A stretch of 64,000 nucleotides of DNA from an uncultured Alphaproteobacteria bacterium. Its GTDB lineage: Bacteria > Pseudomonadota > Alphaproteobacteria > HIMB59. The position numbers and the translations under genes are program-made. The DNA is taken from assembly GCA_902555695.1 (NCBI GenBank), contig CACDTV010000001.1:83559-147558 (forward strand). Reading direction: 5' to 3'. A model generated the notes under the pieces. It was not told the origin of the DNA. It saw only the letters and a list, made by a program, of their open reading frames with translations, and ran no database searches. Shown here piece by piece: positions 1 to 64,000 of this stretch; within the stretch, counting starts at the first letter, position 1; each line of letters opens with the position of its first letter.

Positions 1-132
1 GCTTTAAGTGTGGCAATCTCTCAAAATAAAAACTACAAAGAAGCTATTGAGTTTGCTAATCTTGTGGCAGGTGTTTCTGTTACAAGGGAGGGAGCAGCAA
101 ATTCAATGCCATACAAAGAGGAATTATTTTAA
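1..132 (+). CDS. rbsK: PfkB-family sugar kinase (ribokinase-like), 3' fragment
   Basis: Frame 1 reads ALSVAISQNKNYKEAIEFANLVAGVSVTREGAANSMPYKEELF*, matching the ribokinase C-terminal pattern FAN.aa..sVtr.GA..S.P. Truncated by the window start. Confidence 0.7.
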   Translation, partial: ALSVAISQNKNYKEAIEFANLVAGVSVTREGAANSMPYKEELF

Positions 133-134
133 AA

Positions 135-1160
135 ATGCCATATATTTCAGACAAAAATCGCTATCAAAAAATGCATTATAGAAACTGTGGTGATAGTGGT
201 TTAAAACTACCTGTCTTGTCAATAGGGTTATGGCATAACTTTGGTGGCAATGGAATGGCTTCAGAGTCTAAAAAAATTCTTTTTGAGTCTTTTGATGCAG
301 GAATTACTCATTTTGATTTAGCAAATAATTATGGACCACCTTATGGCAGTGCTGAGTCTAATTTTGGAAAAGTCATGAAAAGTGATCTTGGAAAATACCG
401 TGATGAGTTAATTATATCGTCAAAAGCAGGTTACGATATGTGGGATGGACCCTATGGTGAATGGGGTTCAAAAAAACATGTAATTGCTAGTTGCGATCAA
501 AGTTTAAAGAGGATGAAACTGGATTATGTAGATATATTTTATTCTCATCGTTTTGATCCAAATACACCTCTTGAGGAAACAGCTGATGCTTTAGAAAGTA
601 TCTATAAAGCTGGTAAGGCCCTGTATATTGGTGTCTCTTCTTACTCCTCCAATAAGACAAATAAAATGATTTCAATTTTAAAGAGCAAAGGAATCAAATT
701 ATTAATTCATCAACCTTCTTATTCATTAATTAATCGATGGATTGAAAAAGATTTAACAAAAACTCTCATAAAAAAAGGGGTTGGTTGTATCGCCTTTTCT
801 CCTCTCGCCCAAGGTTTTTTATCTAATAAATATTTGAGAGGAATTCCCAAAGTTTCAAGGGTTAATGAAAATAGCTCATTCAACAAAGATTTAATAACGA
901 AAAAAAATACTAAAATTATTAATGAACTCAATAAAATTGCAAAAAGAAGAAATCAATCTCTATCCCAAATGGCTATAGCATGGGTATTAAATAATCCTGC
1001 AATAACTTCTGCTTTAATTGGAGCTAGAACCGTAAAACAGCTTAAAGAAAACTTAGCTACACTTGATAATTTAAAATTTTCAAAAAAAGAAATCAAAGAA
1101 GTTAACAGAGCTGCAAAAGAAGGAGATATAAATATTTGGGCTCCATCTAGTGCTCATTAA
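135..1160 (+). CDS. mgrA: Aldo/keto reductase, L-glyceraldehyde 3-phosphate reductase (YghZ/Gpr/MgrA type)
   Basis: SGLKLPVLSIGLWHNFG, THFDLANNYGPPYGSAE, SSKAGYDMW, DIFYSHRFD motifs. Confidence 0.88.
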   Translation: MPYISDKNRYQKMHYRNCGDSGLKLPVLSIGLWHNFGGNGMASESKKILFESFDAGITHFDLANNYGPPYGSAESNFGKVMKSDLGKYRDELIISSKAGYDMWDGPYGEWGSKKHVIASCDQSLKRMKLDYVDIFYSHRFDPNTPLEETADALESIYKAGKALYIGVSSYSSNKTNKMISILKSKGIKLLIHQPSYSLINRWIEKDLTKTLIKKGVGCIAFSPLAQGFLSNKYLRGIPKVSRVNENSSFNKDLITKKNTKIINELNKIAKRRNQSLSQMAIAWVLNNPAITSALIGARTVKQLKENLATLDNLKFSKKEIKEVNRAAKEGDINIWAPSSAH

Positions 1161-2197
1161 CTAGTTGATTTTTTATCCAACTTATTAGATGTAATTTTAA
1201 TCCACTTATTTTTCTTTATAGACGCAAATATTGCATCTAATACCTTCATATTTTTTTTTGCATCTTTTAAGTCATAATCTGCTTTAGTCTTATTCAATAG
1301 TTCATTAGAAAATTTTGTAACTTGATGCTCATATTGATCAGCTGCTGGGAAGACTTTTATTGTATTTTCTTTACGATAAATAGATTTTCCATTGTAAATA
1401 ACTACTGTTGTGGGCTTAGTTGCAATTGCATTAAAAGGATTTTCTACTATCAAAGTTTTTTTTGTACCTAAAATTGTTACTTGTTGAGAAAATGTACTTT
1501 GAGTTGCAACAATAAAAGATGAGTATATTTCTCCAAAATCTAAAACTACAGATGAAAGAATGTCTGTTTTAAATTTTTTATCATTTTTTGCTAACCCAAC
1601 AACTCTCTTTGGTTCTTTATCTAACAAAAATCTTGATATTACAGTGGGGTAACATCCAATATCATAAATAGCTCCTCCTCCAAATTTTTTAATGTTTCTT
1701 ATATTTTGAGGATTTTTATTATTGTATGAAAATACTGTTGAAATGCTTGATATTGATCCTAATTTTCCTGACTTTATATATTTTTTCACCCATTGCCATT
1801 GAGGATGATGTCTAACCATAAAAGCCTCTTTGATGACAACTTTATTCTCAGAAGCGTATTTCATTAAAGGGTCAATGTCTGTCGCTTTTAGTGATATAGG
1901 CTTTTCCAATAAGATATTTTTTTTGTTTTTGCATGCTTCGATGCTTGATTTGATATGTAAATGATTGGGTAAAGGGTTATATATAACATCAATTTCTTGA
2001 TCTTTGTAAAGCTCTTTATAGGAGCCATAGCTTTTGTCGATTCTAAATTTTTGTGCTAATTTTTTAGCCCGTAATGTATTTCGACTTGCAATAGCAACTA
2101 ATTTGCTATTTTTAGATTTTAGAATAGCGGGTATTACATGCTCCCAACCGATTTTTGCCGAACTTAGAATTCCCCAATTTATAATCTTCTTTTTCAT
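1157..2197 (-). CDS. Gfo/Idh/MocA family oxidoreductase
   Basis: WGILSSAKIG, YNPLPNHLH, LEKP, GGGAIYDIGCY motifs. Confidence 0.9.
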   Translation of the reverse strand: MKKKIINWGILSSAKIGWEHVIPAILKSKNSKLVAIASRNTLRAKKLAQKFRIDKSYGSYKELYKDQEIDVIYNPLPNHLHIKSSIEACKNKKNILLEKPISLKATDIDPLMKYASENKVVIKEAFMVRHHPQWQWVKKYIKSGKLGSISSISTVFSYNNKNPQNIRNIKKFGGGAIYDIGCYPTVISRFLLDKEPKRVVGLAKNDKKFKTDILSSVVLDFGEIYSSFIVATQSTFSQQVTILGTKKTLIVENPFNAIATKPTTVVIYNGKSIYRKENTIKVFPAADQYEHQVTKFSNELLNKTKADYDLKDAKKNMKVLDAIFASIKKNKWIKITSNKLDKKSTS

Positions 2198-2296
2198 AGA
2201 AAAAAACTTACACCTGTTTCAGTGTTATTTCTAATTAAATTAAAGATTTTAATGAAATATCAAAAACATATAATGTTTTAAATATTTATCTAAATT

Positions 2297-3217
2297 ATGA
2301 ATTATAAAATAGGCATTGATTACGGTGGAACGAAAATTGAAGGTATTCTAATCAATGATAAAGGAGAAGAAATTCTTAGAAAAAGGTCAGGTTATGAAAA
2401 AAATTATGAAAGTGGTGTTAATACAATAAAAAATTTAGTTGAAGAATTTGATAAGAACACTAATTCTAAAAATTCAGTTGGGATCGGGATACCTGGGTCT
2501 TCCTCTAAAGAAAATGGTTTGATAAAAAATGCAAATAGTATTTGGTTAAATGGAAAACCATTCAAAAAAGACCTAGAAATGAGTCTAGATCGTGAAATCA
2601 AAATAATGAATGATGCAAATTGTTTTGCATTATCAGAGGCAATTGATGGATCTGGTGCAAATTATAATACTGTCTGGGGAGTGATAATTGGTTCTGGTTT
2701 TGGGGGGTCTTTTGTTCATAACAAAAAAGTAGTTGAGGGTGTAAATCAGGTTGCAGGAGATTGGGGTCATCAACCATTACCCTACCCTAGTAAAGAGGAG
2801 TGGGATTTAAATTTGAAATGTCCAGTTGATAATTGTGGCAGACCATTATGTGCAGAACAATTTATCTCTGGCATTGGATTTACTAATATTTTCAATAGAA
2901 AATATAAAACAAATTTCACAACTAAAGAAATAGTAGATTTAGAATTAAATGGAGACGAACGTGCAAAAAAAGAATTTGACTTATATGAGGATAGGTTTGC
3001 TAGGCTCATTGCTGTCATGATTGGTATAGTCGACCCTGATGTTATAATTTTAGGTGGGGGTATGTCTAATATTGAAAGACTTTATTCAAATATTCCAAAA
3101 CTACTTCCCAAATATACATTTAGTGATAAAGTAAGAAATAAGATCTTGCGAAATACTCATGGTGACTCAAGCGGAGTACGAGGAGCAGCATGGTTGTGGG
3201 ACTCAGATAAATTTTAA
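2297..3217 (+). CDS. mak: ROK family sugar kinase (fructokinase Mak-like)
   Basis: GIDYGGTKIE, NDANCFALSEA, GDWGH plus Cys zinc site, HGDSSGVRGAAWLW. Confidence 0.8.
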   Translation: MNYKIGIDYGGTKIEGILINDKGEEILRKRSGYEKNYESGVNTIKNLVEEFDKNTNSKNSVGIGIPGSSSKENGLIKNANSIWLNGKPFKKDLEMSLDREIKIMNDANCFALSEAIDGSGANYNTVWGVIIGSGFGGSFVHNKKVVEGVNQVAGDWGHQPLPYPSKEEWDLNLKCPVDNCGRPLCAEQFISGIGFTNIFNRKYKTNFTTKEIVDLELNGDERAKKEFDLYEDRFARLIAVMIGIVDPDVIILGGGMSNIERLYSNIPKLLPKYTFSDKVRNKILRNTHGDSSGVRGAAWLWDSDKF

Positions 3218-4300
3218 ATGAAAAAAATTGGAATTCTAACAAGTGGTGGGGACTGTGGTGGTTTAAATGCAGCAGTAAGATCGATATTTTTTAGAGCAAA
3301 AAATACATACCAGATGGAAGTTATGGGAATTCGTGATGGTACAGTTGGGTTAATGCAAAGACCTGTAGCTTATGTTCCATTAGATTATCAAACTTTTAGC
3401 GGCTCTCTTCTTAGACAAGGAGGGACATTTTTGGGAACAACGAGTAAGGGTAATCCTTTTAAATTTCCAATGCCTGATGGTGAATATAAAGATAGATCTC
3501 AAGACATTATTGATGGTTACAAAGAGTTAGAGCTTGATGGACTTATTGTTATAGGAGGTGATGGAAGTATGTCAATATTAACTGAAATTGCTAAGAGGGG
3601 TGATTTAAATATTGTGGCCATACCGAAAACAATTGACAATGATGTTGGGGCTACTGAAAGCTCAATTGGTTTTAATACTGCCGTAAATGTTGCTACTCAA
3701 GCACTTGATAACTTACAAACAACTGCTGCTAGTCATCAAAGAACAATGATTTTAGAAGTTATGGGAAGAGATGCTGGGCATATAGCCATTAATGCTGGTA
3801 TAGCTGGTGGAGCTGACGTAATCCTAATTCCTGAATTAAATTACTCCATAAAAGGAATAGTTAATAAACTAACAGAAATGAAAAATAGAGGAATTGTGCA
3901 CTCTCTAATTGTTGTAGCAGAGGCAGTAAAAACAGAAAATGGAAAAAGCTATACTATTGAGTACGCCGATGGTCAAAAAAGACTTGGTGGTATAGGAAAC
4001 TATTTATCAGAGGAAATAATGAAAAGCACTGACATAGAATGCAGGGTTACTTCTTTAGGGCATGTTCAAAGAGGTGCGCCCCCTACTCCACGTGATAGAA
4101 TTTTAGCAAGTGCGTTTGGTGTGTATGCTGTAGATTTAATTGCTAAAGGAAAATTTGGAAGAATGGTCGCCTGGAAAGATAGAAAAGTTGTCGATGTTCC
4201 AATTAGTGAAGGAATTTCAACATATAAAGTTGTGGATAGATCTGATCCTCTGATTGAAACTGCTTTAGCTCTTGGAGTTTATGTTGGTGATATAAAGTGA
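3218..4300 (+). CDS. pfkA: 6-phosphofructokinase, probably ATP-dependent
   Basis: TSGGDCGGLN, GGDGS (Gly typical of ATP-dependent forms), PKTIDND, EVMGR, LGHVQRG. Confidence 0.9.
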   Translation: MKKIGILTSGGDCGGLNAAVRSIFFRAKNTYQMEVMGIRDGTVGLMQRPVAYVPLDYQTFSGSLLRQGGTFLGTTSKGNPFKFPMPDGEYKDRSQDIIDGYKELELDGLIVIGGDGSMSILTEIAKRGDLNIVAIPKTIDNDVGATESSIGFNTAVNVATQALDNLQTTAASHQRTMILEVMGRDAGHIAINAGIAGGADVILIPELNYSIKGIVNKLTEMKNRGIVHSLIVVAEAVKTENGKSYTIEYADGQKRLGGIGNYLSEEIMKSTDIECRVTSLGHVQRGAPPTPRDRILASAFGVYAVDLIAKGKFGRMVAWKDRKVVDVPISEGISTYKVVDRSDPLIETALALGVYVGDIK

Positions 4301-5131
4301 ATGTTCACAGCAATAGAAAAAATTTCAAATCTTCAAGAATTTAAAAAAAATATTTTCAATGGAAAAATTTTTGTATTTAAAAAATCAAAAACATCCAATG
4401 AATTAGTCACACAAATAAAAAAAAAAGTACAAGTTATTTATGAAGGTGAATTAGAAAAAATACACTATTTAAAAAATTCTGAAGATATAAGTAAAGATAT
4501 TGTATCAAAATTAAAAAACCACGAAACTTTTAGAAAACTATTTACAAACTTTTTAAACGAAATTGGGTATAACAAAGGTGGGACCTTTTGGGATCGATTC
4601 GTAGTTAGAGTGGCACCAGCAGAAAATAACTTACCATACAGAGAGGCATCTAGAATAAATATTCATCGTGATACTTGGGGCACAAATTTGTATCAACAAA
4701 TTAATTGGTGGGCACCAGTCAGCAATGTTGAGGAAAAAAATACTATGATTTTTTATCCAGATTATTTTGATGTTCCAGTTAAAAACACTACTTCGACTTG
4801 GGACTTAAACATTTATTTAGCCAATAGAAAAAAAGGTGATTTTTCTTATCCCTCAGCACCACAGTTAAAAGAGGACTTGCCCAGCAATATTAATAAAATT
4901 CCAGTAACTATAAAACCAGGAGAAATTTTATGTTTTTCAGGTGCCCACTTACATAGCTCATCAAAAGAAAAGTCTGAAAATACGAGGATAAGCTTTGAAA
5001 TTAGAACTATTTGTGAAAACGACTTAAATAGTTCAGCACAAGCCCCAAATGTGGACTGCGATTTGAAATGGAAGTTCCCAAAAATATTTAAAAAAATTAA
5101 TGACAATTCGCCCCTGAAAATAACTAGCTGA
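4301..5131 (+). CDS. Hypothetical protein, Fe(II)/2-oxoglutarate dioxygenase-like (PhyH-like) fold
   Basis: HRDTW (HxD), INWWAP, PGEILCFSGAHLHSS, TRISFEIR fit a facial triad plus RxS motif. Confidence 0.55.
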   Translation: MFTAIEKISNLQEFKKNIFNGKIFVFKKSKTSNELVTQIKKKVQVIYEGELEKIHYLKNSEDISKDIVSKLKNHETFRKLFTNFLNEIGYNKGGTFWDRFVVRVAPAENNLPYREASRINIHRDTWGTNLYQQINWWAPVSNVEEKNTMIFYPDYFDVPVKNTTSTWDLNIYLANRKKGDFSYPSAPQLKEDLPSNINKIPVTIKPGEILCFSGAHLHSSSKEKSENTRISFEIRTICENDLNSSAQAPNVDCDLKWKFPKIFKKINDNSPLKITS

Positions 5132-5159
5132 TTATTTTATTTTTTGCTAATTTGCTGTT

Positions 5160-6410
5160 GTGAAGAAAAAATATTCAATATTTAGCCTTGCTAAAAATGC
5201 ACTATCTGGCCATAAAGAGTGGCCAAAAATGTGGAGAAGCCCGGAACCTAGAGAGTTTTATGATGTCATAATAATTGGTGGTGGGGGTCATGGACTAGGA
5301 ACTGCATATTACTTAGCAAAAGAACATGGATTAAAAAATATTGCTGTAATCGAAAAGGGTTGGCTTGGTGGAGGTAACACAGGAAGAAATACCACTATTA
5401 TAAGATCAAATTATTTATGGGATGATAGTGCTCATTTGTACGAACACTCATTGAAGTTATGGGAAAACCTATCAAGTGAACTCAATTACAATGTGATGTT
5501 TAGTCAAAGAGGGGTAATGAATTTAGCCCACAACGAACATGATATAAAAGAAATTAAAAGAAGAGTGAGCGCGAATAATTTAAATGGTATTGACTCATTT
5601 TGGTTATCTAAAGAAGAAATTCAAAAAAAGGTTCCTATCATGAACACTGACAATCTTCGATATCCAGTACTAGGTGCGTCTTACCAACCTCGTGGTGGTG
5701 TAGCAAGACACGATGCAATAGCATGGGGTTTTGCAATGCGTGCTGATGAGATGGGTGTTGATATAATTCAAAATTGTGAGGCACATCAAATTAGGACTAA
5801 AAATGGAACAATAGAAGGTGTCGAAACTTCCAAGGGTTTTTTAAGGGCGAATAAAATTGGAGTTGTTGCTTCAGGACATACTGGTGTTTTAGCAGAGAGT
5901 GCCGGTATCAGATTGCCTTTACAAAGTAAGCCACTTCAGGCTCTTGTTTCTGAACCAATCAAACCCATCATTGATACCGTGGTAATGTCATCTGCAGTTC
6001 ATGCTTATGTCAGTCAATCTGATAAAGGTGAATTAGTTATTGGAGCAGGAACCGATAGTTATAATTCTTTCACTCAAAGAGGTGGTTTTAATATTATTGA
6101 AGATACTATAAGAGCTATGGTCGAGCTTTATCCAGTATTTGGCAAAATGAAAATGCTTCGTCAATGGGGCGGTATTGTTGATATCTGCCCAGATGCTAGT
6201 CCTATTATTAGTAAATGTGACATTGATGGTTTATTTTTTAATTGTGGCTGGGGAACAGGTGGTTTTAAAGCTACTCCTGGAAGTGCAAATGTTTTTGCAC
6301 ATACCATTGCAAAAAATGAACCTCATCAAATTAATAGTGCTTTTAATCTTGATAGATTTGCAAGTGGAAGATTAGTCGACGAACACGGTGCTGCAGCCGT
6401 AGCACATTAA
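5160..6410 (+). CDS. soxB: Heterotetrameric sarcosine oxidase, beta subunit
   Basis: [62 protein letters not shown]. Confidence 0.95.
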
Positions 6411-6415
6411 TAAAT

Positions 6416-6766
6416 ATGCTCATAATCAATTGCCCTTATTGCGGCCCACGAGATCAATCGGAATTTTCAAATGGAGGAGAAGCGCATGTAAAAAGACCCG
6501 ATGGATCAAAAGAAATTGGTGATCGTGAGTGGGGAGAATATGTCTTTATAAGAGCAAATCCAAAAGGTTTGTTTTATGAGCGCTGGGTTCACACACATGG
6601 TTGTCGAAAATGGTTTAATTGTGTTAGAGATACATCTACTGATGAAATTTTGGTGACCTACAGGCTCGATGAAAAAAAACCAAATTTAAATAATTTCAAA
6701 AGTGTTGTTAAAACGCCATCTGGGGAACCAGAAGTTGGTTCAGGTAATTTTACGGTTGAGAAATGA
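6416..6766 (+). CDS. soxD: Sarcosine oxidase delta subunit
   Basis: CPYCGPR..EF, ERWVHTHGCRKWFN zinc motif, operon position. Confidence 0.93.
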   Translation: MLIINCPYCGPRDQSEFSNGGEAHVKRPDGSKEIGDREWGEYVFIRANPKGLFYERWVHTHGCRKWFNCVRDTSTDEILVTYRLDEKKPNLNNFKSVVKTPSGEPEVGSGNFTVEK

Positions 6767-9741
6767 AATCTATAAATTTAAAAGAAAATCAATTTATTCA
6801 GTTTCATCAAAAAATTAGCTTCAAGTTTGATGGGGTCAAATATTTTGGCTACAAAGGTGATACTATAGCCTCAGCTCTATTAAGAAATAATATTAATCTT
6901 GTCGGAAGAAGTTTTAAGTACCATAGGCCAAGAGGAATTTATACATGTGGTATAGAAGAACCAAACGCTCTAGTCCAAATAATTAGTGAATATTCCGAAC
7001 CAAACACAAGAGCAACTATAAAAAAAATTTATGAAGGTATGGAAATTGAAAGTCAAAACAGATGGCCTTCTCTTGAAAACGATTTTGGAAGTATCAATAA
7101 CTTATTTTCTCCAATTTTTACTGCTGGCTTTTACTATAAAACATTCATGGGGCCGCATAAGAAATTTTGGAAAAATTTGTATGAACCCCTTATTAGAAGA
7201 GCCGCTGGATTGGGTAAACCTCCCAAAGATTTCAAAGGCATAAGCAATCATATCCATCACAACGTCGATGTTACAATTATTGGTGGAGGATTAAATGGAC
7301 TTCTCGCAGCTAAATCTTTCATCAACTCAAATTATGATGTGTTATTAATTGAATTTGAAGATCGACTTGGTGGCATTATTAATAATTCAAACAAAATTTC
7401 ATTGATAGATAATAAAGAGCCTAAAGATTGGTTAAAAGAAACTATACAAGAAATAGAAGAATCCAAGAATGTAAAGATTTTAAAGAACACACTTGTTACA
7501 ACTTATAATTACATAAATCATCTTATAGCCATTGAAGATAGATTTGTTGGCTCTAAACCGATAGAAGGAAAAGTTAATAGCACTTTACATAAGATACGTA
7601 CAGGTCACACAATATTATGTAATGGACACATTGAGAGATTTTTATCTTTTCAAAATAACGATCTCCCAGGCATAATGTTAAGCTCTTCCTTTGAAAAATA
7701 TATGTGCCGATATGGACTGTCACCTTCTAAAGAACCTGTTATTTTCAGTAATAATTCGAATTCAAACAGCTTAGTTTATAGTCTTATAAAAGCTGGTTTA
7801 AAACCAAAAGCATATATCGACTCACGATCCGGGGAAGAAATTGAGCCAAATTTGTTTGACTTGATAAGAAAAAATGATGTTCCTCTCTACACAAATTCAC
7901 AAATAAAAGGAGCATTTGGAAACAAAAAAATTGAAAAAATTCTTGTTGAGGATAGTTCTGGTGCTTTAAATGAAATTAAATGTGACTGCTTATGTTTGTC
8001 AGGTGGAATAAATCCAGATGTTCACTTGTTTACTCAATCAAAAGGTTTATTAGATTGGGATGAGAAAGATTTAACTTACAAACCATCAAAACCTTTTCAA
8101 CCTACCATAACTCTTGGTTCTGCTTCAGGACAATTTAATTTTGATAATTTAAATTCTGAAATAAATGAAAAATTGAAAACTTTTAAAGTCAAAAAATTAG
8201 ACGTAAAACTCGAATTAAATACAAACACTAAGTATAACATTGAAAAATTGTGGGAGGTCTCTCCACAAAAGAAATCATTATGGGCTAAATCATTTATTGA
8301 CTTACAAAATGATGTAACAACTAAAGATATCCGTCAAGCAATAACAGAGGGTTTTGATAGAATTGAACATTTAAAAAGATATACAACAAATAGTATGGGA
8401 ACCGATCAAGGTAAAATTAGTAGTATTAACGCACTGGGAATAGTTTCTGATCTTCTGGATAAAAAAGTAAATGAAGTTGGCACAACTATTTATCGACCAC
8501 CCTATGCTCCTTTAAGTTTTTCTGCAATAGCCGGCAGAAATTGCTATGAGTTTTATGACCCAGAGAGAAAATCACCAATACATAGTTGGCACATAAAAAA
8601 CGGTGCAATTTTTGAGGATGTCGGGCAATGGAAAAGGCCATGGTATTTTCAAATTAATAAAGATGAGTCGATGCATGATGCTGTTCAACGAGAGAGCAAA
8701 AATGTAAGAGAAAACGCAGGTATTTTAGATGGTAGCACACTTGGAAAAATTGAGATCAAAGGTGAAGATGCGTTGGAATTTATGAATTTAATTTACACAA
8801 ACAGTTTTACTAAGATGAAACAAGGTTCTGCAAGATATGCTCTTATGTTGGGGGAAGATGGAATGGTCAAAGATGACGGAATAATTTGTAAAATTTCTGA
8901 TCAGCATTTTATTGCCACTACAACTACTGGGGGTGCTGCTACTGTTTTAGGTTGCATGGAAGAATATGCTCAAACCGAGTGGCCAAATTTAAAAGTTTTT
9001 ATGAACTCGATTACAGAGCAATATGCAACTTTCAACATTAGTGGACCAAAAACCAGAGAAATTATGAAAAAAGCTTTTCCAAATATCAATTTTAGCAATG
9101 AGAAGTTCCCATTTATGACTTTCCAATTTCATGAATTTAATGGTATTCCAATACGAATTCTAAGAGCAAGCTTTACCGGGGAGTTAGGTTACGAAATATA
9201 TATTCCGTCAAATAGTGCCCCTAAAATTTGGGATAACATTCAAAGTCTTGGAAAAGAATTTGGTCTTGCTCCCTACGGCACAGAGACAATGCATCTTCTA
9301 AGAGCAGAAAAAGGTTACATTATTGTTGGTCAAGACACAGATGGTTCTATAACGCCTATAGATTTGGGACTTAGCTGGATGATTGGTAAATCAAAAAAAG
9401 ATTTTTTAGGTAAAAGATCACTTACTCGGTCTGATACTATAAGAGAAGATAGAAAACAACTTGTTGGTATAATACCCTCGAATAAAGCCGATAAACTAGA
9501 GGAAGGACAACATATCATTCTTGATAAAGAAATTAAATCTCCTGTCCCAATGCTTGGTCATATTACATCCTGTTATTATAGTTCTACATTAGGTCATGAT
9601 TTTGCATTAGCTGTTATCAAAAATGGCCACTCAATGATTGGAACAAAAGCTTACGCTTCTACATCTAGTATGAGTACAACTGGTGTAGATATAGTAAAAC
9701 CCGTTTTTTATGATGAAGATAATAAAAGGTTAGTTTCATGA
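6763..9741 (+). CDS. soxA: Sarcosine oxidase alpha subunit
   Basis: GRSFKYHRPRG, FYYKTFM, DLQNDVT, EHLKRYTT.MGTDQGK, C-terminal GcvT domain. Confidence 0.95.
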   Translation: MKSINLKENQFIQFHQKISFKFDGVKYFGYKGDTIASALLRNNINLVGRSFKYHRPRGIYTCGIEEPNALVQIISEYSEPNTRATIKKIYEGMEIESQNRWPSLENDFGSINNLFSPIFTAGFYYKTFMGPHKKFWKNLYEPLIRRAAGLGKPPKDFKGISNHIHHNVDVTIIGGGLNGLLAAKSFINSNYDVLLIEFEDRLGGIINNSNKISLIDNKEPKDWLKETIQEIEESKNVKILKNTLVTTYNYINHLIAIEDRFVGSKPIEGKVNSTLHKIRTGHTILCNGHIERFLSFQNNDLPGIMLSSSFEKYMCRYGLSPSKEPVIFSNNSNSNSLVYSLIKAGLKPKAYIDSRSGEEIEPNLFDLIRKNDVPLYTNSQIKGAFGNKKIEKILVEDSSGALNEIKCDCLCLSGGINPDVHLFTQSKGLLDWDEKDLTYKPSKPFQPTITLGSASGQFNFDNLNSEINEKLKTFKVKKLDVKLELNTNTKYNIEKLWEVSPQKKSLWAKSFIDLQNDVTTKDIRQAITEGFDRIEHLKRYTTNSMGTDQGKISSINALGIVSDLLDKKVNEVGTTIYRPPYAPLSFSAIAGRNCYEFYDPERKSPIHSWHIKNGAIFEDVGQWKRPWYFQINKDESMHDAVQRESKNVRENAGILDGSTLGKIEIKGEDALEFMNLIYTNSFTKMKQGSARYALMLGEDGMVKDDGIICKISDQHFIATTTTGGAATVLGCMEEYAQTEWPNLKVFMNSITEQYATFNISGPKTREIMKKAFPNINFSNEKFPFMTFQFHEFNGIPIRILRASFTGELGYEIYIPSNSAPKIWDNIQSLGKEFGLAPYGTETMHLLRAEKGYIIVGQDTDGSITPIDLGLSWMIGKSKKDFLGKRSLTRSDTIREDRKQLVGIIPSNKADKLEEGQHIILDKEIKSPVPMLGHITSCYYSSTLGHDFALAVIKNGHSMIGTKAYASTSSMSTTGVDIVKPVFYDEDNKRLVS

Positions 9742-10259
9742 CTGAAGTAATCCGATCTGATGGTATTGAAATAAAAAAAAAAGTTATTCAACAAATTCTG
9801 TTAAGAGGATCTGGTGACTCAAAATTTAATAATCACATAAACAAATCTTTAAAGCTTTTACCACCATCAGATAATTTAAGGATTATTTCAAATGATAATT
9901 ATACTTTAGCAAAAATGTCTTTTGATCAATGGAATTTAATATTTGAAAAAGAAATTGAAATTAAAAAGCTCAACAAAATATTAGATGATTTAAATAAATC
10001 ACCCTTAATATTAGCTACAAATATTTCGGACTCACAAGTATTTTTTGAAATTCAAGGTAAAAATAGTTTTGATATATTAAATAAATTAACGCATTTTGAC
10101 TTTAGAGAAAAATCCTTTAAAAAATCTACTGCCGCACAAACATTATTAGCTAGAGTAGATTGTTCTATTTTTAATCTTGATCTTAAATTGTTACTTAGTT
10201 GTAATCGATCATTTGCTGACTATCTTGAGGATCGTCTTATTGACGCGGTTAACTATTAG
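9738..10259 (+). CDS. soxG: Sarcosine oxidase gamma subunit
   Basis: Follows soxA; TNISD, AQTLLARVD, RSFADYL motifs. Confidence 0.85.
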   Translation: MTEVIRSDGIEIKKKVIQQILLRGSGDSKFNNHINKSLKLLPPSDNLRIISNDNYTLAKMSFDQWNLIFEKEIEIKKLNKILDDLNKSPLILATNISDSQVFFEIQGKNSFDILNKLTHFDFREKSFKKSTAAQTLLARVDCSIFNLDLKLLLSCNRSFADYLEDRLIDAVNY

Positions 10260-10272
10260 GTTTTTTTTCATA

Positions 10273-10302
10273 TTGACATCAAATTTTGGAACTGATTAGG
10301 TA
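10273..10302 (+). promoter_or_regulatory. Putative sigma70 promoter
   Basis: Perfect TTGACA at 10273-10278 with a weak -10 (TAGGTA) 18 nt later; AGAGGA ribosome-binding site before the ATG at 10318. Confidence 0.45.
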
Positions 10303-10317
10303 TTTTTAGAGGAATAA

Positions 10318-12792
10318 ATGGCAAGAAAATCAAGAATAATAATCGTTGGTAGTGGTATTGTTGGAGCGAGCACCGCCTATCACTTAGCTCAATTGGGTTG
10401 GAAAGATATGGTTATACTTGATCAAGGGCCATTGTTTGAAACTGGAGGCTCTACAAGTCATGCACCAGGAGGTGTGTTTCAAACTAATCCCTCACGAATG
10501 ATGTGTAAATTTGCGCAGTACACAGTTGACTTACTTAGATCCTTGTCATTTGAGGGAAAACCTTGTTTTCATACTGTTGGAGGAATTGAAGTATCAAAGA
10601 CAAAAGAGAGACATCAAGACCTTTATCGAAAACTTGGCATAGCTCACAGTTATGGATTAACTGATGCAAAAATAATTACTCCAGATGAAGTTTTAAAAAT
10701 GAGCCCGTATATTGATCCAGAAAAAATTCACGGGGGATATTATGTTCCAACTGATGGTTTAGCAGCACCTGTGAGAGCAGTACGGGCAATGGCAAAATAT
10801 GTGACTGATTTAAAAGCAGGCGAATTTTTTGGTGATACAGCAGTTAATGGTTTTAAAATTCAGAATAATCAAATTCGTGGTGTGCAAACGTCTAAGGGTG
10901 ATTATGAGGCCGATATTGTACTTGTCTCAACTGGTATCTGGGCTCCAAAAATGGGAAGGCTTGCTAACATATCATTACCTTTAGTTCCATGTGAACATCA
11001 AATGGTGTGGTTAGAGCCGTTTGAAGAATTGAAAGAATTTAAAGCTGATCATAAGGAGGCTTTGGTTGAACATGCATTGATGCGTCACCAAGATTACAGT
11101 CTCTATTTTAGACAATGGAATGATACTTATGTTATTGGAAATTATCGACATGAACCCAGAATTTTAGAGTCAGAAGAACTAAAGAAACCTGAAGATGCTG
11201 AAGAAATGCCCTCACTGGTAGACTTTAGACCTGATGATTTTGAAGGTGCACATAAAGAATCAAATTGGTTGTTCCCAAGATTTTCTGAAAAAAAACTTAC
11301 AAAAAAAATTAATGGAATTTTTTCATTTACAACAGATGGTAACCCTTTAATGGGTGAGACAAGTGTAAAAGGTTTGTGGACCGCCAATGCTGTATGGATT
11401 ACACATGCAGGTGGTGTTGGAAAAGCTATGGCAGAATGGATAGTGAATGGTGAGCCTGAACTAGATGTTCGCCAAGGAGACATAAATCGTTTTCATCAAC
11501 ATCATCATGTTAGAAAATATCTAAGATCAAGAGGTAAGCAGAATTACAAAGAGGTATATGACATTATTCACCCGCTGCAACAAATGGAGCAGCCAAGACC
11601 ACTACGAAGAAGTCCATTTTATGCTAGATTAGAAGGACAAAAAGCACATTTCTTTGAGACTATGGGCTGGGAAAGACCTCAATGGTATGAGTCAAATGCT
11701 GAATTAATGAAAGGTAAAAACTTTCCAAATAGAACAGGCTGGGCTGCAAAATATTGGTCACCAATTCAAGCAGCTGAACATCTTGTAACAAGACAAACAG
11801 GTGCCCTGTTTGATATTACAGGATTTGTGAAAATTGAAGTAAGTGGAAAAGGTGCTCTTAAATTATTGCAGAAAGTTTGCACAAATAATATTGATGTTGC
11901 CGTAGGTAAAGTTGTTTATAGCGTAATTTCTAATATGTATGGTGGTATTAAGAGTGATCTTACAATTAGTAGACTTGAGGAAAATAAATTTTGGGTCTTG
12001 GCAGGAGCTGGGAATGGAATGATTGATATTAGTTGGCTTCGAGTAAATGCTCCTGATGATGGAAGTGTTCAGATAATAGATTGGACATCTGCTTTTGCAG
12101 GTATTGGCTTATGGGGGCCAAATTCAAGATCTGTTCTTGAAAAACTGTGTGATGATGATGATGTATCTAACGAAGGTTTTCCGTTCTTCCATATTAAAAA
12201 GATTTCAATCAGTAACATTCCTTGTGTTGCTGTAAGAATATCTTATATAGGTGAATTAGGTTGGGAAATATATACACCCACCGAGTATGGGCTATCATTA
12301 TGGGATGAACTTCGAGAAATCTCAAGAGAGTTCAACATGATTTGCTCAGGCGCTGGTGCTTTTGAGTCACTCAGATTGGAGAAAGGCTATAGATCACTTG
12401 GAACAGATATTCATACTAATTACAACCCTTATGAGTCAGGCTTAGGCTTTACTGTGAAGCTTAAAAAAGAAAATGAGTTTATTGGCAAAACTGCACTTCA
12501 AAAAATAAAAGAAAAACCAATTGAAAAGAGACTTACTTGTATGATTATTGATGACCCTGAAGGAATGGCCTTGGGCACAGAACCGATTTATTCAAATGGT
12601 AAAGCTGTAGGGTACGTTACAAGTACAAATTATGGCTATTTTGTTGATAAACACATTGTTTATGGATATTTACCAACAGAATTGTCAGAAAAAGGAAATA
12701 AGTTAGAGGTCGAGTACTTTGGCAAAAGGTATCCATTAACAGTTACTGAGGAACCTTTGCTCGACCCAGAAAATAATAGATTAAAGTCTTAA
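10318..12792 (+). CDS. Dimethylglycine oxidase/dehydrogenase family (FAD oxidoreductase plus GcvT domain)
   Basis: DQGPL..GGSTSHAPG.VFQTNPS flavinylation motif, HQ and RHQD..LY dyad region, SFTTDG, C-terminal GcvT domain (SYIGELGWEIY, SLRLEKGY). Confidence 0.85.
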   Translation: MARKSRIIIVGSGIVGASTAYHLAQLGWKDMVILDQGPLFETGGSTSHAPGGVFQTNPSRMMCKFAQYTVDLLRSLSFEGKPCFHTVGGIEVSKTKERHQDLYRKLGIAHSYGLTDAKIITPDEVLKMSPYIDPEKIHGGYYVPTDGLAAPVRAVRAMAKYVTDLKAGEFFGDTAVNGFKIQNNQIRGVQTSKGDYEADIVLVSTGIWAPKMGRLANISLPLVPCEHQMVWLEPFEELKEFKADHKEALVEHALMRHQDYSLYFRQWNDTYVIGNYRHEPRILESEELKKPEDAEEMPSLVDFRPDDFEGAHKESNWLFPRFSEKKLTKKINGIFSFTTDGNPLMGETSVKGLWTANAVWITHAGGVGKAMAEWIVNGEPELDVRQGDINRFHQHHHVRKYLRSRGKQNYKEVYDIIHPLQQMEQPRPLRRSPFYARLEGQKAHFFETMGWERPQWYESNAELMKGKNFPNRTGWAAKYWSPIQAAEHLVTRQTGALFDITGFVKIEVSGKGALKLLQKVCTNNIDVAVGKVVYSVISNMYGGIKSDLTISRLEENKFWVLAGAGNGMIDISWLRVNAPDDGSVQIIDWTSAFAGIGLWGPNSRSVLEKLCDDDDVSNEGFPFFHIKKISISNIPCVAVRISYIGELGWEIYTPTEYGLSLWDELREISREFNMICSGAGAFESLRLEKGYRSLGTDIHTNYNPYESGLGFTVKLKKENEFIGKTALQKIKEKPIEKRLTCMIIDDPEGMALGTEPIYSNGKAVGYVTSTNYGYFVDKHIVYGYLPTELSEKGNKLEVEYFGKRYPLTVTEEPLLDPENNRLKS

Positions 12793-12810
12793 CTATTATA
12801 TTTTAAAAAT

Positions 12811-13692
12811 ATGATCAAAGAAAATATTGTTTCTTTAGTGGATGGCTTTACCATAGAGCTTAACCCAAAAGTAAGACACAAACTAAAGTCGATTCCTTTA
12901 GATAAAAAAAATAATGTCTACATAACATATTTACCCGATGCTACGGAAAACGACATTTTAGAAACTGTTGATTTTGTATCTAAACAAGAATTAACTCCTA
13001 TTACTCATTTGCCTGCAAGGACAATGAGAGATTTAGATCATGTTTCAGACTTCCTAAAAGAACTTAGAAATAGAACAGATAGCAAAAAAATTCTTGTTAT
13101 AGGTGGTGGAGGTAATCAGAATGGATCAGTATCATCATCACTGGAAATACTAGAGTGTGGTTTATTAAAGGATAATGATTTTGAAGAGATAGGAATAGCT
13201 GGACACCCTGAAGGCTCACCTGATATTGATCAAAATACTGTGAACGAATTTTTGAACAAAAAATATGAATTATCGAAAGATAAGAATTTAAATTTAGAAC
13301 TTGTTACTCAGTTTTTCTTTAATGCCGAACCATTTATCAAATGGTGTAAATTTTTAGATAATTCAAATATAAAATTACCAGTCAGAGTAGGCTTTCCAGG
13401 CCCGGCGTCTTTTAAAACACTTCTTAATTTTGGGATAATGAGCGGTGTTGGAAATTCATTAAGTTTTCTAAAAAAGAACTCATCTAAAGTAACTGACCTT
13501 TTGACAAAAACTTCAAACGATGAAATGTTTATTGAATTAGCAAATTTCTCTAAAGAACAAAGTTCATTTAAAAATTTTCACTGCTTTCCTTTTGGTGGCT
13601 TCGAGAAGACCTGTCATTGGTTAAATGCTCTTCAAAATGGTGATTTTATTATGGAAAATGACAAAATAGTCCTCCACAATAAAATCTTTTAA
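12811..13692 (+). CDS. metF: Methylenetetrahydrofolate reductase-like protein
   Basis: THLPAR, GIAGHPEGSP, VTQFFF, PVRVGFPGP, HCFPFGG. Confidence 0.8.
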   Translation: MIKENIVSLVDGFTIELNPKVRHKLKSIPLDKKNNVYITYLPDATENDILETVDFVSKQELTPITHLPARTMRDLDHVSDFLKELRNRTDSKKILVIGGGGNQNGSVSSSLEILECGLLKDNDFEEIGIAGHPEGSPDIDQNTVNEFLNKKYELSKDKNLNLELVTQFFFNAEPFIKWCKFLDNSNIKLPVRVGFPGPASFKTLLNFGIMSGVGNSLSFLKKNSSKVTDLLTKTSNDEMFIELANFSKEQSSFKNFHCFPFGGFEKTCHWLNALQNGDFIMENDKIVLHNKIF

Positions 13693-13772
13693 GTTCTAAT
13701 TTTTCGATTGCATAGACCTAAAAAAGAAATTAATTTTCAAAAATTGCTAGTGCATTTTTTATAGGAGGATAT

Positions 13773-15077
13773 ATGAAGCTAAAGCAACCGAGTTCAGTGG
13801 ACCAATCTGACAGAAAAGTCCCATTTAATTTAAGGCAATCAGGGCCAACACCTCAACAAATGCTGATTTCTACCAGAGTTAGAAAAAATCCCTATTGGCA
13901 TTTATCAGTTGAGGCAGGATGTTGGAGATGCACTGTGTACAATAGAATGTATCATCCTAGAGGTTATGTAAAACCTGAAGATGGTGGTGCAATGGTCGAA
14001 TATGATGCATTAGTAAATCACGTAACTATGTGGAATGTTGCAGTAGAAAGACAAATTCGTGTAAAAGGACCTGATGCATTAAAATTTACAAATTTCGTTA
14101 TCACAAGAGATGCTTCGAGAATTGATGTAATGAAAGGAAAATATGTAATCCTTTGTAATGACAAAGGAGGAGTATTAAATGATCCAATATTACTAAGAAT
14201 CGCAGAAGATGAGTTTTGGTTTTCTCTTTCTGACTCTGATATTATGTTTTTTCTTCAAGGGGTAAATCACGATAAAAAGTTCAATGTAGAAATTGATGAA
14301 ATAGATGTATCTCCTGTTCAAATTCAAGGACCAAAGTCAATCGATCTTATGGCAGATTTAGTTGGAGATGCTGTTAGAGACATTCCTTACTATGGCTTAA
14401 TGGAAGCAAAAGTTGGAGGGAGAGATTGTATTATTTCCCAAACAGGTTTTACTGGGGAAAAGGGATATGAAATCTACCTAAAAGATGCAACTTTGTATGC
14501 AGATGATATGTGGAATGCTGTTTTAGAGGCTGGAAAAAAACACAATCTAAAAGTAATCGCACCTGCTCATCATAGAAGAATAGCTGCTGGAATTTTATCT
14601 TGGGGTCAGGATCTTGATGCTGAAACTTATCCATTTCAATGCAACCTTGGTTATCAGGTTCCAAGAAAAAAACAAGCTGACTATATTGGTAAACAAGCCC
14701 TAGAGGCAATGAGAACAAAAATTGAAGCAGGTGAGAAACCATATAGCAACCAACTAGTTGGATTTAGATTAGGTGGTAAACCTATTGATGAATATGCTCC
14801 GGACTTTTGGCTTATATCTGAAGATGGATCTACACCAATAGGGTATCTGACATCGCCTTGGTATTCCCCTGAATTGGGAACAAATATCGCAATGGGATAT
14901 ATACCTTATGAGAAAAAAGACTTAGGTAATAAATTTAAATTTCATTTACCTGATGAGTATTGTGAAACACCAGGGTCGCCTGTAGATGGTGAAATAGTTG
15001 AAATACCTTTTAGACCATCAGTAAATCCTAATGCACGAGAAATTGCAAAGGATGATGGAAGAGATACGGCGTATTAA
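13773..15077 (+). CDS. GcvT/DmdA-like THF-dependent (amino)methyltransferase, substrate unknown
   Basis: TVYNRMYHP, WNVAVERQIRVKGPDA, GGVLNDP, QTGFTGEKGYEIY, RRIAAGILSWG; strong AGGAGG ribosome-binding site. Confidence 0.85.
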   Translation: MKLKQPSSVDQSDRKVPFNLRQSGPTPQQMLISTRVRKNPYWHLSVEAGCWRCTVYNRMYHPRGYVKPEDGGAMVEYDALVNHVTMWNVAVERQIRVKGPDALKFTNFVITRDASRIDVMKGKYVILCNDKGGVLNDPILLRIAEDEFWFSLSDSDIMFFLQGVNHDKKFNVEIDEIDVSPVQIQGPKSIDLMADLVGDAVRDIPYYGLMEAKVGGRDCIISQTGFTGEKGYEIYLKDATLYADDMWNAVLEAGKKHNLKVIAPAHHRRIAAGILSWGQDLDAETYPFQCNLGYQVPRKKQADYIGKQALEAMRTKIEAGEKPYSNQLVGFRLGGKPIDEYAPDFWLISEDGSTPIGYLTSPWYSPELGTNIAMGYIPYEKKDLGNKFKFHLPDEYCETPGSPVDGEIVEIPFRPSVNPNAREIAKDDGRDTAY

Positions 15078-15087
15078 TTTTATTTTT

Positions 15088-15122
15088 AAAAAGCCTGAAT
15101 AAATAAGTATTTAGGCTTTTTT
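15088..15122 (+). terminator. Rho-independent terminator, probably bidirectional
   Basis: Stem AGCCTGAATA/TATTTAGGCT with an A-tract before and a T-tract after, right after the stop at 15077. Confidence 0.85.
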
Positions 15123-15137
15123 CATTTTAAAATTTCT

Positions 15138-15165
15138 TTGACATATCAAAAGTATCTATTGTAAT
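15138..15165 (+). promoter_or_regulatory. Putative sigma70 promoter
   Basis: TTGACA (15138-15143), 16-nt spacer, TGTAAT (15160-15165), 8 nt before the ATG at 15174. Confidence 0.5.
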
Positions 15166-15173
15166 CTTTATAT

Positions 15174-15548
15174 ATGAATATTCCAAAAGTTATAAATTCC
15201 CAAAAACTTTACGATTTGTATGAACAAATTTTTGACTATTTTAGTCTAACTGTTTATGACTTGGAGTCTAAAATTGATACTAATTTAAATATCTCAAATA
15301 TTAAAAATAAACTTGAAACATTTTCTGATAAACATTTTAAAAATGCACTTAATGATTTCAATCAAGAAGTAAAAAAATTAAAAAATCACATACCTGACGA
15401 TTTTCTAAAAATCGAACAAATCTCCCATGAGATTAAACAAAGTTATAATAAGTTTTTAGAACAAAATTTTTTTGATTGTGAGTCATTAGATATATTAAAG
15501 AATAAATTAAAGAGTAATATTGATAAAATTCATAAAATTTACTCTTAA
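15174..15548 (+). CDS. Hypothetical protein
   Basis: 124-aa ORF with its own promoter-like element; no family recognised. Confidence 0.6.
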   Translation: MNIPKVINSQKLYDLYEQIFDYFSLTVYDLESKIDTNLNISNIKNKLETFSDKHFKNALNDFNQEVKKLKNHIPDDFLKIEQISHEIKQSYNKFLEQNFFDCESLDILKNKLKSNIDKIHKIYS

Positions 15549-15565
15549 ATATTAATAAAACTTAT

Positions 15566-16528
15566 ATGAATTTGGATTTTTTAATAATTATATTTTTAAT
15601 TATTGTAATCGTTCTATTAATTTTTGTTTTGTTAAAGTCAAGTACTAAAACTAATGATAATACAGAGTTAGATTTAAAAAAAATTAACGAAAACCTCTCA
15701 AACCTATTTGATAAAACTCTTGAACAAACAGGATTTGTTAATTCCAAAATAGATGAAATTGGAATTTTAACAAAAAAAATGACTAATGCCATGACTGCAA
15801 ATATCTCCGATATGGGCGACATGGGTGAAACTATTTTAGAGAATATTTTACAAGATTGTGGAATGACTAAAGATAGAGACTACAAAACACAATTTACTGA
15901 TAAAAATGAGAGTGGGCAAATTTTTAGACCTGATGTAGTAATTTTTCTTCCTGAAAAAAGGAATATTATTATTGACTCAAAATTACCAATGAAAGATTGG
16001 TATAATTATCAAAACACTGATGATGAAAAGGCAAAAGAGGTATCTATAAAAAATTTTATTAATTCAATGAAAAGTCATATAAATGCAATTCACAAAAAGG
16101 ATTATACAAACCTCATCAAAGTAAATTCACCAGATTATGTCTTTATATTCATGCCTCATGATTATGCCTTGATCACTGCTCAAAAATACGATCAAAGTAT
16201 TTCAAACTATGCTCAACAAAAACAAGTAATAATTGTTGGACCATCTACTCTCGTTATGTGTATGAAACTCGTCGAAAGTATTTGGAGGCTTGAGAAACAG
16301 AATAAAAATTCAAAAGAAATTGCAGAAATTGCGGGTAGTATGTTTGACCAGATTGCAAAAACTTTAAATTTACTAGAAAAAACTGAAGCAAGTTTAGTTA
16401 AATCAACTGAAAATATAAATCAATCTAAAAAATATATCACAGATGGTAAAGGTAGTTTATTAAGTAGGGCTAATAAAATCAGAGATTTAGGTGCTAAAAC
16501 AAAAGTTGAGTTAGATATTAATGAATGA
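15566..16528 (+). CDS. rmuC: DNA recombination protein RmuC family
   Basis: N-terminal TM helix, GETILENIL, RPDVVIFLP, IIIDSKLP, DYVFIFMP, GPSTL. Confidence 0.9.
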   Translation: MNLDFLIIIFLIIVIVLLIFVLLKSSTKTNDNTELDLKKINENLSNLFDKTLEQTGFVNSKIDEIGILTKKMTNAMTANISDMGDMGETILENILQDCGMTKDRDYKTQFTDKNESGQIFRPDVVIFLPEKRNIIIDSKLPMKDWYNYQNTDDEKAKEVSIKNFINSMKSHINAIHKKDYTNLIKVNSPDYVFIFMPHDYALITAQKYDQSISNYAQQKQVIIVGPSTLVMCMKLVESIWRLEKQNKNSKEIAEIAGSMFDQIAKTLNLLEKTEASLVKSTENINQSKKYITDGKGSLLSRANKIRDLGAKTKVELDINE

Positions 16529-17502
16529 ATATTCTTGTATATAGTTTTAATGATAAAATTGGAGATGGCTTACAAAAGGTAACTTTTTTACAAACTTTAA
16601 AAAACATATACCCTGAATCAAAAATTTATTACACAACTACTCATACAACAACTTTTAAAGATAAATTGTATCCATTAGTAAAAGATACAATTTTCAAAAT
16701 TATTGAAGATAATGGCATACACTCATCAATATCAAATCTAATTAGAAAAAATACTAGACTTGAAAATCAATATTTTGATTTAATCATAGATTTACAAAAA
16801 GTTGTTTTAAGAACATTAATTCTAAAAAAAATCCCGCATAAATATTTTTTTAGCTCATGTGCAAACTTTTTTTTTTCTGATATCAAAAATAAATACAATT
16901 TAAAATTTAAAGATGTTTATATTGAACAATTTTATTTTAATATTTTATCAACACTTCAAAAGAAAATTATTAAAAAAATACCTAATATAAAACTTCCAGA
17001 GAATATTGAATATTCGTTTAATTATGAAAACATTAACAAAAATATTGCAATCTCACCTGGCGCTGGAGATAAAATAAGACAATGGGATTTTGAAAAATAT
17101 TTAATGATTGCACACAAATTGCAGAAAAATGGCTATAATATTTTCTTTTTTTTAGGCCCTGATGAAAAGGATCTCTTAAATATTTGTCTAAAAAATGGCT
17201 TTAACTGCCCAGAATGGAAAAATGGTGAGTTGATTTCAAACGATATAACTTTCACTATGGGTTTAGCAAAACAAATGAGTTGTTTGCTTTGTAATGATAG
17301 TGGCACTGCTTGGATGTTTGAATTTGTGGGAGTAAAAACACTTAAAATATTTGGAGTTACAAATGAAAAAAAATTTTCGAGGCCTGGTTTTTCAAAGACT
17401 ATTCAAATAAAAGATTATGGTTTTGAAAATTTAAAAGATTTCCCAGTGCATATTTACGAAAATATTTTACAAGAATTTCTTAAATCAATTGATACTAACT
17501 AA
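16525..17502 (+). CDS. Glycosyltransferase family 9 (LPS heptosyltransferase-like)
   Basis: IGDGL, DLIIDLQ, ISPGAG...W, CNDSGTAW. Confidence 0.8.
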   Translation: MNILVYSFNDKIGDGLQKVTFLQTLKNIYPESKIYYTTTHTTTFKDKLYPLVKDTIFKIIEDNGIHSSISNLIRKNTRLENQYFDLIIDLQKVVLRTLILKKIPHKYFFSSCANFFFSDIKNKYNLKFKDVYIEQFYFNILSTLQKKIIKKIPNIKLPENIEYSFNYENINKNIAISPGAGDKIRQWDFEKYLMIAHKLQKNGYNIFFFLGPDEKDLLNICLKNGFNCPEWKNGELISNDITFTMGLAKQMSCLLCNDSGTAWMFEFVGVKTLKIFGVTNEKKFSRPGFSKTIQIKDYGFENLKDFPVHIYENILQEFLKSIDTN

Positions 17503-18313
17503 CTATTTTTGAGTTTTTTTGATAAGTATAACTAGGGACTATATAATGTCTTACAGAGGATCCCTTTAATTTGAATATTCCATTGTTATTAAACTTTATA
17601 TCTAACTCAGACATGTCAAAAATATCATTATTTGAAATATAATTTCTCATTACTTTTGTATACATACCAGGTCCAGTAAAATTTAAAATAGCTACCTTTG
17701 GATTGTCAAAAACTTTATCTCTATAATATTTATAGTCTGAACAAATATTATTAATTAGATTTTCTAAAAACAAATTTTTTGATGAAAACGCAAGTCCCCA
17801 TTGTAAAAAATGGTTAAAAGGTCTGAGTAGTGAAAAAAGTTTTGGATCATTTGGTGGGTAATAGCAGATTGTGTCCTCATAAGTTAAGACTCCTATGTGA
17901 TTACTATCATGAAGTTGATCAAGTGGACATTTGCAACCTTTTGCTATGTCGAAATAATAACCACCTAACTCATACAATATACAATAACGGAAAATATCAG
18001 CTTTCATTGGACCAAAAATACTTTTGAAATATATTTTTGAAATATCTTCCTTGCCCCAACTAGACTCCATGTAGCTATCTCTTTTCTCCTTGTCATATAA
18101 GTAGAAAGAGAAATTTGGATTTTTTTCTCTAAATTCTTGAATTGATTTAGCGTGAGTCTTTCCAAGTAATCTAGTCTCCCATGTTTGATAGACATTTTGG
18201 GGTATTTTATTAGTTGATTTGTGGTTGATTATTTTGTCTTTTATTTCAACTAATGGAAACTCAGTAAATTTTCTGGCAAATTTTCTTAGATTATATCCTA
18301 TTGACTCACTCAT
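17495..18313 (-). CDS. Glycosyltransferase, GT32/OCH1-like sugar-binding family
   Basis: IPQNVYQTW, KADIFRYCILYELGGYYFD, FTGPGMYT. Start moved to the ATG at 18313 because the longer ORF runs into tRNA-Ser. Confidence 0.8.
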   Translation of the reverse strand: MSESIGYNLRKFARKFTEFPLVEIKDKIINHKSTNKIPQNVYQTWETRLLGKTHAKSIQEFREKNPNFSFYLYDKEKRDSYMESSWGKEDISKIYFKSIFGPMKADIFRYCILYELGGYYFDIAKGCKCPLDQLHDSNHIGVLTYEDTICYYPPNDPKLFSLLRPFNHFLQWGLAFSSKNLFLENLINNICSDYKYYRDKVFDNPKVAILNFTGPGMYTKVMRNYISNNDIFDMSELDIKFNNNGIFKLKGSSVRHYIVPSYTYQKNSKIVS

Positions 18314-18318
18314 TTTAT

Positions 18319-18408
18319 TGGCGGAGAGAGTGGGATTCGAACCCACGATAGAGTTGCCCCTATACACGCGTTCCAGGCGTGCGCCTTAAACCACTCGGCC
18401 ATCTCTCC
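18319..18408 (-). tRNA. tRNA-Ser (anticodon GGA)
   Basis: GGAGAGATGGCCGAGTGGTTTAAGGCGCACGCCTGGAACGCGTGTATAGGGGCAACTCTATCGTGGGTTCGAATCCCACTCTCTCCGCCA: full cloverleaf, long variable arm, encoded CCA. Confidence 0.97.
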
Positions 18409-18413
18409 AAAAA

Positions 18414-20213
18414 TTAATCACTATCCCCTATTTTCAATGCTTCAAAAAAAGCAGTTTGTGGTATTTCAACATTACCAAATTGTTTCATTCTTTTCTTTCC
18501 TTTTTTTTGCTTTTCAAGGAGTTTTTTCTTTCTGCTCACATCTCCACCATAAAGTTTCGCTGTAACATCTTTTCTAAATGCTTTAATTGTTTCTCTAGCA
18601 ATAATTTTTCCATAAATTGCGGCTTGAATTGGAATTTGAAAATTTTGTCTTGGAATTAAATCTTTAAGTTTATTACATATTCTACGGCCAATTGTTTCTG
18701 CTCTTGTTTTATGAACTATATTTGAAAATGCATCAACAGTTTCTGAGTTTACTAAAATATTGAGCTTAACTAAGTCGCCTTGAAAATAATCATAAACTTG
18801 GTAATCAAAACTTGCATAACCTTTAGAGTAAGATTTTAATTTATCATAAAAATCTATTACTATTTCATTCAGAGGAAGTTCCATTTCTAAAATAGCTCTA
18901 TTATTTTGTATATTTAAATTTTTTTGCTTACCTCTTTTTTCAATACAAAGTGTTATTACTGTTCCTAAATAATCTTGTGGTACTATAATCGTTGATTTGA
19001 CCCAAGGTTCTAAAATTTGATCAATTTCTGCAGGGTCAGGGAGTTCTGAAGGGTTCCTTATAACAATTTCATTTTTATTTCTGTCTATTACTTTGTAAAC
19101 AACTCCTGGTGCTGTTGTTATCAAATCAAGATCAAATTCTCTTCTCAATCTTTCTGTTGTTACTTCTAAATGAAGTAGACCAAGAAAACCACATCTAAAT
19201 CCATATCCTAATGCTGCACTAGTCTCATTTTCATAGGTGAAACTTGAGTCATTTAAAGCCAATTTTTCAAAACTTTCTTTCAATCTCTCATAATCTGAGG
19301 TATCCACTGGATAAATACCACAGAATACAACTGGCAATGAGGGCTTAAATCCGGGAAGCGGCTTAACTTTTTGATCGTTTAATTCTGCTATTGTATCGCC
19401 AACTTTGCAATCTGCAACTGACTTAATGCTTGCATTAATAAAGCCTATCTCTCCAGGACCTAGTTCATCGCAATAATTTATATCTGGTGTAAAATATCCA
19501 ATTCTATCTATATTGTACTGTTGATTATTTGATAAAAACTTTACCTTCATTCCTTTTTTCATTACACCATCAAGAATCCGAACTAGAACTGTAACTCCTA
19601 AGTAATTATCATACCAACTGTCAACTAACAGGGCTTTTAGATTATTTTCATTTGTGTGTGGAGCTGGGAGTTTTTCGATAATTTGGTCTAATAAGCTACC
19701 AACACCTAATCCTGTTTTTGCTGAAACAAGTTGGGCTTCAGATGTATCTATTCCTATTGTTTGTTCAATATCTTCTTTTACTCTCTCTGGTTCAGATGCT
19801 GGTAAGTCGGCTTTGTTTAACACAGGTAATATCTCATGATTTACATCAATTGCCTGGTAAGCATTTGCGAGTGTTTGTGCTTCTACACCCTGTGTGCTAT
19901 CAACAACAAGAACAGATCCCTCACATGCAGATAAAGATCTTGAAACTTCGTAAGAAAAATCAACATGACCTGGTGTGTCTAATATATTTAATTGATATAC
20001 TTCACCATTTTTATTTTTATAATTTAATCTGACAGTTTGAGCTTTTATAGTAATACCTCTTTCTCTTTCTATATCCATCGAGTCAAGAACTTGATCTTTT
20101 TTAGTTCTATCATCCATGCCGCCGCAAATTTCTATCATTCTATCTGCTAATGTTGATTTACCATGATCGATATGAGCTATAATCGAAAAATTTCTAATTT
20201 TAGAAATTTCCAT
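18414..20213 (-). CDS. lepA: Translation elongation factor 4
   Basis: [43 protein letters not shown]. Confidence 0.98.
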
Positions 20214-22606
20214 TATGTTCTAATGTTTGCTTTGAATTTATAAGATACTTTTTCTAAAATATTATTGTGAATTTGCTCTAAGTCTTTTTCATCAAGTGTT
20301 TTATCTTTTGATTGAATAGTTACTCTAAATGTTACACTTTTACTATTTTCCCCTAAATCTTTTGACTCATAGAGATCAAAAAATTCAACATTTTTTATAA
20401 GATTTTTGTCAATACCATTAACGTATCTTTGTACTTCAAAAAGATTTTGCTCTTTTTCAAATACAAATGAAAAATCTTTTTCACTAAATTGAAACTGGGA
20501 GTCTAAAATGTTGGAAGAATTAGTTCTACTAATAGAGTCGATTGGAAGATTTTCAAAAAATAACTCAATTGCGTAACTATTTTTAAGTTTGGGAAATTCC
20601 TCTATAATTAATGGATGAACTTTTCCATACCTTGCAATTAATTTCTTTCCCATGTTTAGTTCCGCAGATTGACCTGGATGAAAAGTATTTGAAATTGATC
20701 TTAAGATATTAAACTGCTTTGCATCAAAATTTAACGAACTAATTAATCTAGATACAAGATTTGATATATAATAAAAATTAAAGTCTTCTGATTTGAAAAT
20801 TGTGTTTGTATTTTCCTGAGATGATATAAGCATTGATAGAATATTTTCTTGAGATTGGGATGTATTATAAATAGGTCCGATTTCAAATATTTGAATATTT
20901 TTATAACCTTTTTTATAGTTCATCTCTGCGGTTTCTAGATGATTAAAAATCATTGAGTTTCTCATAAATGATTGATCGTCACTGATAGCGTTTGAAATTT
21001 TTAATGATTTATCACCTGAAAGAGTTTCATGAGCCTTTGTCGAGTGAAAAGAGAAAGTTATAATCTCAGAAACTCCATTTGATATTAATATTTTCTTTAG
21101 TTTTTTTATTGCTTTAAATTTTTTATTTATTAATGAATTATTAATCTTAACAATCTCATCATCTGAGGGTGATGGGATACTCTCTGTGATATTTTCATAT
21201 CCGTGTATTCTAATCACCTCTTCAACTACATCTATATTATTTTCAATGTCATTTCTCCATGAAGGTACGAGAAGATCACACTCTTTTTCGTTGCTTTGAT
21301 TGATTTGAAATTTTAAATCTTTTAGAATGTTTATTTGTTTTTTTGGTTCTAACTTTATGCCAATTACTTTTTCAAAATAATCAAACTTATATTTAATTTT
21401 GCGTTCATTGGTATCTAGCTTACCAGAGTCAATATTTTTACTTACAGATCCTCCACAAATTTTGTTTATTAAGTATGATGCATAATTTAAACCCTCAATA
21501 ACCATTTTTTTATCCAAACCTCTTTCAAAACGATATCTAGCATCAGAATTTATTCCAAGAGTTCTTCCTGTTTTTGCTACACTATCTTTTTCAAAAATAG
21601 CTACTTCAAGAAATACATTTTTTGTATCCTCTGTACATCCACTACTTTCACCTCCGATTATTCCAGCTATTGCAAGAGCGTTATTATTATCAGCTATGAC
21701 AGTTGAATTGCTATCCAAGATGTATTCTTTGTTATCTAACGCAAGAATTTTTTCATTAGGTTTAGCTAATCTCATATGAAGTTTTTTTCCAACTTTATCA
21801 GCATCAAATACATGTAAAGGTCTACCTAAATCATGGGTTATAAAATTTGTAATATCAACTAATGCATTAATAGGTCTTAGTCCAAGACTAATAAGTTTTT
21901 TTTGTAACCATTCAGGAGATACTGTATTTTTTACATCTTTAAAATACCTACTAATTACGTACTCACAGCTATTATTATCATTTTCAATATTCCAACTGAT
22001 AGGACTTTCAAAATCTAATTTTGTAATTTTTTCATATTTTAGAGGTTTTAGTTTTCCGACACCCTTAGCCGAAAGATCTCTAGCAACCCCTCTAACACCA
22101 AGGCAGTCCCCTCTGTTAGGTGTAATACCTATTTCAAAAACAGGGTCGTTTAATTTTAGTGCATCAATCGCTGATGTTCCATTTTCAAAATTATCTGAAA
22201 GCTCAATAATGCCATCATGATCATCACTTAAATTAAGCTCTTTCTCAGATAAAAGCATACCCTCAGAAATTTCTCCACGAATTTTACCTTTTTTTAGATA
22301 TATCTGTGTTCCGGGAATATACATTCCATCTTTAGCAAATATACCTTGTAGTCCTTTCTTGACATTATTTGCACCGCATATTACTTGGTAAGTCTTGGTG
22401 CCATCATCAACGGTACAGATATTCAACCTGTCTGCGTTGGGATGTTTATGAAAATCTTTAATTGTTGCAACAACAAATTTTGAGTATGAGGAGTAATCAG
22501 TTAAACTCTCAAGTTCCAGTCCTAAATTTGTTAGCGCATCACCTATTTCAGTTGCATTTTTATCTGTTTCTAAATGATCGCACAACCAGCTATAACTAAA
22601 CTTCAC
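20213..22606 (-). CDS. pheT: Phenylalanine-tRNA ligase beta subunit
   Basis: [40 protein letters not shown]-terminal anticodon-binding domain. Confidence 0.96.
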
Positions 22607-23655
22607 TAATAATCTCCTATGCTAAAACCGTTATTAGCAATCCAATTTAAATTTCCGCTAAAAAATGACCTGATATCTGTTAATCCATATTTTAACATTG
22701 TAATTCTGTCTAATCCCATTCCAAAAGCAAAACCTTGATAAATTTTTGTATCCACATTGCAATTTTCTAAAACTTTGGGATTTACCATTCCACATCCTAA
22801 AATTTCAAGCCAAAGATCGCCTGTGCCTAGGTGGATCTTGTTGTTAACAATCTCATAAGCGATATCCATTTCAGCAGAAGGTTCTGTGAAAGGAAAATAA
22901 CTAGGTCGAAACCTTACCTTTAAATTTTGTACATTAAAAAATTGTTTACAAAATTCAATCAAAGTTCCTTTTAAGTCACCCATGTTTGTATTCTCATTAA
23001 TAAACAAACCCTCAACTTGATGAAACATTGGAGAATGGGTAGAGTCCGAGTCACATCTATAGGTCCTACCAGGAGCAATTATTTTAACTGGGGTTTTTTC
23101 ATTTAATAAAGTTCTAATTTGAACTGGACTTGTATGTGTTCTTAGAACATATGGTTTATTATCTTTATCTGTGTCATCTATATAGAATGTATCTTGCATT
23201 TCTCGAGCAGGGTGATTTTCAGGTATATTGAGTGCAGAAAAATTAAAATAATCAGTCTCAATATCTGGGCCTTCAGCTACAGAGTAACCCATTGATCCAA
23301 AAATACTTATGACCTCATCAAAAGTTTTTGATATCGGATGGATCTTAGAGGGAATTGAATTTGGTGGAGGAAAACTTATATCAAGAAATTCATTTTTTAA
23401 TTTAGAATTTATTTCTTTAACTTTTAAACCATTAAATTTATTTTTGAAAAGATTATCAATATCTGTTCTCAATGAATTTAATTTAGCACCAGTGGACTTT
23501 TTTTCCTCTAATGATAAATCTTTAAGACTTTTAAGTAACTCAGTTATTTTTCCTTTTTTTCCTAAATAAGCTACTTTGACATTTTGTAATTCTTGTTGAC
23601 TAGAGCATCGCTCTATCTGTTTTGTAGCTTCATTAAGGACTTTTTTAATGTCCAT
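22606..23655 (-). CDS. pheS: Phenylalanine-tRNA ligase alpha subunit
   Basis: HPAREMQDTF, LRTHTSPVQ, FHQVEG, RPSYFPFTEPS, GFAFGMG. Confidence 0.97.
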   Translation of the reverse strand: MDIKKVLNEATKQIERCSSQQELQNVKVAYLGKKGKITELLKSLKDLSLEEKKSTGAKLNSLRTDIDNLFKNKFNGLKVKEINSKLKNEFLDISFPPPNSIPSKIHPISKTFDEVISIFGSMGYSVAEGPDIETDYFNFSALNIPENHPAREMQDTFYIDDTDKDNKPYVLRTHTSPVQIRTLLNEKTPVKIIAPGRTYRCDSDSTHSPMFHQVEGLFINENTNMGDLKGTLIEFCKQFFNVQNLKVRFRPSYFPFTEPSAEMDIAYEIVNNKIHLGTGDLWLEILGCGMVNPKVLENCNVDTKIYQGFAFGMGLDRITMLKYGLTDIRSFFSGNLNWIANNGFSIGDY

Positions 23656-23662
23656 TTTTAAT

Positions 23663-24022
23663 TTAGCTGGCTAGATTAGCCTTAGCTTTCTCAACTATTG
23701 ATTTAAAAGCAGCTGGTTCATGAAATGCAATCTCAGAGAGAATTTTTCTATTAATTTCAATGTTCGCTTTTTTTAGTCCATCAATAAACTTTGCATAAGT
23801 TAGACCATGTTCTCTTACACCAGCATTAATTCTTTGGATCCATAAACCTCTAAAATCTCTTTTCTTATTTCTTCTATCGCGATAAGCATATTGAAGTGCT
23901 TTATCCATGCTTTGTGTTGCTACTCGATAAACATTTTTTCTTCTACCACGATGACCTTTTGTAAATTCAAAAACTTTTTTATGTTTAGCTCTTGCTGTAA
24001 CACCTCTTTTAACTCTTGGCAT
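23663..24022 (-). CDS. rplT: 50S ribosomal protein L20
   Basis: [31 protein letters not shown]. Confidence 0.98.
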
Positions 24023-24038
24023 AATATCTCTCCTTTAC

Positions 24039-24239
24039 CTATTTTGAGTATGGCATCATTGACCCAATTATTATTGATGCAGATTTTGATAAGACCCTAG
24101 TACCTTTAGAATTTCTGATAAAAGAGTTTGTTCTTTTAGACATGCCATGGCGTTTACCAACGTTACCGACAATTAATTTTCCTGATGAGGATGTTTTGAA
24201 GCGTTTTTTTACGCTACTTTTTGTTTTTAGTTTGGGCAT
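24039..24239 (-). CDS. rpmI: 50S ribosomal protein L35
   Basis: [15 protein letters not shown], lies between infC and rplT. Confidence 0.96.
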
Positions 24240-24266
24240 TTTATCTCCTTTTGAGTAATTTAATAA

Positions 24267-24303
24267 AGTCTTAAGGCATACCCTTTTAAAAGCCCCTTCG
24301 ACT
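24267..24303 (-). promoter_or_regulatory. Putative structured leader of rpmI-rplT (candidate L20 autoregulatory RNA)
   Basis: Minus strand AGTCGAAGG...CCTTAAGACT can fold into a stem with an internal loop. It is a GC-rich patch in an AT-rich spacer, upstream of the AAGGAG ribosome-binding site. Confidence 0.4.
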
Positions 24304-24331
24304 AACTGAGATCAATTAAGTATCATATAAT

Positions 24332-24880
24332 TTATTTGGGTGCAACTACGAGGAAAGCTTGTCTTCCCTCAATTTTAGGTTCCATTTCAACTCTGATAAG
24401 TTCTCCCAAATCGGTTTTTACCCTTTTAAGCATATCAATACCTAAATTAGAATGTTCCATTTCTCTGCCCTTAAATCTCAGGCTAAACTTTACTCTGTTT
24501 CCCTCTTTTAAAAACTTCTGAGCATTTCTTATTTTAACTTGGTAGTCGTGTTCTCCGGTACCAGGTCTAATTTTAAGCTCTTTAGTTTCAATTACTTTTT
24601 GTTTCTTTTTTGCTTCGTTTTTTTTCTTCTGTTCTTGATACTTAAATTTTCCATAGTCAACTATTTTACAAACAGGAGGATTATTATTTGGAGCTATTTC
24701 AACTAAATCCATACCTCTGCCTTTTGCTATGTCTATGGCTTCATTTTTTTTCATGACTCCTAATTGCTCTCCGTCATCGAGAATAACTCTAACATCAGTT
24801 GCTGATATAAAATTATTTATTTTGTGTAATTCTTTCTTAACACGAAAATTATTATTTCTTTGAAAAGGTCTATTCAAAAT
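24332..24880 (-). CDS. infC: Translation initiation factor IF-3 (probable ATT start)
   Basis: DLVEIAP...PPVCKIVDYGKFKY, KELKIRP, RFKGRE. An in-frame ATT at 24880-24878 directly follows an in-frame TAA; TTG at 24877 is the alternative start. Confidence 0.96.
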   Translation of the reverse strand: MLNRPFQRNNNFRVKKELHKINNFISATDVRVILDDGEQLGVMKKNEAIDIAKGRGMDLVEIAPNNNPPVCKIVDYGKFKYQEQKKKNEAKKKQKVIETKELKIRPGTGEHDYQVKIRNAQKFLKEGNRVKFSLRFKGREMEHSNLGIDMLKRVKTDLGELIRVEMEPKIEGRQAFLVVAPK

Positions 24881-24886
24881 TTAAAA

Positions 24887-25981
24887 CTAGTTCTTAGAAA
24901 ATATTTCATGCCTGTATTTATCTAATATTTGTGTAATTTTGTTCAATGTAAAAGGGGATTTGCTAACATTATTGTTAGAGTAGTATGATCTTTCATCATT
25001 GGACATTATTAGTTTTTTTAAAGCGATGTAAATAGTTTTTTTATCTATTTTATTAATTATAAAGGTTTTAAAAAATTTATTTATTTCTTTTAGTCCACCT
25101 TTATTTGAAGAAATAGTTGCAGTGCCTGAATTTATTGACTCTATTAAAGTTCTTCCAAAAGGCTCATCCCAAACTGAGGGTATGATAGATATTGAAGATT
25201 TTTTTAAAAATTCAATTACAAAATTATTTTCTTTAAAATCATGGAAAATTATTCTGTTGTGCTTATATATATACCTTTTATTTTCTTCCTTAATTTTGCC
25301 AAATATATGGACTTCCCAACCTGGGAATTGATTTATGATTTCGATTGCAGATTGTAAAAATATATCAAAACCTTTCTTTTTTTCTAATTCGCCTACATAA
25401 ACTATATTTAATTTTTTTTTTTTAAAAATTAATTGTTTTGTTGGAGTAACACCATTGTAAATAACATCCAGTTTTGATTTAAAATGAGTACCTCCAGGAA
25501 GATCAATTAAAAATCTTTTTTTTAAAAAATTGCTTACAAAAAAAATATGATGACAGCTTCTGAGTATTTCTAAACGCTGTTTGACTGATGAACAATTTTT
25601 AAATGCTAAAGGATCATTATGATAATATAAAAAAATTTTAGACTTTAATGATGATTTAGAAATTTCTAGTGCTGATTTTGGTCGATTGTGTATTTCAATA
25701 ATTTTAGGCGGTTTTTCTTTTAAAATATTTATAAATGTTTTTGTGTGACCCATATTTTTTCCAAAAAATAAATGGTTTAGTTTTTTCGGAACATTTACAG
25801 ATTTAAAACCTTTAAATGTTTTTGAAGTCTTATTAACAAAAATTTTAATTTTTTTATTAAATTTTGACTTCTCGTTAATATCCTTAACGTAAAGTGAAAC
25901 AGAGCCAAAGTTATTTGGACTAAATTTTTCCTTATATGGAAGCAATATAGCTATTTCTTCATATGTATTCTGATAAGGCAT
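24887..25981 (-). CDS. Glycosyltransferase family 4
   Basis: IEIHNRP, VIYNGV, YVGEL..KKG, PSVWDEPFGRTLIE. Confidence 0.88.
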   Translation of the reverse strand: MPYQNTYEEIAILLPYKEKFSPNNFGSVSLYVKDINEKSKFNKKIKIFVNKTSKTFKGFKSVNVPKKLNHLFFGKNMGHTKTFINILKEKPPKIIEIHNRPKSALEISKSSLKSKIFLYYHNDPLAFKNCSSVKQRLEILRSCHHIFFVSNFLKKRFLIDLPGGTHFKSKLDVIYNGVTPTKQLIFKKKKLNIVYVGELEKKKGFDIFLQSAIEIINQFPGWEVHIFGKIKEENKRYIYKHNRIIFHDFKENNFVIEFLKKSSISIIPSVWDEPFGRTLIESINSGTATISSNKGGLKEINKFFKTFIINKIDKKTIYIALKKLIMSNDERSYYSNNNVSKSPFTLNKITQILDKYRHEIFSKN

Positions 25982-26846
25982 TAATAACTTTCTTGACTGA
26001 GATTTTTTTAATATCTTTATGTTTGAGAATTTTGGAATGATGATTTTTTGGATAATTTCTTAAAGCATATTTATTGTCATTCATTATTGCTATAACAGGA
26101 AGATTTAAATAACTAATAAAGTGCATTGCTGAGGTGTCATTTGAAATAGTAACTTTTGATTTTAAAGCTATTTTTTTTACATATTCCCAAGGGGATTTAT
26201 TTATAAGATTTATAATAAGTTTGTTGTTGGGTATCATATTTTCAATATTTTTTTCGTCATTCCCACCAATGATATAACATTTAATCCCTTTGCTGGTTAG
26301 ATATTCAATAACTTTTAAATAATTATCAAAAGGCCATCTTTTACTAAGCCCAGATTTTGAACTCCCAGGAACAATAATAACTTGGTCAAGCCTAATTACC
26401 TCTTGATAAAAATTATTTTTTTTTTTTTGAATATTCAAAAGTTTTAATTGATTACTCAAGCCAGTCGCCACATGTTCTTGAAAATTTCTAGATTTGTATC
26501 TTATGGAAGAAAAAACACTTGTTCCATTAGATATGGCATTGGTGAATATTTTTATAAAAAGAAGATAGAAACTTGATCTTGTTGAATTTTGTAAATCAAT
26601 GACATAATCAAACTTTAATTTTTTAATCTTTAAAAGAACTTTTAAAGTCTCAATTGATTTACCTCTATCATCAATGATTTCATTAAATCTAATATTTAAT
26701 AACCTGAATGTTTTAATACCAATTTTAGTGCTACAAATAGTAATATTAGGATTCTGGTTCATAATGTTAATCAATGCATTAAATGCCAAAAAAATATCAC
26801 CTATAGATCCGTGTTTGATAACAAGAACATTTTTGTTATTAAGCAT
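25959..26846 (-). CDS. Glycosyltransferase family 9
   Basis: VIKHGSIGD, VIDLQNSTRS, PGSS...KRWP, SNDTSAMH. Confidence 0.85.
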   Translation of the reverse strand: MLNNKNVLVIKHGSIGDIFLAFNALINIMNQNPNITICSTKIGIKTFRLLNIRFNEIIDDRGKSIETLKVLLKIKKLKFDYVIDLQNSTRSSFYLLFIKIFTNAISNGTSVFSSIRYKSRNFQEHVATGLSNQLKLLNIQKKKNNFYQEVIRLDQVIIVPGSSKSGLSKRWPFDNYLKVIEYLTSKGIKCYIIGGNDEKNIENMIPNNKLIINLINKSPWEYVKKIALKSKVTISNDTSAMHFISYLNLPVIAIMNDNKYALRNYPKNHHSKILKHKDIKKISVKKVINALSEYI

Positions 26847-27975
26847 TTTTGTAAACGTCTAATGTAGATTTTAGCATTAAATCCAAAGAATAATTTTTTA
26901 CTACGTAGTCTCTTCCTCTAAAATTTTTTAAAGATTTTAAATAGATAGCGTGTCTAAAAGCTTTATTAAAACTTACTTGATCATTAATCTGATACAATAA
27001 TTTTTTATCAAAGGGGTATAACTGCTCTCTCACGCCTCCATGATTGACTCCTATGGGGATTTTATTCATTGCTAGTGTCTCTGATATAGTTCTTCCAAAA
27101 CCTTCAGGCTTTGAAGAATTATTGACTATTATATCCGAGCAGAAATAAATTAATGGCATATTAAATGAGTAATTATGAAAGACAATTTTTCTAAAAAAAG
27201 AATTACCACAAAATTTTAAAATATCATCTTTGCTTTTTTTATTTTCTAGATCTAAAAACATTAATAATTTTAATTTTTTTATTAATATATCAGGTAAATT
27301 GTTTAAAAATTTTATTAATTGCATATGGCCCTTCCAATTCGAATATCTAGAGGGAATAGTTATTAAAATTTCATTTTTTTGAATACCTAATTTATTTCTA
27401 TAAATTTCTCTTGATCTTGAACTTAGAGAATTTGGATTAAAATAATTTACATCAACACCTCTAGGAATAGTCAATAATTGTTTATCACTTATATTATATT
27501 TTCTTGAAATATTTTTTTTTGTAAAATTTGAATTACATATAATTTTATTACCTTTTGTTAAAAAAGAATTATAAAATTTTTTTAAATAATTCCCACTATA
27601 TGGGTTATGGATACTTGTAACATAGGTTATATCATCATTTTTTCTTATCAAGTTATAAAAGACAACAGCTGGAGCTCTTGAAGATATATGTATCAAATTT
27701 ATTTTTTTTTTTAATATCAAAATTTTCAGCTCATTATTTAGCTCAAAGAAATTAAAAATATTTTTAAATTTTAATCCTCTTGATTTAAAGACTTGTTTTT
27801 TTTCCTCGGGATTAATTATATCAGGGTTGTAATTTTCGCAGAATATATAATTCTTAATATTCTTTTTATTTAGATATCTTAAAGTATCAATTACACCTCT
27901 TTCCACTCCACCAAATTTTAACTGAGGAATTATTTGTAAAACTCTTAGATTTTTATTATTTTTAGGTTGTGACAA
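26839..27975 (-). CDS. Glycosyltransferase family 4
   Basis: LQIIPQL..GGVERG, HISSRAPA, IPRGVD, WKGH, KPEGFGRTISE. Confidence 0.88.
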   Translation of the reverse strand: MSQPKNNKNLRVLQIIPQLKFGGVERGVIDTLRYLNKKNIKNYIFCENYNPDIINPEEKKQVFKSRGLKFKNIFNFFELNNELKILILKKKINLIHISSRAPAVVFYNLIRKNDDITYVTSIHNPYSGNYLKKFYNSFLTKGNKIICNSNFTKKNISRKYNISDKQLLTIPRGVDVNYFNPNSLSSRSREIYRNKLGIQKNEILITIPSRYSNWKGHMQLIKFLNNLPDILIKKLKLLMFLDLENKKSKDDILKFCGNSFFRKIVFHNYSFNMPLIYFCSDIIVNNSSKPEGFGRTISETLAMNKIPIGVNHGGVREQLYPFDKKLLYQINDQVSFNKAFRHAIYLKSLKNFRGRDYVVKNYSLDLMLKSTLDVYKNA

Positions 27976-28691
27976 AATTTTTAAGTTTTAATAACAAGTA
28001 CAAAATAGCTTACAAATATTTTAAAAGAAGAAAAAAAACAATTATATTTCTTCATGGTTTAATGTCAAATATGAATGGCAAAAAATCAAATTATTTCAGG
28101 GATTTCTGTTATAAAAATAATTATTCTTATTTATGTTTTGATTTTCGAGGCCACGGAAGATCTAGTGGAAAAATAAATGAGTTTGGTGTTAAAGACTGGT
28201 TTAATGACTTAAACTATATTATTAAGTCTCTAGATGTTAAAAATATTATTCTAATTGGTAGTAGTTTAGGTGGTTGGGTGGCAATGAGTTACGCCTTATC
28301 TTTTCCGAAAAAAATTTCAAAGCTTATTGGTTTAGCTCCAGCCCCTGATTTTACTGAAAGATTAATTTGGATGAGTCTCAATAAACCAGAAAAGGATTTA
28401 ATATTATCAGGAAAAATTATTGAAAAAAAAATATCTAGAGACTTTAGTTATTATTACTCAAAAGAACTATTTGAAAGAAGTAAAAAGAAATTAATTCGTC
28501 AATCCAAAAAAACATATAAGGGTGAAACTATTATATTTAATGGATCAAAAGATCTTTCAGTGCCTTTTGACTATAATAATAACTTACTTAATACAAAGCA
28601 TTTTCCAAACCTGACGTTAATTACTTTAAGGGATTCTGACCATAGCTTATCAGATCGGTATAGTCTCAGAAATATATTAAAATATATTTAG
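27969..28691 (+). CDS. Alpha/beta hydrolase
   Basis: FLHGLMS, FDFRGHGRS, GSSLGGW nucleophile elbow, APAPDFT, DLSVP, SDHSLS. Confidence 0.88.
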   Translation: MTKFLSFNNKYKIAYKYFKRRKKTIIFLHGLMSNMNGKKSNYFRDFCYKNNYSYLCFDFRGHGRSSGKINEFGVKDWFNDLNYIIKSLDVKNIILIGSSLGGWVAMSYALSFPKKISKLIGLAPAPDFTERLIWMSLNKPEKDLILSGKIIEKKISRDFSYYYSKELFERSKKKLIRQSKKTYKGETIIFNGSKDLSVPFDYNNNLLNTKHFPNLTLITLRDSDHSLSDRYSLRNILKYI

Positions 28692-31600
28692 GCTATCTTT
28701 GATTTTTTTGTAACCTCGTATTGTAACTTTTCTACAACTTCATTGGGTACAACGTGAATAAATTTATTTATTTCAGAGTCAAAATTTTCAATTATAAACT
28801 CAGCTCTTTTAGATTTAGTTTCATTATGGAAGTCATTTAAGAGATCTAAAAGGTGGTTTTTCCAATCCTTATTATTAACTTCATAAAGACCTATTGTTTC
28901 CATATTCATCAAATCTGTAACATTTTTTTGATCAGAATAAATAAAAGCAGAACCTCCAGTCATTCCGGCGCCAAAGTTATCACCAACATTTCCTAAAATA
29001 ATAGCAGATCCTCCAGTCATGTACTCACAACCATTAGCTCCACAGCCTTCGACAATTGCCAAAGCACCCGAATTTCTCACGCAAAATCTGTCTCCAGCTT
29101 GACCAGAAGCATATAACCTTCCATCAGTAGCTCCATAAAGGGTGACATTTCCAATGATTACATTTTCATGACTAGGTTGAGTGAATGAGTTTCTTGGCTG
29201 AACGATAATCTTTCCTCCAGAAAGACCTTTGCCTACATAGTCATTCGCATCGCCAAACACTTTTAACGTAAGACCCTTGACGGCGAATGCTCCCAAGGAC
29301 TGACCAGCTGAGCCTCTTAGTTTTAGAGTGACATGATCTTCAGATAAGGTATTCATTCCATATTTTCTTGTAATTATAGATGAAATTTTAGTTCCTATTG
29401 TTCTTAATGTATTTTGTATGTTATATGTTAATTCAATTTTTTGACCTGAGTTAATAAAGTCTTTTCCGTCTTTTTCAAACTGATCATCAAGTGTTTTTGG
29501 TACCTCGTTTCTTTTTTTTACAGAATGATAATCATAAATTTTACCATCATCAATCTTTGTTAATATAGGATTCAAATCAAGATTATCTAAATCACTGGAT
29601 CCGTAATGAATTTGAGATAATAATTCTGTTTTACCAATAATATCCTTTAGAGATTTGTAACCTAAAGATGCCAAAATTTCTCTGACTTCTTCGGCTATAA
29701 AGGAAAACAAATTAACAACTTTTTCAGGTGTGCCTCCAAATTTTTCACGAAGTTTTTCATCTTGGGTACATACACCAACTGGACAAGTATTAGAGTGACA
29801 TTGTCTGACCATAATACATCCCATAGCAACTAATGAAGCTGTACCAATTCCGTATTCCTCAGCTCCTAATATTGCAGCAATAACAATATCTTTTCCTGTT
29901 TTAATACCACCATCTGTTCTAAGAAGAACTTTATCTCTTAAACCATTTAAAGCTAAAATTTGGTGAACCTCACTTATTCCCAATTCCCATGGAAGGCCAA
30001 CATACTTAATACTTGACTGAGGACTTGCACCTGTACCGCCTGAGTGTCCTGAAACTAAAATTACATCAGCTTTAGCCTTTGCAACACCAGCAGCAACAGT
30101 TCCTATTCCTGATTGTGCGACTAGTTTTACACAAACCTTTGCTATTGGATTGATTTGTTTTAAATCGTAAATAAGTTGAGCGAGATCCTCTATAGAATAA
30201 ATATCATGATGTGGTGGAGGGCTAATAAGCGTTACACCTTTTGTACTATGTCTTAACTTAGCTATTAAATCAGTAACCTTAAATCCAGGCAATTGACCAC
30301 CTTCTCCAGGCTTAGCACCTTGGGCTATTTTAATTTCTAGTTCAGAACAGTTATTTAAATATTCTGCGGTTACACCAAATCTTCCGCTTGCAACTTGTTT
30401 AATTGCTGAACTTGGATTATCACCATTTTTTAATTTGGAATATCTTCTTGCATCCTCTCCTCCTTCTCCGCTATCCGATTTTGAACCTATTCTGTTCATA
30501 GCTATGGCTAAAGTTTCATGAGCCTCTGGGCTAAGAGCACCAAGGGAAATTCCAGGAGATACAAAGCTTTTTCTAATTTCAGATATACTTTCAACACTAT
30601 CAAGATTTAATGACTTGCTACTTTGATTAAATTGTAATAAATCCCTTATCTGAATTGGTTTTGAGCTATAGACTCTTGAAGTATATTTTTTATATAGGTT
30701 ATATGAGTCTCTTGTAACTGCTTCTTGAAGCATATGTATTGAAACACCCTCATAAGCATGTGTTTCACTGTTAGCTCTAAATCTATATTCACCGCCTATT
30801 TCTAAAATTACATTATCAGATTTAAATGATACCTCATGCTGTCGCCTTACTCTTTTTTCTAAACCGTCTAATCCGATACCAGAAATTCTAGAAGACATTC
30901 CTGGAAAAAAACTCTCTACCATGCTTCTACTTAAGCCAATTATTTCAAAATTTCTTCCACCGCGATATGAGCTAATTACAGAAATACCCATTTTGCTGAT
31001 AATTTTTCTTAGTCCTTTTTCTATAGATTTTTTAAAGTTTTTAATTAGTTGAGGGTAATCAGTATTATGATAAATATTTTTTTTATATCGATCTATAATA
31101 AGTTTTTCTACTAAGGAGGCATTGACAGTAGTGGCACCAACACCAATAAGTACTGCAAAGTAGTGTACGTCAAGACACTCTTTAGAAGAAACGTTTAAAG
31201 AAGTAAAAGTTCTTAAATTATTTTTTATTAAATAACTATGTACAGCGCTAGTAGCGAGTATCATTGGTAAAGCTATTCTGTCATTGTTAATATTATTGTC
31301 ACTTATAATTAGATGTTGAGAACCAGACCTGACTGCCTGTTCAGCCTCAGAACATATTCTTTGGATTTCATTTAAGAAGTTAGTCTCATCATTTAATTTA
31401 TAAGTACAGTCAATCTCTGTTGTATGCTTTGATAAATGACTTTTTAATGTTTCCAGTTCATTATCTAATAATATAGGGCTCTCTAAGAGTACCAAATTAC
31501 ATTGTTCAGAGTCTTCTTCTGCAATATTTCCAAGGTTTCCAAGCCTAGTTTTTAAACTCATTACAACTTGTTCCCTCAGGCTATCAATTGGAGGGTTTGT

Positions 31601-33202
31601 TACTTGAGCAAAATTTTGTTTAAAGAAACTATGAAGACCTCGGTATCTTTCAGTGAGTACACTTAGTGGGGCGTCGTCTCCCATTGATCCAATAGCCTCT
31701 TGTCCTGTTTTAACCATAGGATCTAAAATTAAATCAAGAGTTTCCAATGTTAAATTAAATGATTTTGCAATTTGAAAAACATTTTCTTCTTCCTCTGGTG
31801 ATGGTTTGTAAATTTTGTCATTAGATAAGATTTTATCTAACTTAAAAGTTTTTTGATTCCAATCTGTATAATTATTACGTTTACTAAGTAATTTTTTTAA
31901 TTCAAAGCTCTCATAAAACTTATTCTCTTTATAATTAACTGCTATAAGTTCACCTGGCCCAACTCTACCTTTTTTTGTAATATTTTTTTCATCTATATTA
32001 ATCATTCCAACTTCAGACCCTGAAATTAGTAAGTCGTCATTTGTTAGTATGTATCGAAGAGGCCTTAACCCGTTTCTGTCCATACCAGAAATTATCCAGT
32101 CCCCAAAATTTCCACAGACAGCTGCTGGCCCGTCCCATGGTTCAATGACAGCGTTACAATAAGCATACATAGCCTTTAATTGATCAGATAAATCAGATCG
32201 ATTAGACCAAGACTCAGGAATTATCATTGATTTTGCCATCGGCAAGTCCCTATCAGTTTGAACAAAGAGTTCAAAAGCAGCATCAAGCGACGCAGAGTCT
32301 GAGGCATCTGGGTCGAGTATCGGTTTTAAATCATTAATTCTCTCGTTAAAAAAGGGGTGTGTAATTCTTGGTTCATGTGCGCTCATCCAGTTTATATTTC
32401 CCTTTAAAGTATTAATTTCACCGTTATGAGCTATAACTCGAAATGGTTGTGCCAAGGACCATGTAGGAAATGTGTTAGTAGAATATCTTTGATGATAAAT
32501 GGCAAATTTAGATTTAAATTCATTATCAAGCAGATCTGGATAAAACTCAGAAAGCTGTTCAGCTAAAAACATACCTTTGTAAACAATTGTTTGTGTTGAT
32601 AAAGAGCAAACATAAAAATCGGAAATACTCTGTGCTTTAATTTTGTTCTCTATCCTTTTCCTTGTTAAATAAAGTTTCTTTTCGATATCATATGTTGTTT
32701 CTTTAGGTGAGAAAATTATTTGTTCAATTTCTGGTTTAGTATAATTAGCTTTTTCACCAATGATCTCTGTGTTAACAGGAACCTGTCTCCAACCAAACAG
32801 ATTCATTCCAGATTTTATTATTTCATATTCAACGATAGCTCTACATTTTTCCTGAGCTCCAAAATCTCTTTTGGGCAAAAATATCATACCCACACCCAGC
32901 ACAGAGTCATTGGTTGTTCTGTGACCCATTTTTAAAACTTGCTTACTAAAGAAAGAATTTGAAACCTCCAACATAATACCAGCACCATCTCCAGTTTTGC
33001 CATCAGCATCAACCGCACCTCTATGGAATACTGCTTTAAGTGCCTCAACTCCTTTTTCGACTATGTCTCTTCTTGACTCACCATTTATTGAGGCAACTAA
33101 ACCTACTCCACAATTATCATGTTCATATTTTTCATTATAAATGTGATTATCTTTTAGTTTTTGTCGATTTATTTTGAAAATTTCTAATGGATTGTCTTTC
33201 AT
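28688..33202 (-). CDS. gltB: Glutamate synthase large subunit
   Basis: HDNCGVG, HQRYSTNT, AHNGEINT, GAKPGEGGQLPG, CHSNTCPVGV, GXGXG repeats. Confidence 0.98.
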   Translation of the reverse strand: MKDNPLEIFKINRQKLKDNHIYNEKYEHDNCGVGLVASINGESRRDIVEKGVEALKAVFHRGAVDADGKTGDGAGIMLEVSNSFFSKQVLKMGHRTTNDSVLGVGMIFLPKRDFGAQEKCRAIVEYEIIKSGMNLFGWRQVPVNTEIIGEKANYTKPEIEQIIFSPKETTYDIEKKLYLTRKRIENKIKAQSISDFYVCSLSTQTIVYKGMFLAEQLSEFYPDLLDNEFKSKFAIYHQRYSTNTFPTWSLAQPFRVIAHNGEINTLKGNINWMSAHEPRITHPFFNERINDLKPILDPDASDSASLDAAFELFVQTDRDLPMAKSMIIPESWSNRSDLSDQLKAMYAYCNAVIEPWDGPAAVCGNFGDWIISGMDRNGLRPLRYILTNDDLLISGSEVGMINIDEKNITKKGRVGPGELIAVNYKENKFYESFELKKLLSKRNNYTDWNQKTFKLDKILSNDKIYKPSPEEEENVFQIAKSFNLTLETLDLILDPMVKTGQEAIGSMGDDAPLSVLTERYRGLHSFFKQNFAQVTNPPIDSLREQVVMSLKTRLGNLGNIAEEDSEQCNLVLLESPILLDNELETLKSHLSKHTTEIDCTYKLNDETNFLNEIQRICSEAEQAVRSGSQHLIISDNNINNDRIALPMILATSAVHSYLIKNNLRTFTSLNVSSKECLDVHYFAVLIGVGATTVNASLVEKLIIDRYKKNIYHNTDYPQLIKNFKKSIEKGLRKIISKMGISVISSYRGGRNFEIIGLSRSMVESFFPGMSSRISGIGLDGLEKRVRRQHEVSFKSDNVILEIGGEYRFRANSETHAYEGVSIHMLQEAVTRDSYNLYKKYTSRVYSSKPIQIRDLLQFNQSSKSLNLDSVESISEIRKSFVSPGISLGALSPEAHETLAIAMNRIGSKSDSGEGGEDARRYSKLKNGDNPSSAIKQVASGRFGVTAEYLNNCSELEIKIAQGAKPGEGGQLPGFKVTDLIAKLRHSTKGVTLISPPPHHDIYSIEDLAQLIYDLKQINPIAKVCVKLVAQSGIGTVAAGVAKAKADVILVSGHSGGTGASPQSSIKYVGLPWELGISEVHQILALNGLRDKVLLRTDGGIKTGKDIVIAAILGAEEYGIGTASLVAMGCIMVRQCHSNTCPVGVCTQDEKLREKFGGTPEKVVNLFSFIAEEVREILASLGYKSLKDIIGKTELLSQIHYGSSDLDNLDLNPILTKIDDGKIYDYHSVKKRNEVPKTLDDQFEKDGKDFINSGQKIELTYNIQNTLRTIGTKISSIITRKYGMNTLSEDHVTLKLRGSAGQSLGAFAVKGLTLKVFGDANDYVGKGLSGGKIIVQPRNSFTQPSHENVIIGNVTLYGATDGRLYASGQAGDRFCVRNSGALAIVEGCGANGCEYMTGGSAIILGNVGDNFGAGMTGGSAFIYSDQKNVTDLMNMETIGLYEVNNKDWKNHLLDLLNDFHNETKSKRAEFIIENFDSEINKFIHVVPNEVVEKLQYEVTKKSKIA

Positions 33203-34611
33203 GATGCTTTTTTAATTTTCGAACTCTGTAAAAAATTATGAATTGATTTTGCAACTTCTCGGCCATCATGTATAGCCCAAACAACCAAAGAGGCGCCCCT
33301 AACAATATCACCAGCAGCAAAAATCTTTGGGTTGCTGGTTTGAAACTTTTTAAAATCAACTTTAACTGTTTTCCAGCTAGTTAATTCAATATTTGTTTTG
33401 AAATTATGGTTCAAATCTTCAGGCTCAAAACCAAGAGCTTGAATAATTAAGTCACTTTTAATTTGTTTTTCAACACCTGTATCGATTGGTTTTCTTCTTC
33501 CACTCTCATCCACCTCACCTAATGTAGCCACTTTGTATGTCATACTTGTTGCAGTGGTACTATCGCTAATAATTTTAGATGGAACAGATAGCCAATTAAA
33601 TTTGATGCCTTCTTGCTCTGCATTTAAAACCTCTCTTGCTGATCCAGGCATATTTTCTTTGTTTCTTCTATAAAGACAAGTAACCTCTTTTGCTTGCTGT
33701 CTAATGGCTGTTCTAACACAATCCATAGCAGTATCACCTCCACCAATAACAACTACATGTTTATCTTTTGCTGTGAGAAATTTATTTTTTGATGGAGAGT
33801 CGCCTAAACCGGTTCTGTTGCTCTCAATTAAAAAATCCAAAGCAGGTATACTATTATTAACTGATGAGGTGTCGATATCTAATTGTCTTGCTTTGTATAC
33901 ACCAGTTGCAATTAATATTGCATCATAATCTTTTTCCAAATCTTGAAAGGAAATATTTTTTCCAACTTCCGTGTTTAAGTTAAATAAAACACCACTATCA
34001 GTAAGCCACTCAGTTCTTCTCTCAACAATTTTTTTGTCTAATTTAAAGTTAGGTATGCCATAAATCATCAAACCACCAGCTCGGTCATTTTTTTCATAGA
34101 CGTCTACTTTATATCCATTTTGAATTAAATAGGCTGATGCGGCCATTCCTGCAGGGCCCGATCCTATTACTGCAACTTTCTGCTTGTATTGGTTTTGTGA
34201 TGATAGATTTTTAACCCATCCTTTTTCCCAAGCTATTTCTGTAAGATATTTTTCTAAATTACCAATTGTAATAGCTCCAAAGCCTGCCTGTTCGACAACA
34301 CAATTACCCTCACACAAACGATCTTGAGGACAAACTCTTCCACATACCTCTGGAAACGCATTTGTAGACGCAGATACTTGATATGCTTCCTCTAATCGGC
34401 CTTCAGCAATGTAACGTAACCAATCTGGTATATTATTGTTTAAAGGACAATGTATTTGACAATATGGGATTCCGCATTGAGAGCATCTTGACGATTGTTC
34501 GACAGAATCATTTTTACCAAACTGACTATAAATCTCCTGAAAATCCTTTATCCTTTTTTCAGGTTCGGTTTTAGATGGATTCTTAGATTTTTTTTTATGA
34601 AACTCTAACAT
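33199..34611 (-). CDS. gltD: Glutamate synthase small subunit
   Basis: RCSQCGIPYCQIHCP, GRVCPQDRLCE, GGGDTAMDC, AAGDIVRGASLVVWA. Confidence 0.97.
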   Translation of the reverse strand: MLEFHKKKSKNPSKTEPEKRIKDFQEIYSQFGKNDSVEQSSRCSQCGIPYCQIHCPLNNNIPDWLRYIAEGRLEEAYQVSASTNAFPEVCGRVCPQDRLCEGNCVVEQAGFGAITIGNLEKYLTEIAWEKGWVKNLSSQNQYKQKVAVIGSGPAGMAASAYLIQNGYKVDVYEKNDRAGGLMIYGIPNFKLDKKIVERRTEWLTDSGVLFNLNTEVGKNISFQDLEKDYDAILIATGVYKARQLDIDTSSVNNSIPALDFLIESNRTGLGDSPSKNKFLTAKDKHVVVIGGGDTAMDCVRTAIRQQAKEVTCLYRRNKENMPGSAREVLNAEQEGIKFNWLSVPSKIISDSTTATSMTYKVATLGEVDESGRRKPIDTGVEKQIKSDLIIQALGFEPEDLNHNFKTNIELTSWKTVKVDFKKFQTSNPKIFAAGDIVRGASLVVWAIHDGREVAKSIHNFLQSSKIKKAS

Positions 34612-34651
34612 GATAATAAAATATTACTTTATTCTCCTACAAATAAATGGA

Positions 34652-34693
34652 TTGTATTAATACAAAGGTTTATGAGTTAAGTAAACTCATAAA
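34652..34693. promoter_or_regulatory. Two palindromic putative operators in the gltD/uppP divergent promoter
   Basis: Perfect 14-bp palindrome TTGTATTAATACAA (34652-34665) and 10-bp inverted repeat TTTATGAGTT-N5-AACTCATAAA (34669-34693). Confidence 0.45.
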
Positions 34694-34705
34694 TGATAAT
34701 AAATT

Positions 34706-35461
34706 ATGACTAATAGTAGTATTTTTTATTTTTTTTATGGTTTAATGCAGGGAATAACTGAATTTATCCCCATTAGCTCAAGTGGGCACCTTAATATCTT
34801 AGAAATTCTCTTAAAAAGCTTAGAATCTAGAAATTATTTATATGAAACATCAGCACACTTTGCCTCTTTATTGGCTTTATTATTATATCTGTTCGCAAAC
34901 AAACATTTTTCAGAATCAAATATCAAAGCTTACTGGAAAATATTAATTTATTCGACCGTACCTGCAATTATACTTGGTTTCATAATCAAATTTTACGATT
35001 TAAATCATAATACTTTAGAGTTAATTGGGTACACTTCAATCACTGGAGCAATATTACTTTATGTTTCAGATAAAACGAAAAAATTTAAGTTCAAAATCAA
35101 AAATAAAAGCACCAAATTTATTCTTGCTGGATTTTTTCAATGTCTAGCTTTTTTACCAGGTTTCAGTAGAGCAGGAAGTTGTATAATTGCATTCAGAATA
35201 TTTGGAGAAGATAGAAAACATTCATCTATTTATAGTTTATATATGGGTATACCTATAATTTGTTTGTCTTTTTTTTCCAATATTAAAGAATTTGAAAATT
35301 TTATTGTAGATAAAAATTTATCTATTATTTTTATTACTACATTTTTTGCTGCATATTTTACAATATCTTTATTTATTAAAGTGATAAATAAAATTGGCTT
35401 TACACCTTTTGTAATTTATAGAGTTTTATTAGGTTTAATTTTATTAATTTATTTATCTTAA
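34706..35461 (+). CDS. uppP: Undecaprenyl-diphosphatase
   Basis: QGITEFIPISSSGH, LPGFSRAG, FTPFVIYR. Confidence 0.93.
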   Translation: MTNSSIFYFFYGLMQGITEFIPISSSGHLNILEILLKSLESRNYLYETSAHFASLLALLLYLFANKHFSESNIKAYWKILIYSTVPAIILGFIIKFYDLNHNTLELIGYTSITGAILLYVSDKTKKFKFKIKNKSTKFILAGFFQCLAFLPGFSRAGSCIIAFRIFGEDRKHSSIYSLYMGIPIICLSFFSNIKEFENFIVDKNLSIIFITTFFAAYFTISLFIKVINKIGFTPFVIYRVLLGLILLIYLS

Positions 35462-36391
35462 TTAAACTTTATCGATAAACTTTTTTAGATATTCTGAAGT
35501 AATAACCTTCATATCTGATAAATCTTGTTTTAGTATTTCGGTTACTAATTTTTGACTTCCCTCCGAGATACTATCATGAGAAAGAGTCACATACTGATCA
35601 TATGTAAATAAAGGTTTTGGTAGTTTTTCTAATATTTTACCTTGAAGAATTGCCAAAAAAGAGGGTATGTAAAGAAATCTTTCCTTTTTTTTTAAAGAAA
35701 AAAATATATGACTCAAAATTTCTTTAAATGTAAATATTTCATTACCTACTGCGGCAATATTTGAGTTTTTGTGCTTTTCGAAATTATTTAACAAATTAAA
35801 AATTAAAAGAGATAAGTCATTTACATAAATTGGCTGGAATTTAGTCATTCCATTTTTAATTAGAGGTAAGAATGGTAAAATTTTAGCCATCTTTCCAAAT
35901 AAATTAAAGAAATTATCTTCTTCTCCATAGACTGTGCTTGGTCTTATAATTACGTGATTAGTATTATTATTCTCTATAAATTCTTCGCCCATTTTTTTAC
36001 TTATTAAATAATTTGATTTTGTTTGAAAAGTAGACCCTAAGCCAGAAACATGAAGAAAAGGTTTTTTGTATGATTCACAATAATTAGCAATTTTTTTTGG
36101 TAATAAATAATGAACCAGCTCAAATGATAAATTATTTTTTTCGTATAAAATACCAATCAAATTAATTACTAAGTCTGAATTTGCAATTAAGCTCTCAATT
36201 TCCTCTAAATTATGAATATCAAATTCAATTATTTCTATCTGCCCAATATCTCCTGAAAGGATATTTCTTTTTACTCTGTTAGCATTTCTTACAGGGCATA
36301 TTAATTTGTCACCGTTTTGTAATAGTCTTTTCGTTAAACTTCTTCCTATAAAGCCTGTGGATCCAAACACTAAGATATTTTTGTTTTTCAT
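35462..36391 (-). CDS. Complex I NDUFA9-like NAD-dependent epimerase/dehydratase family protein
   Basis: VFGSTGFIGR, GDIGQI, INLIGILYE, FQPIYVND. Start set at the ATG at 36391 to avoid overlap with rnd. Confidence 0.85.
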   Translation of the reverse strand: MKNKNILVFGSTGFIGRSLTKRLLQNGDKLICPVRNANRVKRNILSGDIGQIEIIEFDIHNLEEIESLIANSDLVINLIGILYEKNNLSFELVHYLLPKKIANYCESYKKPFLHVSGLGSTFQTKSNYLISKKMGEEFIENNNTNHVIIRPSTVYGEEDNFFNLFGKMAKILPFLPLIKNGMTKFQPIYVNDLSLLIFNLLNNFEKHKNSNIAAVGNEIFTFKEILSHIFFSLKKKERFLYIPSFLAILQGKILEKLPKPLFTYDQYVTLSHDSISEGSQKLVTEILKQDLSDMKVITSEYLKKFIDKV

Positions 36392-36426
36392 TGTGATATC
36401 TATCTTATATAAATATATGATCATAG

Positions 36427-37059
36427 ATGTCAAATTATCAATTATTTCAAAACGACCTACCAAATAAAGTTCTGAAATCTTTTAAAGGAGATATCTCTAT
36501 AGATACAGAAACATTAGGATTAAATATCAAAAGGGATAGACTTTGCCTAATTCAATTAAGGAATGAAACAAATAAAAAAGTATATCTAATAAAATTTGAA
36601 GAAGATTTATCACCAAAATTTTCAAAAAATATCAAGCTTCTACTAGAAAATAAGAATCTTACAAAAATTTTCCATTTTGGAAGATTTGACATGGCCGTAT
36701 TGAAAGAAAATTTAAAAATAAATGTTAAAAATGTTTTTTGTACAAAAGTTGCCTCAAAATTAACCCGAACATACTCCTCAAAGCATGGTTTAAAAGATCT
36801 AGTTTATGAAATATTAGATATTCAATTAGATAAAACAGAGCAGTCATCTGATTGGAGTAAAAAGAAACTTACAAAAAAGCAAATCGAATACGCAATGAAT
36901 GACGTTCTATATTTGTCAGAAATTAAAAACTCGCTTTATGATAAGCTATATAACCAAAAGAGATTAAAGTTGTTTAAATCAATTATGAAATTTATGGAAA
37001 TCAGAGTAGATTTAGATTTACAGGGATGGGAAGGAATAGATATTTTTGCTCACAAATAA
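36427..37059 (+). CDS. rnd: Ribonuclease D (3'-5' exonuclease domain)
   Basis: IDTETLGL, RDRLCLIQL, FHFGRFD, QSSDW, YAMNDV, DIFAH. Confidence 0.88.
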   Translation: MSNYQLFQNDLPNKVLKSFKGDISIDTETLGLNIKRDRLCLIQLRNETNKKVYLIKFEEDLSPKFSKNIKLLLENKNLTKIFHFGRFDMAVLKENLKINVKNVFCTKVASKLTRTYSSKHGLKDLVYEILDIQLDKTEQSSDWSKKKLTKKQIEYAMNDVLYLSEIKNSLYDKLYNQKRLKLFKSIMKFMEIRVDLDLQGWEGIDIFAHK

Positions 37060-37062
37060 TAA

Positions 37063-38010
37063 ATGGATAAATACAAAATTAAAAAAGTAGGTCAAGATGT
37101 AATTAAGCTAGAGTCCATGGCCTTAGCCAAACTCTCAAGAAGCCTAGGCAAGGATTTTGTGAAAGCTGTTGAATTAATTTCCAAACAAAACGGTAAAATA
37201 ATAATTTCTGGAGTTGGGAAGAGTGGAAATATTGCTGGCAAAATTGCCGCTTCTTTTACCTCCACTGGAATACCAGCAATGTATTTAAATCCAGTGGATG
37301 CTAGTCACGGTGATATGGGCATCATAGAAAAAAATGACATTTTGATAATCTTATCTAATTCTGGTGAGTCTCATGAATTATCTGACTTAATAAATTTTAG
37401 TAAGAAAAAAAAAATTAAAATCATTTCAATAACTTCTTTTAATAAAAGTCTATTAACAAAAAATTCTGATATTAATTTAATCTTACCTTCTCATTCAGAG
37501 GCTGATAAACTTAAAATTATTCCAACAACGTCTACTACGATGTCACTTGCCCTTGGTGATGCTCTTTGTTGTACTGTTTTAAGTCTTAGAAAATTTGACA
37601 AAAAATCTTTTAGAGAGCTTCATCCAGGAGGAAAAATTGGGAAAAAATTGAAAACACTAAATGATATAATGGATACTGATATTCCAATTATCCAAACTTA
37701 CTCGTCAATACTTGATGCTGTTTTAATCATGACAGAGAAGAAATATGGCTGTGTTGTAGTTTTAGATAATAGTAAGAAAATTAAAGGTATTATAACTGAT
37801 GGTGATTTGAGAAGATCAATTTCTAAATTCGATATAAAAGAAAAGGCTACAAAGATTATGAAAAGTAGACCAATATTAGCTCCAAGTGATTTATTAATTT
37901 CATCAGCTATTATTCTTATGAATAAACACTCTATAACGAGCCTTATAATTGCGAGTCACAATAAACCAATTGGGATAGTTAATATAAAACAATGCTTAGA
38001 AAATGATTAA
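37063..38010 (+). CDS. kdsD: Arabinose-5-phosphate isomerase (KpsF/GutQ family)
   Basis: GVGKSG, ASHGDMG, PTTST, HPGG, CBS pair with TDGDLRR. Confidence 0.93.
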   Translation: MDKYKIKKVGQDVIKLESMALAKLSRSLGKDFVKAVELISKQNGKIIISGVGKSGNIAGKIAASFTSTGIPAMYLNPVDASHGDMGIIEKNDILIILSNSGESHELSDLINFSKKKKIKIISITSFNKSLLTKNSDINLILPSHSEADKLKIIPTTSTTMSLALGDALCCTVLSLRKFDKKSFRELHPGGKIGKKLKTLNDIMDTDIPIIQTYSSILDAVLIMTEKKYGCVVVLDNSKKIKGIITDGDLRRSISKFDIKEKATKIMKSRPILAPSDLLISSAIILMNKHSITSLIIASHNKPIGIVNIKQCLEND

Positions 38011-38431
38011 TTTATTAAACAAAAAAATCATAAATTCATTAATTATTATTTTTTTGGCAATTCAAATTTTTATATATATCGTTAATCAAAAACCATTGAC
38101 ACAAAATTTTAGCCAAAAATCTATTACTGTTGAAAATTTTTCAACAATAGTTCTAAGTAACTCTGGTATAACTAAAATTAGCTCTGAAAAATTAAATAGA
38201 GTTGATGAAAACAATATTTATTTAGAGGGAAAATCTTATATGGAAAACAAGGAATACAAAATTTACGGGGGCAATATATATATTAATATTAATGAAGAGG
38301 TGTCAAAAAGTGATGAAGATGTAAAAGTTATTAATGATATGGGCATATTAAACGCTAAAGGTTTCGAAAATCAAGATCATGAAGGTAAAATTATTTTTAA
38401 AGGTGAGGTAAACTTTGTCATTATCGATTAA
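38003..38431 (+). CDS. lptC: LPS export protein LptC-like
   Basis: N-terminal TM helix, beta-rich body ending IIFKGEV, position between kdsD and lptA. Confidence 0.6.
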   Translation: MINLLNKKIINSLIIIFLAIQIFIYIVNQKPLTQNFSQKSITVENFSTIVLSNSGITKISSEKLNRVDENNIYLEGKSYMENKEYKIYGGNIYININEEVSKSDEDVKVINDMGILNAKGFENQDHEGKIIFKGEVNFVIID

Positions 38432-38885
38432 ATTTTTATATTTGATTTTTTATTTTTTATTTTTTTCAAGTGCTTACTCTGAAAGTTATGTAAAAGCAGG
38501 TGAAAGCCTTGTATGGGACTCAGAAAATAAACGGTACACAGCTAATGGAAATGTTGAATTTAAAAATGATAAATTTATAGCATTTGCTGATAAAATGATC
38601 GCAAATTACATAGAAGAAAATAATAGTGAAGTTTTCACTGTAATTGAGTTATTTGATAATGTTATAATAGAATTTAAAGATGAAGTATTTACAGGTAATT
38701 ACGCTATTTACACACGAGATGATAATATAATAAAACTAACTGGAGATGTGTCAATTAAGTCTCCAACGCGAATATTAACTGGTTATGAATTAATCGCAGA
38801 TATTGATAATAACAAGAGAATTCTTAATTCAGCTAACGATGAGGCACTTGTCGAAGTTTTATTAGATAATAATGCAAATAATTAA
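38415..38885 (+). CDS. lptA: LPS export periplasmic protein LptA/OstA-like
   Basis: Signal peptide, repeated ANGNV / LTGDV beta motifs, directly upstream of lptB. Confidence 0.75.
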   Translation: MSLSIKFLYLIFYFLFFSSAYSESYVKAGESLVWDSENKRYTANGNVEFKNDKFIAFADKMIANYIEENNSEVFTVIELFDNVIIEFKDEVFTGNYAIYTRDDNIIKLTGDVSIKSPTRILTGYELIADIDNNKRILNSANDEALVEVLLDNNANN

Positions 38886-39588
38886 ATTAATTGATGTAAC
38901 TAAAAACTTTAAATCGAAAAAAGCCTTAAATAAAGTTAGCATAGAGTTTCAAAGCAATAGGATAAATGGATTGCTTGGACCAAATGGAAGTGGAAAGACT
39001 ACACTTTTTAATATTATTGCGGGTTTTTTGTCTGCAGATAACGGAAAAGTTCTGTTAGATGGACAAAATCTAAATGATAAAAGTCTAAGTCTTAGATCTA
39101 AGCTCGGGATATCCTACCTACCTCAAGAAGCATCTATATTTAGAGATTTAAATGTTTATGACAATATTTTTTCTATTGCAGAATTATTTCATAATAAAAA
39201 AAATTCAAGAATTATTACAAAAAATTTGATTAACCAATTTTCTTTAAATGATTTCTATAAAACTAAAGGTAAATTATTATCAGGTGGAGAAAGAAGAAGA
39301 ACAGAAATAGCGAGGGCATTGGCAAGTAGTCCAAAATTTCTTTTACTCGATGAGCCTTTCGCAGGTATAGATCCAATTGCTATTGAAGAGGTTAAATCTA
39401 CAATTTCTCTGTTAAAAAATATGAATATTGGAATTATAATTACTGATCATAATGTTAAAGAGGCTTTGAGCATTGTTGAGTTTGGCTACATAATTTATAA
39501 TGGTGAAATAATTAAATCTGGAAGTCCCAAGGAAATTACCTCTGATAAATTTGTAAAAAAAATTTATCTTGGAAAAAACTATAACTAA
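38872..39588 (+). CDS. lptB: LPS export ABC transporter ATP-binding protein
   Basis: GPNGSGKTT, YLPQEASIFR, LSGGERRRTEIARAL, LDEPFAGIDP, ITDHNV. Confidence 0.96.
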   Translation: MQIIKLIDVTKNFKSKKALNKVSIEFQSNRINGLLGPNGSGKTTLFNIIAGFLSADNGKVLLDGQNLNDKSLSLRSKLGISYLPQEASIFRDLNVYDNIFSIAELFHNKKNSRIITKNLINQFSLNDFYKTKGKLLSGGERRRTEIARALASSPKFLLLDEPFAGIDPIAIEEVKSTISLLKNMNIGIIITDHNVKEALSIVEFGYIIYNGEIIKSGSPKEITSDKFVKKIYLGKNYN

Positions 39589-39591
39589 ATT

Positions 39592-40890
39592 ATGCCTTTC
39601 AATAAATATAGTAAGATTAATGGTAATTACTTCCCTCCTGGTGATAAATCAATAAGTCATAGAATTTTAATTTTGGCAGGACAAGCGATAGGCAAATCTG
39701 AGATTTTAAATCTTCTTGAGGGTGAGGATGTAATTAATACTTTAAAAGCTATGAGTTTGTTAGGTGTAAAATTCAAAAAAAAAGGAGAAAAATATTTCGT
39801 TTTTGGTTTACCACCAGGATCACTATTTGAACCAAAAAATACAATTGATGTCGGAAATTCTGGAACAGGCATAAGGCTACTTTTAGGATTAATCTCCTCT
39901 AATAATATTAAAGTTTCTTTAATCGGCGATAAGTCTTTAAACAAAAGGCCTATGAAAAGAGTAACAGAACATTTATCCAAAATTGGTGCAACTTTTAAAA
40001 TGAGGAAAGACACTTATCCACCAATTAGCATAAAAGGTGTTGGCAATGCAGTGCCATTAAGATTTGATATATCAATTCCATCAGCGCAAATCAAAAGTGC
40101 AATAATGCTTTCTGCTCTTAATACTAATGGAACAGTAAAAATCAAGGAATTTAAATCTACAAGAGATCACACTGAGAATATGCTTAAATCAATGGGTTAC
40201 AATATCAAAGTAAAAGAAAATTCAACTCACAGGTTTATTGAGATGAAGAATAATAAAGAGCTAAAAAAAATTAAATATACCGTTCCTGGCGATCCATCTT
40301 CAGCTGCTTTTCTTATCACAGCTGCTTGTTTAAAACCGGGTTCTAAATTAATTGTTAAAAATATTCTTTATAACAGAACAAGGATTGGTTTTCTAAAAAC
40401 TTTAAAAAAAATGGGTGGAAATATCAAGGTAACAAAAAAAAGGAAGGTTAAGAATGAGTTAATTGCTAATATAAGAGTTGAACAAAAAGATTTTTTGAAA
40501 TCAATTAATTTAAGCTCTAATGAAATTCCTTTACAAATAGACGAGATACCAATTTTATCTATAGCTGCGTCATATGCTGAGGGTTTAACCATATTTAAAG
40601 GATTAAAGGAACTAACTGTGAAAGAAAGTAATAGGCTTTTACTAATTCATAAAAATTTAAAAAAAATTGGTGTAAAATCAGAAATAAAAAAATATGATTT
40701 GTATATTTATGGTGACCAAAATCTAAAAAAAGGTGCTGCAATAATAAATCATGAAAATGATCACAGAATTTTGATGGCTTTTTATATTGCAAATTTAATT
40801 TGTAAAAAAAACAATATAATAAAAGATAAATCATGTGTAAAAACAAGCTATCCTAAGTTTTTTCAGGATATATCTCGATTAAGTAATTAA
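39592..40890 (+). CDS. aroA: 3-phosphoshikimate 1-carboxyvinyltransferase
   Basis: PGDKSISHR, GNSGT, SAQIKSA, RDHTE, PGDPSSA, KESNR, DHR. Confidence 0.96.
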   Translation: MPFNKYSKINGNYFPPGDKSISHRILILAGQAIGKSEILNLLEGEDVINTLKAMSLLGVKFKKKGEKYFVFGLPPGSLFEPKNTIDVGNSGTGIRLLLGLISSNNIKVSLIGDKSLNKRPMKRVTEHLSKIGATFKMRKDTYPPISIKGVGNAVPLRFDISIPSAQIKSAIMLSALNTNGTVKIKEFKSTRDHTENMLKSMGYNIKVKENSTHRFIEMKNNKELKKIKYTVPGDPSSAAFLITAACLKPGSKLIVKNILYNRTRIGFLKTLKKMGGNIKVTKKRKVKNELIANIRVEQKDFLKSINLSSNEIPLQIDEIPILSIAASYAEGLTIFKGLKELTVKESNRLLLIHKNLKKIGVKSEIKKYDLYIYGDQNLKKGAAIINHENDHRILMAFYIANLICKKNNIIKDKSCVKTSYPKFFQDISRLSN

Positions 40891-40958
40891 TTTTGCTTGA
40901 AAAATAGCAATAAAACTTTAAAAGAACCTAACTTAAACTGAAAGGCAAATAATGACTT

Positions 40959-42656
40959 ATGATATCTAATGACGAGTATAGCAAATTGCTAGATAAACAA
41001 TACGAGAGCGGAAATAAAATTGCAGCAAATAAAATAATATCTGGAAAAATTCTTAATATTAGTGATCAACATATAACAGTTGATATTGGATACAAAAGTG
41101 AGGGTCAAATCCCCAAAGAGGAATTTCTTAATACTGGTTCAATGGATGACCTTAAAACTGGACAGGTAATTGAAGTATTCATTGAAAAGCTTGAAGATAG
41201 AGAGGGTAATGTAAGGGTCTCACACGAAAAAGCTATCAAAATGAAGTCTTGGGAAAAATTACAAAAGCTATTTGATAATAAAGAGAGGGTAAAAGGTTTT
41301 ATTGTTGGAAAAGCAAAAGCTGGGCTCTATGTAAAAATTATGGGAACAAATGCATTTTTACCTCTTAGTCAAATAGATGTTCGACCAGTCCGAGATGTAA
41401 GTCATCTGATCAAAACAGAGGAAACATTTGAGATTCTCAAAATGGATTATTCCAAAGGAAATATTGTTGTATCAAGGAAAGCAATACTTGAAGAGAAACA
41501 AAAAGAAATAAAAGATAAAATTTTAGATAAATCAAAAACTAATTCTGTTGTTACTGGGAAAGTTAAAACTTTTACTGATTATGGAGCCTTTGTTGATCTT
41601 GGTGGAATAGATGGTTTAGTTCATTTAAGTGATATCTCATGGAGTAGAATTAACCACCCCTCTGATGTATTAGAAGTTGGAAAAAAATATGAATTTAAAA
41701 TCCTTAAAGTTTCAGATGACTCAGATAAAATTAGTCTTGGTTATAAACAACTAAAAGATGATCCTTGGGAGAAAATAGAGGATAAAATTACACTCAACGA
41801 AATTTATGATGGTAAAATTACACATATTACTGATTATGGTGCCTTTGTTCAACTTACAGATAAAGATTTAGAGGGTTTGGTTCACTCAAATGATATTAGC
41901 TGGACTAAAAAAAATATTCATCCTAATAAAATTTTAGAGGTAGGATTTAATATAAGAGTAAAAATTTTAGAAATAGATAAAGATAAGAAAAGAATTAGCC
42001 TTGGTATTAAACAAACTGAACCAAACCCTTGGGAAAATATTACTAACGATTATAAAGAAAACCAAATAATAGATACTGAAATTAAGAACATAACTGAGTT
42101 TGGAATTTTTGCCAAACTTAACGAGAATATTGACGGTCTTATTCATAAAAATGACCTATCTTGGACAGACTCAAATGGTGATAGAACTCTTAAAAAATAT
42201 CAAAAAGGACAGGCTATACAGGTTAAAATTTTAGAAATAGATCCTCAAAAAGAAAAAATTAGTTTTGGTATAAAACAATTATCTGCAGACCCTTTTCATG
42301 AATTTTTTAAAGATAAATCTAAAGGTGACATTGTATCTGCAACTATTACTAAGATAAATAATAATGGTATAGATGTAGAGGTTGCAAATTTTATAGAAAC
42401 AACAATTAGAAGAAAAGAGCTATCAAAAAATAAAGAAGAACAAAATATATCAAGGTACAACGAGGGTCAAAAAATAGATGCTAAAATTAGTTCTATAGAC
42501 CTTACAAATCGAAAATTTTCACTATCAATAAGACAACTAGAAATAGATGAGGAACAAAGTTTACTTGAAAAATATGGTTCAAAATCATCTGGTTCAGTTT
42601 TAGGAGACATTTTAGGCAAGGCTTTGGATGAGGATAAGGGCTCCAAAGAAGAATAA
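40959..42656 (+). CDS. rpsA: 30S ribosomal protein S1
   Basis: Repeated S1 domains (YGAFVDLGGIDGLVH.SDISW), VDIGYKSEG. Confidence 0.97.
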   Translation: MISNDEYSKLLDKQYESGNKIAANKIISGKILNISDQHITVDIGYKSEGQIPKEEFLNTGSMDDLKTGQVIEVFIEKLEDREGNVRVSHEKAIKMKSWEKLQKLFDNKERVKGFIVGKAKAGLYVKIMGTNAFLPLSQIDVRPVRDVSHLIKTEETFEILKMDYSKGNIVVSRKAILEEKQKEIKDKILDKSKTNSVVTGKVKTFTDYGAFVDLGGIDGLVHLSDISWSRINHPSDVLEVGKKYEFKILKVSDDSDKISLGYKQLKDDPWEKIEDKITLNEIYDGKITHITDYGAFVQLTDKDLEGLVHSNDISWTKKNIHPNKILEVGFNIRVKILEIDKDKKRISLGIKQTEPNPWENITNDYKENQIIDTEIKNITEFGIFAKLNENIDGLIHKNDLSWTDSNGDRTLKKYQKGQAIQVKILEIDPQKEKISFGIKQLSADPFHEFFKDKSKGDIVSATITKINNNGIDVEVANFIETTIRRKELSKNKEEQNISRYNEGQKIDAKISSIDLTNRKFSLSIRQLEIDEEQSLLEKYGSKSSGSVLGDILGKALDEDKGSKEE

Positions 42657-42933
42657 GTCTTATCTTTTAGAGACATTTTTGCGATCAGAAAATGATTTAA
42701 CCCCAAAAATTAATACAGCAATATTTAATAATTTCTTTCAAATTTTAGAAAAAAATATTTCTAATCATATTTTGATAGAACTAAGAAACTTTGGTGTATT
42801 TAAACCAAAATTAATGAAACCTAGGTTTGGTTCTAATCCTAGAAACAAAAAAAAAATATATATTCCATCAAAATGGAAAGTTACATTTAAACCGAGTGAG
42901 AAAGTTAATAAAAAATTAAATGAAAAAATTTAA
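42628..42933 (+). CDS. ihfB: Divergent integration host factor beta / HU family protein
   Basis: NKS, IELRNFGVF, GSNPRN, FKPS motifs; conserved position after rpsA. Confidence 0.75.
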   Translation: MRIRAPKKNKSYLLETFLRSENDLTPKINTAIFNNFFQILEKNISNHILIELRNFGVFKPKLMKPRFGSNPRNKKKIYIPSKWKVTFKPSEKVNKKLNEKI

Positions 42934-43627
42934 ATCATTCATAGCTCTAGACCTCAAATCAAATTTGCAAAATATTAGAATAGTGAAAAAACTATGTCAT
43001 CACGTTTATGGTTTTAAAGTGGGATATAGATCTTTTTATAATAATCGTTCAAATGAGCTTATCTCTGAGGTGAAAAAAACTAAATGTAAATTATTTCTTG
43101 ATTTAAAGCTTCATGATATTCCTAATACTGTAGGCAATGCCATTGACTCCTTATCGAACATAAATCCTGACTTCATTACATTACATATATCAGGAGGTAA
43201 TGAGATGATAAAAGCTGCAATAAAATCAATAAAAAAAAATAAACTAAAAACTAAAATTTTAGGAGTAACCTTATTGACTAGCCTAGATGGGAAAGATAGC
43301 GAAAAAATATATAAGGAGAAAAATACAAAAAATCTTGTAAAAAAATTTTCTGAAATAGCAAATAATGTGAATATTCACGGCCTTATTTGTTCAGGTAATG
43401 ACCTGAGAGTTTTAAGAAAATTTAATAAATTAATAAAAATAACACCTGGTGTTAAAATGTTTGCTAGAAATGATGACCAAAAAAGAGTTACTTTTGCTCA
43501 TAATGCTTTACAAGATGGTGCGAGTTTTGTTGTAATAGGTAGAGAATTAATAGAAAGCAAAAAACCATTAGATTTGTTAAAGAAATATGGCGAACAACAT
43601 AAAAATAAAAATTTGTGGACAAAATAA
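42920..43627 (+). CDS. pyrF: Orotidine-5'-phosphate decarboxylase
   Basis: IALD, FLDLKLHDIPNTV, VTLLTS, TPG, DDQKRV, VIGR. Confidence 0.96.
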   Translation: MKKFKSFIALDLKSNLQNIRIVKKLCHHVYGFKVGYRSFYNNRSNELISEVKKTKCKLFLDLKLHDIPNTVGNAIDSLSNINPDFITLHISGGNEMIKAAIKSIKKNKLKTKILGVTLLTSLDGKDSEKIYKEKNTKNLVKKFSEIANNVNIHGLICSGNDLRVLRKFNKLIKITPGVKMFARNDDQKRVTFAHNALQDGASFVVIGRELIESKKPLDLLKKYGEQHKNKNLWTK

Positions 43628-44213
43628 TCCAGCTATTATTAATCACTGTCTTGATTTAAATATTTCTTATCAAGGACTAATTTTTTATGAAAAGAGTCCA
43701 AGGTTTATTGATATGGACACTTTGACTCTTGTAAACCAATATTTTAAGTCACACAAAGATAAATTTGTAGGCGTATTTGTTAATCCATCAATTGATGAAA
43801 TTAAAAAAAAATTAGAAGTTTTTGATTTTGATACAATTCAACTTCATGGGAACGAAGATCAAAACTTTATTAGTGAAGTTAAAAGTAATTTTAAGAAAAA
43901 AATTTATAAATCAATATCCCCTAATGATTTTAAAACCACTGAGTTAATTGATGTGGATCAGTTCCTCATTGAAGCGAAACCCTCTTCAAATCAAATGCCA
44001 GGAGGAAACAATAAAACTTGGGATTGGTCTGATTTTAAAAATGTTAAAAAACTTCCTTATATTTTGTCAGGAGGTCTAAATGTCACTAATATCAAAAAAG
44101 CAATTAGCTTAACAGGTGCAGATTTTATTGATATAAACTCTGGTGTAGAGGAGCAAATAGGTGAAAAGAGCCTTACTTTGATAGATAATATTATTTCATC
44201 AATTTATAACTAA
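43587..44213 (+). CDS. trpF: Phosphoribosylanthranilate isomerase
   Basis: KIKICG, FYEKSPR, VGVFVN, QLHGNE, LSGGL, DINSGVE. Confidence 0.94.
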
Positions 44214-45418
44214 TGAAAACATATAAACAACCTAGCTCTGTTGGAAGATTTGGTGAATTTGGTGGCATGTATGTCTCAGAAACGCTAATGCCCTTATTAT
44301 TAAATTTAGATAAATCATACAAAAAAATTCAAAAGGATAAAAAATTTAAAAAAGAGCTAAATGATCTTTTTAAAAACTATGTTGGTAGGCCCTCTTCTTT
44401 GCACTATGCTAAAAATTTATCTAAATATATCAATGGGCCGAAAGTATATTTTAAAAGAGATGAGCTAAATCATACTGGAGCCCATAAAATCAATAATTGC
44501 TTAGGACAAATACTCCTTGCAAAAAAAATGGGCAAAACAAGGATTATTGCTGAAACAGGTGCTGGACAACATGGAGTTGCAACAGCTACTGTATGTGCTC
44601 TTTTTGGCCTTCCTTGTTATATCTACATGGGGTCTAAAGATATCGAAAGACAAAAACCTAATGTTTTTAGAATGAAGCTTCTGGGTGCCACCATTATTCC
44701 AGTTGAGTCTGGCAGTAAATCTTTAAAAGATGCTATGAATGAAGCTTTGAGAGATTGGATTAAAAACGTCAGAGATACTTTTTATATTATCGGTTCTACT
44801 GCAGGTCCTCACCCCTACCCGAAAATGGTAAGAGATTTCCAATCTGTAATTGGTAAAGAGGCGAGAGAGCAGATATTAAAAGTAGAGAAAAAATTACCAG
44901 ATTTTTTGATAGCTTGTGTTGGAGGCGGATCAAATGCCATGGGTTTATTTTATCCATTTTTGAATGATAAAAAGGTAAAAATTATTGGAGTTGAGGCGGC
45001 TGGTAGAGGCGCTAAAACAGAAGAAACAGCGGCTACAATGACCTCTGGAACTCCTGGTATTCTTCATGGTAGTTACAGTTATGTCTTACAAGACAACGAT
45101 GGACAAATAAAAGAGGCTCACTCTATTTCAGCCGGTCTCGATTACCCTGGTGTCGGACCTGAACACTCTTACTTAAAAGATATTAAAAGAGTTAAGTACT
45201 ATGGTATAACTGACAAAGAAGCTCTTGAAGCATTTCAAACATGTTCAAAACTAGAGGGAATTATTCCAGCACTGGAGCCTTCCCATGCCCTAGCTTACTT
45301 AATTAAAGCATTTAAAAATAAACATAAAAACAAAGTTGTAATTTTAAATTTGTGTGGACGAGGTGATAAAGATTTATTTACTGCAGCTAAAGCAATAGGA
45401 TTTGATGCAGATGAATAA
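44213..45418 (+). CDS. trpB: Tryptophan synthase beta chain
   Basis: [42 protein letters not shown]. Confidence 0.98.
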
Positions 45419-46187
45419 TCTAGACTCTCTTCCTAAGAAAAAAATACTATCATTATTTATGACGTGTGGGTTTCCTACGCTAAATTATAGCAAAAAGATT
45501 TTTAATGAAATGTTATCTCATCAACCAGATATTATTGAGTTTGGGCTTCCCTTTTCTGATCCAATGGCAGATGGCCCTATTATCCAAGAGGCAAATAAAC
45601 TTGCACTTAGATCTAAATTATCAACACAACATTCACTAAATTTAATTAAATATTTAAGTAAATCTAAAAATAATACTTCATTTGTTATCATGTGTTATTT
45701 AAATACTATTCGTAAATTTGGATTAAATAAATTCATCAAAAATATAAAAAATATTGTCGATGGTATTATAATTGTTGATTTGCCTTTTGAAGAGGAGAGT
45801 GCAATAAAAAATTCATTATCTAAAAATAACATTCACTTGATCAAGTTGATCTCTCCAATGACTGATAAAAAAAGATCACAAAAACTCCTAAAAAACTCAA
45901 AAGGATTCATTTATTATATATCAGCAACTGGTATCACAGGTTCAAATAAATTAGATTACAAAGAAATAAACAAAAATGTTAAATCTATAAAAAAAATGTC
46001 TTCTGTTCCTGTTTTAGTTGGATTTGGGATCAAGTCTAAAAAAGATGTCATAGATATATTTAAAAAAACGAATGCAGATGGTGTTATAATTGGCTCAGCT
46101 CTTATTCAAAAATATTTTGATCTAAAAATGGATTTTAACAAGTATCTTAAAGGCCTTAAAAAATTTATTAAAGAGGTTAAGGTCTAA
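45402..46187 (+). CDS. trpA: Tryptophan synthase alpha chain
   Basis: [37 protein letters not shown]. True start may be the ATG at 45405 or 45411. Confidence 0.96.
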
Positions 46188-46190
46188 AAA

Positions 46191-47036
46191 ATGAACTGGC
46201 TCACAGATTATGTAAAACCTAAATTAAGCTCCCTTGTTAATCGAAAAGAACCTCCATCTGATTTATGGACCAAGTGTGGATGCGGGGAAAGAACACTTTA
46301 TGTAAGTGATTTAAAAGAAAATCTTAATGTTTGTTCATATTGTGACTTTCATATGGGTATAGATGTAAATAGTAGATTAAAAAATTTATTTGATAATGAA
46401 AATTATGAACTAATTGAGGTGCCTTTTGAAAATAATGATCCTCTAAAATTTAAAGATCTTAAAAAATACACAGATAGGATGAAAGCTGCACAAAAGAAAA
46501 CTGATCAAAAAGATGCCGCTATTTTAGCTAAAGGCGAAATTGGGAGTACAAAAGTTGTAGTTTTTATTTTAGATTTTAATTTTATGGGCGGTTCAATGGG
46601 TCAATTTGTTGGTGAAGCATTTAAAATTGGTTGTCAAAACGCTGTTGATTTGAATTGTCCATTTATATCTGTTGCTTCCTCAGGAGGTGCAAGGATGCAA
46701 GAAGGTATTGTAAGTTTAATGCAACTACCTAAAACGGTTGCAGCTGTGAATATGCTAGACCAACATAAAATTCCTTACATAAGTGTTCTAACTCATCCTA
46801 CTACTGGGGGTGTGAGTGCTTCGTTTGCGATGCTTGGAGATATTATTATTGCTGAAAAAGGCAGTATGATTGGTTTTGCTGGAAAAAGAGTTATCGAAGA
46901 GACGATCAAAGAACAATTACCTGAGGATTTTCAGACTGCCGAATACCTTCTTGAACACGGAATGGTTGATATGGTTGTCCATCGAAAAGAATTAAGTCAA
47001 ACACTTTCAAAAGTTTTATCATTCGTAAAAAAATAA
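46191..47036 (+). CDS. accD: Acetyl-CoA carboxylase carboxyltransferase beta subunit
   Basis: FMGGSMG, SGGARMQEG, PTTGGVSASFA, FQTAEYLLEHG. Confidence 0.97.
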   Translation: MNWLTDYVKPKLSSLVNRKEPPSDLWTKCGCGERTLYVSDLKENLNVCSYCDFHMGIDVNSRLKNLFDNENYELIEVPFENNDPLKFKDLKKYTDRMKAAQKKTDQKDAAILAKGEIGSTKVVVFILDFNFMGGSMGQFVGEAFKIGCQNAVDLNCPFISVASSGGARMQEGIVSLMQLPKTVAAVNMLDQHKIPYISVLTHPTTGGVSASFAMLGDIIIAEKGSMIGFAGKRVIEETIKEQLPEDFQTAEYLLEHGMVDMVVHRKELSQTLSKVLSFVKK

Positions 47037-47040
47037 ATTC

Positions 47041-48288
47041 TTGAAAGATCCCATTTTTCAAAGACTACTAAATCTACATCCAAAATTTTCAGACTTATCT
47101 TTAGGGAGAATTAAAAAACTTTTAAAGAAAATAAATTTTGATGAAAATTTACTGCCCAAAGTCATTCACATAGCTGGTACTAATGGAAAAGGCTCAACAG
47201 CAGCTATTTTAAAATCAATTCTCAATCATCATGATTATTCAACACACGTGTACTCCACTCCTCACCTAGTAAAATTTAATGAAAGAATTCAATTAAGATC
47301 TAAAGAAATTTCAAATCAAAAATTATTAAAATATTTAAAGTTTTGCGAAGATAAAAATGAAGGGAATTTGATAACATTTTTTGAAATTACTACTGCGGCA
47401 GCGTTTAAAGCTTTTCAAGATCATAAAGCTGACTATCTAATATTAGAGGTTGGACTTGGAGGAAGATTTGATGCTACAAATATTTTAAAAAAATCAAAGT
47501 ATGCAGTTATTACTCCAATTTCCTTAGATCATCAAGATTATTTAGGAAATTCATTGGATCAAATTGCTTTTGAGAAATTAGGAATATTGAACTCAAAAAG
47601 TACAATTTTTATTAATCAACAAAAAACAAATGTTATGAAATTTATTAAGTCACAATTAAAAAAAAGAAAATTAAATGCAAATATATTTAATACACATTGG
47701 GAAATAAAATCTAATTTTTATTTATCGAATGATATAAGAGTTAATTTATCAAAATTAAGTTTAAAAGGATCACATCAATTAATTAATGCTGGATTAGCAA
47801 TACATTTAGCGAGGAATATATTGAAAGAAAAGTTTTTAATAGAAAAAACAGAAAAAGCGTTGATGAATTGTGAGTGGCCTGGGAGATTGCAGCAAATTAA
47901 GAGCGGACTTTTAAATAAAAAAATAAAGAAATATAAAAATATTTATTTAGATGGCTTTCACAATATCGATGGCATGAAAGCATTAATTAAATCATTACCA
48001 AAAAATAGGAAGATACTCATATGCTCTTTTTTAAAAAATAAAAAATATATTCAGATGCTTTCTAACTTATCAAATCATTTTAATAAAATAATTGTTGTTA
48101 AAATGAACGAGGAAAACTCTATCACTGAGGATTTGCTGCCCAAATACCTGAAGCTCTATTTTGCAAACTCCTTAACAGTTTCATTTAAAATGATTAATAA
48201 ATTCTCATCAAATCAGACCACAATTTATTTTGGAGGATCATTATATTTTATTGGTGAAGTGATAAAATTAAATCGTTTAAAAAATTAG
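47041..48288 (+). CDS. folC: Folylpolyglutamate synthase / dihydrofolate synthase
   Basis: HIAGTNGKGS, PHLVKFNERI, LEVGLGGRFDATN, WPGRLQ, DGFHN, GSLY. Confidence 0.95.
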   Translation: MKDPIFQRLLNLHPKFSDLSLGRIKKLLKKINFDENLLPKVIHIAGTNGKGSTAAILKSILNHHDYSTHVYSTPHLVKFNERIQLRSKEISNQKLLKYLKFCEDKNEGNLITFFEITTAAAFKAFQDHKADYLILEVGLGGRFDATNILKKSKYAVITPISLDHQDYLGNSLDQIAFEKLGILNSKSTIFINQQKTNVMKFIKSQLKKRKLNANIFNTHWEIKSNFYLSNDIRVNLSKLSLKGSHQLINAGLAIHLARNILKEKFLIEKTEKALMNCEWPGRLQQIKSGLLNKKIKKYKNIYLDGFHNIDGMKALIKSLPKNRKILICSFLKNKKYIQMLSNLSNHFNKIIVVKMNEENSITEDLLPKYLKLYFANSLTVSFKMINKFSSNQTTIYFGGSLYFIGEVIKLNRLKN

Positions 48289-48400
48289 ATTTTCTCATTA
48301 TATAGTGCCAAATAGCAAAAATATTCCCATTTATAAAGATATATTGATTGATCTAAATTTTCTCAGAAAAGTACGAATTAATAACTAACCTTAATCCTCC

Positions 48401-48436
48401 AGAACCATTCTTGTGGTTTTCTTCAAGAATGGTTCT
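48401..48436. repeat. Perfect 13-bp inverted repeat between convergent genes (terminator-like hairpin)
   Basis: AGAACCATTCTTG-N10-CAAGAATGGTTCT next to the stop codon at 48438-48440; no clear U-tract on either strand. Confidence 0.6.
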
Positions 48437-48437
48437 A

Positions 48438-48773
48438 CTAGATTTTCTTTTTGTTTTTCAAATAAAGTAGTAAGGCTAGTCCTTCGTATGCAATTTTCCA
48501 TAATTGTCTAAATAATGGTAGCTTCAACAATAAAGACAGGTATCTCCATTTTGGAATTGTATCCCATAAAACTAAAAAGGACTCTGATCCAGAAACAATT
48601 TTTCCATCATGATATACATGCATTCTTCTAAATAAATCTTTTTTGGAGAGATGATTTATATGCTCATCTTTATTTTTTGAAATATCAACATAGTTTATAT
48701 TACAGGTTTTCTTTTTATAGTGACTTATCTCTGCATTACAAATATTACATGAACCATTAAAGTATACTTTCAT
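48438..48773 (-). CDS. DCC1-like thiol-disulfide oxidoreductase (DUF393)
   Basis: VYFNGSCNIC (D/NxxCxxC), MHV, GSESF..LW. Confidence 0.85.
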   Translation of the reverse strand: MKVYFNGSCNICNAEISHYKKKTCNINYVDISKNKDEHINHLSKKDLFRRMHVYHDGKIVSGSESFLVLWDTIPKWRYLSLLLKLPLFRQLWKIAYEGLALLLYLKNKKKI

Positions 48774-48778
48774 TTTGA

Positions 48779-49393
48779 TTATGCGGGTGGTGGTATTGAG
48801 CCATCTTTAAATAGATCATATCCCTTTAAGACAGCTGGTCTAAGTGATATTTGATTATACCAACGCAATAGATTGATATATTTATTCAGACCTATATCAT
48901 GAATTGGATGTCTAGCGATCCAAGGAAATGTTGCGATATCTGCAATTGAATATTCATTTGCCAAATATTCATTTTTAGACAAATGATCATCTAAATTTTT
49001 GTATATCGTTTCTGCAATTTTAAAATATCTATCTTCACCAAAATCACTTTTACCGAGATTATAATGATGAAATTGATGATGCTGACCTAACATAGGGCCT
49101 ATATAACCCATTTGAGCCATCAACCACTGGGTTGTTAAACTTTGATTTGAGCCATAAAATTCTCCTGATAAATTTGCCAAGTAAATTAAGATAGCACCAG
49201 ACTCAAATATGGTCTTATTATCATGTCTTAAAACAGGAATTTTTGAAAATGGAGAAATTTTTTTAAACTCATCGTTGAATTGTTCACCCTTATTTAAATT
49301 AATTAAAGTCAAATCATAACTCTCATTAATCTCCTCTAACATTATTGAAATTTTTCTTGCATTTGGAGTTGAGTCTGCAAATAACTCAAACAT
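48779..49393 (-). CDS. Glutathione S-transferase (YfcG/Nu-class-like)
   Basis: TPNARKISIMLEE, KIPVL, IFESGAILIYLA, GPMLGQ, YSIADIA.FPW. Confidence 0.9.
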   Translation of the reverse strand: MFELFADSTPNARKISIMLEEINESYDLTLINLNKGEQFNDEFKKISPFSKIPVLRHDNKTIFESGAILIYLANLSGEFYGSNQSLTTQWLMAQMGYIGPMLGQHHQFHHYNLGKSDFGEDRYFKIAETIYKNLDDHLSKNEYLANEYSIADIATFPWIARHPIHDIGLNKYINLLRWYNQISLRPAVLKGYDLFKDGSIPPPA

Positions 49394-49729
49394 TCAAATT
49401 AAACTCATAATATATTTATGAACAAAATATCCTATTACGAGTAAAGTCAATCCAATTAAGTAAATTAACCAAAAATTCATATTGAGATTTTTTGCAAAGA
49501 AAAAAGGTAAGAAAAATAAATATGAGACAGGTACTCCAATAAGAATGCTTTTTGCAAATATTACAGTATTTTCAGTATTTTTATGCTCTAAGAAAGAGAA
49601 GGCTATGGCTATTATACTTGCTATTGGAAGAGCAATAATAAATCCAGATAGCTCAGGTTTTTTACCGGAAAGCCAACTTGCAAATGCAATCACAAGAGCA
49701 GCTAATAAAACTTTTAAAGCAAAAATCAT
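49394..49729 (-). CDS. Small membrane protein (DUF3147-like)
   Basis: Four hydrophobic segments, GFIIALP motif. Confidence 0.6.
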   Translation of the reverse strand: MIFALKVLLAALVIAFASWLSGKKPELSGFIIALPIASIIAIAFSFLEHKNTENTVIFAKSILIGVPVSYLFFLPFFFAKNLNMNFWLIYLIGLTLLVIGYFVHKYIMSLI

Positions 49730-49759
49730 AATTAACTACTTTATACTAATTAATTACAA

Positions 49760-50593
49760 TTAAAGATTATTTTCAGGTATTAAGAAAGTTGTTGATGCCC
49801 AATCACTATGCCAGATTGGCTCATTTTTTTCTGGGTCTTCTTTTAATGGATAAATCACAACTGAGTCTAAAAGATATTCCCTTCCTGGTTCAATATCAAA
49901 AGTGAATTTTCCTTTATCATCCGTTATGGTATTTACAATTGATAACTTTGTATTTTTATATTTCGAAAAAATTGTAACAAGATTTTTTTTTAGTGGTTTT
50001 TTTTTGTAAAATAAAGTTCCACTCATTTGCTTTGAATTCAATTCTTTGTAAGGATTTTGGTCTAAAACAAATTCAAATAGAAGTCCTGTTTTTTTATCCT
50101 TCCCCTCACTGCCATTTAGTGTAATAAGAGATTTTGCATAACGACGATAACTCTCAATAAAATTACTTTCGGGAAATCCTTTCTCAAAATGAGTATTGAT
50201 TAGTTGCTGGTAACCTTTTTCATTAACAAAATCCTCGAATTTTTGAAACTTTTTATAATCAACATATTTATCTTTAGTTTCATGATAAATAATTAATAAA
50301 TTGTCTAAATTAGTCGTTATATTAATTGCAGGCACATCACCTAGTATGCCTTTTATTTTTTCTTTTTTATTTTTGGATCCAGATAATATTTTAAATGTTT
50401 TAAAATCTTGTGGATTATACATTAAAACCATACCTTGAAATTCTTGTCCTACCCTCAAGTGAGCATTTATTAAGTCATCATTAATTTGATATTGCGTAGG
50501 CTCGATCCAAAATTCATGAGCGTTTGCTCTAATAGAATAAGCAATAAGGAGAAAAAAAATATAAAGAATTTTTAGATGAATTTTGGTAAACAT
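49760..50593 (-). CDS. DUF4198 periplasmic protein (Ni/Co uptake-associated)
   Basis: Signal peptide then AHEFWIEP, ESYRRYAKSL, TDDKG, WHSDWASTTF. Confidence 0.8.
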   Translation of the reverse strand: MFTKIHLKILYIFFLLIAYSIRANAHEFWIEPTQYQINDDLINAHLRVGQEFQGMVLMYNPQDFKTFKILSGSKNKKEKIKGILGDVPAINITTNLDNLLIIYHETKDKYVDYKKFQKFEDFVNEKGYQQLINTHFEKGFPESNFIESYRRYAKSLITLNGSEGKDKKTGLLFEFVLDQNPYKELNSKQMSGTLFYKKKPLKKNLVTIFSKYKNTKLSIVNTITDDKGKFTFDIEPGREYLLDSVVIYPLKEDPEKNEPIWHSDWASTTFLIPENNL

Positions 50594-50599
50594 GACCGA

Positions 50600-51703
50600 A
50601 TGATAAAGTACTTATTTTTTCTAATTTTAATATTGAGCTCTCCTCTGCATTCACACGAAATTAAACCCGCGGTGATGGATATTACCATTATTGAAGGAAA
50701 TGCATCAATCGAATTTAAATTAAATGCAGAAACTGTTCTTTCTGAAATTGATGCCTCTTTATATCAGGATACCAACGACTCACCTCAATCTCAAAAATAT
50801 GATGCGTTACGGGCCCTTTCCACTGAAGAAGTAGAGAAAATGGTCATAGAAAATGAAAACAAATTTAAAGATAAGATTAAAATCAATATCGGAGATGAAA
50901 CTATTCCGCTTTCTCTAAGAAATGTAGATACTTTTCAAGAAATAAACGATGAATTTCCCAGAGATACAACTTTAAACATAGGTTTTGAAATAAAAGATGA
51001 GTCTTTTACCATTCAATTTGAAAAAGAATTGGGTCCCGTGGTAATTAGACATTTTGAGGATTTATCAAAAGAGTCTGTTTTATTTACAACTTATTTACAA
51101 CCTGCTGAAAGATCATCACTCATATCCCAACAGACACGGTCTTCAGCTTTAAGTACAACAATTGAATATTTAGTTTTAGGGATAGAACATATTGTTCCTA
51201 AGGGACTTGACCATATCTTATTCATAATAGGTATCTTTTTTTACGCCATCAAATTTAAACCTTTATTACTTCAAGTCACAATGTTTACAGTTGCGCATTC
51301 GATCACACTTATTCTAGCTAGTTTTAATTTAATTTTTATACCTGCTGCTATTGTTGAACCGTTAATAGCATTGTCTATAAGCTATGTTGCAATTGAGAAT
51401 ATATTTCAAAGACGTTCAACTTTACTTCGGTATTTAATAATTTTTATTTTTGGATTAATTCATGGTTTAGGTTTTGCGTTTGTTCTGGGAGATATTGGGT
51501 TAAATACAAGTCAACTTGTTTTAAGTTTAATCTCATTTAACATTGGTGTAGAAATAGCACAGATAGCAATTATTATCTTAGCATCAATTATCTTTATAAT
51601 ACCTTCACGTCAAAGTTGGTATAGAGCATTTTTGCAAATTCCTATTTCGATTATAATTTCAATGATTGGTTTATATTGGTTTATTGAAAGAGTATTCTTT
51701 TAA
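50600..51703 (+). CDS. HupE/UreJ family membrane protein with periplasmic N-terminal domain
   Basis: GIEHI..GLDHILF, FTVAHSITL, VEPLIALSI, FGLIHGLGFA, FNIGVEIAQ. The ATG at 50600 is preferred over 50576. Confidence 0.88.
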   Translation: MIKYLFFLILILSSPLHSHEIKPAVMDITIIEGNASIEFKLNAETVLSEIDASLYQDTNDSPQSQKYDALRALSTEEVEKMVIENENKFKDKIKINIGDETIPLSLRNVDTFQEINDEFPRDTTLNIGFEIKDESFTIQFEKELGPVVIRHFEDLSKESVLFTTYLQPAERSSLISQQTRSSALSTTIEYLVLGIEHIVPKGLDHILFIIGIFFYAIKFKPLLLQVTMFTVAHSITLILASFNLIFIPAAIVEPLIALSISYVAIENIFQRRSTLLRYLIIFIFGLIHGLGFAFVLGDIGLNTSQLVLSLISFNIGVEIAQIAIIILASIIFIIPSRQSWYRAFLQIPISIIISMIGLYWFIERVFF

Positions 51704-52257
51704 AAATTTATTTTAATAGAGCCAAGAACTGATAGAGATTTATCGGTTATCACCATTTCTCCTGAGCTTGGATAATAGTCAAGAAAGCCTCCTACAATTA
51801 CATAATGGGTTACAAAAATTAAATTACCTTGACTGTCGTCCCAATTTTTTATGAATTGATATAATTCAGACATTTGTTTTGAATGGTTTTTTTGATAATC
51901 AGCTGAAAATGTTGAATTTAAGGCACTTAAACTCTCAAAATTTCCAAATGCCAGACGAGCGGTTTCTTTGCAGCGACACCATTGGCTGGAATAAACAGAG
52001 TCTATTGGAATAGAATATTCAGAGAATAATTTGCCCATTCTTTTTGATTGATTAATTCCTTGTTCATTTAAATTTCTTTGTGTTGAACAATCGTATAATT
52101 CAAAATTATTGGGATCGCCACCTCCAGGAGCATATGCGTGACGAATAAAAACTACCTTACCACCCTCTTTTAATAATTCCCAACTTGTTGTTTCATCAGA
52201 TAAGGAATTAAATGTAAAAAAAAGAGAAATTAAGAAAAAGAAATTAACAATTTTCAT
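51700..52257 (-). CDS. Exported histidine phosphatase family protein
   Basis: Signal peptide, FIRHA, QRNL, SSQWCRCKETA, VTH. Confidence 0.85.
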   Translation of the reverse strand: MKIVNFFFLISLFFTFNSLSDETTSWELLKEGGKVVFIRHAYAPGGGDPNNFELYDCSTQRNLNEQGINQSKRMGKLFSEYSIPIDSVYSSQWCRCKETARLAFGNFESLSALNSTFSADYQKNHSKQMSELYQFIKNWDDSQGNLIFVTHYVIVGGFLDYYPSSGEMVITDKSLSVLGSIKINF

Positions 52258-52751
52258 TGTTGAGAGAGGTATTGATGATATGCCTGCTTTTTTACGTCAT
52301 TCCAATATTGATCTGCCTCTTCAGCTGTATATTTTCCATAAAGTTGCATCCAAAGATCAGTTGTCACTAAAGATAAAGCTTCCTCTTTTTCTTTCCACTC
52401 ATCATAGAACCAAGGGTCTAAAGAGGGATCAACTCCTTTTTGTGAAAAATAATTGACCTCTTCTTGAATTCCCCCTACGTCTATGATCATTGTTTTTGGA
52501 GAAAACTCTACATCTTCAAAAAAACGTATACGTGCAATGTCTTCTTCTCTTAATCCTTTAACCACTATACCCTCAACACCAGAATAATTTTCACCGAAGA
52601 TTATTACAGGGAAGTTTTCATTAACGACTAAACGCAATTCACTCTTAGGTGCAAATGCTGTAGTTATTTTTAAGTGATCAGTTTTTCCTCCTATAACCTT
52701 CTCTAATATTGAAATAGAGCGAAGAGTGCCGTAAAAAAAATAGTTATTCAT
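52254..52751 (-). CDS. Gamma-glutamylcyclotransferase-like (GGCT/AIG2) protein
   Basis: FFYGTLR, FP.I, VEGIVV, RIRFFE. Confidence 0.75.
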   Translation of the reverse strand: MNNYFFYGTLRSISILEKVIGGKTDHLKITTAFAPKSELRLVVNENFPVIIFGENYSGVEGIVVKGLREEDIARIRFFEDVEFSPKTMIIDVGGIQEEVNYFSQKGVDPSLDPWFYDEWKEKEEALSLVTTDLWMQLYGKYTAEEADQYWNDVKKQAYHQYLSQQ

Positions 52752-52758
52752 ATTAGTC

Positions 52759-53535
52759 TTAGAAAAATTCTGGAAGAGCTACTTTTTTTATCTTCATTTC
52801 ATGAAGGAGTATGCAAATTTGTTCAGAAATTTCAACACTATTTGGCGTGTCACTGTGGACACACACTGAATGAATATTTGTTTTGAGAGTATCCCCATTA
52901 CGTGAAATGATCCCTCCTTGTATAAGCATGGCTTTTACGTGTTCCTTGGCGCTTCTAGGATCTGTTATCAAAGAGTCATTAATGGAACGAGGTGTTAAAG
53001 TAGCATCATCTTCATAAGTGCGATCTGCAAAAATCTCAAGGGCGGTGGGTATGTTGCAATTCATAGCGATTTTAGCAAGTTCACTTAAAGCAGGTGCGAG
53101 TAATATCATTGATGGGTAATTTTTTTTTAAAACATCTACTATTTCACTAGAAAGGTCTTGGTCAACGCATGCCATATTACTCAAAGCTCCATGAAGCTTA
53201 ACATGTGTTAATGGAAAATTAATATTAGAGGCAAGATTATGCATAAACATTAACTGGTCTTTGACAATTTCTTGGATTAATTTTTTGTTCCAATTAATTT
53301 TTGTACGCCCAAAATTATCTCTATCTAAAAAAGAAATATGCGCACCAACTGAAACACATTTTGTTTTACAGTAATTTAGTGCTTTAAAAATAACGTCTTC
53401 TGACCCCCCATGATATAAACAAGAAAGATTAGCAGAGCTAATTTTATTTATTAACTGCGCATCAACAGTCTCGAAAAAACTGAGATCTTTTTCTGCGATA
53501 TCAGAATTTAAATTAATTTTATTCAAATGCACCAA
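52759..53535 (-). CDS. pxpA: 5-oxoprolinase subunit A (LamB/YcsF)
   Basis: NLNSD, SSAN..C..H, VGAH, HVKLHGAL, EIFADRTY, CVHSDTP. Confidence 0.9.
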   Translation of the reverse strand: MVHLNKINLNSDIAEKDLSFFETVDAQLINKISSANLSCLYHGGSEDVIFKALNYCKTKCVSVGAHISFLDRDNFGRTKINWNKKLIQEIVKDQLMFMHNLASNINFPLTHVKLHGALSNMACVDQDLSSEIVDVLKKNYPSMILLAPALSELAKIAMNCNIPTALEIFADRTYEDDATLTPRSINDSLITDPRSAKEHVKAMLIQGGIISRNGDTLKTNIHSVCVHSDTPNSVEISEQICILLHEMKIKKVALPEFF

Positions 53536-53555
53536 AGTTACATTATGATATTAGC

Positions 53556-54275
53556 GTGTATTTCAAAGGAATAAATTCTTATGGGGATCGGGGTTTAGTC
53601 TTAGATTTTGGGAATGAAACCTCAAAATCTATATCACAGGAGGTAAATGAGACATTTTTAAATATTTCAAACCTTAATCTTCAATCACTAAACATTATTC
53701 CTTCCTTCAATAAAATAGTTGTAATTTTTGAAAATTCAAAAATTAGAGATCAAAACAAAGACAAAATTAGTATGAAAATGAAAGATACAAACTCTCAAAC
53801 TAACAAAAAAGTCACTAAAGCGTGGGAAATACCGGCATGTTATAATGAAGATTTTGCTTTAGATATAAAGATCATCCAAAAACTAAACCAGATTACAAAA
53901 GAAGAGGTTATCAATCTTCACTCATCAGTTCGTTACTATACATATTATATAGGCTTCATGCCGGGATTTCCATATTTAGGGGATGTTCCCTCCCAATTAA
54001 TCACACCGCGGTTAGCTACTCCAAGGGTAAAAATTCCTGCTAGATCCATTGGCATAGCAAAAAACCATACCTGTATATATCCAAAAGTTTCACCTGGGGG
54101 TTGGAATATAATTGGACAAATACCATTTGATATTTTTGATTTACAAAGTTCTTACCCTTCCCTTTTTCTTCCAGGTGATGAGGTAAAATTTTACTCCGTA
54201 TCACTTTCAGAGTTTGAAAAAATTAGAAAATATAATTTTTCATTAAATGAATTGATCAAGGAATACTCGTCATGA
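53556..54275 (+). CDS. pxpB: 5-oxoprolinase subunit B
   Basis: YGD, IPACY, IGFMPGFPYLG, YP..SPGGWNIIG. Confidence 0.9.
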   Translation: MYFKGINSYGDRGLVLDFGNETSKSISQEVNETFLNISNLNLQSLNIIPSFNKIVVIFENSKIRDQNKDKISMKMKDTNSQTNKKVTKAWEIPACYNEDFALDIKIIQKLNQITKEEVINLHSSVRYYTYYIGFMPGFPYLGDVPSQLITPRLATPRVKIPARSIGIAKNHTCIYPKVSPGGWNIIGQIPFDIFDLQSSYPSLFLPGDEVKFYSVSLSEFEKIRKYNFSLNELIKEYSS

Positions 54276-55150
54276 ACTCAATCATAATCACTCGTGCAGG
54301 GACTCATTCAACGATTCAAGACTTTGGAAGATTTCAATATCAGCACTTAGGAGTTTCACCAAGTGGAGCAATGGACCAAAGAATTATTACAGAGCTACAA
54401 AAAATTATACCCAATCATCAAAATCAATTTCTAGAATTTGCTTATGTGGGGCCTTCAATAAAAGTAAAAGAGGGATCTGTTAAGATTTGTGTTGGTGGTA
54501 ATTGTAATATGAGTATTCAGAAAAATAACAACAGCCAGCTTGAGTGCCAGCCCTATAAAAGTATTAATTTATTTGAGGGCGATGAATTGATTATTCACAA
54601 TACAATAGACTCAGTATATGGATACATAGCTTTTGAGCATGGACTTGGGTTAGAGCCTTGTCTTAATAGCTACTCTACTGACACAAAAGCAGGAATAGGT
54701 TCGATTAATCGACCTTTAAATGATGAAGATATATTTCACATTAGCAAAGATGTAAGCTCTTGGGATCTTATCTCTATACCAAAACCTGATTTAGAAAAGG
54801 TAACCAATTTCAAAGTTTATCCCGGTCCTCAACTTCAATATTTCTCAGACAATACTCTACAATCTTTTATTAGCGGTGTTTTTACAATAACTAATCAAAG
54901 TGATCGAATGGGTATCAGGCTCAAAGGTGAGAGTCTCATTAGTTCTAAGTCTCATGATATTTTGTCTGAAGGAATATTACCTGGGTCTATTCAAGTGCCA
55001 AGTGATGGGCAACCCATTGTATTAATGCGGGACATTCCTTGTACTGGCGGGTATCCAAAAATTGCAATTTTAAATGAAGTGGATATTTCAAGAATCTCTC
55101 AGCTCCCCCCTGAAACCAAAATCACCTTCGATTTACAAACAATCTATTAG
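54272..55150 (+). CDS. pxpC: 5-oxoprolinase subunit C
   Basis: TIQDFGR, SGAMD, SDRMGIRL, GSIQVP.DGQPIVL, TGGYPKI. Confidence 0.92.
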   Translation: MNSIIITRAGTHSTIQDFGRFQYQHLGVSPSGAMDQRIITELQKIIPNHQNQFLEFAYVGPSIKVKEGSVKICVGGNCNMSIQKNNNSQLECQPYKSINLFEGDELIIHNTIDSVYGYIAFEHGLGLEPCLNSYSTDTKAGIGSINRPLNDEDIFHISKDVSSWDLISIPKPDLEKVTNFKVYPGPQLQYFSDNTLQSFISGVFTITNQSDRMGIRLKGESLISSKSHDILSEGILPGSIQVPSDGQPIVLMRDIPCTGGYPKIAILNEVDISRISQLPPETKITFDLQTIY

Positions 55151-55174
55151 CACAGATTTTATGTATAATTAAAA

Positions 55175-55912
55175 GTGAAAATCTCAAGTCTTCAAGATCT
55201 AATACCAATATCGAAAAATTCGAATAGCTCCATGTTATCAAGACATGATGCACTGGAAAAATTCAATTCTTTTAATCCTGCTCTCTATGCAAAAACAAGA
55301 AACTTTTTGAATGGACAAATTTCAAGATTATCAGCCCATATAAAATATGGAATTATAACTAACAAAGAGCTCTATCAATATATTCGAGACAAATATAATT
55401 TTGTTGAGAGTGAAAAGTTTATTCAAGAATTAGCATGGAGAGATTTTTGGAGAAGCTATGCCTACCATCATCCTGATCAATTATGGACAGATGTAGAAGA
55501 ATATAAAACTGGATTTCAAGCTCAAGAATATCAAGATAACTTGCCTGAGGATGTTATGTCAGCAACAACACCAACACAGATTATTAATATTTTCATCGAG
55601 CAACTCACTAGCACTGGGTACCTTCATAACCATGCACGTATGTATTTGGCTTCTTATATTATTCACTTTAGAAGAGTGAAGTGGCAAGCTGGAGCAAAGT
55701 TTTTTATGAGTCATCTACTGGATGGAGATATTGCAAGTAATAACTTCTCTTGGCAGTGGATCGCGAGTACCTTTGCAGGAAAACCTTATATATTTAATTT
55801 AGAAAATGTTCACAAATACTGTCACAAAAGCATAGATATTATACCTGAGAAGAATAGAGAAATAGATGGCAGCTATGAAGAAATTAGCTCGAGGCTCTTT
55901 CCCAATTTATGA
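55175..55912 (+). CDS. Photolyase FAD-binding (catalytic) domain only; short/inverted-topology photolyase-like
   Basis: YAKTRNF, SRLS.HI..G, KFIQELAWRDFW, TGYLHNHARM, LLDGD.ASN..SWQW; no N-terminal antenna domain. Confidence 0.88.
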   Translation: MKISSLQDLIPISKNSNSSMLSRHDALEKFNSFNPALYAKTRNFLNGQISRLSAHIKYGIITNKELYQYIRDKYNFVESEKFIQELAWRDFWRSYAYHHPDQLWTDVEEYKTGFQAQEYQDNLPEDVMSATTPTQIINIFIEQLTSTGYLHNHARMYLASYIIHFRRVKWQAGAKFFMSHLLDGDIASNNFSWQWIASTFAGKPYIFNLENVHKYCHKSIDIIPEKNREIDGSYEEISSRLFPNL

Positions 55913-56304
55913 ACTTAATTTATTTATATGACGAGTTTATGAGAGTGCCAGCCGGTATTGAGGGTAATCCTGTTTACATCTTTGATGATACTTTAACTGA
56001 AGGCTATGAGCTTAGTGACAAAATCATTGAAAATAGATACTTTTTAGCCAAAGAGGCAGGGGCTGAAATCTATAGAGGTAATACATATGAGGTATTGCAA
56101 GAAATTCATGACCAAAACGCCATATCCAAAATTATTACAAAATCTACTTTTAGACCTATTTACCAAAATTTATTTCAAAAATTAGGTGAAAAATTTGATT
56201 TAGAGCAGTTACCCGATTACTTCTTGTTACAGGAGAATTATCTTCATCCAGCAAAAAGATTTTTTCAGTATTGGAACAAAATTAAGAAAAATTTAAAATA
56301 TTAG
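55909..56304 (+). CDS. Putative stand-alone photolyase N-terminal (alpha/beta, antenna-like) domain
   Basis: PVYIFDD, EIYRG, KRFFQYW pattern; ATGA overlap with the FAD-domain gene. Confidence 0.55.
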   Translation: MNLIYLYDEFMRVPAGIEGNPVYIFDDTLTEGYELSDKIIENRYFLAKEAGAEIYRGNTYEVLQEIHDQNAISKIITKSTFRPIYQNLFQKLGEKFDLEQLPDYFLLQENYLHPAKRFFQYWNKIKKNLKY

Positions 56305-56306
56305 TC

Positions 56307-56507
56307 ATGGCTGAGAAATGCAAATATTGCGAGGGAGAGTTATCAGTCATGGACAGTGTGTATATTGAATCTGAAATTCGAACAGCACCTAAGAAAGTTC
56401 AAAATTTAATTAAAAGTCATCATAATCTTGTCTGTTACATGTGTTATAAAAAACTAAAAGCTATTAAAGTGATAAATACTGAAGATAAAAATAAAAAATT
56501 AAATTAA
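56307..56507 (+). CDS. Small 4-Cys protein (CxxC...CxxC)
   Basis: CKYC and CYMC; starts 2 nt after the previous stop. Confidence 0.55.
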   Translation: MAEKCKYCEGELSVMDSVYIESEIRTAPKKVQNLIKSHHNLVCYMCYKKLKAIKVINTEDKNKKLN

Positions 56508-58129
56508 AGATTTTTCACTGTTTCTCTTAGCTCGTACTTTTGAATTTTTCCAGTTGATGTTTTTGGTAGGACCTGAAATACAAAAGTTTTAGGCATTTTA
56601 AAACCAGCTAAGTGCTCTCTGCAAAATTTCTTTAGCTCATCTTCTTCTACTGTTTGACCTTCAACTAACTCTATAAAAGCACAGGGTGTCTCACCCCATT
56701 TTTCATCAGGTCTAGCAACAACTGCTGCTAATGATACTGCAGGGTGCTTTGTAATAATATTTTCAATCTCTACAGATGATATATTTTCACCACCACTAAT
56801 AATGATATCTTTTGATCGATCTTTAACTTGAATATACCCACTGGGGTGCATTACTGCTAAGTCGCCCGAGTGAAACCATCCACTTTTCATCGACTCTTTA
56901 GTAGCTTCTTCATTTTTGTAGTATCCCATCATGACAGTATTTCCTCGGATCATAATCTCCCCCATAGTTTCTCCATCGGATGGGACAGGTTCGAGTGTTT
57001 CTGGGTTCATCACCGATACCATTTCTGTGTGTGGGTAGCGAACTCCTTGATAGGCTTTTAGCTCAGATCGCTTTTCATCTGCTAGATTATCCCAGTCCTT
57101 ATTCCATGCACAATGAACAACATGACCGTAAGTTTCAGTCAGTCCATATACATGCATAACCTCAAAGCCTAAAGACTCCATTTTCTGAAGAATTGAACTA
57201 GGGGGCGGTGCACCAGCAGTCATAACATAAACCTTACTTTTCAATGCTTTTTGATCATCTGCAGGGGCATTTGCTATCATATTTAACACGATAGGAGCAC
57301 CTCCAAAGTGAGTCACCTCATATTCATCGATTAATTCGAAAATTTCTTTAACAACTATATTTCGTATAAATATTACACGGGCATGGAGCATCGCCAAAGT
57401 CCATGGATACCCCCAGCCATTACAGTGAAACATTGGCACTGTATATAAATAGGTGAGCCGGTTAGGCATATTCCATGCAGTGATACTTCCCATTGACATT
57501 AAATAGGACCCTCTGTGATGGTACACAACACCTTTTGGGTTTCCTGTCGTTCCGGATGTATAGTTAAGCGAAATAGCCTGCCACTCATCATCAGGTCTTA
57601 TCCATTCAAACCCCACATCACCTGTTTGTAGGAAACTTTCATACTCTAGTTTTCCAATTGATGGAATATCTCCTAAATCTGCTTGCTTGTCGTCGATATC
57701 AATAACGATGATATCTCGGTTAACTTGAGCAATAGCATCAATTGCTACATTGTGAAACTGTCGATCCACTATAAAAACTTTGCAGTCACTATGGTCTAAT
57801 ATGTAGGCAACTGTTCTGGTGTCTAAACGAGTATTAATTGTATTAACAACACCTCCAGTCATGGGAACAGAATAATGCGCTTCAAATAATTCAGGTGTGT
57901 TTGCTGCCATAATAGAAACAACATCACCTTTACCAATTCCAACCTTTGTTAAGGCACTGGCAAATCGAGTACATCGATCGTAAACCTGTCTCCAAGAGTA
58001 TTTTCTCTCTTTATATACTATGGCTTCATAATCGGGGTATACGTCTTTTATTCGATCAAGGAAACTGATGGGAGTCAAAGGAACAAAGTTTGCATCATTT
58101 TTATGCATTCCCTGTTCAAAATTATTCAT
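56504..58129 (-). CDS. Acyl-CoA synthetase (AMP-forming), DmdB-like
   Basis: ANFVPLTPISFL, YTSGTTGNPKGVVYHHRG, PMFHCNGW, YGLTETYG, GWFHSGD, PKTSTGKIQK. Confidence 0.9.
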   Translation of the reverse strand: MNNFEQGMHKNDANFVPLTPISFLDRIKDVYPDYEAIVYKERKYSWRQVYDRCTRFASALTKVGIGKGDVVSIMAANTPELFEAHYSVPMTGGVVNTINTRLDTRTVAYILDHSDCKVFIVDRQFHNVAIDAIAQVNRDIIVIDIDDKQADLGDIPSIGKLEYESFLQTGDVGFEWIRPDDEWQAISLNYTSGTTGNPKGVVYHHRGSYLMSMGSITAWNMPNRLTYLYTVPMFHCNGWGYPWTLAMLHARVIFIRNIVVKEIFELIDEYEVTHFGGAPIVLNMIANAPADDQKALKSKVYVMTAGAPPPSSILQKMESLGFEVMHVYGLTETYGHVVHCAWNKDWDNLADEKRSELKAYQGVRYPHTEMVSVMNPETLEPVPSDGETMGEIMIRGNTVMMGYYKNEEATKESMKSGWFHSGDLAVMHPSGYIQVKDRSKDIIISGGENISSVEIENIITKHPAVSLAAVVARPDEKWGETPCAFIELVEGQTVEEDELKKFCREHLAGFKMPKTFVFQVLPKTSTGKIQKYELRETVKNL

Positions 58130-60468
58130 TAGTTTTTTAGTCTTCTCCCCGTAGACAACATTGCATGGATCCTATCCCTCGTCTTATTGGATTGTATTAA
58201 ATTTATCAAAGACTGTCGCTCTAAATTATAAAGATCAGCTTCCGACAATTCTTTTGATTTAGTTGTATCACCCCCGCTAAGAACGGTTGCTAAATGAAGA
58301 CCAATATCAACATCATAGCCAAAAATGATCTTTTTTTGCTCTAAATCCAATAAAACTTGGTGCATTTTCTCTTTTACCTCAGGTCCGCTTAGTGTGAACT
58401 TTGGCTTTTCAGGAGCTGAATATCCATTCTTTAATAATGATACTTGATTAAAGGCCTCCACAAGAAGATTATCTCTATTCAATACAAAAATATCATCATC
58501 TAGAAAAAATTTATGCTTTTTGGCTTGCAATGGGGAATGGGCCATTAGGCCATATCCTATAATGTCAAATACTTGAAGGGCTGCTTGATCATGATCGTTG
58601 ACATATTTTTTATCTTGTACCCATCTCCATAGTAATTCTTTACAACCACCTCCACCTGGAACAAGGCCAACACCTGTCTCTACTAAGCCTAAAGTACTAT
58701 TCATATGTGCAACCATCTTAGAAGTTTGACATGCTACTTCAAAACCACCACCAATAGCTAATCCTGCTACGGCACTAACTGTTGGTTTCGATGCATATTT
58801 CATTTTCATACATGCAGATTGAAAATCAGATAGGTATTTATCAATACCTTTCCAATCTTTCACGTCAGCTAAACCAATCATGGTATTTAAATCAGCACCT
58901 GCAGAAAAATTCATAGCCTCATTATAAACTACAAGCCCTTGATAATTATCTTGCTCAAGACGGTCTACTGACTCCTCTAAAATTTTCATGGCATCTGCGT
59001 TCAGAGCATTAGCCTTGGTGTGAAATTCACAACATAGTATCTTCTGTTCTCGTGGCTCATCATTAAATTGCCATATAGTGGCAGCGAAGTTTTTAGATAA
59101 AGGGTTAGCATATTTCTTGTGATCACCTAATCGGCGAACACCCTCTCCTCTAGAGATAAACTTCATACCTGCCTCATGATTATAGGCCCGTGAGGAAGCT
59201 GAGTCGTAAGGCTCTTGTTTTAGCTTAATCATAGTTGTCAACAACTCAGGAACATCTTGTTTTTCATCTTGAAGTCGTTGAACAAATTTGTTGAGACCGT
59301 ACTCATTTAATAATTCAAATGGCCCTTCATTCCAGTTAAATCCCATGCGAAGAGCGTCATCTATATCTGTTACCCTTGAAGAAACTTCGGGAACACAAAA
59401 AGCGCTATAATTAATGATTTTTGCTAGAACTGCAAAAGCATATCGACCATACTCACTGTCATCATCAAGGAGTGCTTTGATGCCCTCTTTCTCAACTCTT
59501 CTTGCGATTTCTAAATCTACTTTATCAAAATCGTAATAACTCATATCCGATGTGTTCATCGCCTTGACATGTTCATCGCCCTCAACAATTGTTGTTTGAT
59601 AAAAACCCCCAGGGCCCTTATTTCCATTAAAACCTTTTTCAAGTAACTGCTCGACCAGAGGGTGAGGTTTAACCACATCCATGAAAGGATCATTTTCTTG
59701 TAATTCTTTTTTAAAGCTCGCAAGAACATCTTTCATCAAATCAATTCCAATAAGGTCATACAATCCAAAGACACCTGTTTTAGGAATTCCTAATGGTCGG
59801 CCAAATAAGGCATCTGCAATTTCTACTGGAAGACCTCGCTCTAATGCTTCATACATAGCAACCTGCATTGCATACACACCAATTCGATTACCAATAAAAC
59901 CAGGGGTATCATTACAATTCACAATTCCTTTACCTAGCTCATTTTTACAAAAATCACGAAGTCCACCCATCTTATCTTTATTCATCGTTGGTGTTTCAAC
60001 GATCTCTAATAATCTCATAAATCGGACAGGATTAAAAAAGTGAGTGATACAAAAATCTGCTTTCATGCTATCGGACATCTCTTGTGTCAGAATTGTAAGA
60101 GGAATTGTCGAAGTATTAGATGAAATAATAGAGTTGGAGCTGCGAACTTTATCAATTTGGGAGTAAAGTTTGTGTTTGATATCAATACGCTCAACAACAG
60201 CTTCGATAACCCAATCTGCATCTTTGATTTCATCAAAATCGTCATCGAGGTTACCTGGTTTGATATGATCAATTCTAGATCTTTCCACTAATAGAGGCGG
60301 ATCTGACTTTTTGATAATATCAATGGCGTTTTCAGAAATTTGGTTGGGTTTGTCTTTGCCTTTGAGATCGAGCAAAACTACCTGGCGGTTAGAATTAGCC
60401 AAATGGGCGGCAATACCTGAACCCATCGTTCCAGCGCCAATTACAACAATTTTATTGAATTTACTCAT
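58129..60468 (-). CDS. 3-hydroxyacyl-CoA dehydrogenase / enoyl-CoA hydratase family (FadN-like)
   Basis: GAGTMGSGIA, IEAVVE, SSNTST, HFFNPVR, DTPGFIGNRIG, crotonase domain NFSAGADL and GGGFE. Confidence 0.92.
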   Translation of the reverse strand: MSKFNKIVVIGAGTMGSGIAAHLANSNRQVVLLDLKGKDKPNQISENAIDIIKKSDPPLLVERSRIDHIKPGNLDDDFDEIKDADWVIEAVVERIDIKHKLYSQIDKVRSSNSIISSNTSTIPLTILTQEMSDSMKADFCITHFFNPVRFMRLLEIVETPTMNKDKMGGLRDFCKNELGKGIVNCNDTPGFIGNRIGVYAMQVAMYEALERGLPVEIADALFGRPLGIPKTGVFGLYDLIGIDLMKDVLASFKKELQENDPFMDVVKPHPLVEQLLEKGFNGNKGPGGFYQTTIVEGDEHVKAMNTSDMSYYDFDKVDLEIARRVEKEGIKALLDDDSEYGRYAFAVLAKIINYSAFCVPEVSSRVTDIDDALRMGFNWNEGPFELLNEYGLNKFVQRLQDEKQDVPELLTTMIKLKQEPYDSASSRAYNHEAGMKFISRGEGVRRLGDHKKYANPLSKNFAATIWQFNDEPREQKILCCEFHTKANALNADAMKILEESVDRLEQDNYQGLVVYNEAMNFSAGADLNTMIGLADVKDWKGIDKYLSDFQSACMKMKYASKPTVSAVAGLAIGGGFEVACQTSKMVAHMNSTLGLVETGVGLVPGGGGCKELLWRWVQDKKYVNDHDQAALQVFDIIGYGLMAHSPLQAKKHKFFLDDDIFVLNRDNLLVEAFNQVSLLKNGYSAPEKPKFTLSGPEVKEKMHQVLLDLEQKKIIFGYDVDIGLHLATVLSGGDTTKSKELSEADLYNLERQSLINLIQSNKTRDRIHAMLSTGRRLKN

Positions 60469-60521
60469 ACCGACAGAAGAGGGATAATAGCAAAAGTTAA
60501 AAATTATTATATAATTAAGTT

Positions 60522-60836
60522 GTGAGCACTCCGAAAAATGTAAAATGCTGCAAATGCGGCAAAATTTTGAAATTTAGATTAGAGGGTTATGCAACACCTA
60601 GTGAATTTGTATTAGATGAAAAAGATGTAGATGGAATGCCAGTATTTTTATGTGGTTCAATAAAAGGATGTAGATTTAAAATTGACCCAGTTGATTATAT
60701 GAAAAATCGAGGAAACGATAATCACATAGTAAAAACAGTTGACGCTGATCTAGATTTTTCGAATTGGGACTTTGAAAATTTACCAACAAAAAAAATCAAG
60801 AGATCTATATTTCATAAAGTAAAAAAATTCATCTAA
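60522..60836 (+). CDS. Hypothetical Cys-containing protein
   Basis: 104-aa ORF with CCKC and CxxxxxC; TATAAT 6 nt before the GTG. Confidence 0.55.
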   Translation: MSTPKNVKCCKCGKILKFRLEGYATPSEFVLDEKDVDGMPVFLCGSIKGCRFKIDPVDYMKNRGNDNHIVKTVDADLDFSNWDFENLPTKKIKRSIFHKVKKFI

Positions 60837-60837
60837 A

Positions 60838-61329
60838 TTAATTAAATTTACTTCTCCATTTATTGTAATATTTATTCCATTTATTTAATAACTTTTGTGC
60901 CTCAAAGGCTTTGTGATTATTTTCGTATTTATATTCTGTATAATAATCAATTAGTAATATGTGAGCCTTTCTAAAATATTTCTCATATTTTTTTTTTAAA
61001 TCTTTATTAAATAAACTAGTATCTACTCTGTCTAAATAGTAATTTTCTACATCATACGAATATTTTAATGATTTTTTTAAAAGACCTATTAATTCTACTC
61101 TATCATAATAATCAAAAACTCCAGTCCTATCTGCTTTATCAATTATTTTCATTGCTTGATTATATGTATTTAGAGAAATGATAAAGTTATCTCTCGATTT
61201 TATTAATCTTTCTTGCTCATCAGCGTATAAAAAATTAGTGCTAAAAAAAAACAAAATATAGTTTAAAATAATCAATGTGAAAAATTTTTTATTATTTGCG
61301 GTATACATAATACTCACCTTATATGGCAT
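60838..61329 (-). CDS. Hypothetical exported protein
   Basis: Hydrophobic signal-like segment ending LYA-DE, then a helical domain; start uncertain. Confidence 0.5.
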   Translation of the reverse strand: MPYKVSIMYTANNKKFFTLIILNYILFFFSTNFLYADEQERLIKSRDNFIISLNTYNQAMKIIDKADRTGVFDYYDRVELIGLLKKSLKYSYDVENYYLDRVDTSLFNKDLKKKYEKYFRKAHILLIDYYTEYKYENNHKAFEAQKLLNKWNKYYNKWRSKFN

Positions 61330-61468
61330 TAGCGTACTTTTTTTTGGATTTTTCTACAACTATCAATATGCAATTACTCATGGTTTTTGGAGTTGGTTGT
61401 TTTTTGGAGAATTTGTTGCTAGTTTTAAAGCTATAATTTGGCCATTATTTGAGTTTAAAATTTTATAG
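61277..61468 (+). CDS. Small hypothetical membrane protein
   Basis: 63 aa with two hydrophobic segments (HGFWSWLFFGE..ASFKAIIWP). Confidence 0.55.
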   Translation: MKNFLLFAVYIILTLYGISVLFFGFFYNYQYAITHGFWSWLFFGEFVASFKAIIWPLFEFKIL

Positions 61469-61487
61469 CTTAATATCAAAAATATAT

Positions 61488-61577
61488 TGGTGCAGCCGGA
61501 TCAGGAGTCGAACCTGCATCTTCCCTTCCCGCAAGAAATCTCAGTGTGGGACGCTTTTCCATTTAAGCTAAGGCCGC
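61488..61577 (-). ncRNA. tRNA-like RNA or pseudo-tRNA with aberrant anticodon arm
   Basis: GCGGCCTTAGCTTAAATGGAAAAGCGTCCCACACTGAGATTTCTTGCGGGAAGGGAAGATGCAGGTTCGACTCCTGATCCGGCTGCACCA: D-arm, T-loop, acceptor stem and CCA present; no 7-nt anticodon loop. Confidence 0.75.
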
Positions 61578-61606
61578 ATAGGTAAATTTTAATTTCATCG
61601 AAAGTG

Positions 61607-61834
61607 TTATTTCCCATATTTAGGAATGACAGGAGGCTCGGGCTCCTCTGGCAATGTACATTGCTCTTTGTTAGCGGGTAATTCATCAAAAGGGCGTGTT
61701 ACCCAGATGTGTGAAAAAATAATATCCCCGTTTTCATTTTGAAAGCATTTCTTACCAAAATGAAGTTGGCTGTGATTTTGTTCATCTGCAACATACAAGA
61801 ATAAAACTGCTGCTAGAAAATGTAAAAAAGTCAT
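61607..61834 (-). CDS. Small hypothetical exported or membrane-anchored protein
   Basis: N-terminal hydrophobic segment, two Cys, Pro-rich tail; ATGA overlap with the upstream gene. Confidence 0.55.
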   Translation of the reverse strand: MTFLHFLAAVLFLYVADEQNHSQLHFGKKCFQNENGDIIFSHIWVTRPFDELPANKEQCTLPEEPEPPVIPKYGK

Positions 61835-62430
61835 GTTTTTAGTCCTTTCTGAGAATTGTTTAGGCTAGCAGAGATGGGATCAGGTATTTTTTTGCAATGC
61901 CTATGCGCTCTGTCCATCGCTTCCTCTACTTGAGGCATGGCCCACTGTATTGTAGGCAAGTCTATGAATGTTCTTAAAGCTACTGGTTCCTCGAAAGAAA
62001 CATCAGTGACTGTTAAGCGAGAGCGTTTATGAAAAGTATAATATTCTTTAATCGTTTCATGTTTATATGAACCCATGCCTATTAAAATCATGTGTCCATT
62101 CTTATATGGATATATTTCATGCACCATTCCAGTGGTTGAATGACCATTTTCCAGAAGCTCAATTTCTTTATCTAATAATTTTGTGAGATCAGGGTGAACT
62201 GATAAGGTAAATAATTCAAAGAATTGAAGCACACGATCACAATTATTTTTTGTCATAACAAAAATAATATTTTCTGAGTCTTCAACATCACCACTACGTT
62301 CCATTGCAATCATTTCCTCCTCCAATAATTGAATATTCCAACCATGAAATCTTTCTAAAGTCATCGCTGAGCTTAAGGAGACAATAAATAAAGAGGTAAT
62401 TATTAGTATTAAGTATTTTCCTCTTTGCAC
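61831..62430 (-). CDS. Hypothetical exported protein
   Basis: The GTG at 62430 gives the signal peptide MQRGKYLILIITSLFIVSLSSA; the frame stays open to 62610 through the inserted element. Confidence 0.65.
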   Translation of the reverse strand: MQRGKYLILIITSLFIVSLSSAMTLERFHGWNIQLLEEEMIAMERSGDVEDSENIIFVMTKNNCDRVLQFFELFTLSVHPDLTKLLDKEIELLENGHSTTGMVHEIYPYKNGHMILIGMGSYKHETIKEYYTFHKRSRLTVTDVSFEEPVALRTFIDLPTIQWAMPQVEEAMDRAHRHCKKIPDPISASLNNSQKGLKT

Positions 62431-62601
62431 CACGGCTAATGTACAGGAGGATGGGATTAGCCGTAGCACAGAAAGGAACCATGAAAAAACCACCTCAATT
62501 TTTCCTCTCTCTTTTTTTTGTTTGTCATTTATTAACCTGGTAGGAAATGACTTAGAGAAGGAGTAACTAGAAAACAGAAAGGAAGAGAGAGGTCTTTGCA
62601 C
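62422..62601. other. Structured insertion-like element flanked by 9-bp direct repeats
   Basis: TCTTTGCAC at 62422-62430 and 62593-62601; internal stems ACGGCTAAT/ATTAGCCGT, CCTCTCTCTT/AAGAGAGAGG and GTCATTT/AAATGAC. Confidence 0.5.
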
Positions 62602-62656
62602 TAAAGACAAAGATATTAATTTTTAAAAATAAAGATTGGGGAGAAATTAATTAATT

Positions 62657-64000
62657 TTAGACAGGAATACTTGTCCCGTAAAAATTCCAATTTTTTGTAA
62701 TCCCCCACCATAAAATAACCAAAAAAAGATGATAGGTTATTGGGACAAACCACCGAAGTTTACTATCGATTGTATTATAGAGACCAGTTTGTTTATCCCT
62801 ATGATAGTCCCAATAGCTCCATATAGTTATCATGGTAGATAAGCCAGCAAATAAATATGAAAGTAAAATCCAAGCATCTAAAATAGTGATATAGTTTAAT
62901 TTTGGAACATCGTCTCCAAATACAAAGTTGTAGGCAACCAAAGTTAATAAACTACCCATTGAAACTGCCAGCTTCGACTCTAACTCTCTTGCCCTGATGT
63001 AAAAAACACTAAAGGATAGGTAGACTAGGAAGATCACTGGAAGAATGATCTTTAAAATATAGTAAAAAGATTTGCGATTGAGATCAAAACTGTATTCGAG
63101 TGTTTGAAGCACTCCTTGCCCATAAAGTTGAGTATCACAACAGTTTAAACGGTGGTCATTAATTTCCCATTCATACAAAATTTCATTGCCCTCCATCATA
63201 CTAAACTCTGGGTTGTATCGAGGAGAGGTACTTAAATCAACATCTTGAAATATAAAATCGGCAGATGTTGAGATATTATCAAAAGGGAATTTTCTAAAAT
63301 CGGAGGAGTTAGTTACCTGATAATTAATTTGTTGTTTGAGAACAAAATTAAAAGGATCAGATTTATCATTTGTAATAAGTAAGCTTTTAAAAGTAATATC
63401 ATTTATGAAAGATCCTGTTTGCGTAGTTTCAAAAGTAGGATACCAAATTTTTTGTAAAATATTTTCAAGTTCGGCTGATTTTCTGAAAATACATTTGATA
63501 GGTGATTTATTAAGATCTGTTAAATTGAAAAAATTATGTATTAAATCTTCATTTTGCCACTGCAAATTCACCTCTAAATTTAAATTTGATTTACTACTTT
63601 GCTGAGTTACCTCAAAATCATTTAATATTATATCTGCCTCGACTATAGGGTGACCTAGATAAGGAATTCTTTTTAGATCAACTATCTCCTCTTCCCCATC
63701 TAAATGTTGAACAGTTAATGAGAGATCTCTCATTGCTGAGGTTTCTAGTAAGTTGGATAAATACAAGTAAGCATCGGTATCATTTGAGGCAACCGGTTTT
63801 TGATCAACAGCTAAAATACGATCTCCCACCTTAAGTGGGGTATTAAAAGCGAAGGAACCAAAGCGTTTTTTGTTGATAATAGGTTGATTTTGCTCAAGAA
63901 CTACACCACTGTCGTTATAAGCAAGCCTTATGTTAGACGTTTCCCTGAAGTCTTTTTTTAAAAGTCGTTCACAAATTTCTGCTCCCCAGCTAACACTGGA
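62657..64000 (-). CDS. Pentameric ligand-gated ion channel (Pro-loop receptor) subunit with N-terminal PDZ-like domain, 5'-truncated
   Basis: IWYP, FRKFPFD Pro-loop, EW, pre-M1 Arg, M1 with Pro (KIILP), M2 LLTLVAY, M2-M3 PKLNYITILD, M4. PDZ-like LKVGDRILAVD. The frame is open to the window end. Confidence 0.88.
   Translation of the reverse strand, partial: SSVSWGAEICERLLKKDFRETSNIRLAYNDSGVVLEQNQPIINKKRFGSFAFNTPLKVGDRILAVDQKPVASNDTDAYLYLSNLLETSAMRDLSLTVQHLDGEEEIVDLKRIPYLGHPIVEADIILNDFEVTQQSSKSNLNLEVNLQWQNEDLIHNFFNLTDLNKSPIKCIFRKSAELENILQKIWYPTFETTQTGSFINDITFKSLLITNDKSDPFNFVLKQQINYQVTNSSDFRKFPFDNISTSADFIFQDVDLSTSPRYNPEFSMMEGNEILYEWEINDHRLNCCDTQLYGQGVLQTLEYSFDLNRKSFYYILKIILPVIFLVYLSFSVFYIRARELESKLAVSMGSLLTLVAYNFVFGDDVPKLNYITILDAWILLSYLFAGLSTMITIWSYWDYHRDKQTGLYNTIDSKLRWFVPITYHLFLVILWWGITKNWNFYGTSIPV

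Follow-up and report, generated by a model that had tools for sequence, protein, structure and literature searches.

Among bacterial ion channels of the pentameric ligand-gated type (pLGICs), GLIC, sTeLIC and DeCLIC are gated by triggers such as pH or ions, and proton gating of GLIC is established. For bacterial pLGICs in general, little is known of either the physiological ligands or the roles, and DeCLIC is the only one with an extra domain, its N-terminal domain (NTD), that has been partly characterised (sections of PMC12664993). Pelagibacter pLGICs are mentioned in sections of PMC4795631, which states that terminal parts were discarded. The term 'PDZ' is absent from the main texts of PMC12664993, PMC4795631, PMC549065, PMC13712998, 10.64898/2026.08.15.744057 and PMC10734472, and no PDZ-bearing pLGIC was found in the literature searched (titles, the starts of abstracts, and main texts); supplements, or the DeCLIC paper (10.1073/pnas.1922701117), could list the architecture. 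The first-pass annotation, which knew of no characterised PDZ-pLGIC, agrees with this literature.

Here we describe a relative of the animal neurotransmitter-gated ion channels from an ocean bacterium. The protein belongs to the Pro-loop superfamily; its architecture, in which a PDZ-type domain is built into the extracellular part of the channel, is undescribed in the literature searched. With this family one can ask whether a pLGIC can be gated by a protein-interaction domain of its own, and of what use such a channel is to streamlined ocean bacteria.

The gene and its product

The window, that is the whole stretch of 64,000 nucleotides analysed, holds most of the channel gene at its end:
62657..64000, minus strand: pLGIC gene, in-window part (open frame; in window-equivalent coordinates the full gene spans 62657-64042, which is L001:3216-4601)
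63980..64000, minus strand: window part of a predicted Sec signal peptide, residues 1-21 (by eye and hydropathy; residues 1-14 lie outside the window)

The minus-strand frame had been reported to stay open past a GTG (63829) to the window end, and the translation indeed reads as described. From the contig sequence the full gene encodes 461 amino acids from a TTG start, with 42 nt (14 residues) beyond the window. A long unseen N-terminus is ruled out, there being only these 14 additional residues, and the stop-to-stop frame in the source genome (G000, contig C1) adds just 18 codons past the window end. The start position is the same in 28/28 related loci (27 TTG, 1 ATG), and a single nucleotide separates it from the stop of the upstream gene. 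Residues 1-21 look like a Sec signal for export, which, combined with pLGIC topology, would place the C-terminus that follows M4 in the periplasm, along with the N-terminal domains. One channel copy was found in G000, which fits a homopentamer. Contigs in 4/4 marine metatranscriptomes cover pieces of the gene, contigs of this kind showing neither transcription nor its level.

The channel core

The core of the protein comprises the following features:
63074..63649, minus strand: pLGIC extracellular beta-sandwich, residues 132-323 (PDB sequence matches, AlphaFold model, Foldseek, family alignment)
63491-63493, minus strand: codon of Cys184
63278-63289, minus strand: Pro-loop FPFD, residues 252-255
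62696..63070, minus strand: four transmembrane (TM) helices (Pfam, PDB alignment, AlphaFold model), with M2 at about 62915-62983

The pLGIC signature combines a [F/Y]PxD Pro-loop motif with a pre-M1 arginine (sections of PMC4795631), and both are found here, as F252-P253-F254-D255 and R323. P253 and R323 are kept in 100% of 123 representatives, obtained by dereplicating 194 full-length proteins at 75% and leaving out P0108. The extracellular domain (ECD) also contains IWYP at 199-202 (W200-x-P202) and W292. Among PDB sequences the strongest matches are to sTeLIC (E 2.8e-15), GLIC, the GABA-A beta3 subunit and DeCLIC. The AlphaFold monomer model (mean pLDDT 75, pTM 0.66, 39 sequences) consists of a beta-sandwich and four TM helices (residues 325-348, 354-376, 387-416 and 424-449). 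In Foldseek searches with the full model the top matches (E about 1e-17) are all pLGICs; their TM-scores, taken by query length, are modest at 0.3-0.4. Of the two Pfam channel families that were to be checked by HMMER, Neur_chan_memb passes (28.4 bits against a cut-off of 28.1) and Neur_chan_LBD gives no match for the query at E<=1; the cut-off of 26 for the latter is passed by homologues such as P0119 (37.2 bits) and P0125 (27.3). A beta-sandwich ECD followed by four TM helices is thus found by AlphaFold, Foldseek and Neur_chan_memb, and the earlier identification of a complete pLGIC from IWYP, FPFD and four TM helices is confirmed by the motifs, Neur_chan_memb, the PDB matches and the model.

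To set the register of M2, residues were numbered backwards from the M2-M3 proline in the alignment rows of GLIC and sTeLIC, using a prime numbering which we take to be the standard one. It gives E355 at -2', K357 at 0', G363 at 6', L366 at 9', A370 at 13' and F373 at 16', so that the assignment made by eye (L9', A13', F16' and Glu at -2') agrees with these rows. Position -2' is Glu in the query and Gln in 5/28 alleles. From E-2' alone, we infer that the channel may prefer cations.

The ECD contains four cysteines only (24, 184, 301 and 302), and a Cys-loop disulfide flanking the beta6-beta7 loop is not present. Two further features concern these residues:
63956..63979, minus strand: N-terminal helix with Cys24 (codon 63971-63973), AlphaFold helix 20-29, with a predicted disulfide to Cys184
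63137..63142, minus strand: vicinal Cys301-Cys302 in mid-beta9 (AlphaFold model, alignments)

Cys24 is retained in 99% and Cys184 in 93% of the 123 representatives, and the pair is also kept in relatives that have no PDZ domain, so that a Cys24-Cys184 disulfide likely clamps the N-terminal helix to the ECD. In nicotinic alpha-type subunits the vicinal cysteines sit at the tip of loop C. The pair C301-C302 lies within beta9 (292-307) in the AlphaFold model, short of the beta9-beta10 turn (308-309) by 6-7 residues, and is found in 27/28 members of the window subfamily without being conserved across the wider family. It is therefore ruled out as the nicotinic loop-C pair, being in mid-strand rather than at the turn and restricted to the subfamily; the earlier doubt over this equivalence, raised because the pair lies about 7 residues early, was justified.

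The inserted PDZ domain

The extra domain lies between the N-terminal Cys helix and beta1:
63671..63925, minus strand: inserted PDZ domain, about residues 40-124 (Pfam, profile search, Foldseek, VIA)

The first-pass annotation had proposed a PDZ-like domain fused to a pLGIC; the domain type stands, and the arrangement is an insertion after the Cys24 helix rather than a fusion at the terminus. A PDZ fold is supported by both sequence searches and models. Against Pfam PDZ_2 the query scores 17.1 bits (E 0.007), below the cut-off of 27, and close homologues pass the Pfam PDZ cut-offs (P0045 with 27.5 >= 27, P0049 with 23.5 >= 23.2). Among 97 distant representatives a Pfam PDZ match at E<=0.003 occurs in 13, and 6 are over a cut-off. 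An iterated PDZ HMM, a procedure that can drift, matches 166/194 full-length proteins and 0/194 reversed controls. A profile of residues 22-131 from 15 sequences matches 262 entries of the PDB at E<=1; among those listed, 60 in number, all are PDZ-containing proteins, judged by name, and the top one is the RseP PDZ tandem (E 6.5e-7).

The region had been open to failing to model as a PDZ fold. The domain model (pLDDT 70) matches PDZ folds with a Foldseek probability of 1.0, the nearest being bacterial protease-type PDZs (CtpA/CtpB, HtrA/DegS, RseP). VIA, used with the domain model only, aligns 82 residues of 3ch8 (Z 8.3, rmsd 2.6) and 84 of 6bxg (Z 8.2, rmsd 3.0), and its 50 listed matches are PDZ-containing entries. 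Since these Z values alone are middling, the PDZ call rests on the uniform identity of the matches together with the sequence evidence.

The carboxylate loop of the query, D44-S45-G46-V47, is degenerate, and the first Phi of the x-Phi-G-Phi pattern is Ser or Gly in 27/28 subfamily sequences. Across the 123 representatives of the wider family the residue before the Gly is hydrophobic in 80, the Gly itself is present in 83%, and the residue after it is hydrophobic in 123/123. This canonical-looking loop suggests that ligand binding by the PDZ could be ancestral in the wider family. Residues Y92, L95 and L99, which would lie on the groove helix, are conserved in 22, 24 and 27 of 28 subfamily sequences.

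Family, host range and tree

The first search returned 107 homologues, and a profile search gave 8,663 matches, of which the best 150 were taken. Channel matches occur in 36/70 other genomes of the HIMB59 genus, and 5/11 near-complete genus genomes carry a channel. The named carriers of the close form are assigned to HIMB59 in sections of PMC10734472, and identities of 99% in protein and 96% over the locus would place G000 there too. Among 301 sampled SAR11 (Pelagibacteraceae) genomes 30 have a match, 18 of them full-length. In 401 sampled Alphaproteobacteria genomes there are 7 matches outside the genus, which look PDZ-less as they start at profile position 153 or later and lie in frames of 365-410 aa. 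The survey of marine genomes that had been suggested thus finds the PDZ-pLGIC architecture in HIMB59 and SAR11 and not, by these signs, in the matches from the other Alphaproteobacteria sampled. In viral contigs, 20 pattern matches to the channel were found, with none confirmed.

A FastTree tree built from 141 rows and 313 columns of the channel core, with an insect channel as root, nests PDZ-less forms that keep the clamp at four places: P0063, which is sister to the window subfamily (0.97); P0115, sister to P0111 (0.98); P0200; and the weakly supported group P0151/P0155/P0225/P0230/P0235. With relatives nested in this way in a single-method tree, the PDZ looks dispensable, and looks to have been lost repeatedly. 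Together with the degenerate carboxylate loop, the nested PDZ-less relatives favour an accessory or modulatory role over that of an obligatory gate, and the PDZ would likely tune channel opening without being essential to it.

Several other forms were seen in the family. A second, divergent PDZ-pLGIC paralogue lies about 4.5 kb downstream in some loci (L022:9579-13385; L002 and L026 about 10000-13384); it carries an H-G-I-G-L loop and is accompanied by a CII-like gene of its own, and in L022 a PrsW-like gene follows it. Frameshifted channel copies occur in two single-cell assemblies (L012:6001-7390 and G047:C7:42021-43407), either as a pseudogene or through sequencing error. In P0109 (681 aa) pentapeptide repeats are fused to a pLGIC.

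The C-terminal tail and mosaic alleles

After M4 the protein ends in a short segment:
62660..62695, minus strand: periplasmic post-M4 tail with Trp452, ending [I/L]-x-Val-COOH (homologue alignments)

This C-terminus is found in 32/52 full-length close homologues; the other 20 comprise 18 with a swapped TM allele, 1 with an aberrant end and 1 that is shortened. W452 and V461 are invariant and 455-458 variable among the 28 tail-bearing sequences chosen for alignment, so positions 0 and -2 are fixed and the linker varies. Hydrophobic residues at 0 and -2 are the class II PDZ ligand pattern. In the AlphaFold monomer model the tail is undocked (pLDDT<50 at 453-461). The PDZ-less sister P0063 is also without the tail, and most of the wider family ends otherwise than in [I/L]-x-V. 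Many SAR11-type members (P0145, P0152, P0201 and relatives) have a post-M4 segment that resembles an amphipathic periplasmic helix, ends in Arg/Lys and is possibly a latch.

The 18 tail-less alleles are mosaics with another TM module. DNA identity in L013 is 96-98% over residues 1-200 and 45-69% over 321-440. In L026 and L027 the first 40 codons are 92-93% identical in nucleotides and the rest is replaced (39-72%), the PDZ windows being at 39-61% and the upstream flanks at 94-97%. In L013-L017 and L026-L030 the replacement between near-identical flanks takes in either just the pore module or nearly the entire gene, and it changes M2 at 13' and 15'. On these comparisons, alleles have exchanged their pore modules. 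Sisters that naturally have no PDZ, alleles without the tail and exchanged pores provide ready-made controls.

Neighbouring genes

The channel lies in a small cluster:
64044-64508 in window-equivalent coordinates (L001:4603-5067, beyond the window), minus strand: F1, CII-like regulator, 154 aa, whose stop lies 1 nt before the channel start
L001:5173-5496 (beyond the window): HTH_25 gene, divergent from F1
61831..62610, minus strand: F2, downstream gene, probably exported
61607..61834, minus strand: F6, small downstream gene of the same cluster, 75 aa
61488..61577, minus strand: tRNA-like element of 90 nt that closes the cluster; it has an acceptor stem, both D and T arms, a CCA end and a variable, enlarged anticodon region

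The CII-like regulator is the most constant neighbour of the channel. F1 is directly upstream in 28/28 HIMB59 loci with upstream DNA, with the divergent HTH_25 gene beside it, and the two together resemble a phage-type switch. The CII-like match is weak, with E 0.056 in Pfam and, for a homologue, E 0.003 in PHROG. F1 and the channel occur together in 34/37 genomes of the genus, which as kin are not independent, and an F1 homologue lies within 1.5 kb of 15/18 full-length SAR11 loci; F1 is also present in SAR11 genomes without a full-length channel (21 of 37). The CII-like family marks accessory islands, both with and without the channel, in 37/71 HIMB59 and 37/301 SAR11 genomes.

F2 is 3' of the channel in 29/29 HIMB59 loci and has no Pfam, PHROG or PADLOC match, with atlas leads under 0.9 only. 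PADLOC run on 14 channel-locus proteins gave only a generic HTH, in 1 of them. The tRNA-like element was missed by ARAGORN in the window, is called as tRNA-Trp(cca) in L021 and reaches 44 bits against Rfam tRNA in L018; it occurs in 27/33 related loci, a set of 10 sequences shows 4 compensatory pairs, and G000 has a separate, normal tRNA-Trp. Window positions 60522-61329 hold ORFs of 104 aa with Cys pairs (plus strand) and 163 aa, probably exported (minus strand), between the cluster and a 3-hydroxyacyl-CoA dehydrogenase-like gene. Most related loci have other genes there, and the region is a variable insertion point.

The PrsW protease family was considered as a partner. It is rejected for the window subfamily, as PrsW is adjacent to 0/29 of its genes and was not found in G000 (71% complete); it occurs anywhere in just 11/29 of the subfamily genomes. 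Elsewhere PrsW lies within 1.5 kb of 7/18 full-length SAR11 loci and beside 8/11 lower-scoring paralogue loci in HIMB59, and 16/17 PrsW-positive genus genomes carry a pLGIC.

Possible roles of the PDZ domain

We tentatively favour a homopentameric, cation-preferring channel of the inner membrane in which an apical PDZ crown modulates gating on binding periplasmic proteins or peptides, a reading that falls a little short of being probable. The Pro-loop subunit, with its PDZ between N-terminal helix and beta1, would assemble as a homopentamer in the inner membrane, the five PDZ domains crowning the periplasmic apex and the Cys24-Cys184 clamp coupling them to the ECD. The basal trigger would be pH or ions, as in GLIC, sTeLIC and DeCLIC, and engagement of periplasmic proteins or peptides by the PDZ would then tune gating. 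There is precedent for control from the apex, as nanobodies on the N-terminal helix and MIR of alpha7 are allosteric modulators (parts of 10.1101/2023.01.03.522595), and the NTD of DeCLIC appears to accelerate gating (sections of PMC12664993). The apical PDZ site is where these engineered binders modulate alpha7. Retention of the domain across a very divergent family (166/194) supports a modulatory crown, while the degenerate loop in 27/28, the PDZ-less forms at four places and an RseP tandem as the closest listed sequence match count against it; no ligand or partner gene was identified. In a second reading, which we consider rather unlikely, the PDZ binds no ligand and serves as a structural cap, covering the vestibule as a steric filter, spacer or anchor, with gating by pH, ions or small molecules only; the degenerate loop and the RseP match also speak for it. 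The RseP PDZ tandem works as a size-exclusion filter (parts of PMC7728848), and apparent repeated loss together with wholesale exchange between alleles (39-61% nucleotide identity in the PDZ of L026/L027 and 95-97% in the upstream flanks) also fits a cap, but the x-Phi-G-Phi pattern kept in most of the 123 divergent representatives and the conservation of Y92, L95 and L99 do not.

The tail offers another way to read the PDZ, in which the channel's [I/L]-x-Val end docks on a PDZ, either that of its own subunit or that of a neighbour, and keeps the channel in one state until other C-termini compete it off. Its class II-like ending in 32/52 close homologues, fixed at 0 and -2, and its absence together with the PDZ in P0063 are in keeping with such a self-latch. 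However, the attachment point of the PDZ is where beta1 begins, at the apex of the ECD, while M4 is followed by only ~12 residues, so by known pLGIC dimensions the tail is probably too short; the monomer model leaves it undocked, it is missing from alleles whose PDZ is near-identical (L013; L020 is truncated), and most of the wider family ends differently. The post-M4 segment of alpha7 latches onto the Pro-loop (parts of 10.1101/2023.01.03.522595), and a latch of that kind, or a tag for another periplasmic protein, would explain the tail equally well, and we regard a self-latch as distinctly improbable. A more far-reaching version, that the channel is gated by protein C-termini, its own tail latching the crown in HIMB59 and damaged or phage-derived periplasmic C-termini releasing it, we regard as an unlikely idea of small weight; if true, a C-terminus-gated channel of the neurotransmitter-receptor type would serve envelope surveillance in some of the ocean's most abundant cells. 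The patchy presence of the channel (5/11 near-complete genomes), its tight CII-like linkage and its modular allele replacement could alternatively point to a defence or stress effector, an island-cargo channel through which the cell would be depolarised once its PDZ has sensed proteins derived from phages or from damage. This too is improbable, as apart from a generic HTH PADLOC has no match for the channel or its neighbours, no copy in viral contigs was confirmed, and the CII-like identity of F1, which also occurs apart from full-length channels, is weak. Coupling to a PrsW-family protease, which would make the C-termini read by the PDZ or cleave the channel, is suggested by the SAR11 and paralogue loci and by the 16/17 PrsW-positive genomes with a pLGIC, but with PrsW beside none of the 29 subfamily genes, in only 11 of their genomes and not found in G000 it is highly improbable.

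Comparison with known systems

sTeLIC (PDB 6FL9) resembles the window channel over residues 219-446 (E 2.8e-15), with identical G6', L9', A13' and F16' and a Pro-loop without Cys-loop cysteines; it differs as a 320-residue chain without an inserted domain, without Glu at -2' and with Asp at 2'. GLIC (e.g. PDB 3EAM, 4HFI; E about 3e-13 to 5e-12) shares Glu -2', Ala 13' and the same ECD-TMD motifs, but has no PDZ and has Ile at 9' and 16', where the window channel has Leu and Phe. The PDZs of CtpA/CtpB, HtrA/DegS and RseP are alike in fold and profile matches, whereas the window protein has no protease domain, its host is an ion channel and the loop of its subfamily is degenerate. The domain-bearing pLGICs of PMC549065 likewise carry extra sensor domains on a pLGIC core, but these are small-molecule binding domains fused N-terminally.

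DeCLIC (PDB 6V4A, 9FTG; E 2e-12) is alike in joining an extra periplasmic modulatory domain to a pLGIC. Its two terminal jelly-roll lobes, which bind calcium, are not present in the window channel, where a single inserted domain of about 85 residues models and searches as a PDZ. HIMB59 and SAR11 hold a large, divergent pLGIC family with a different kind of extra module, a fold of the peptide-binding type at the apex.
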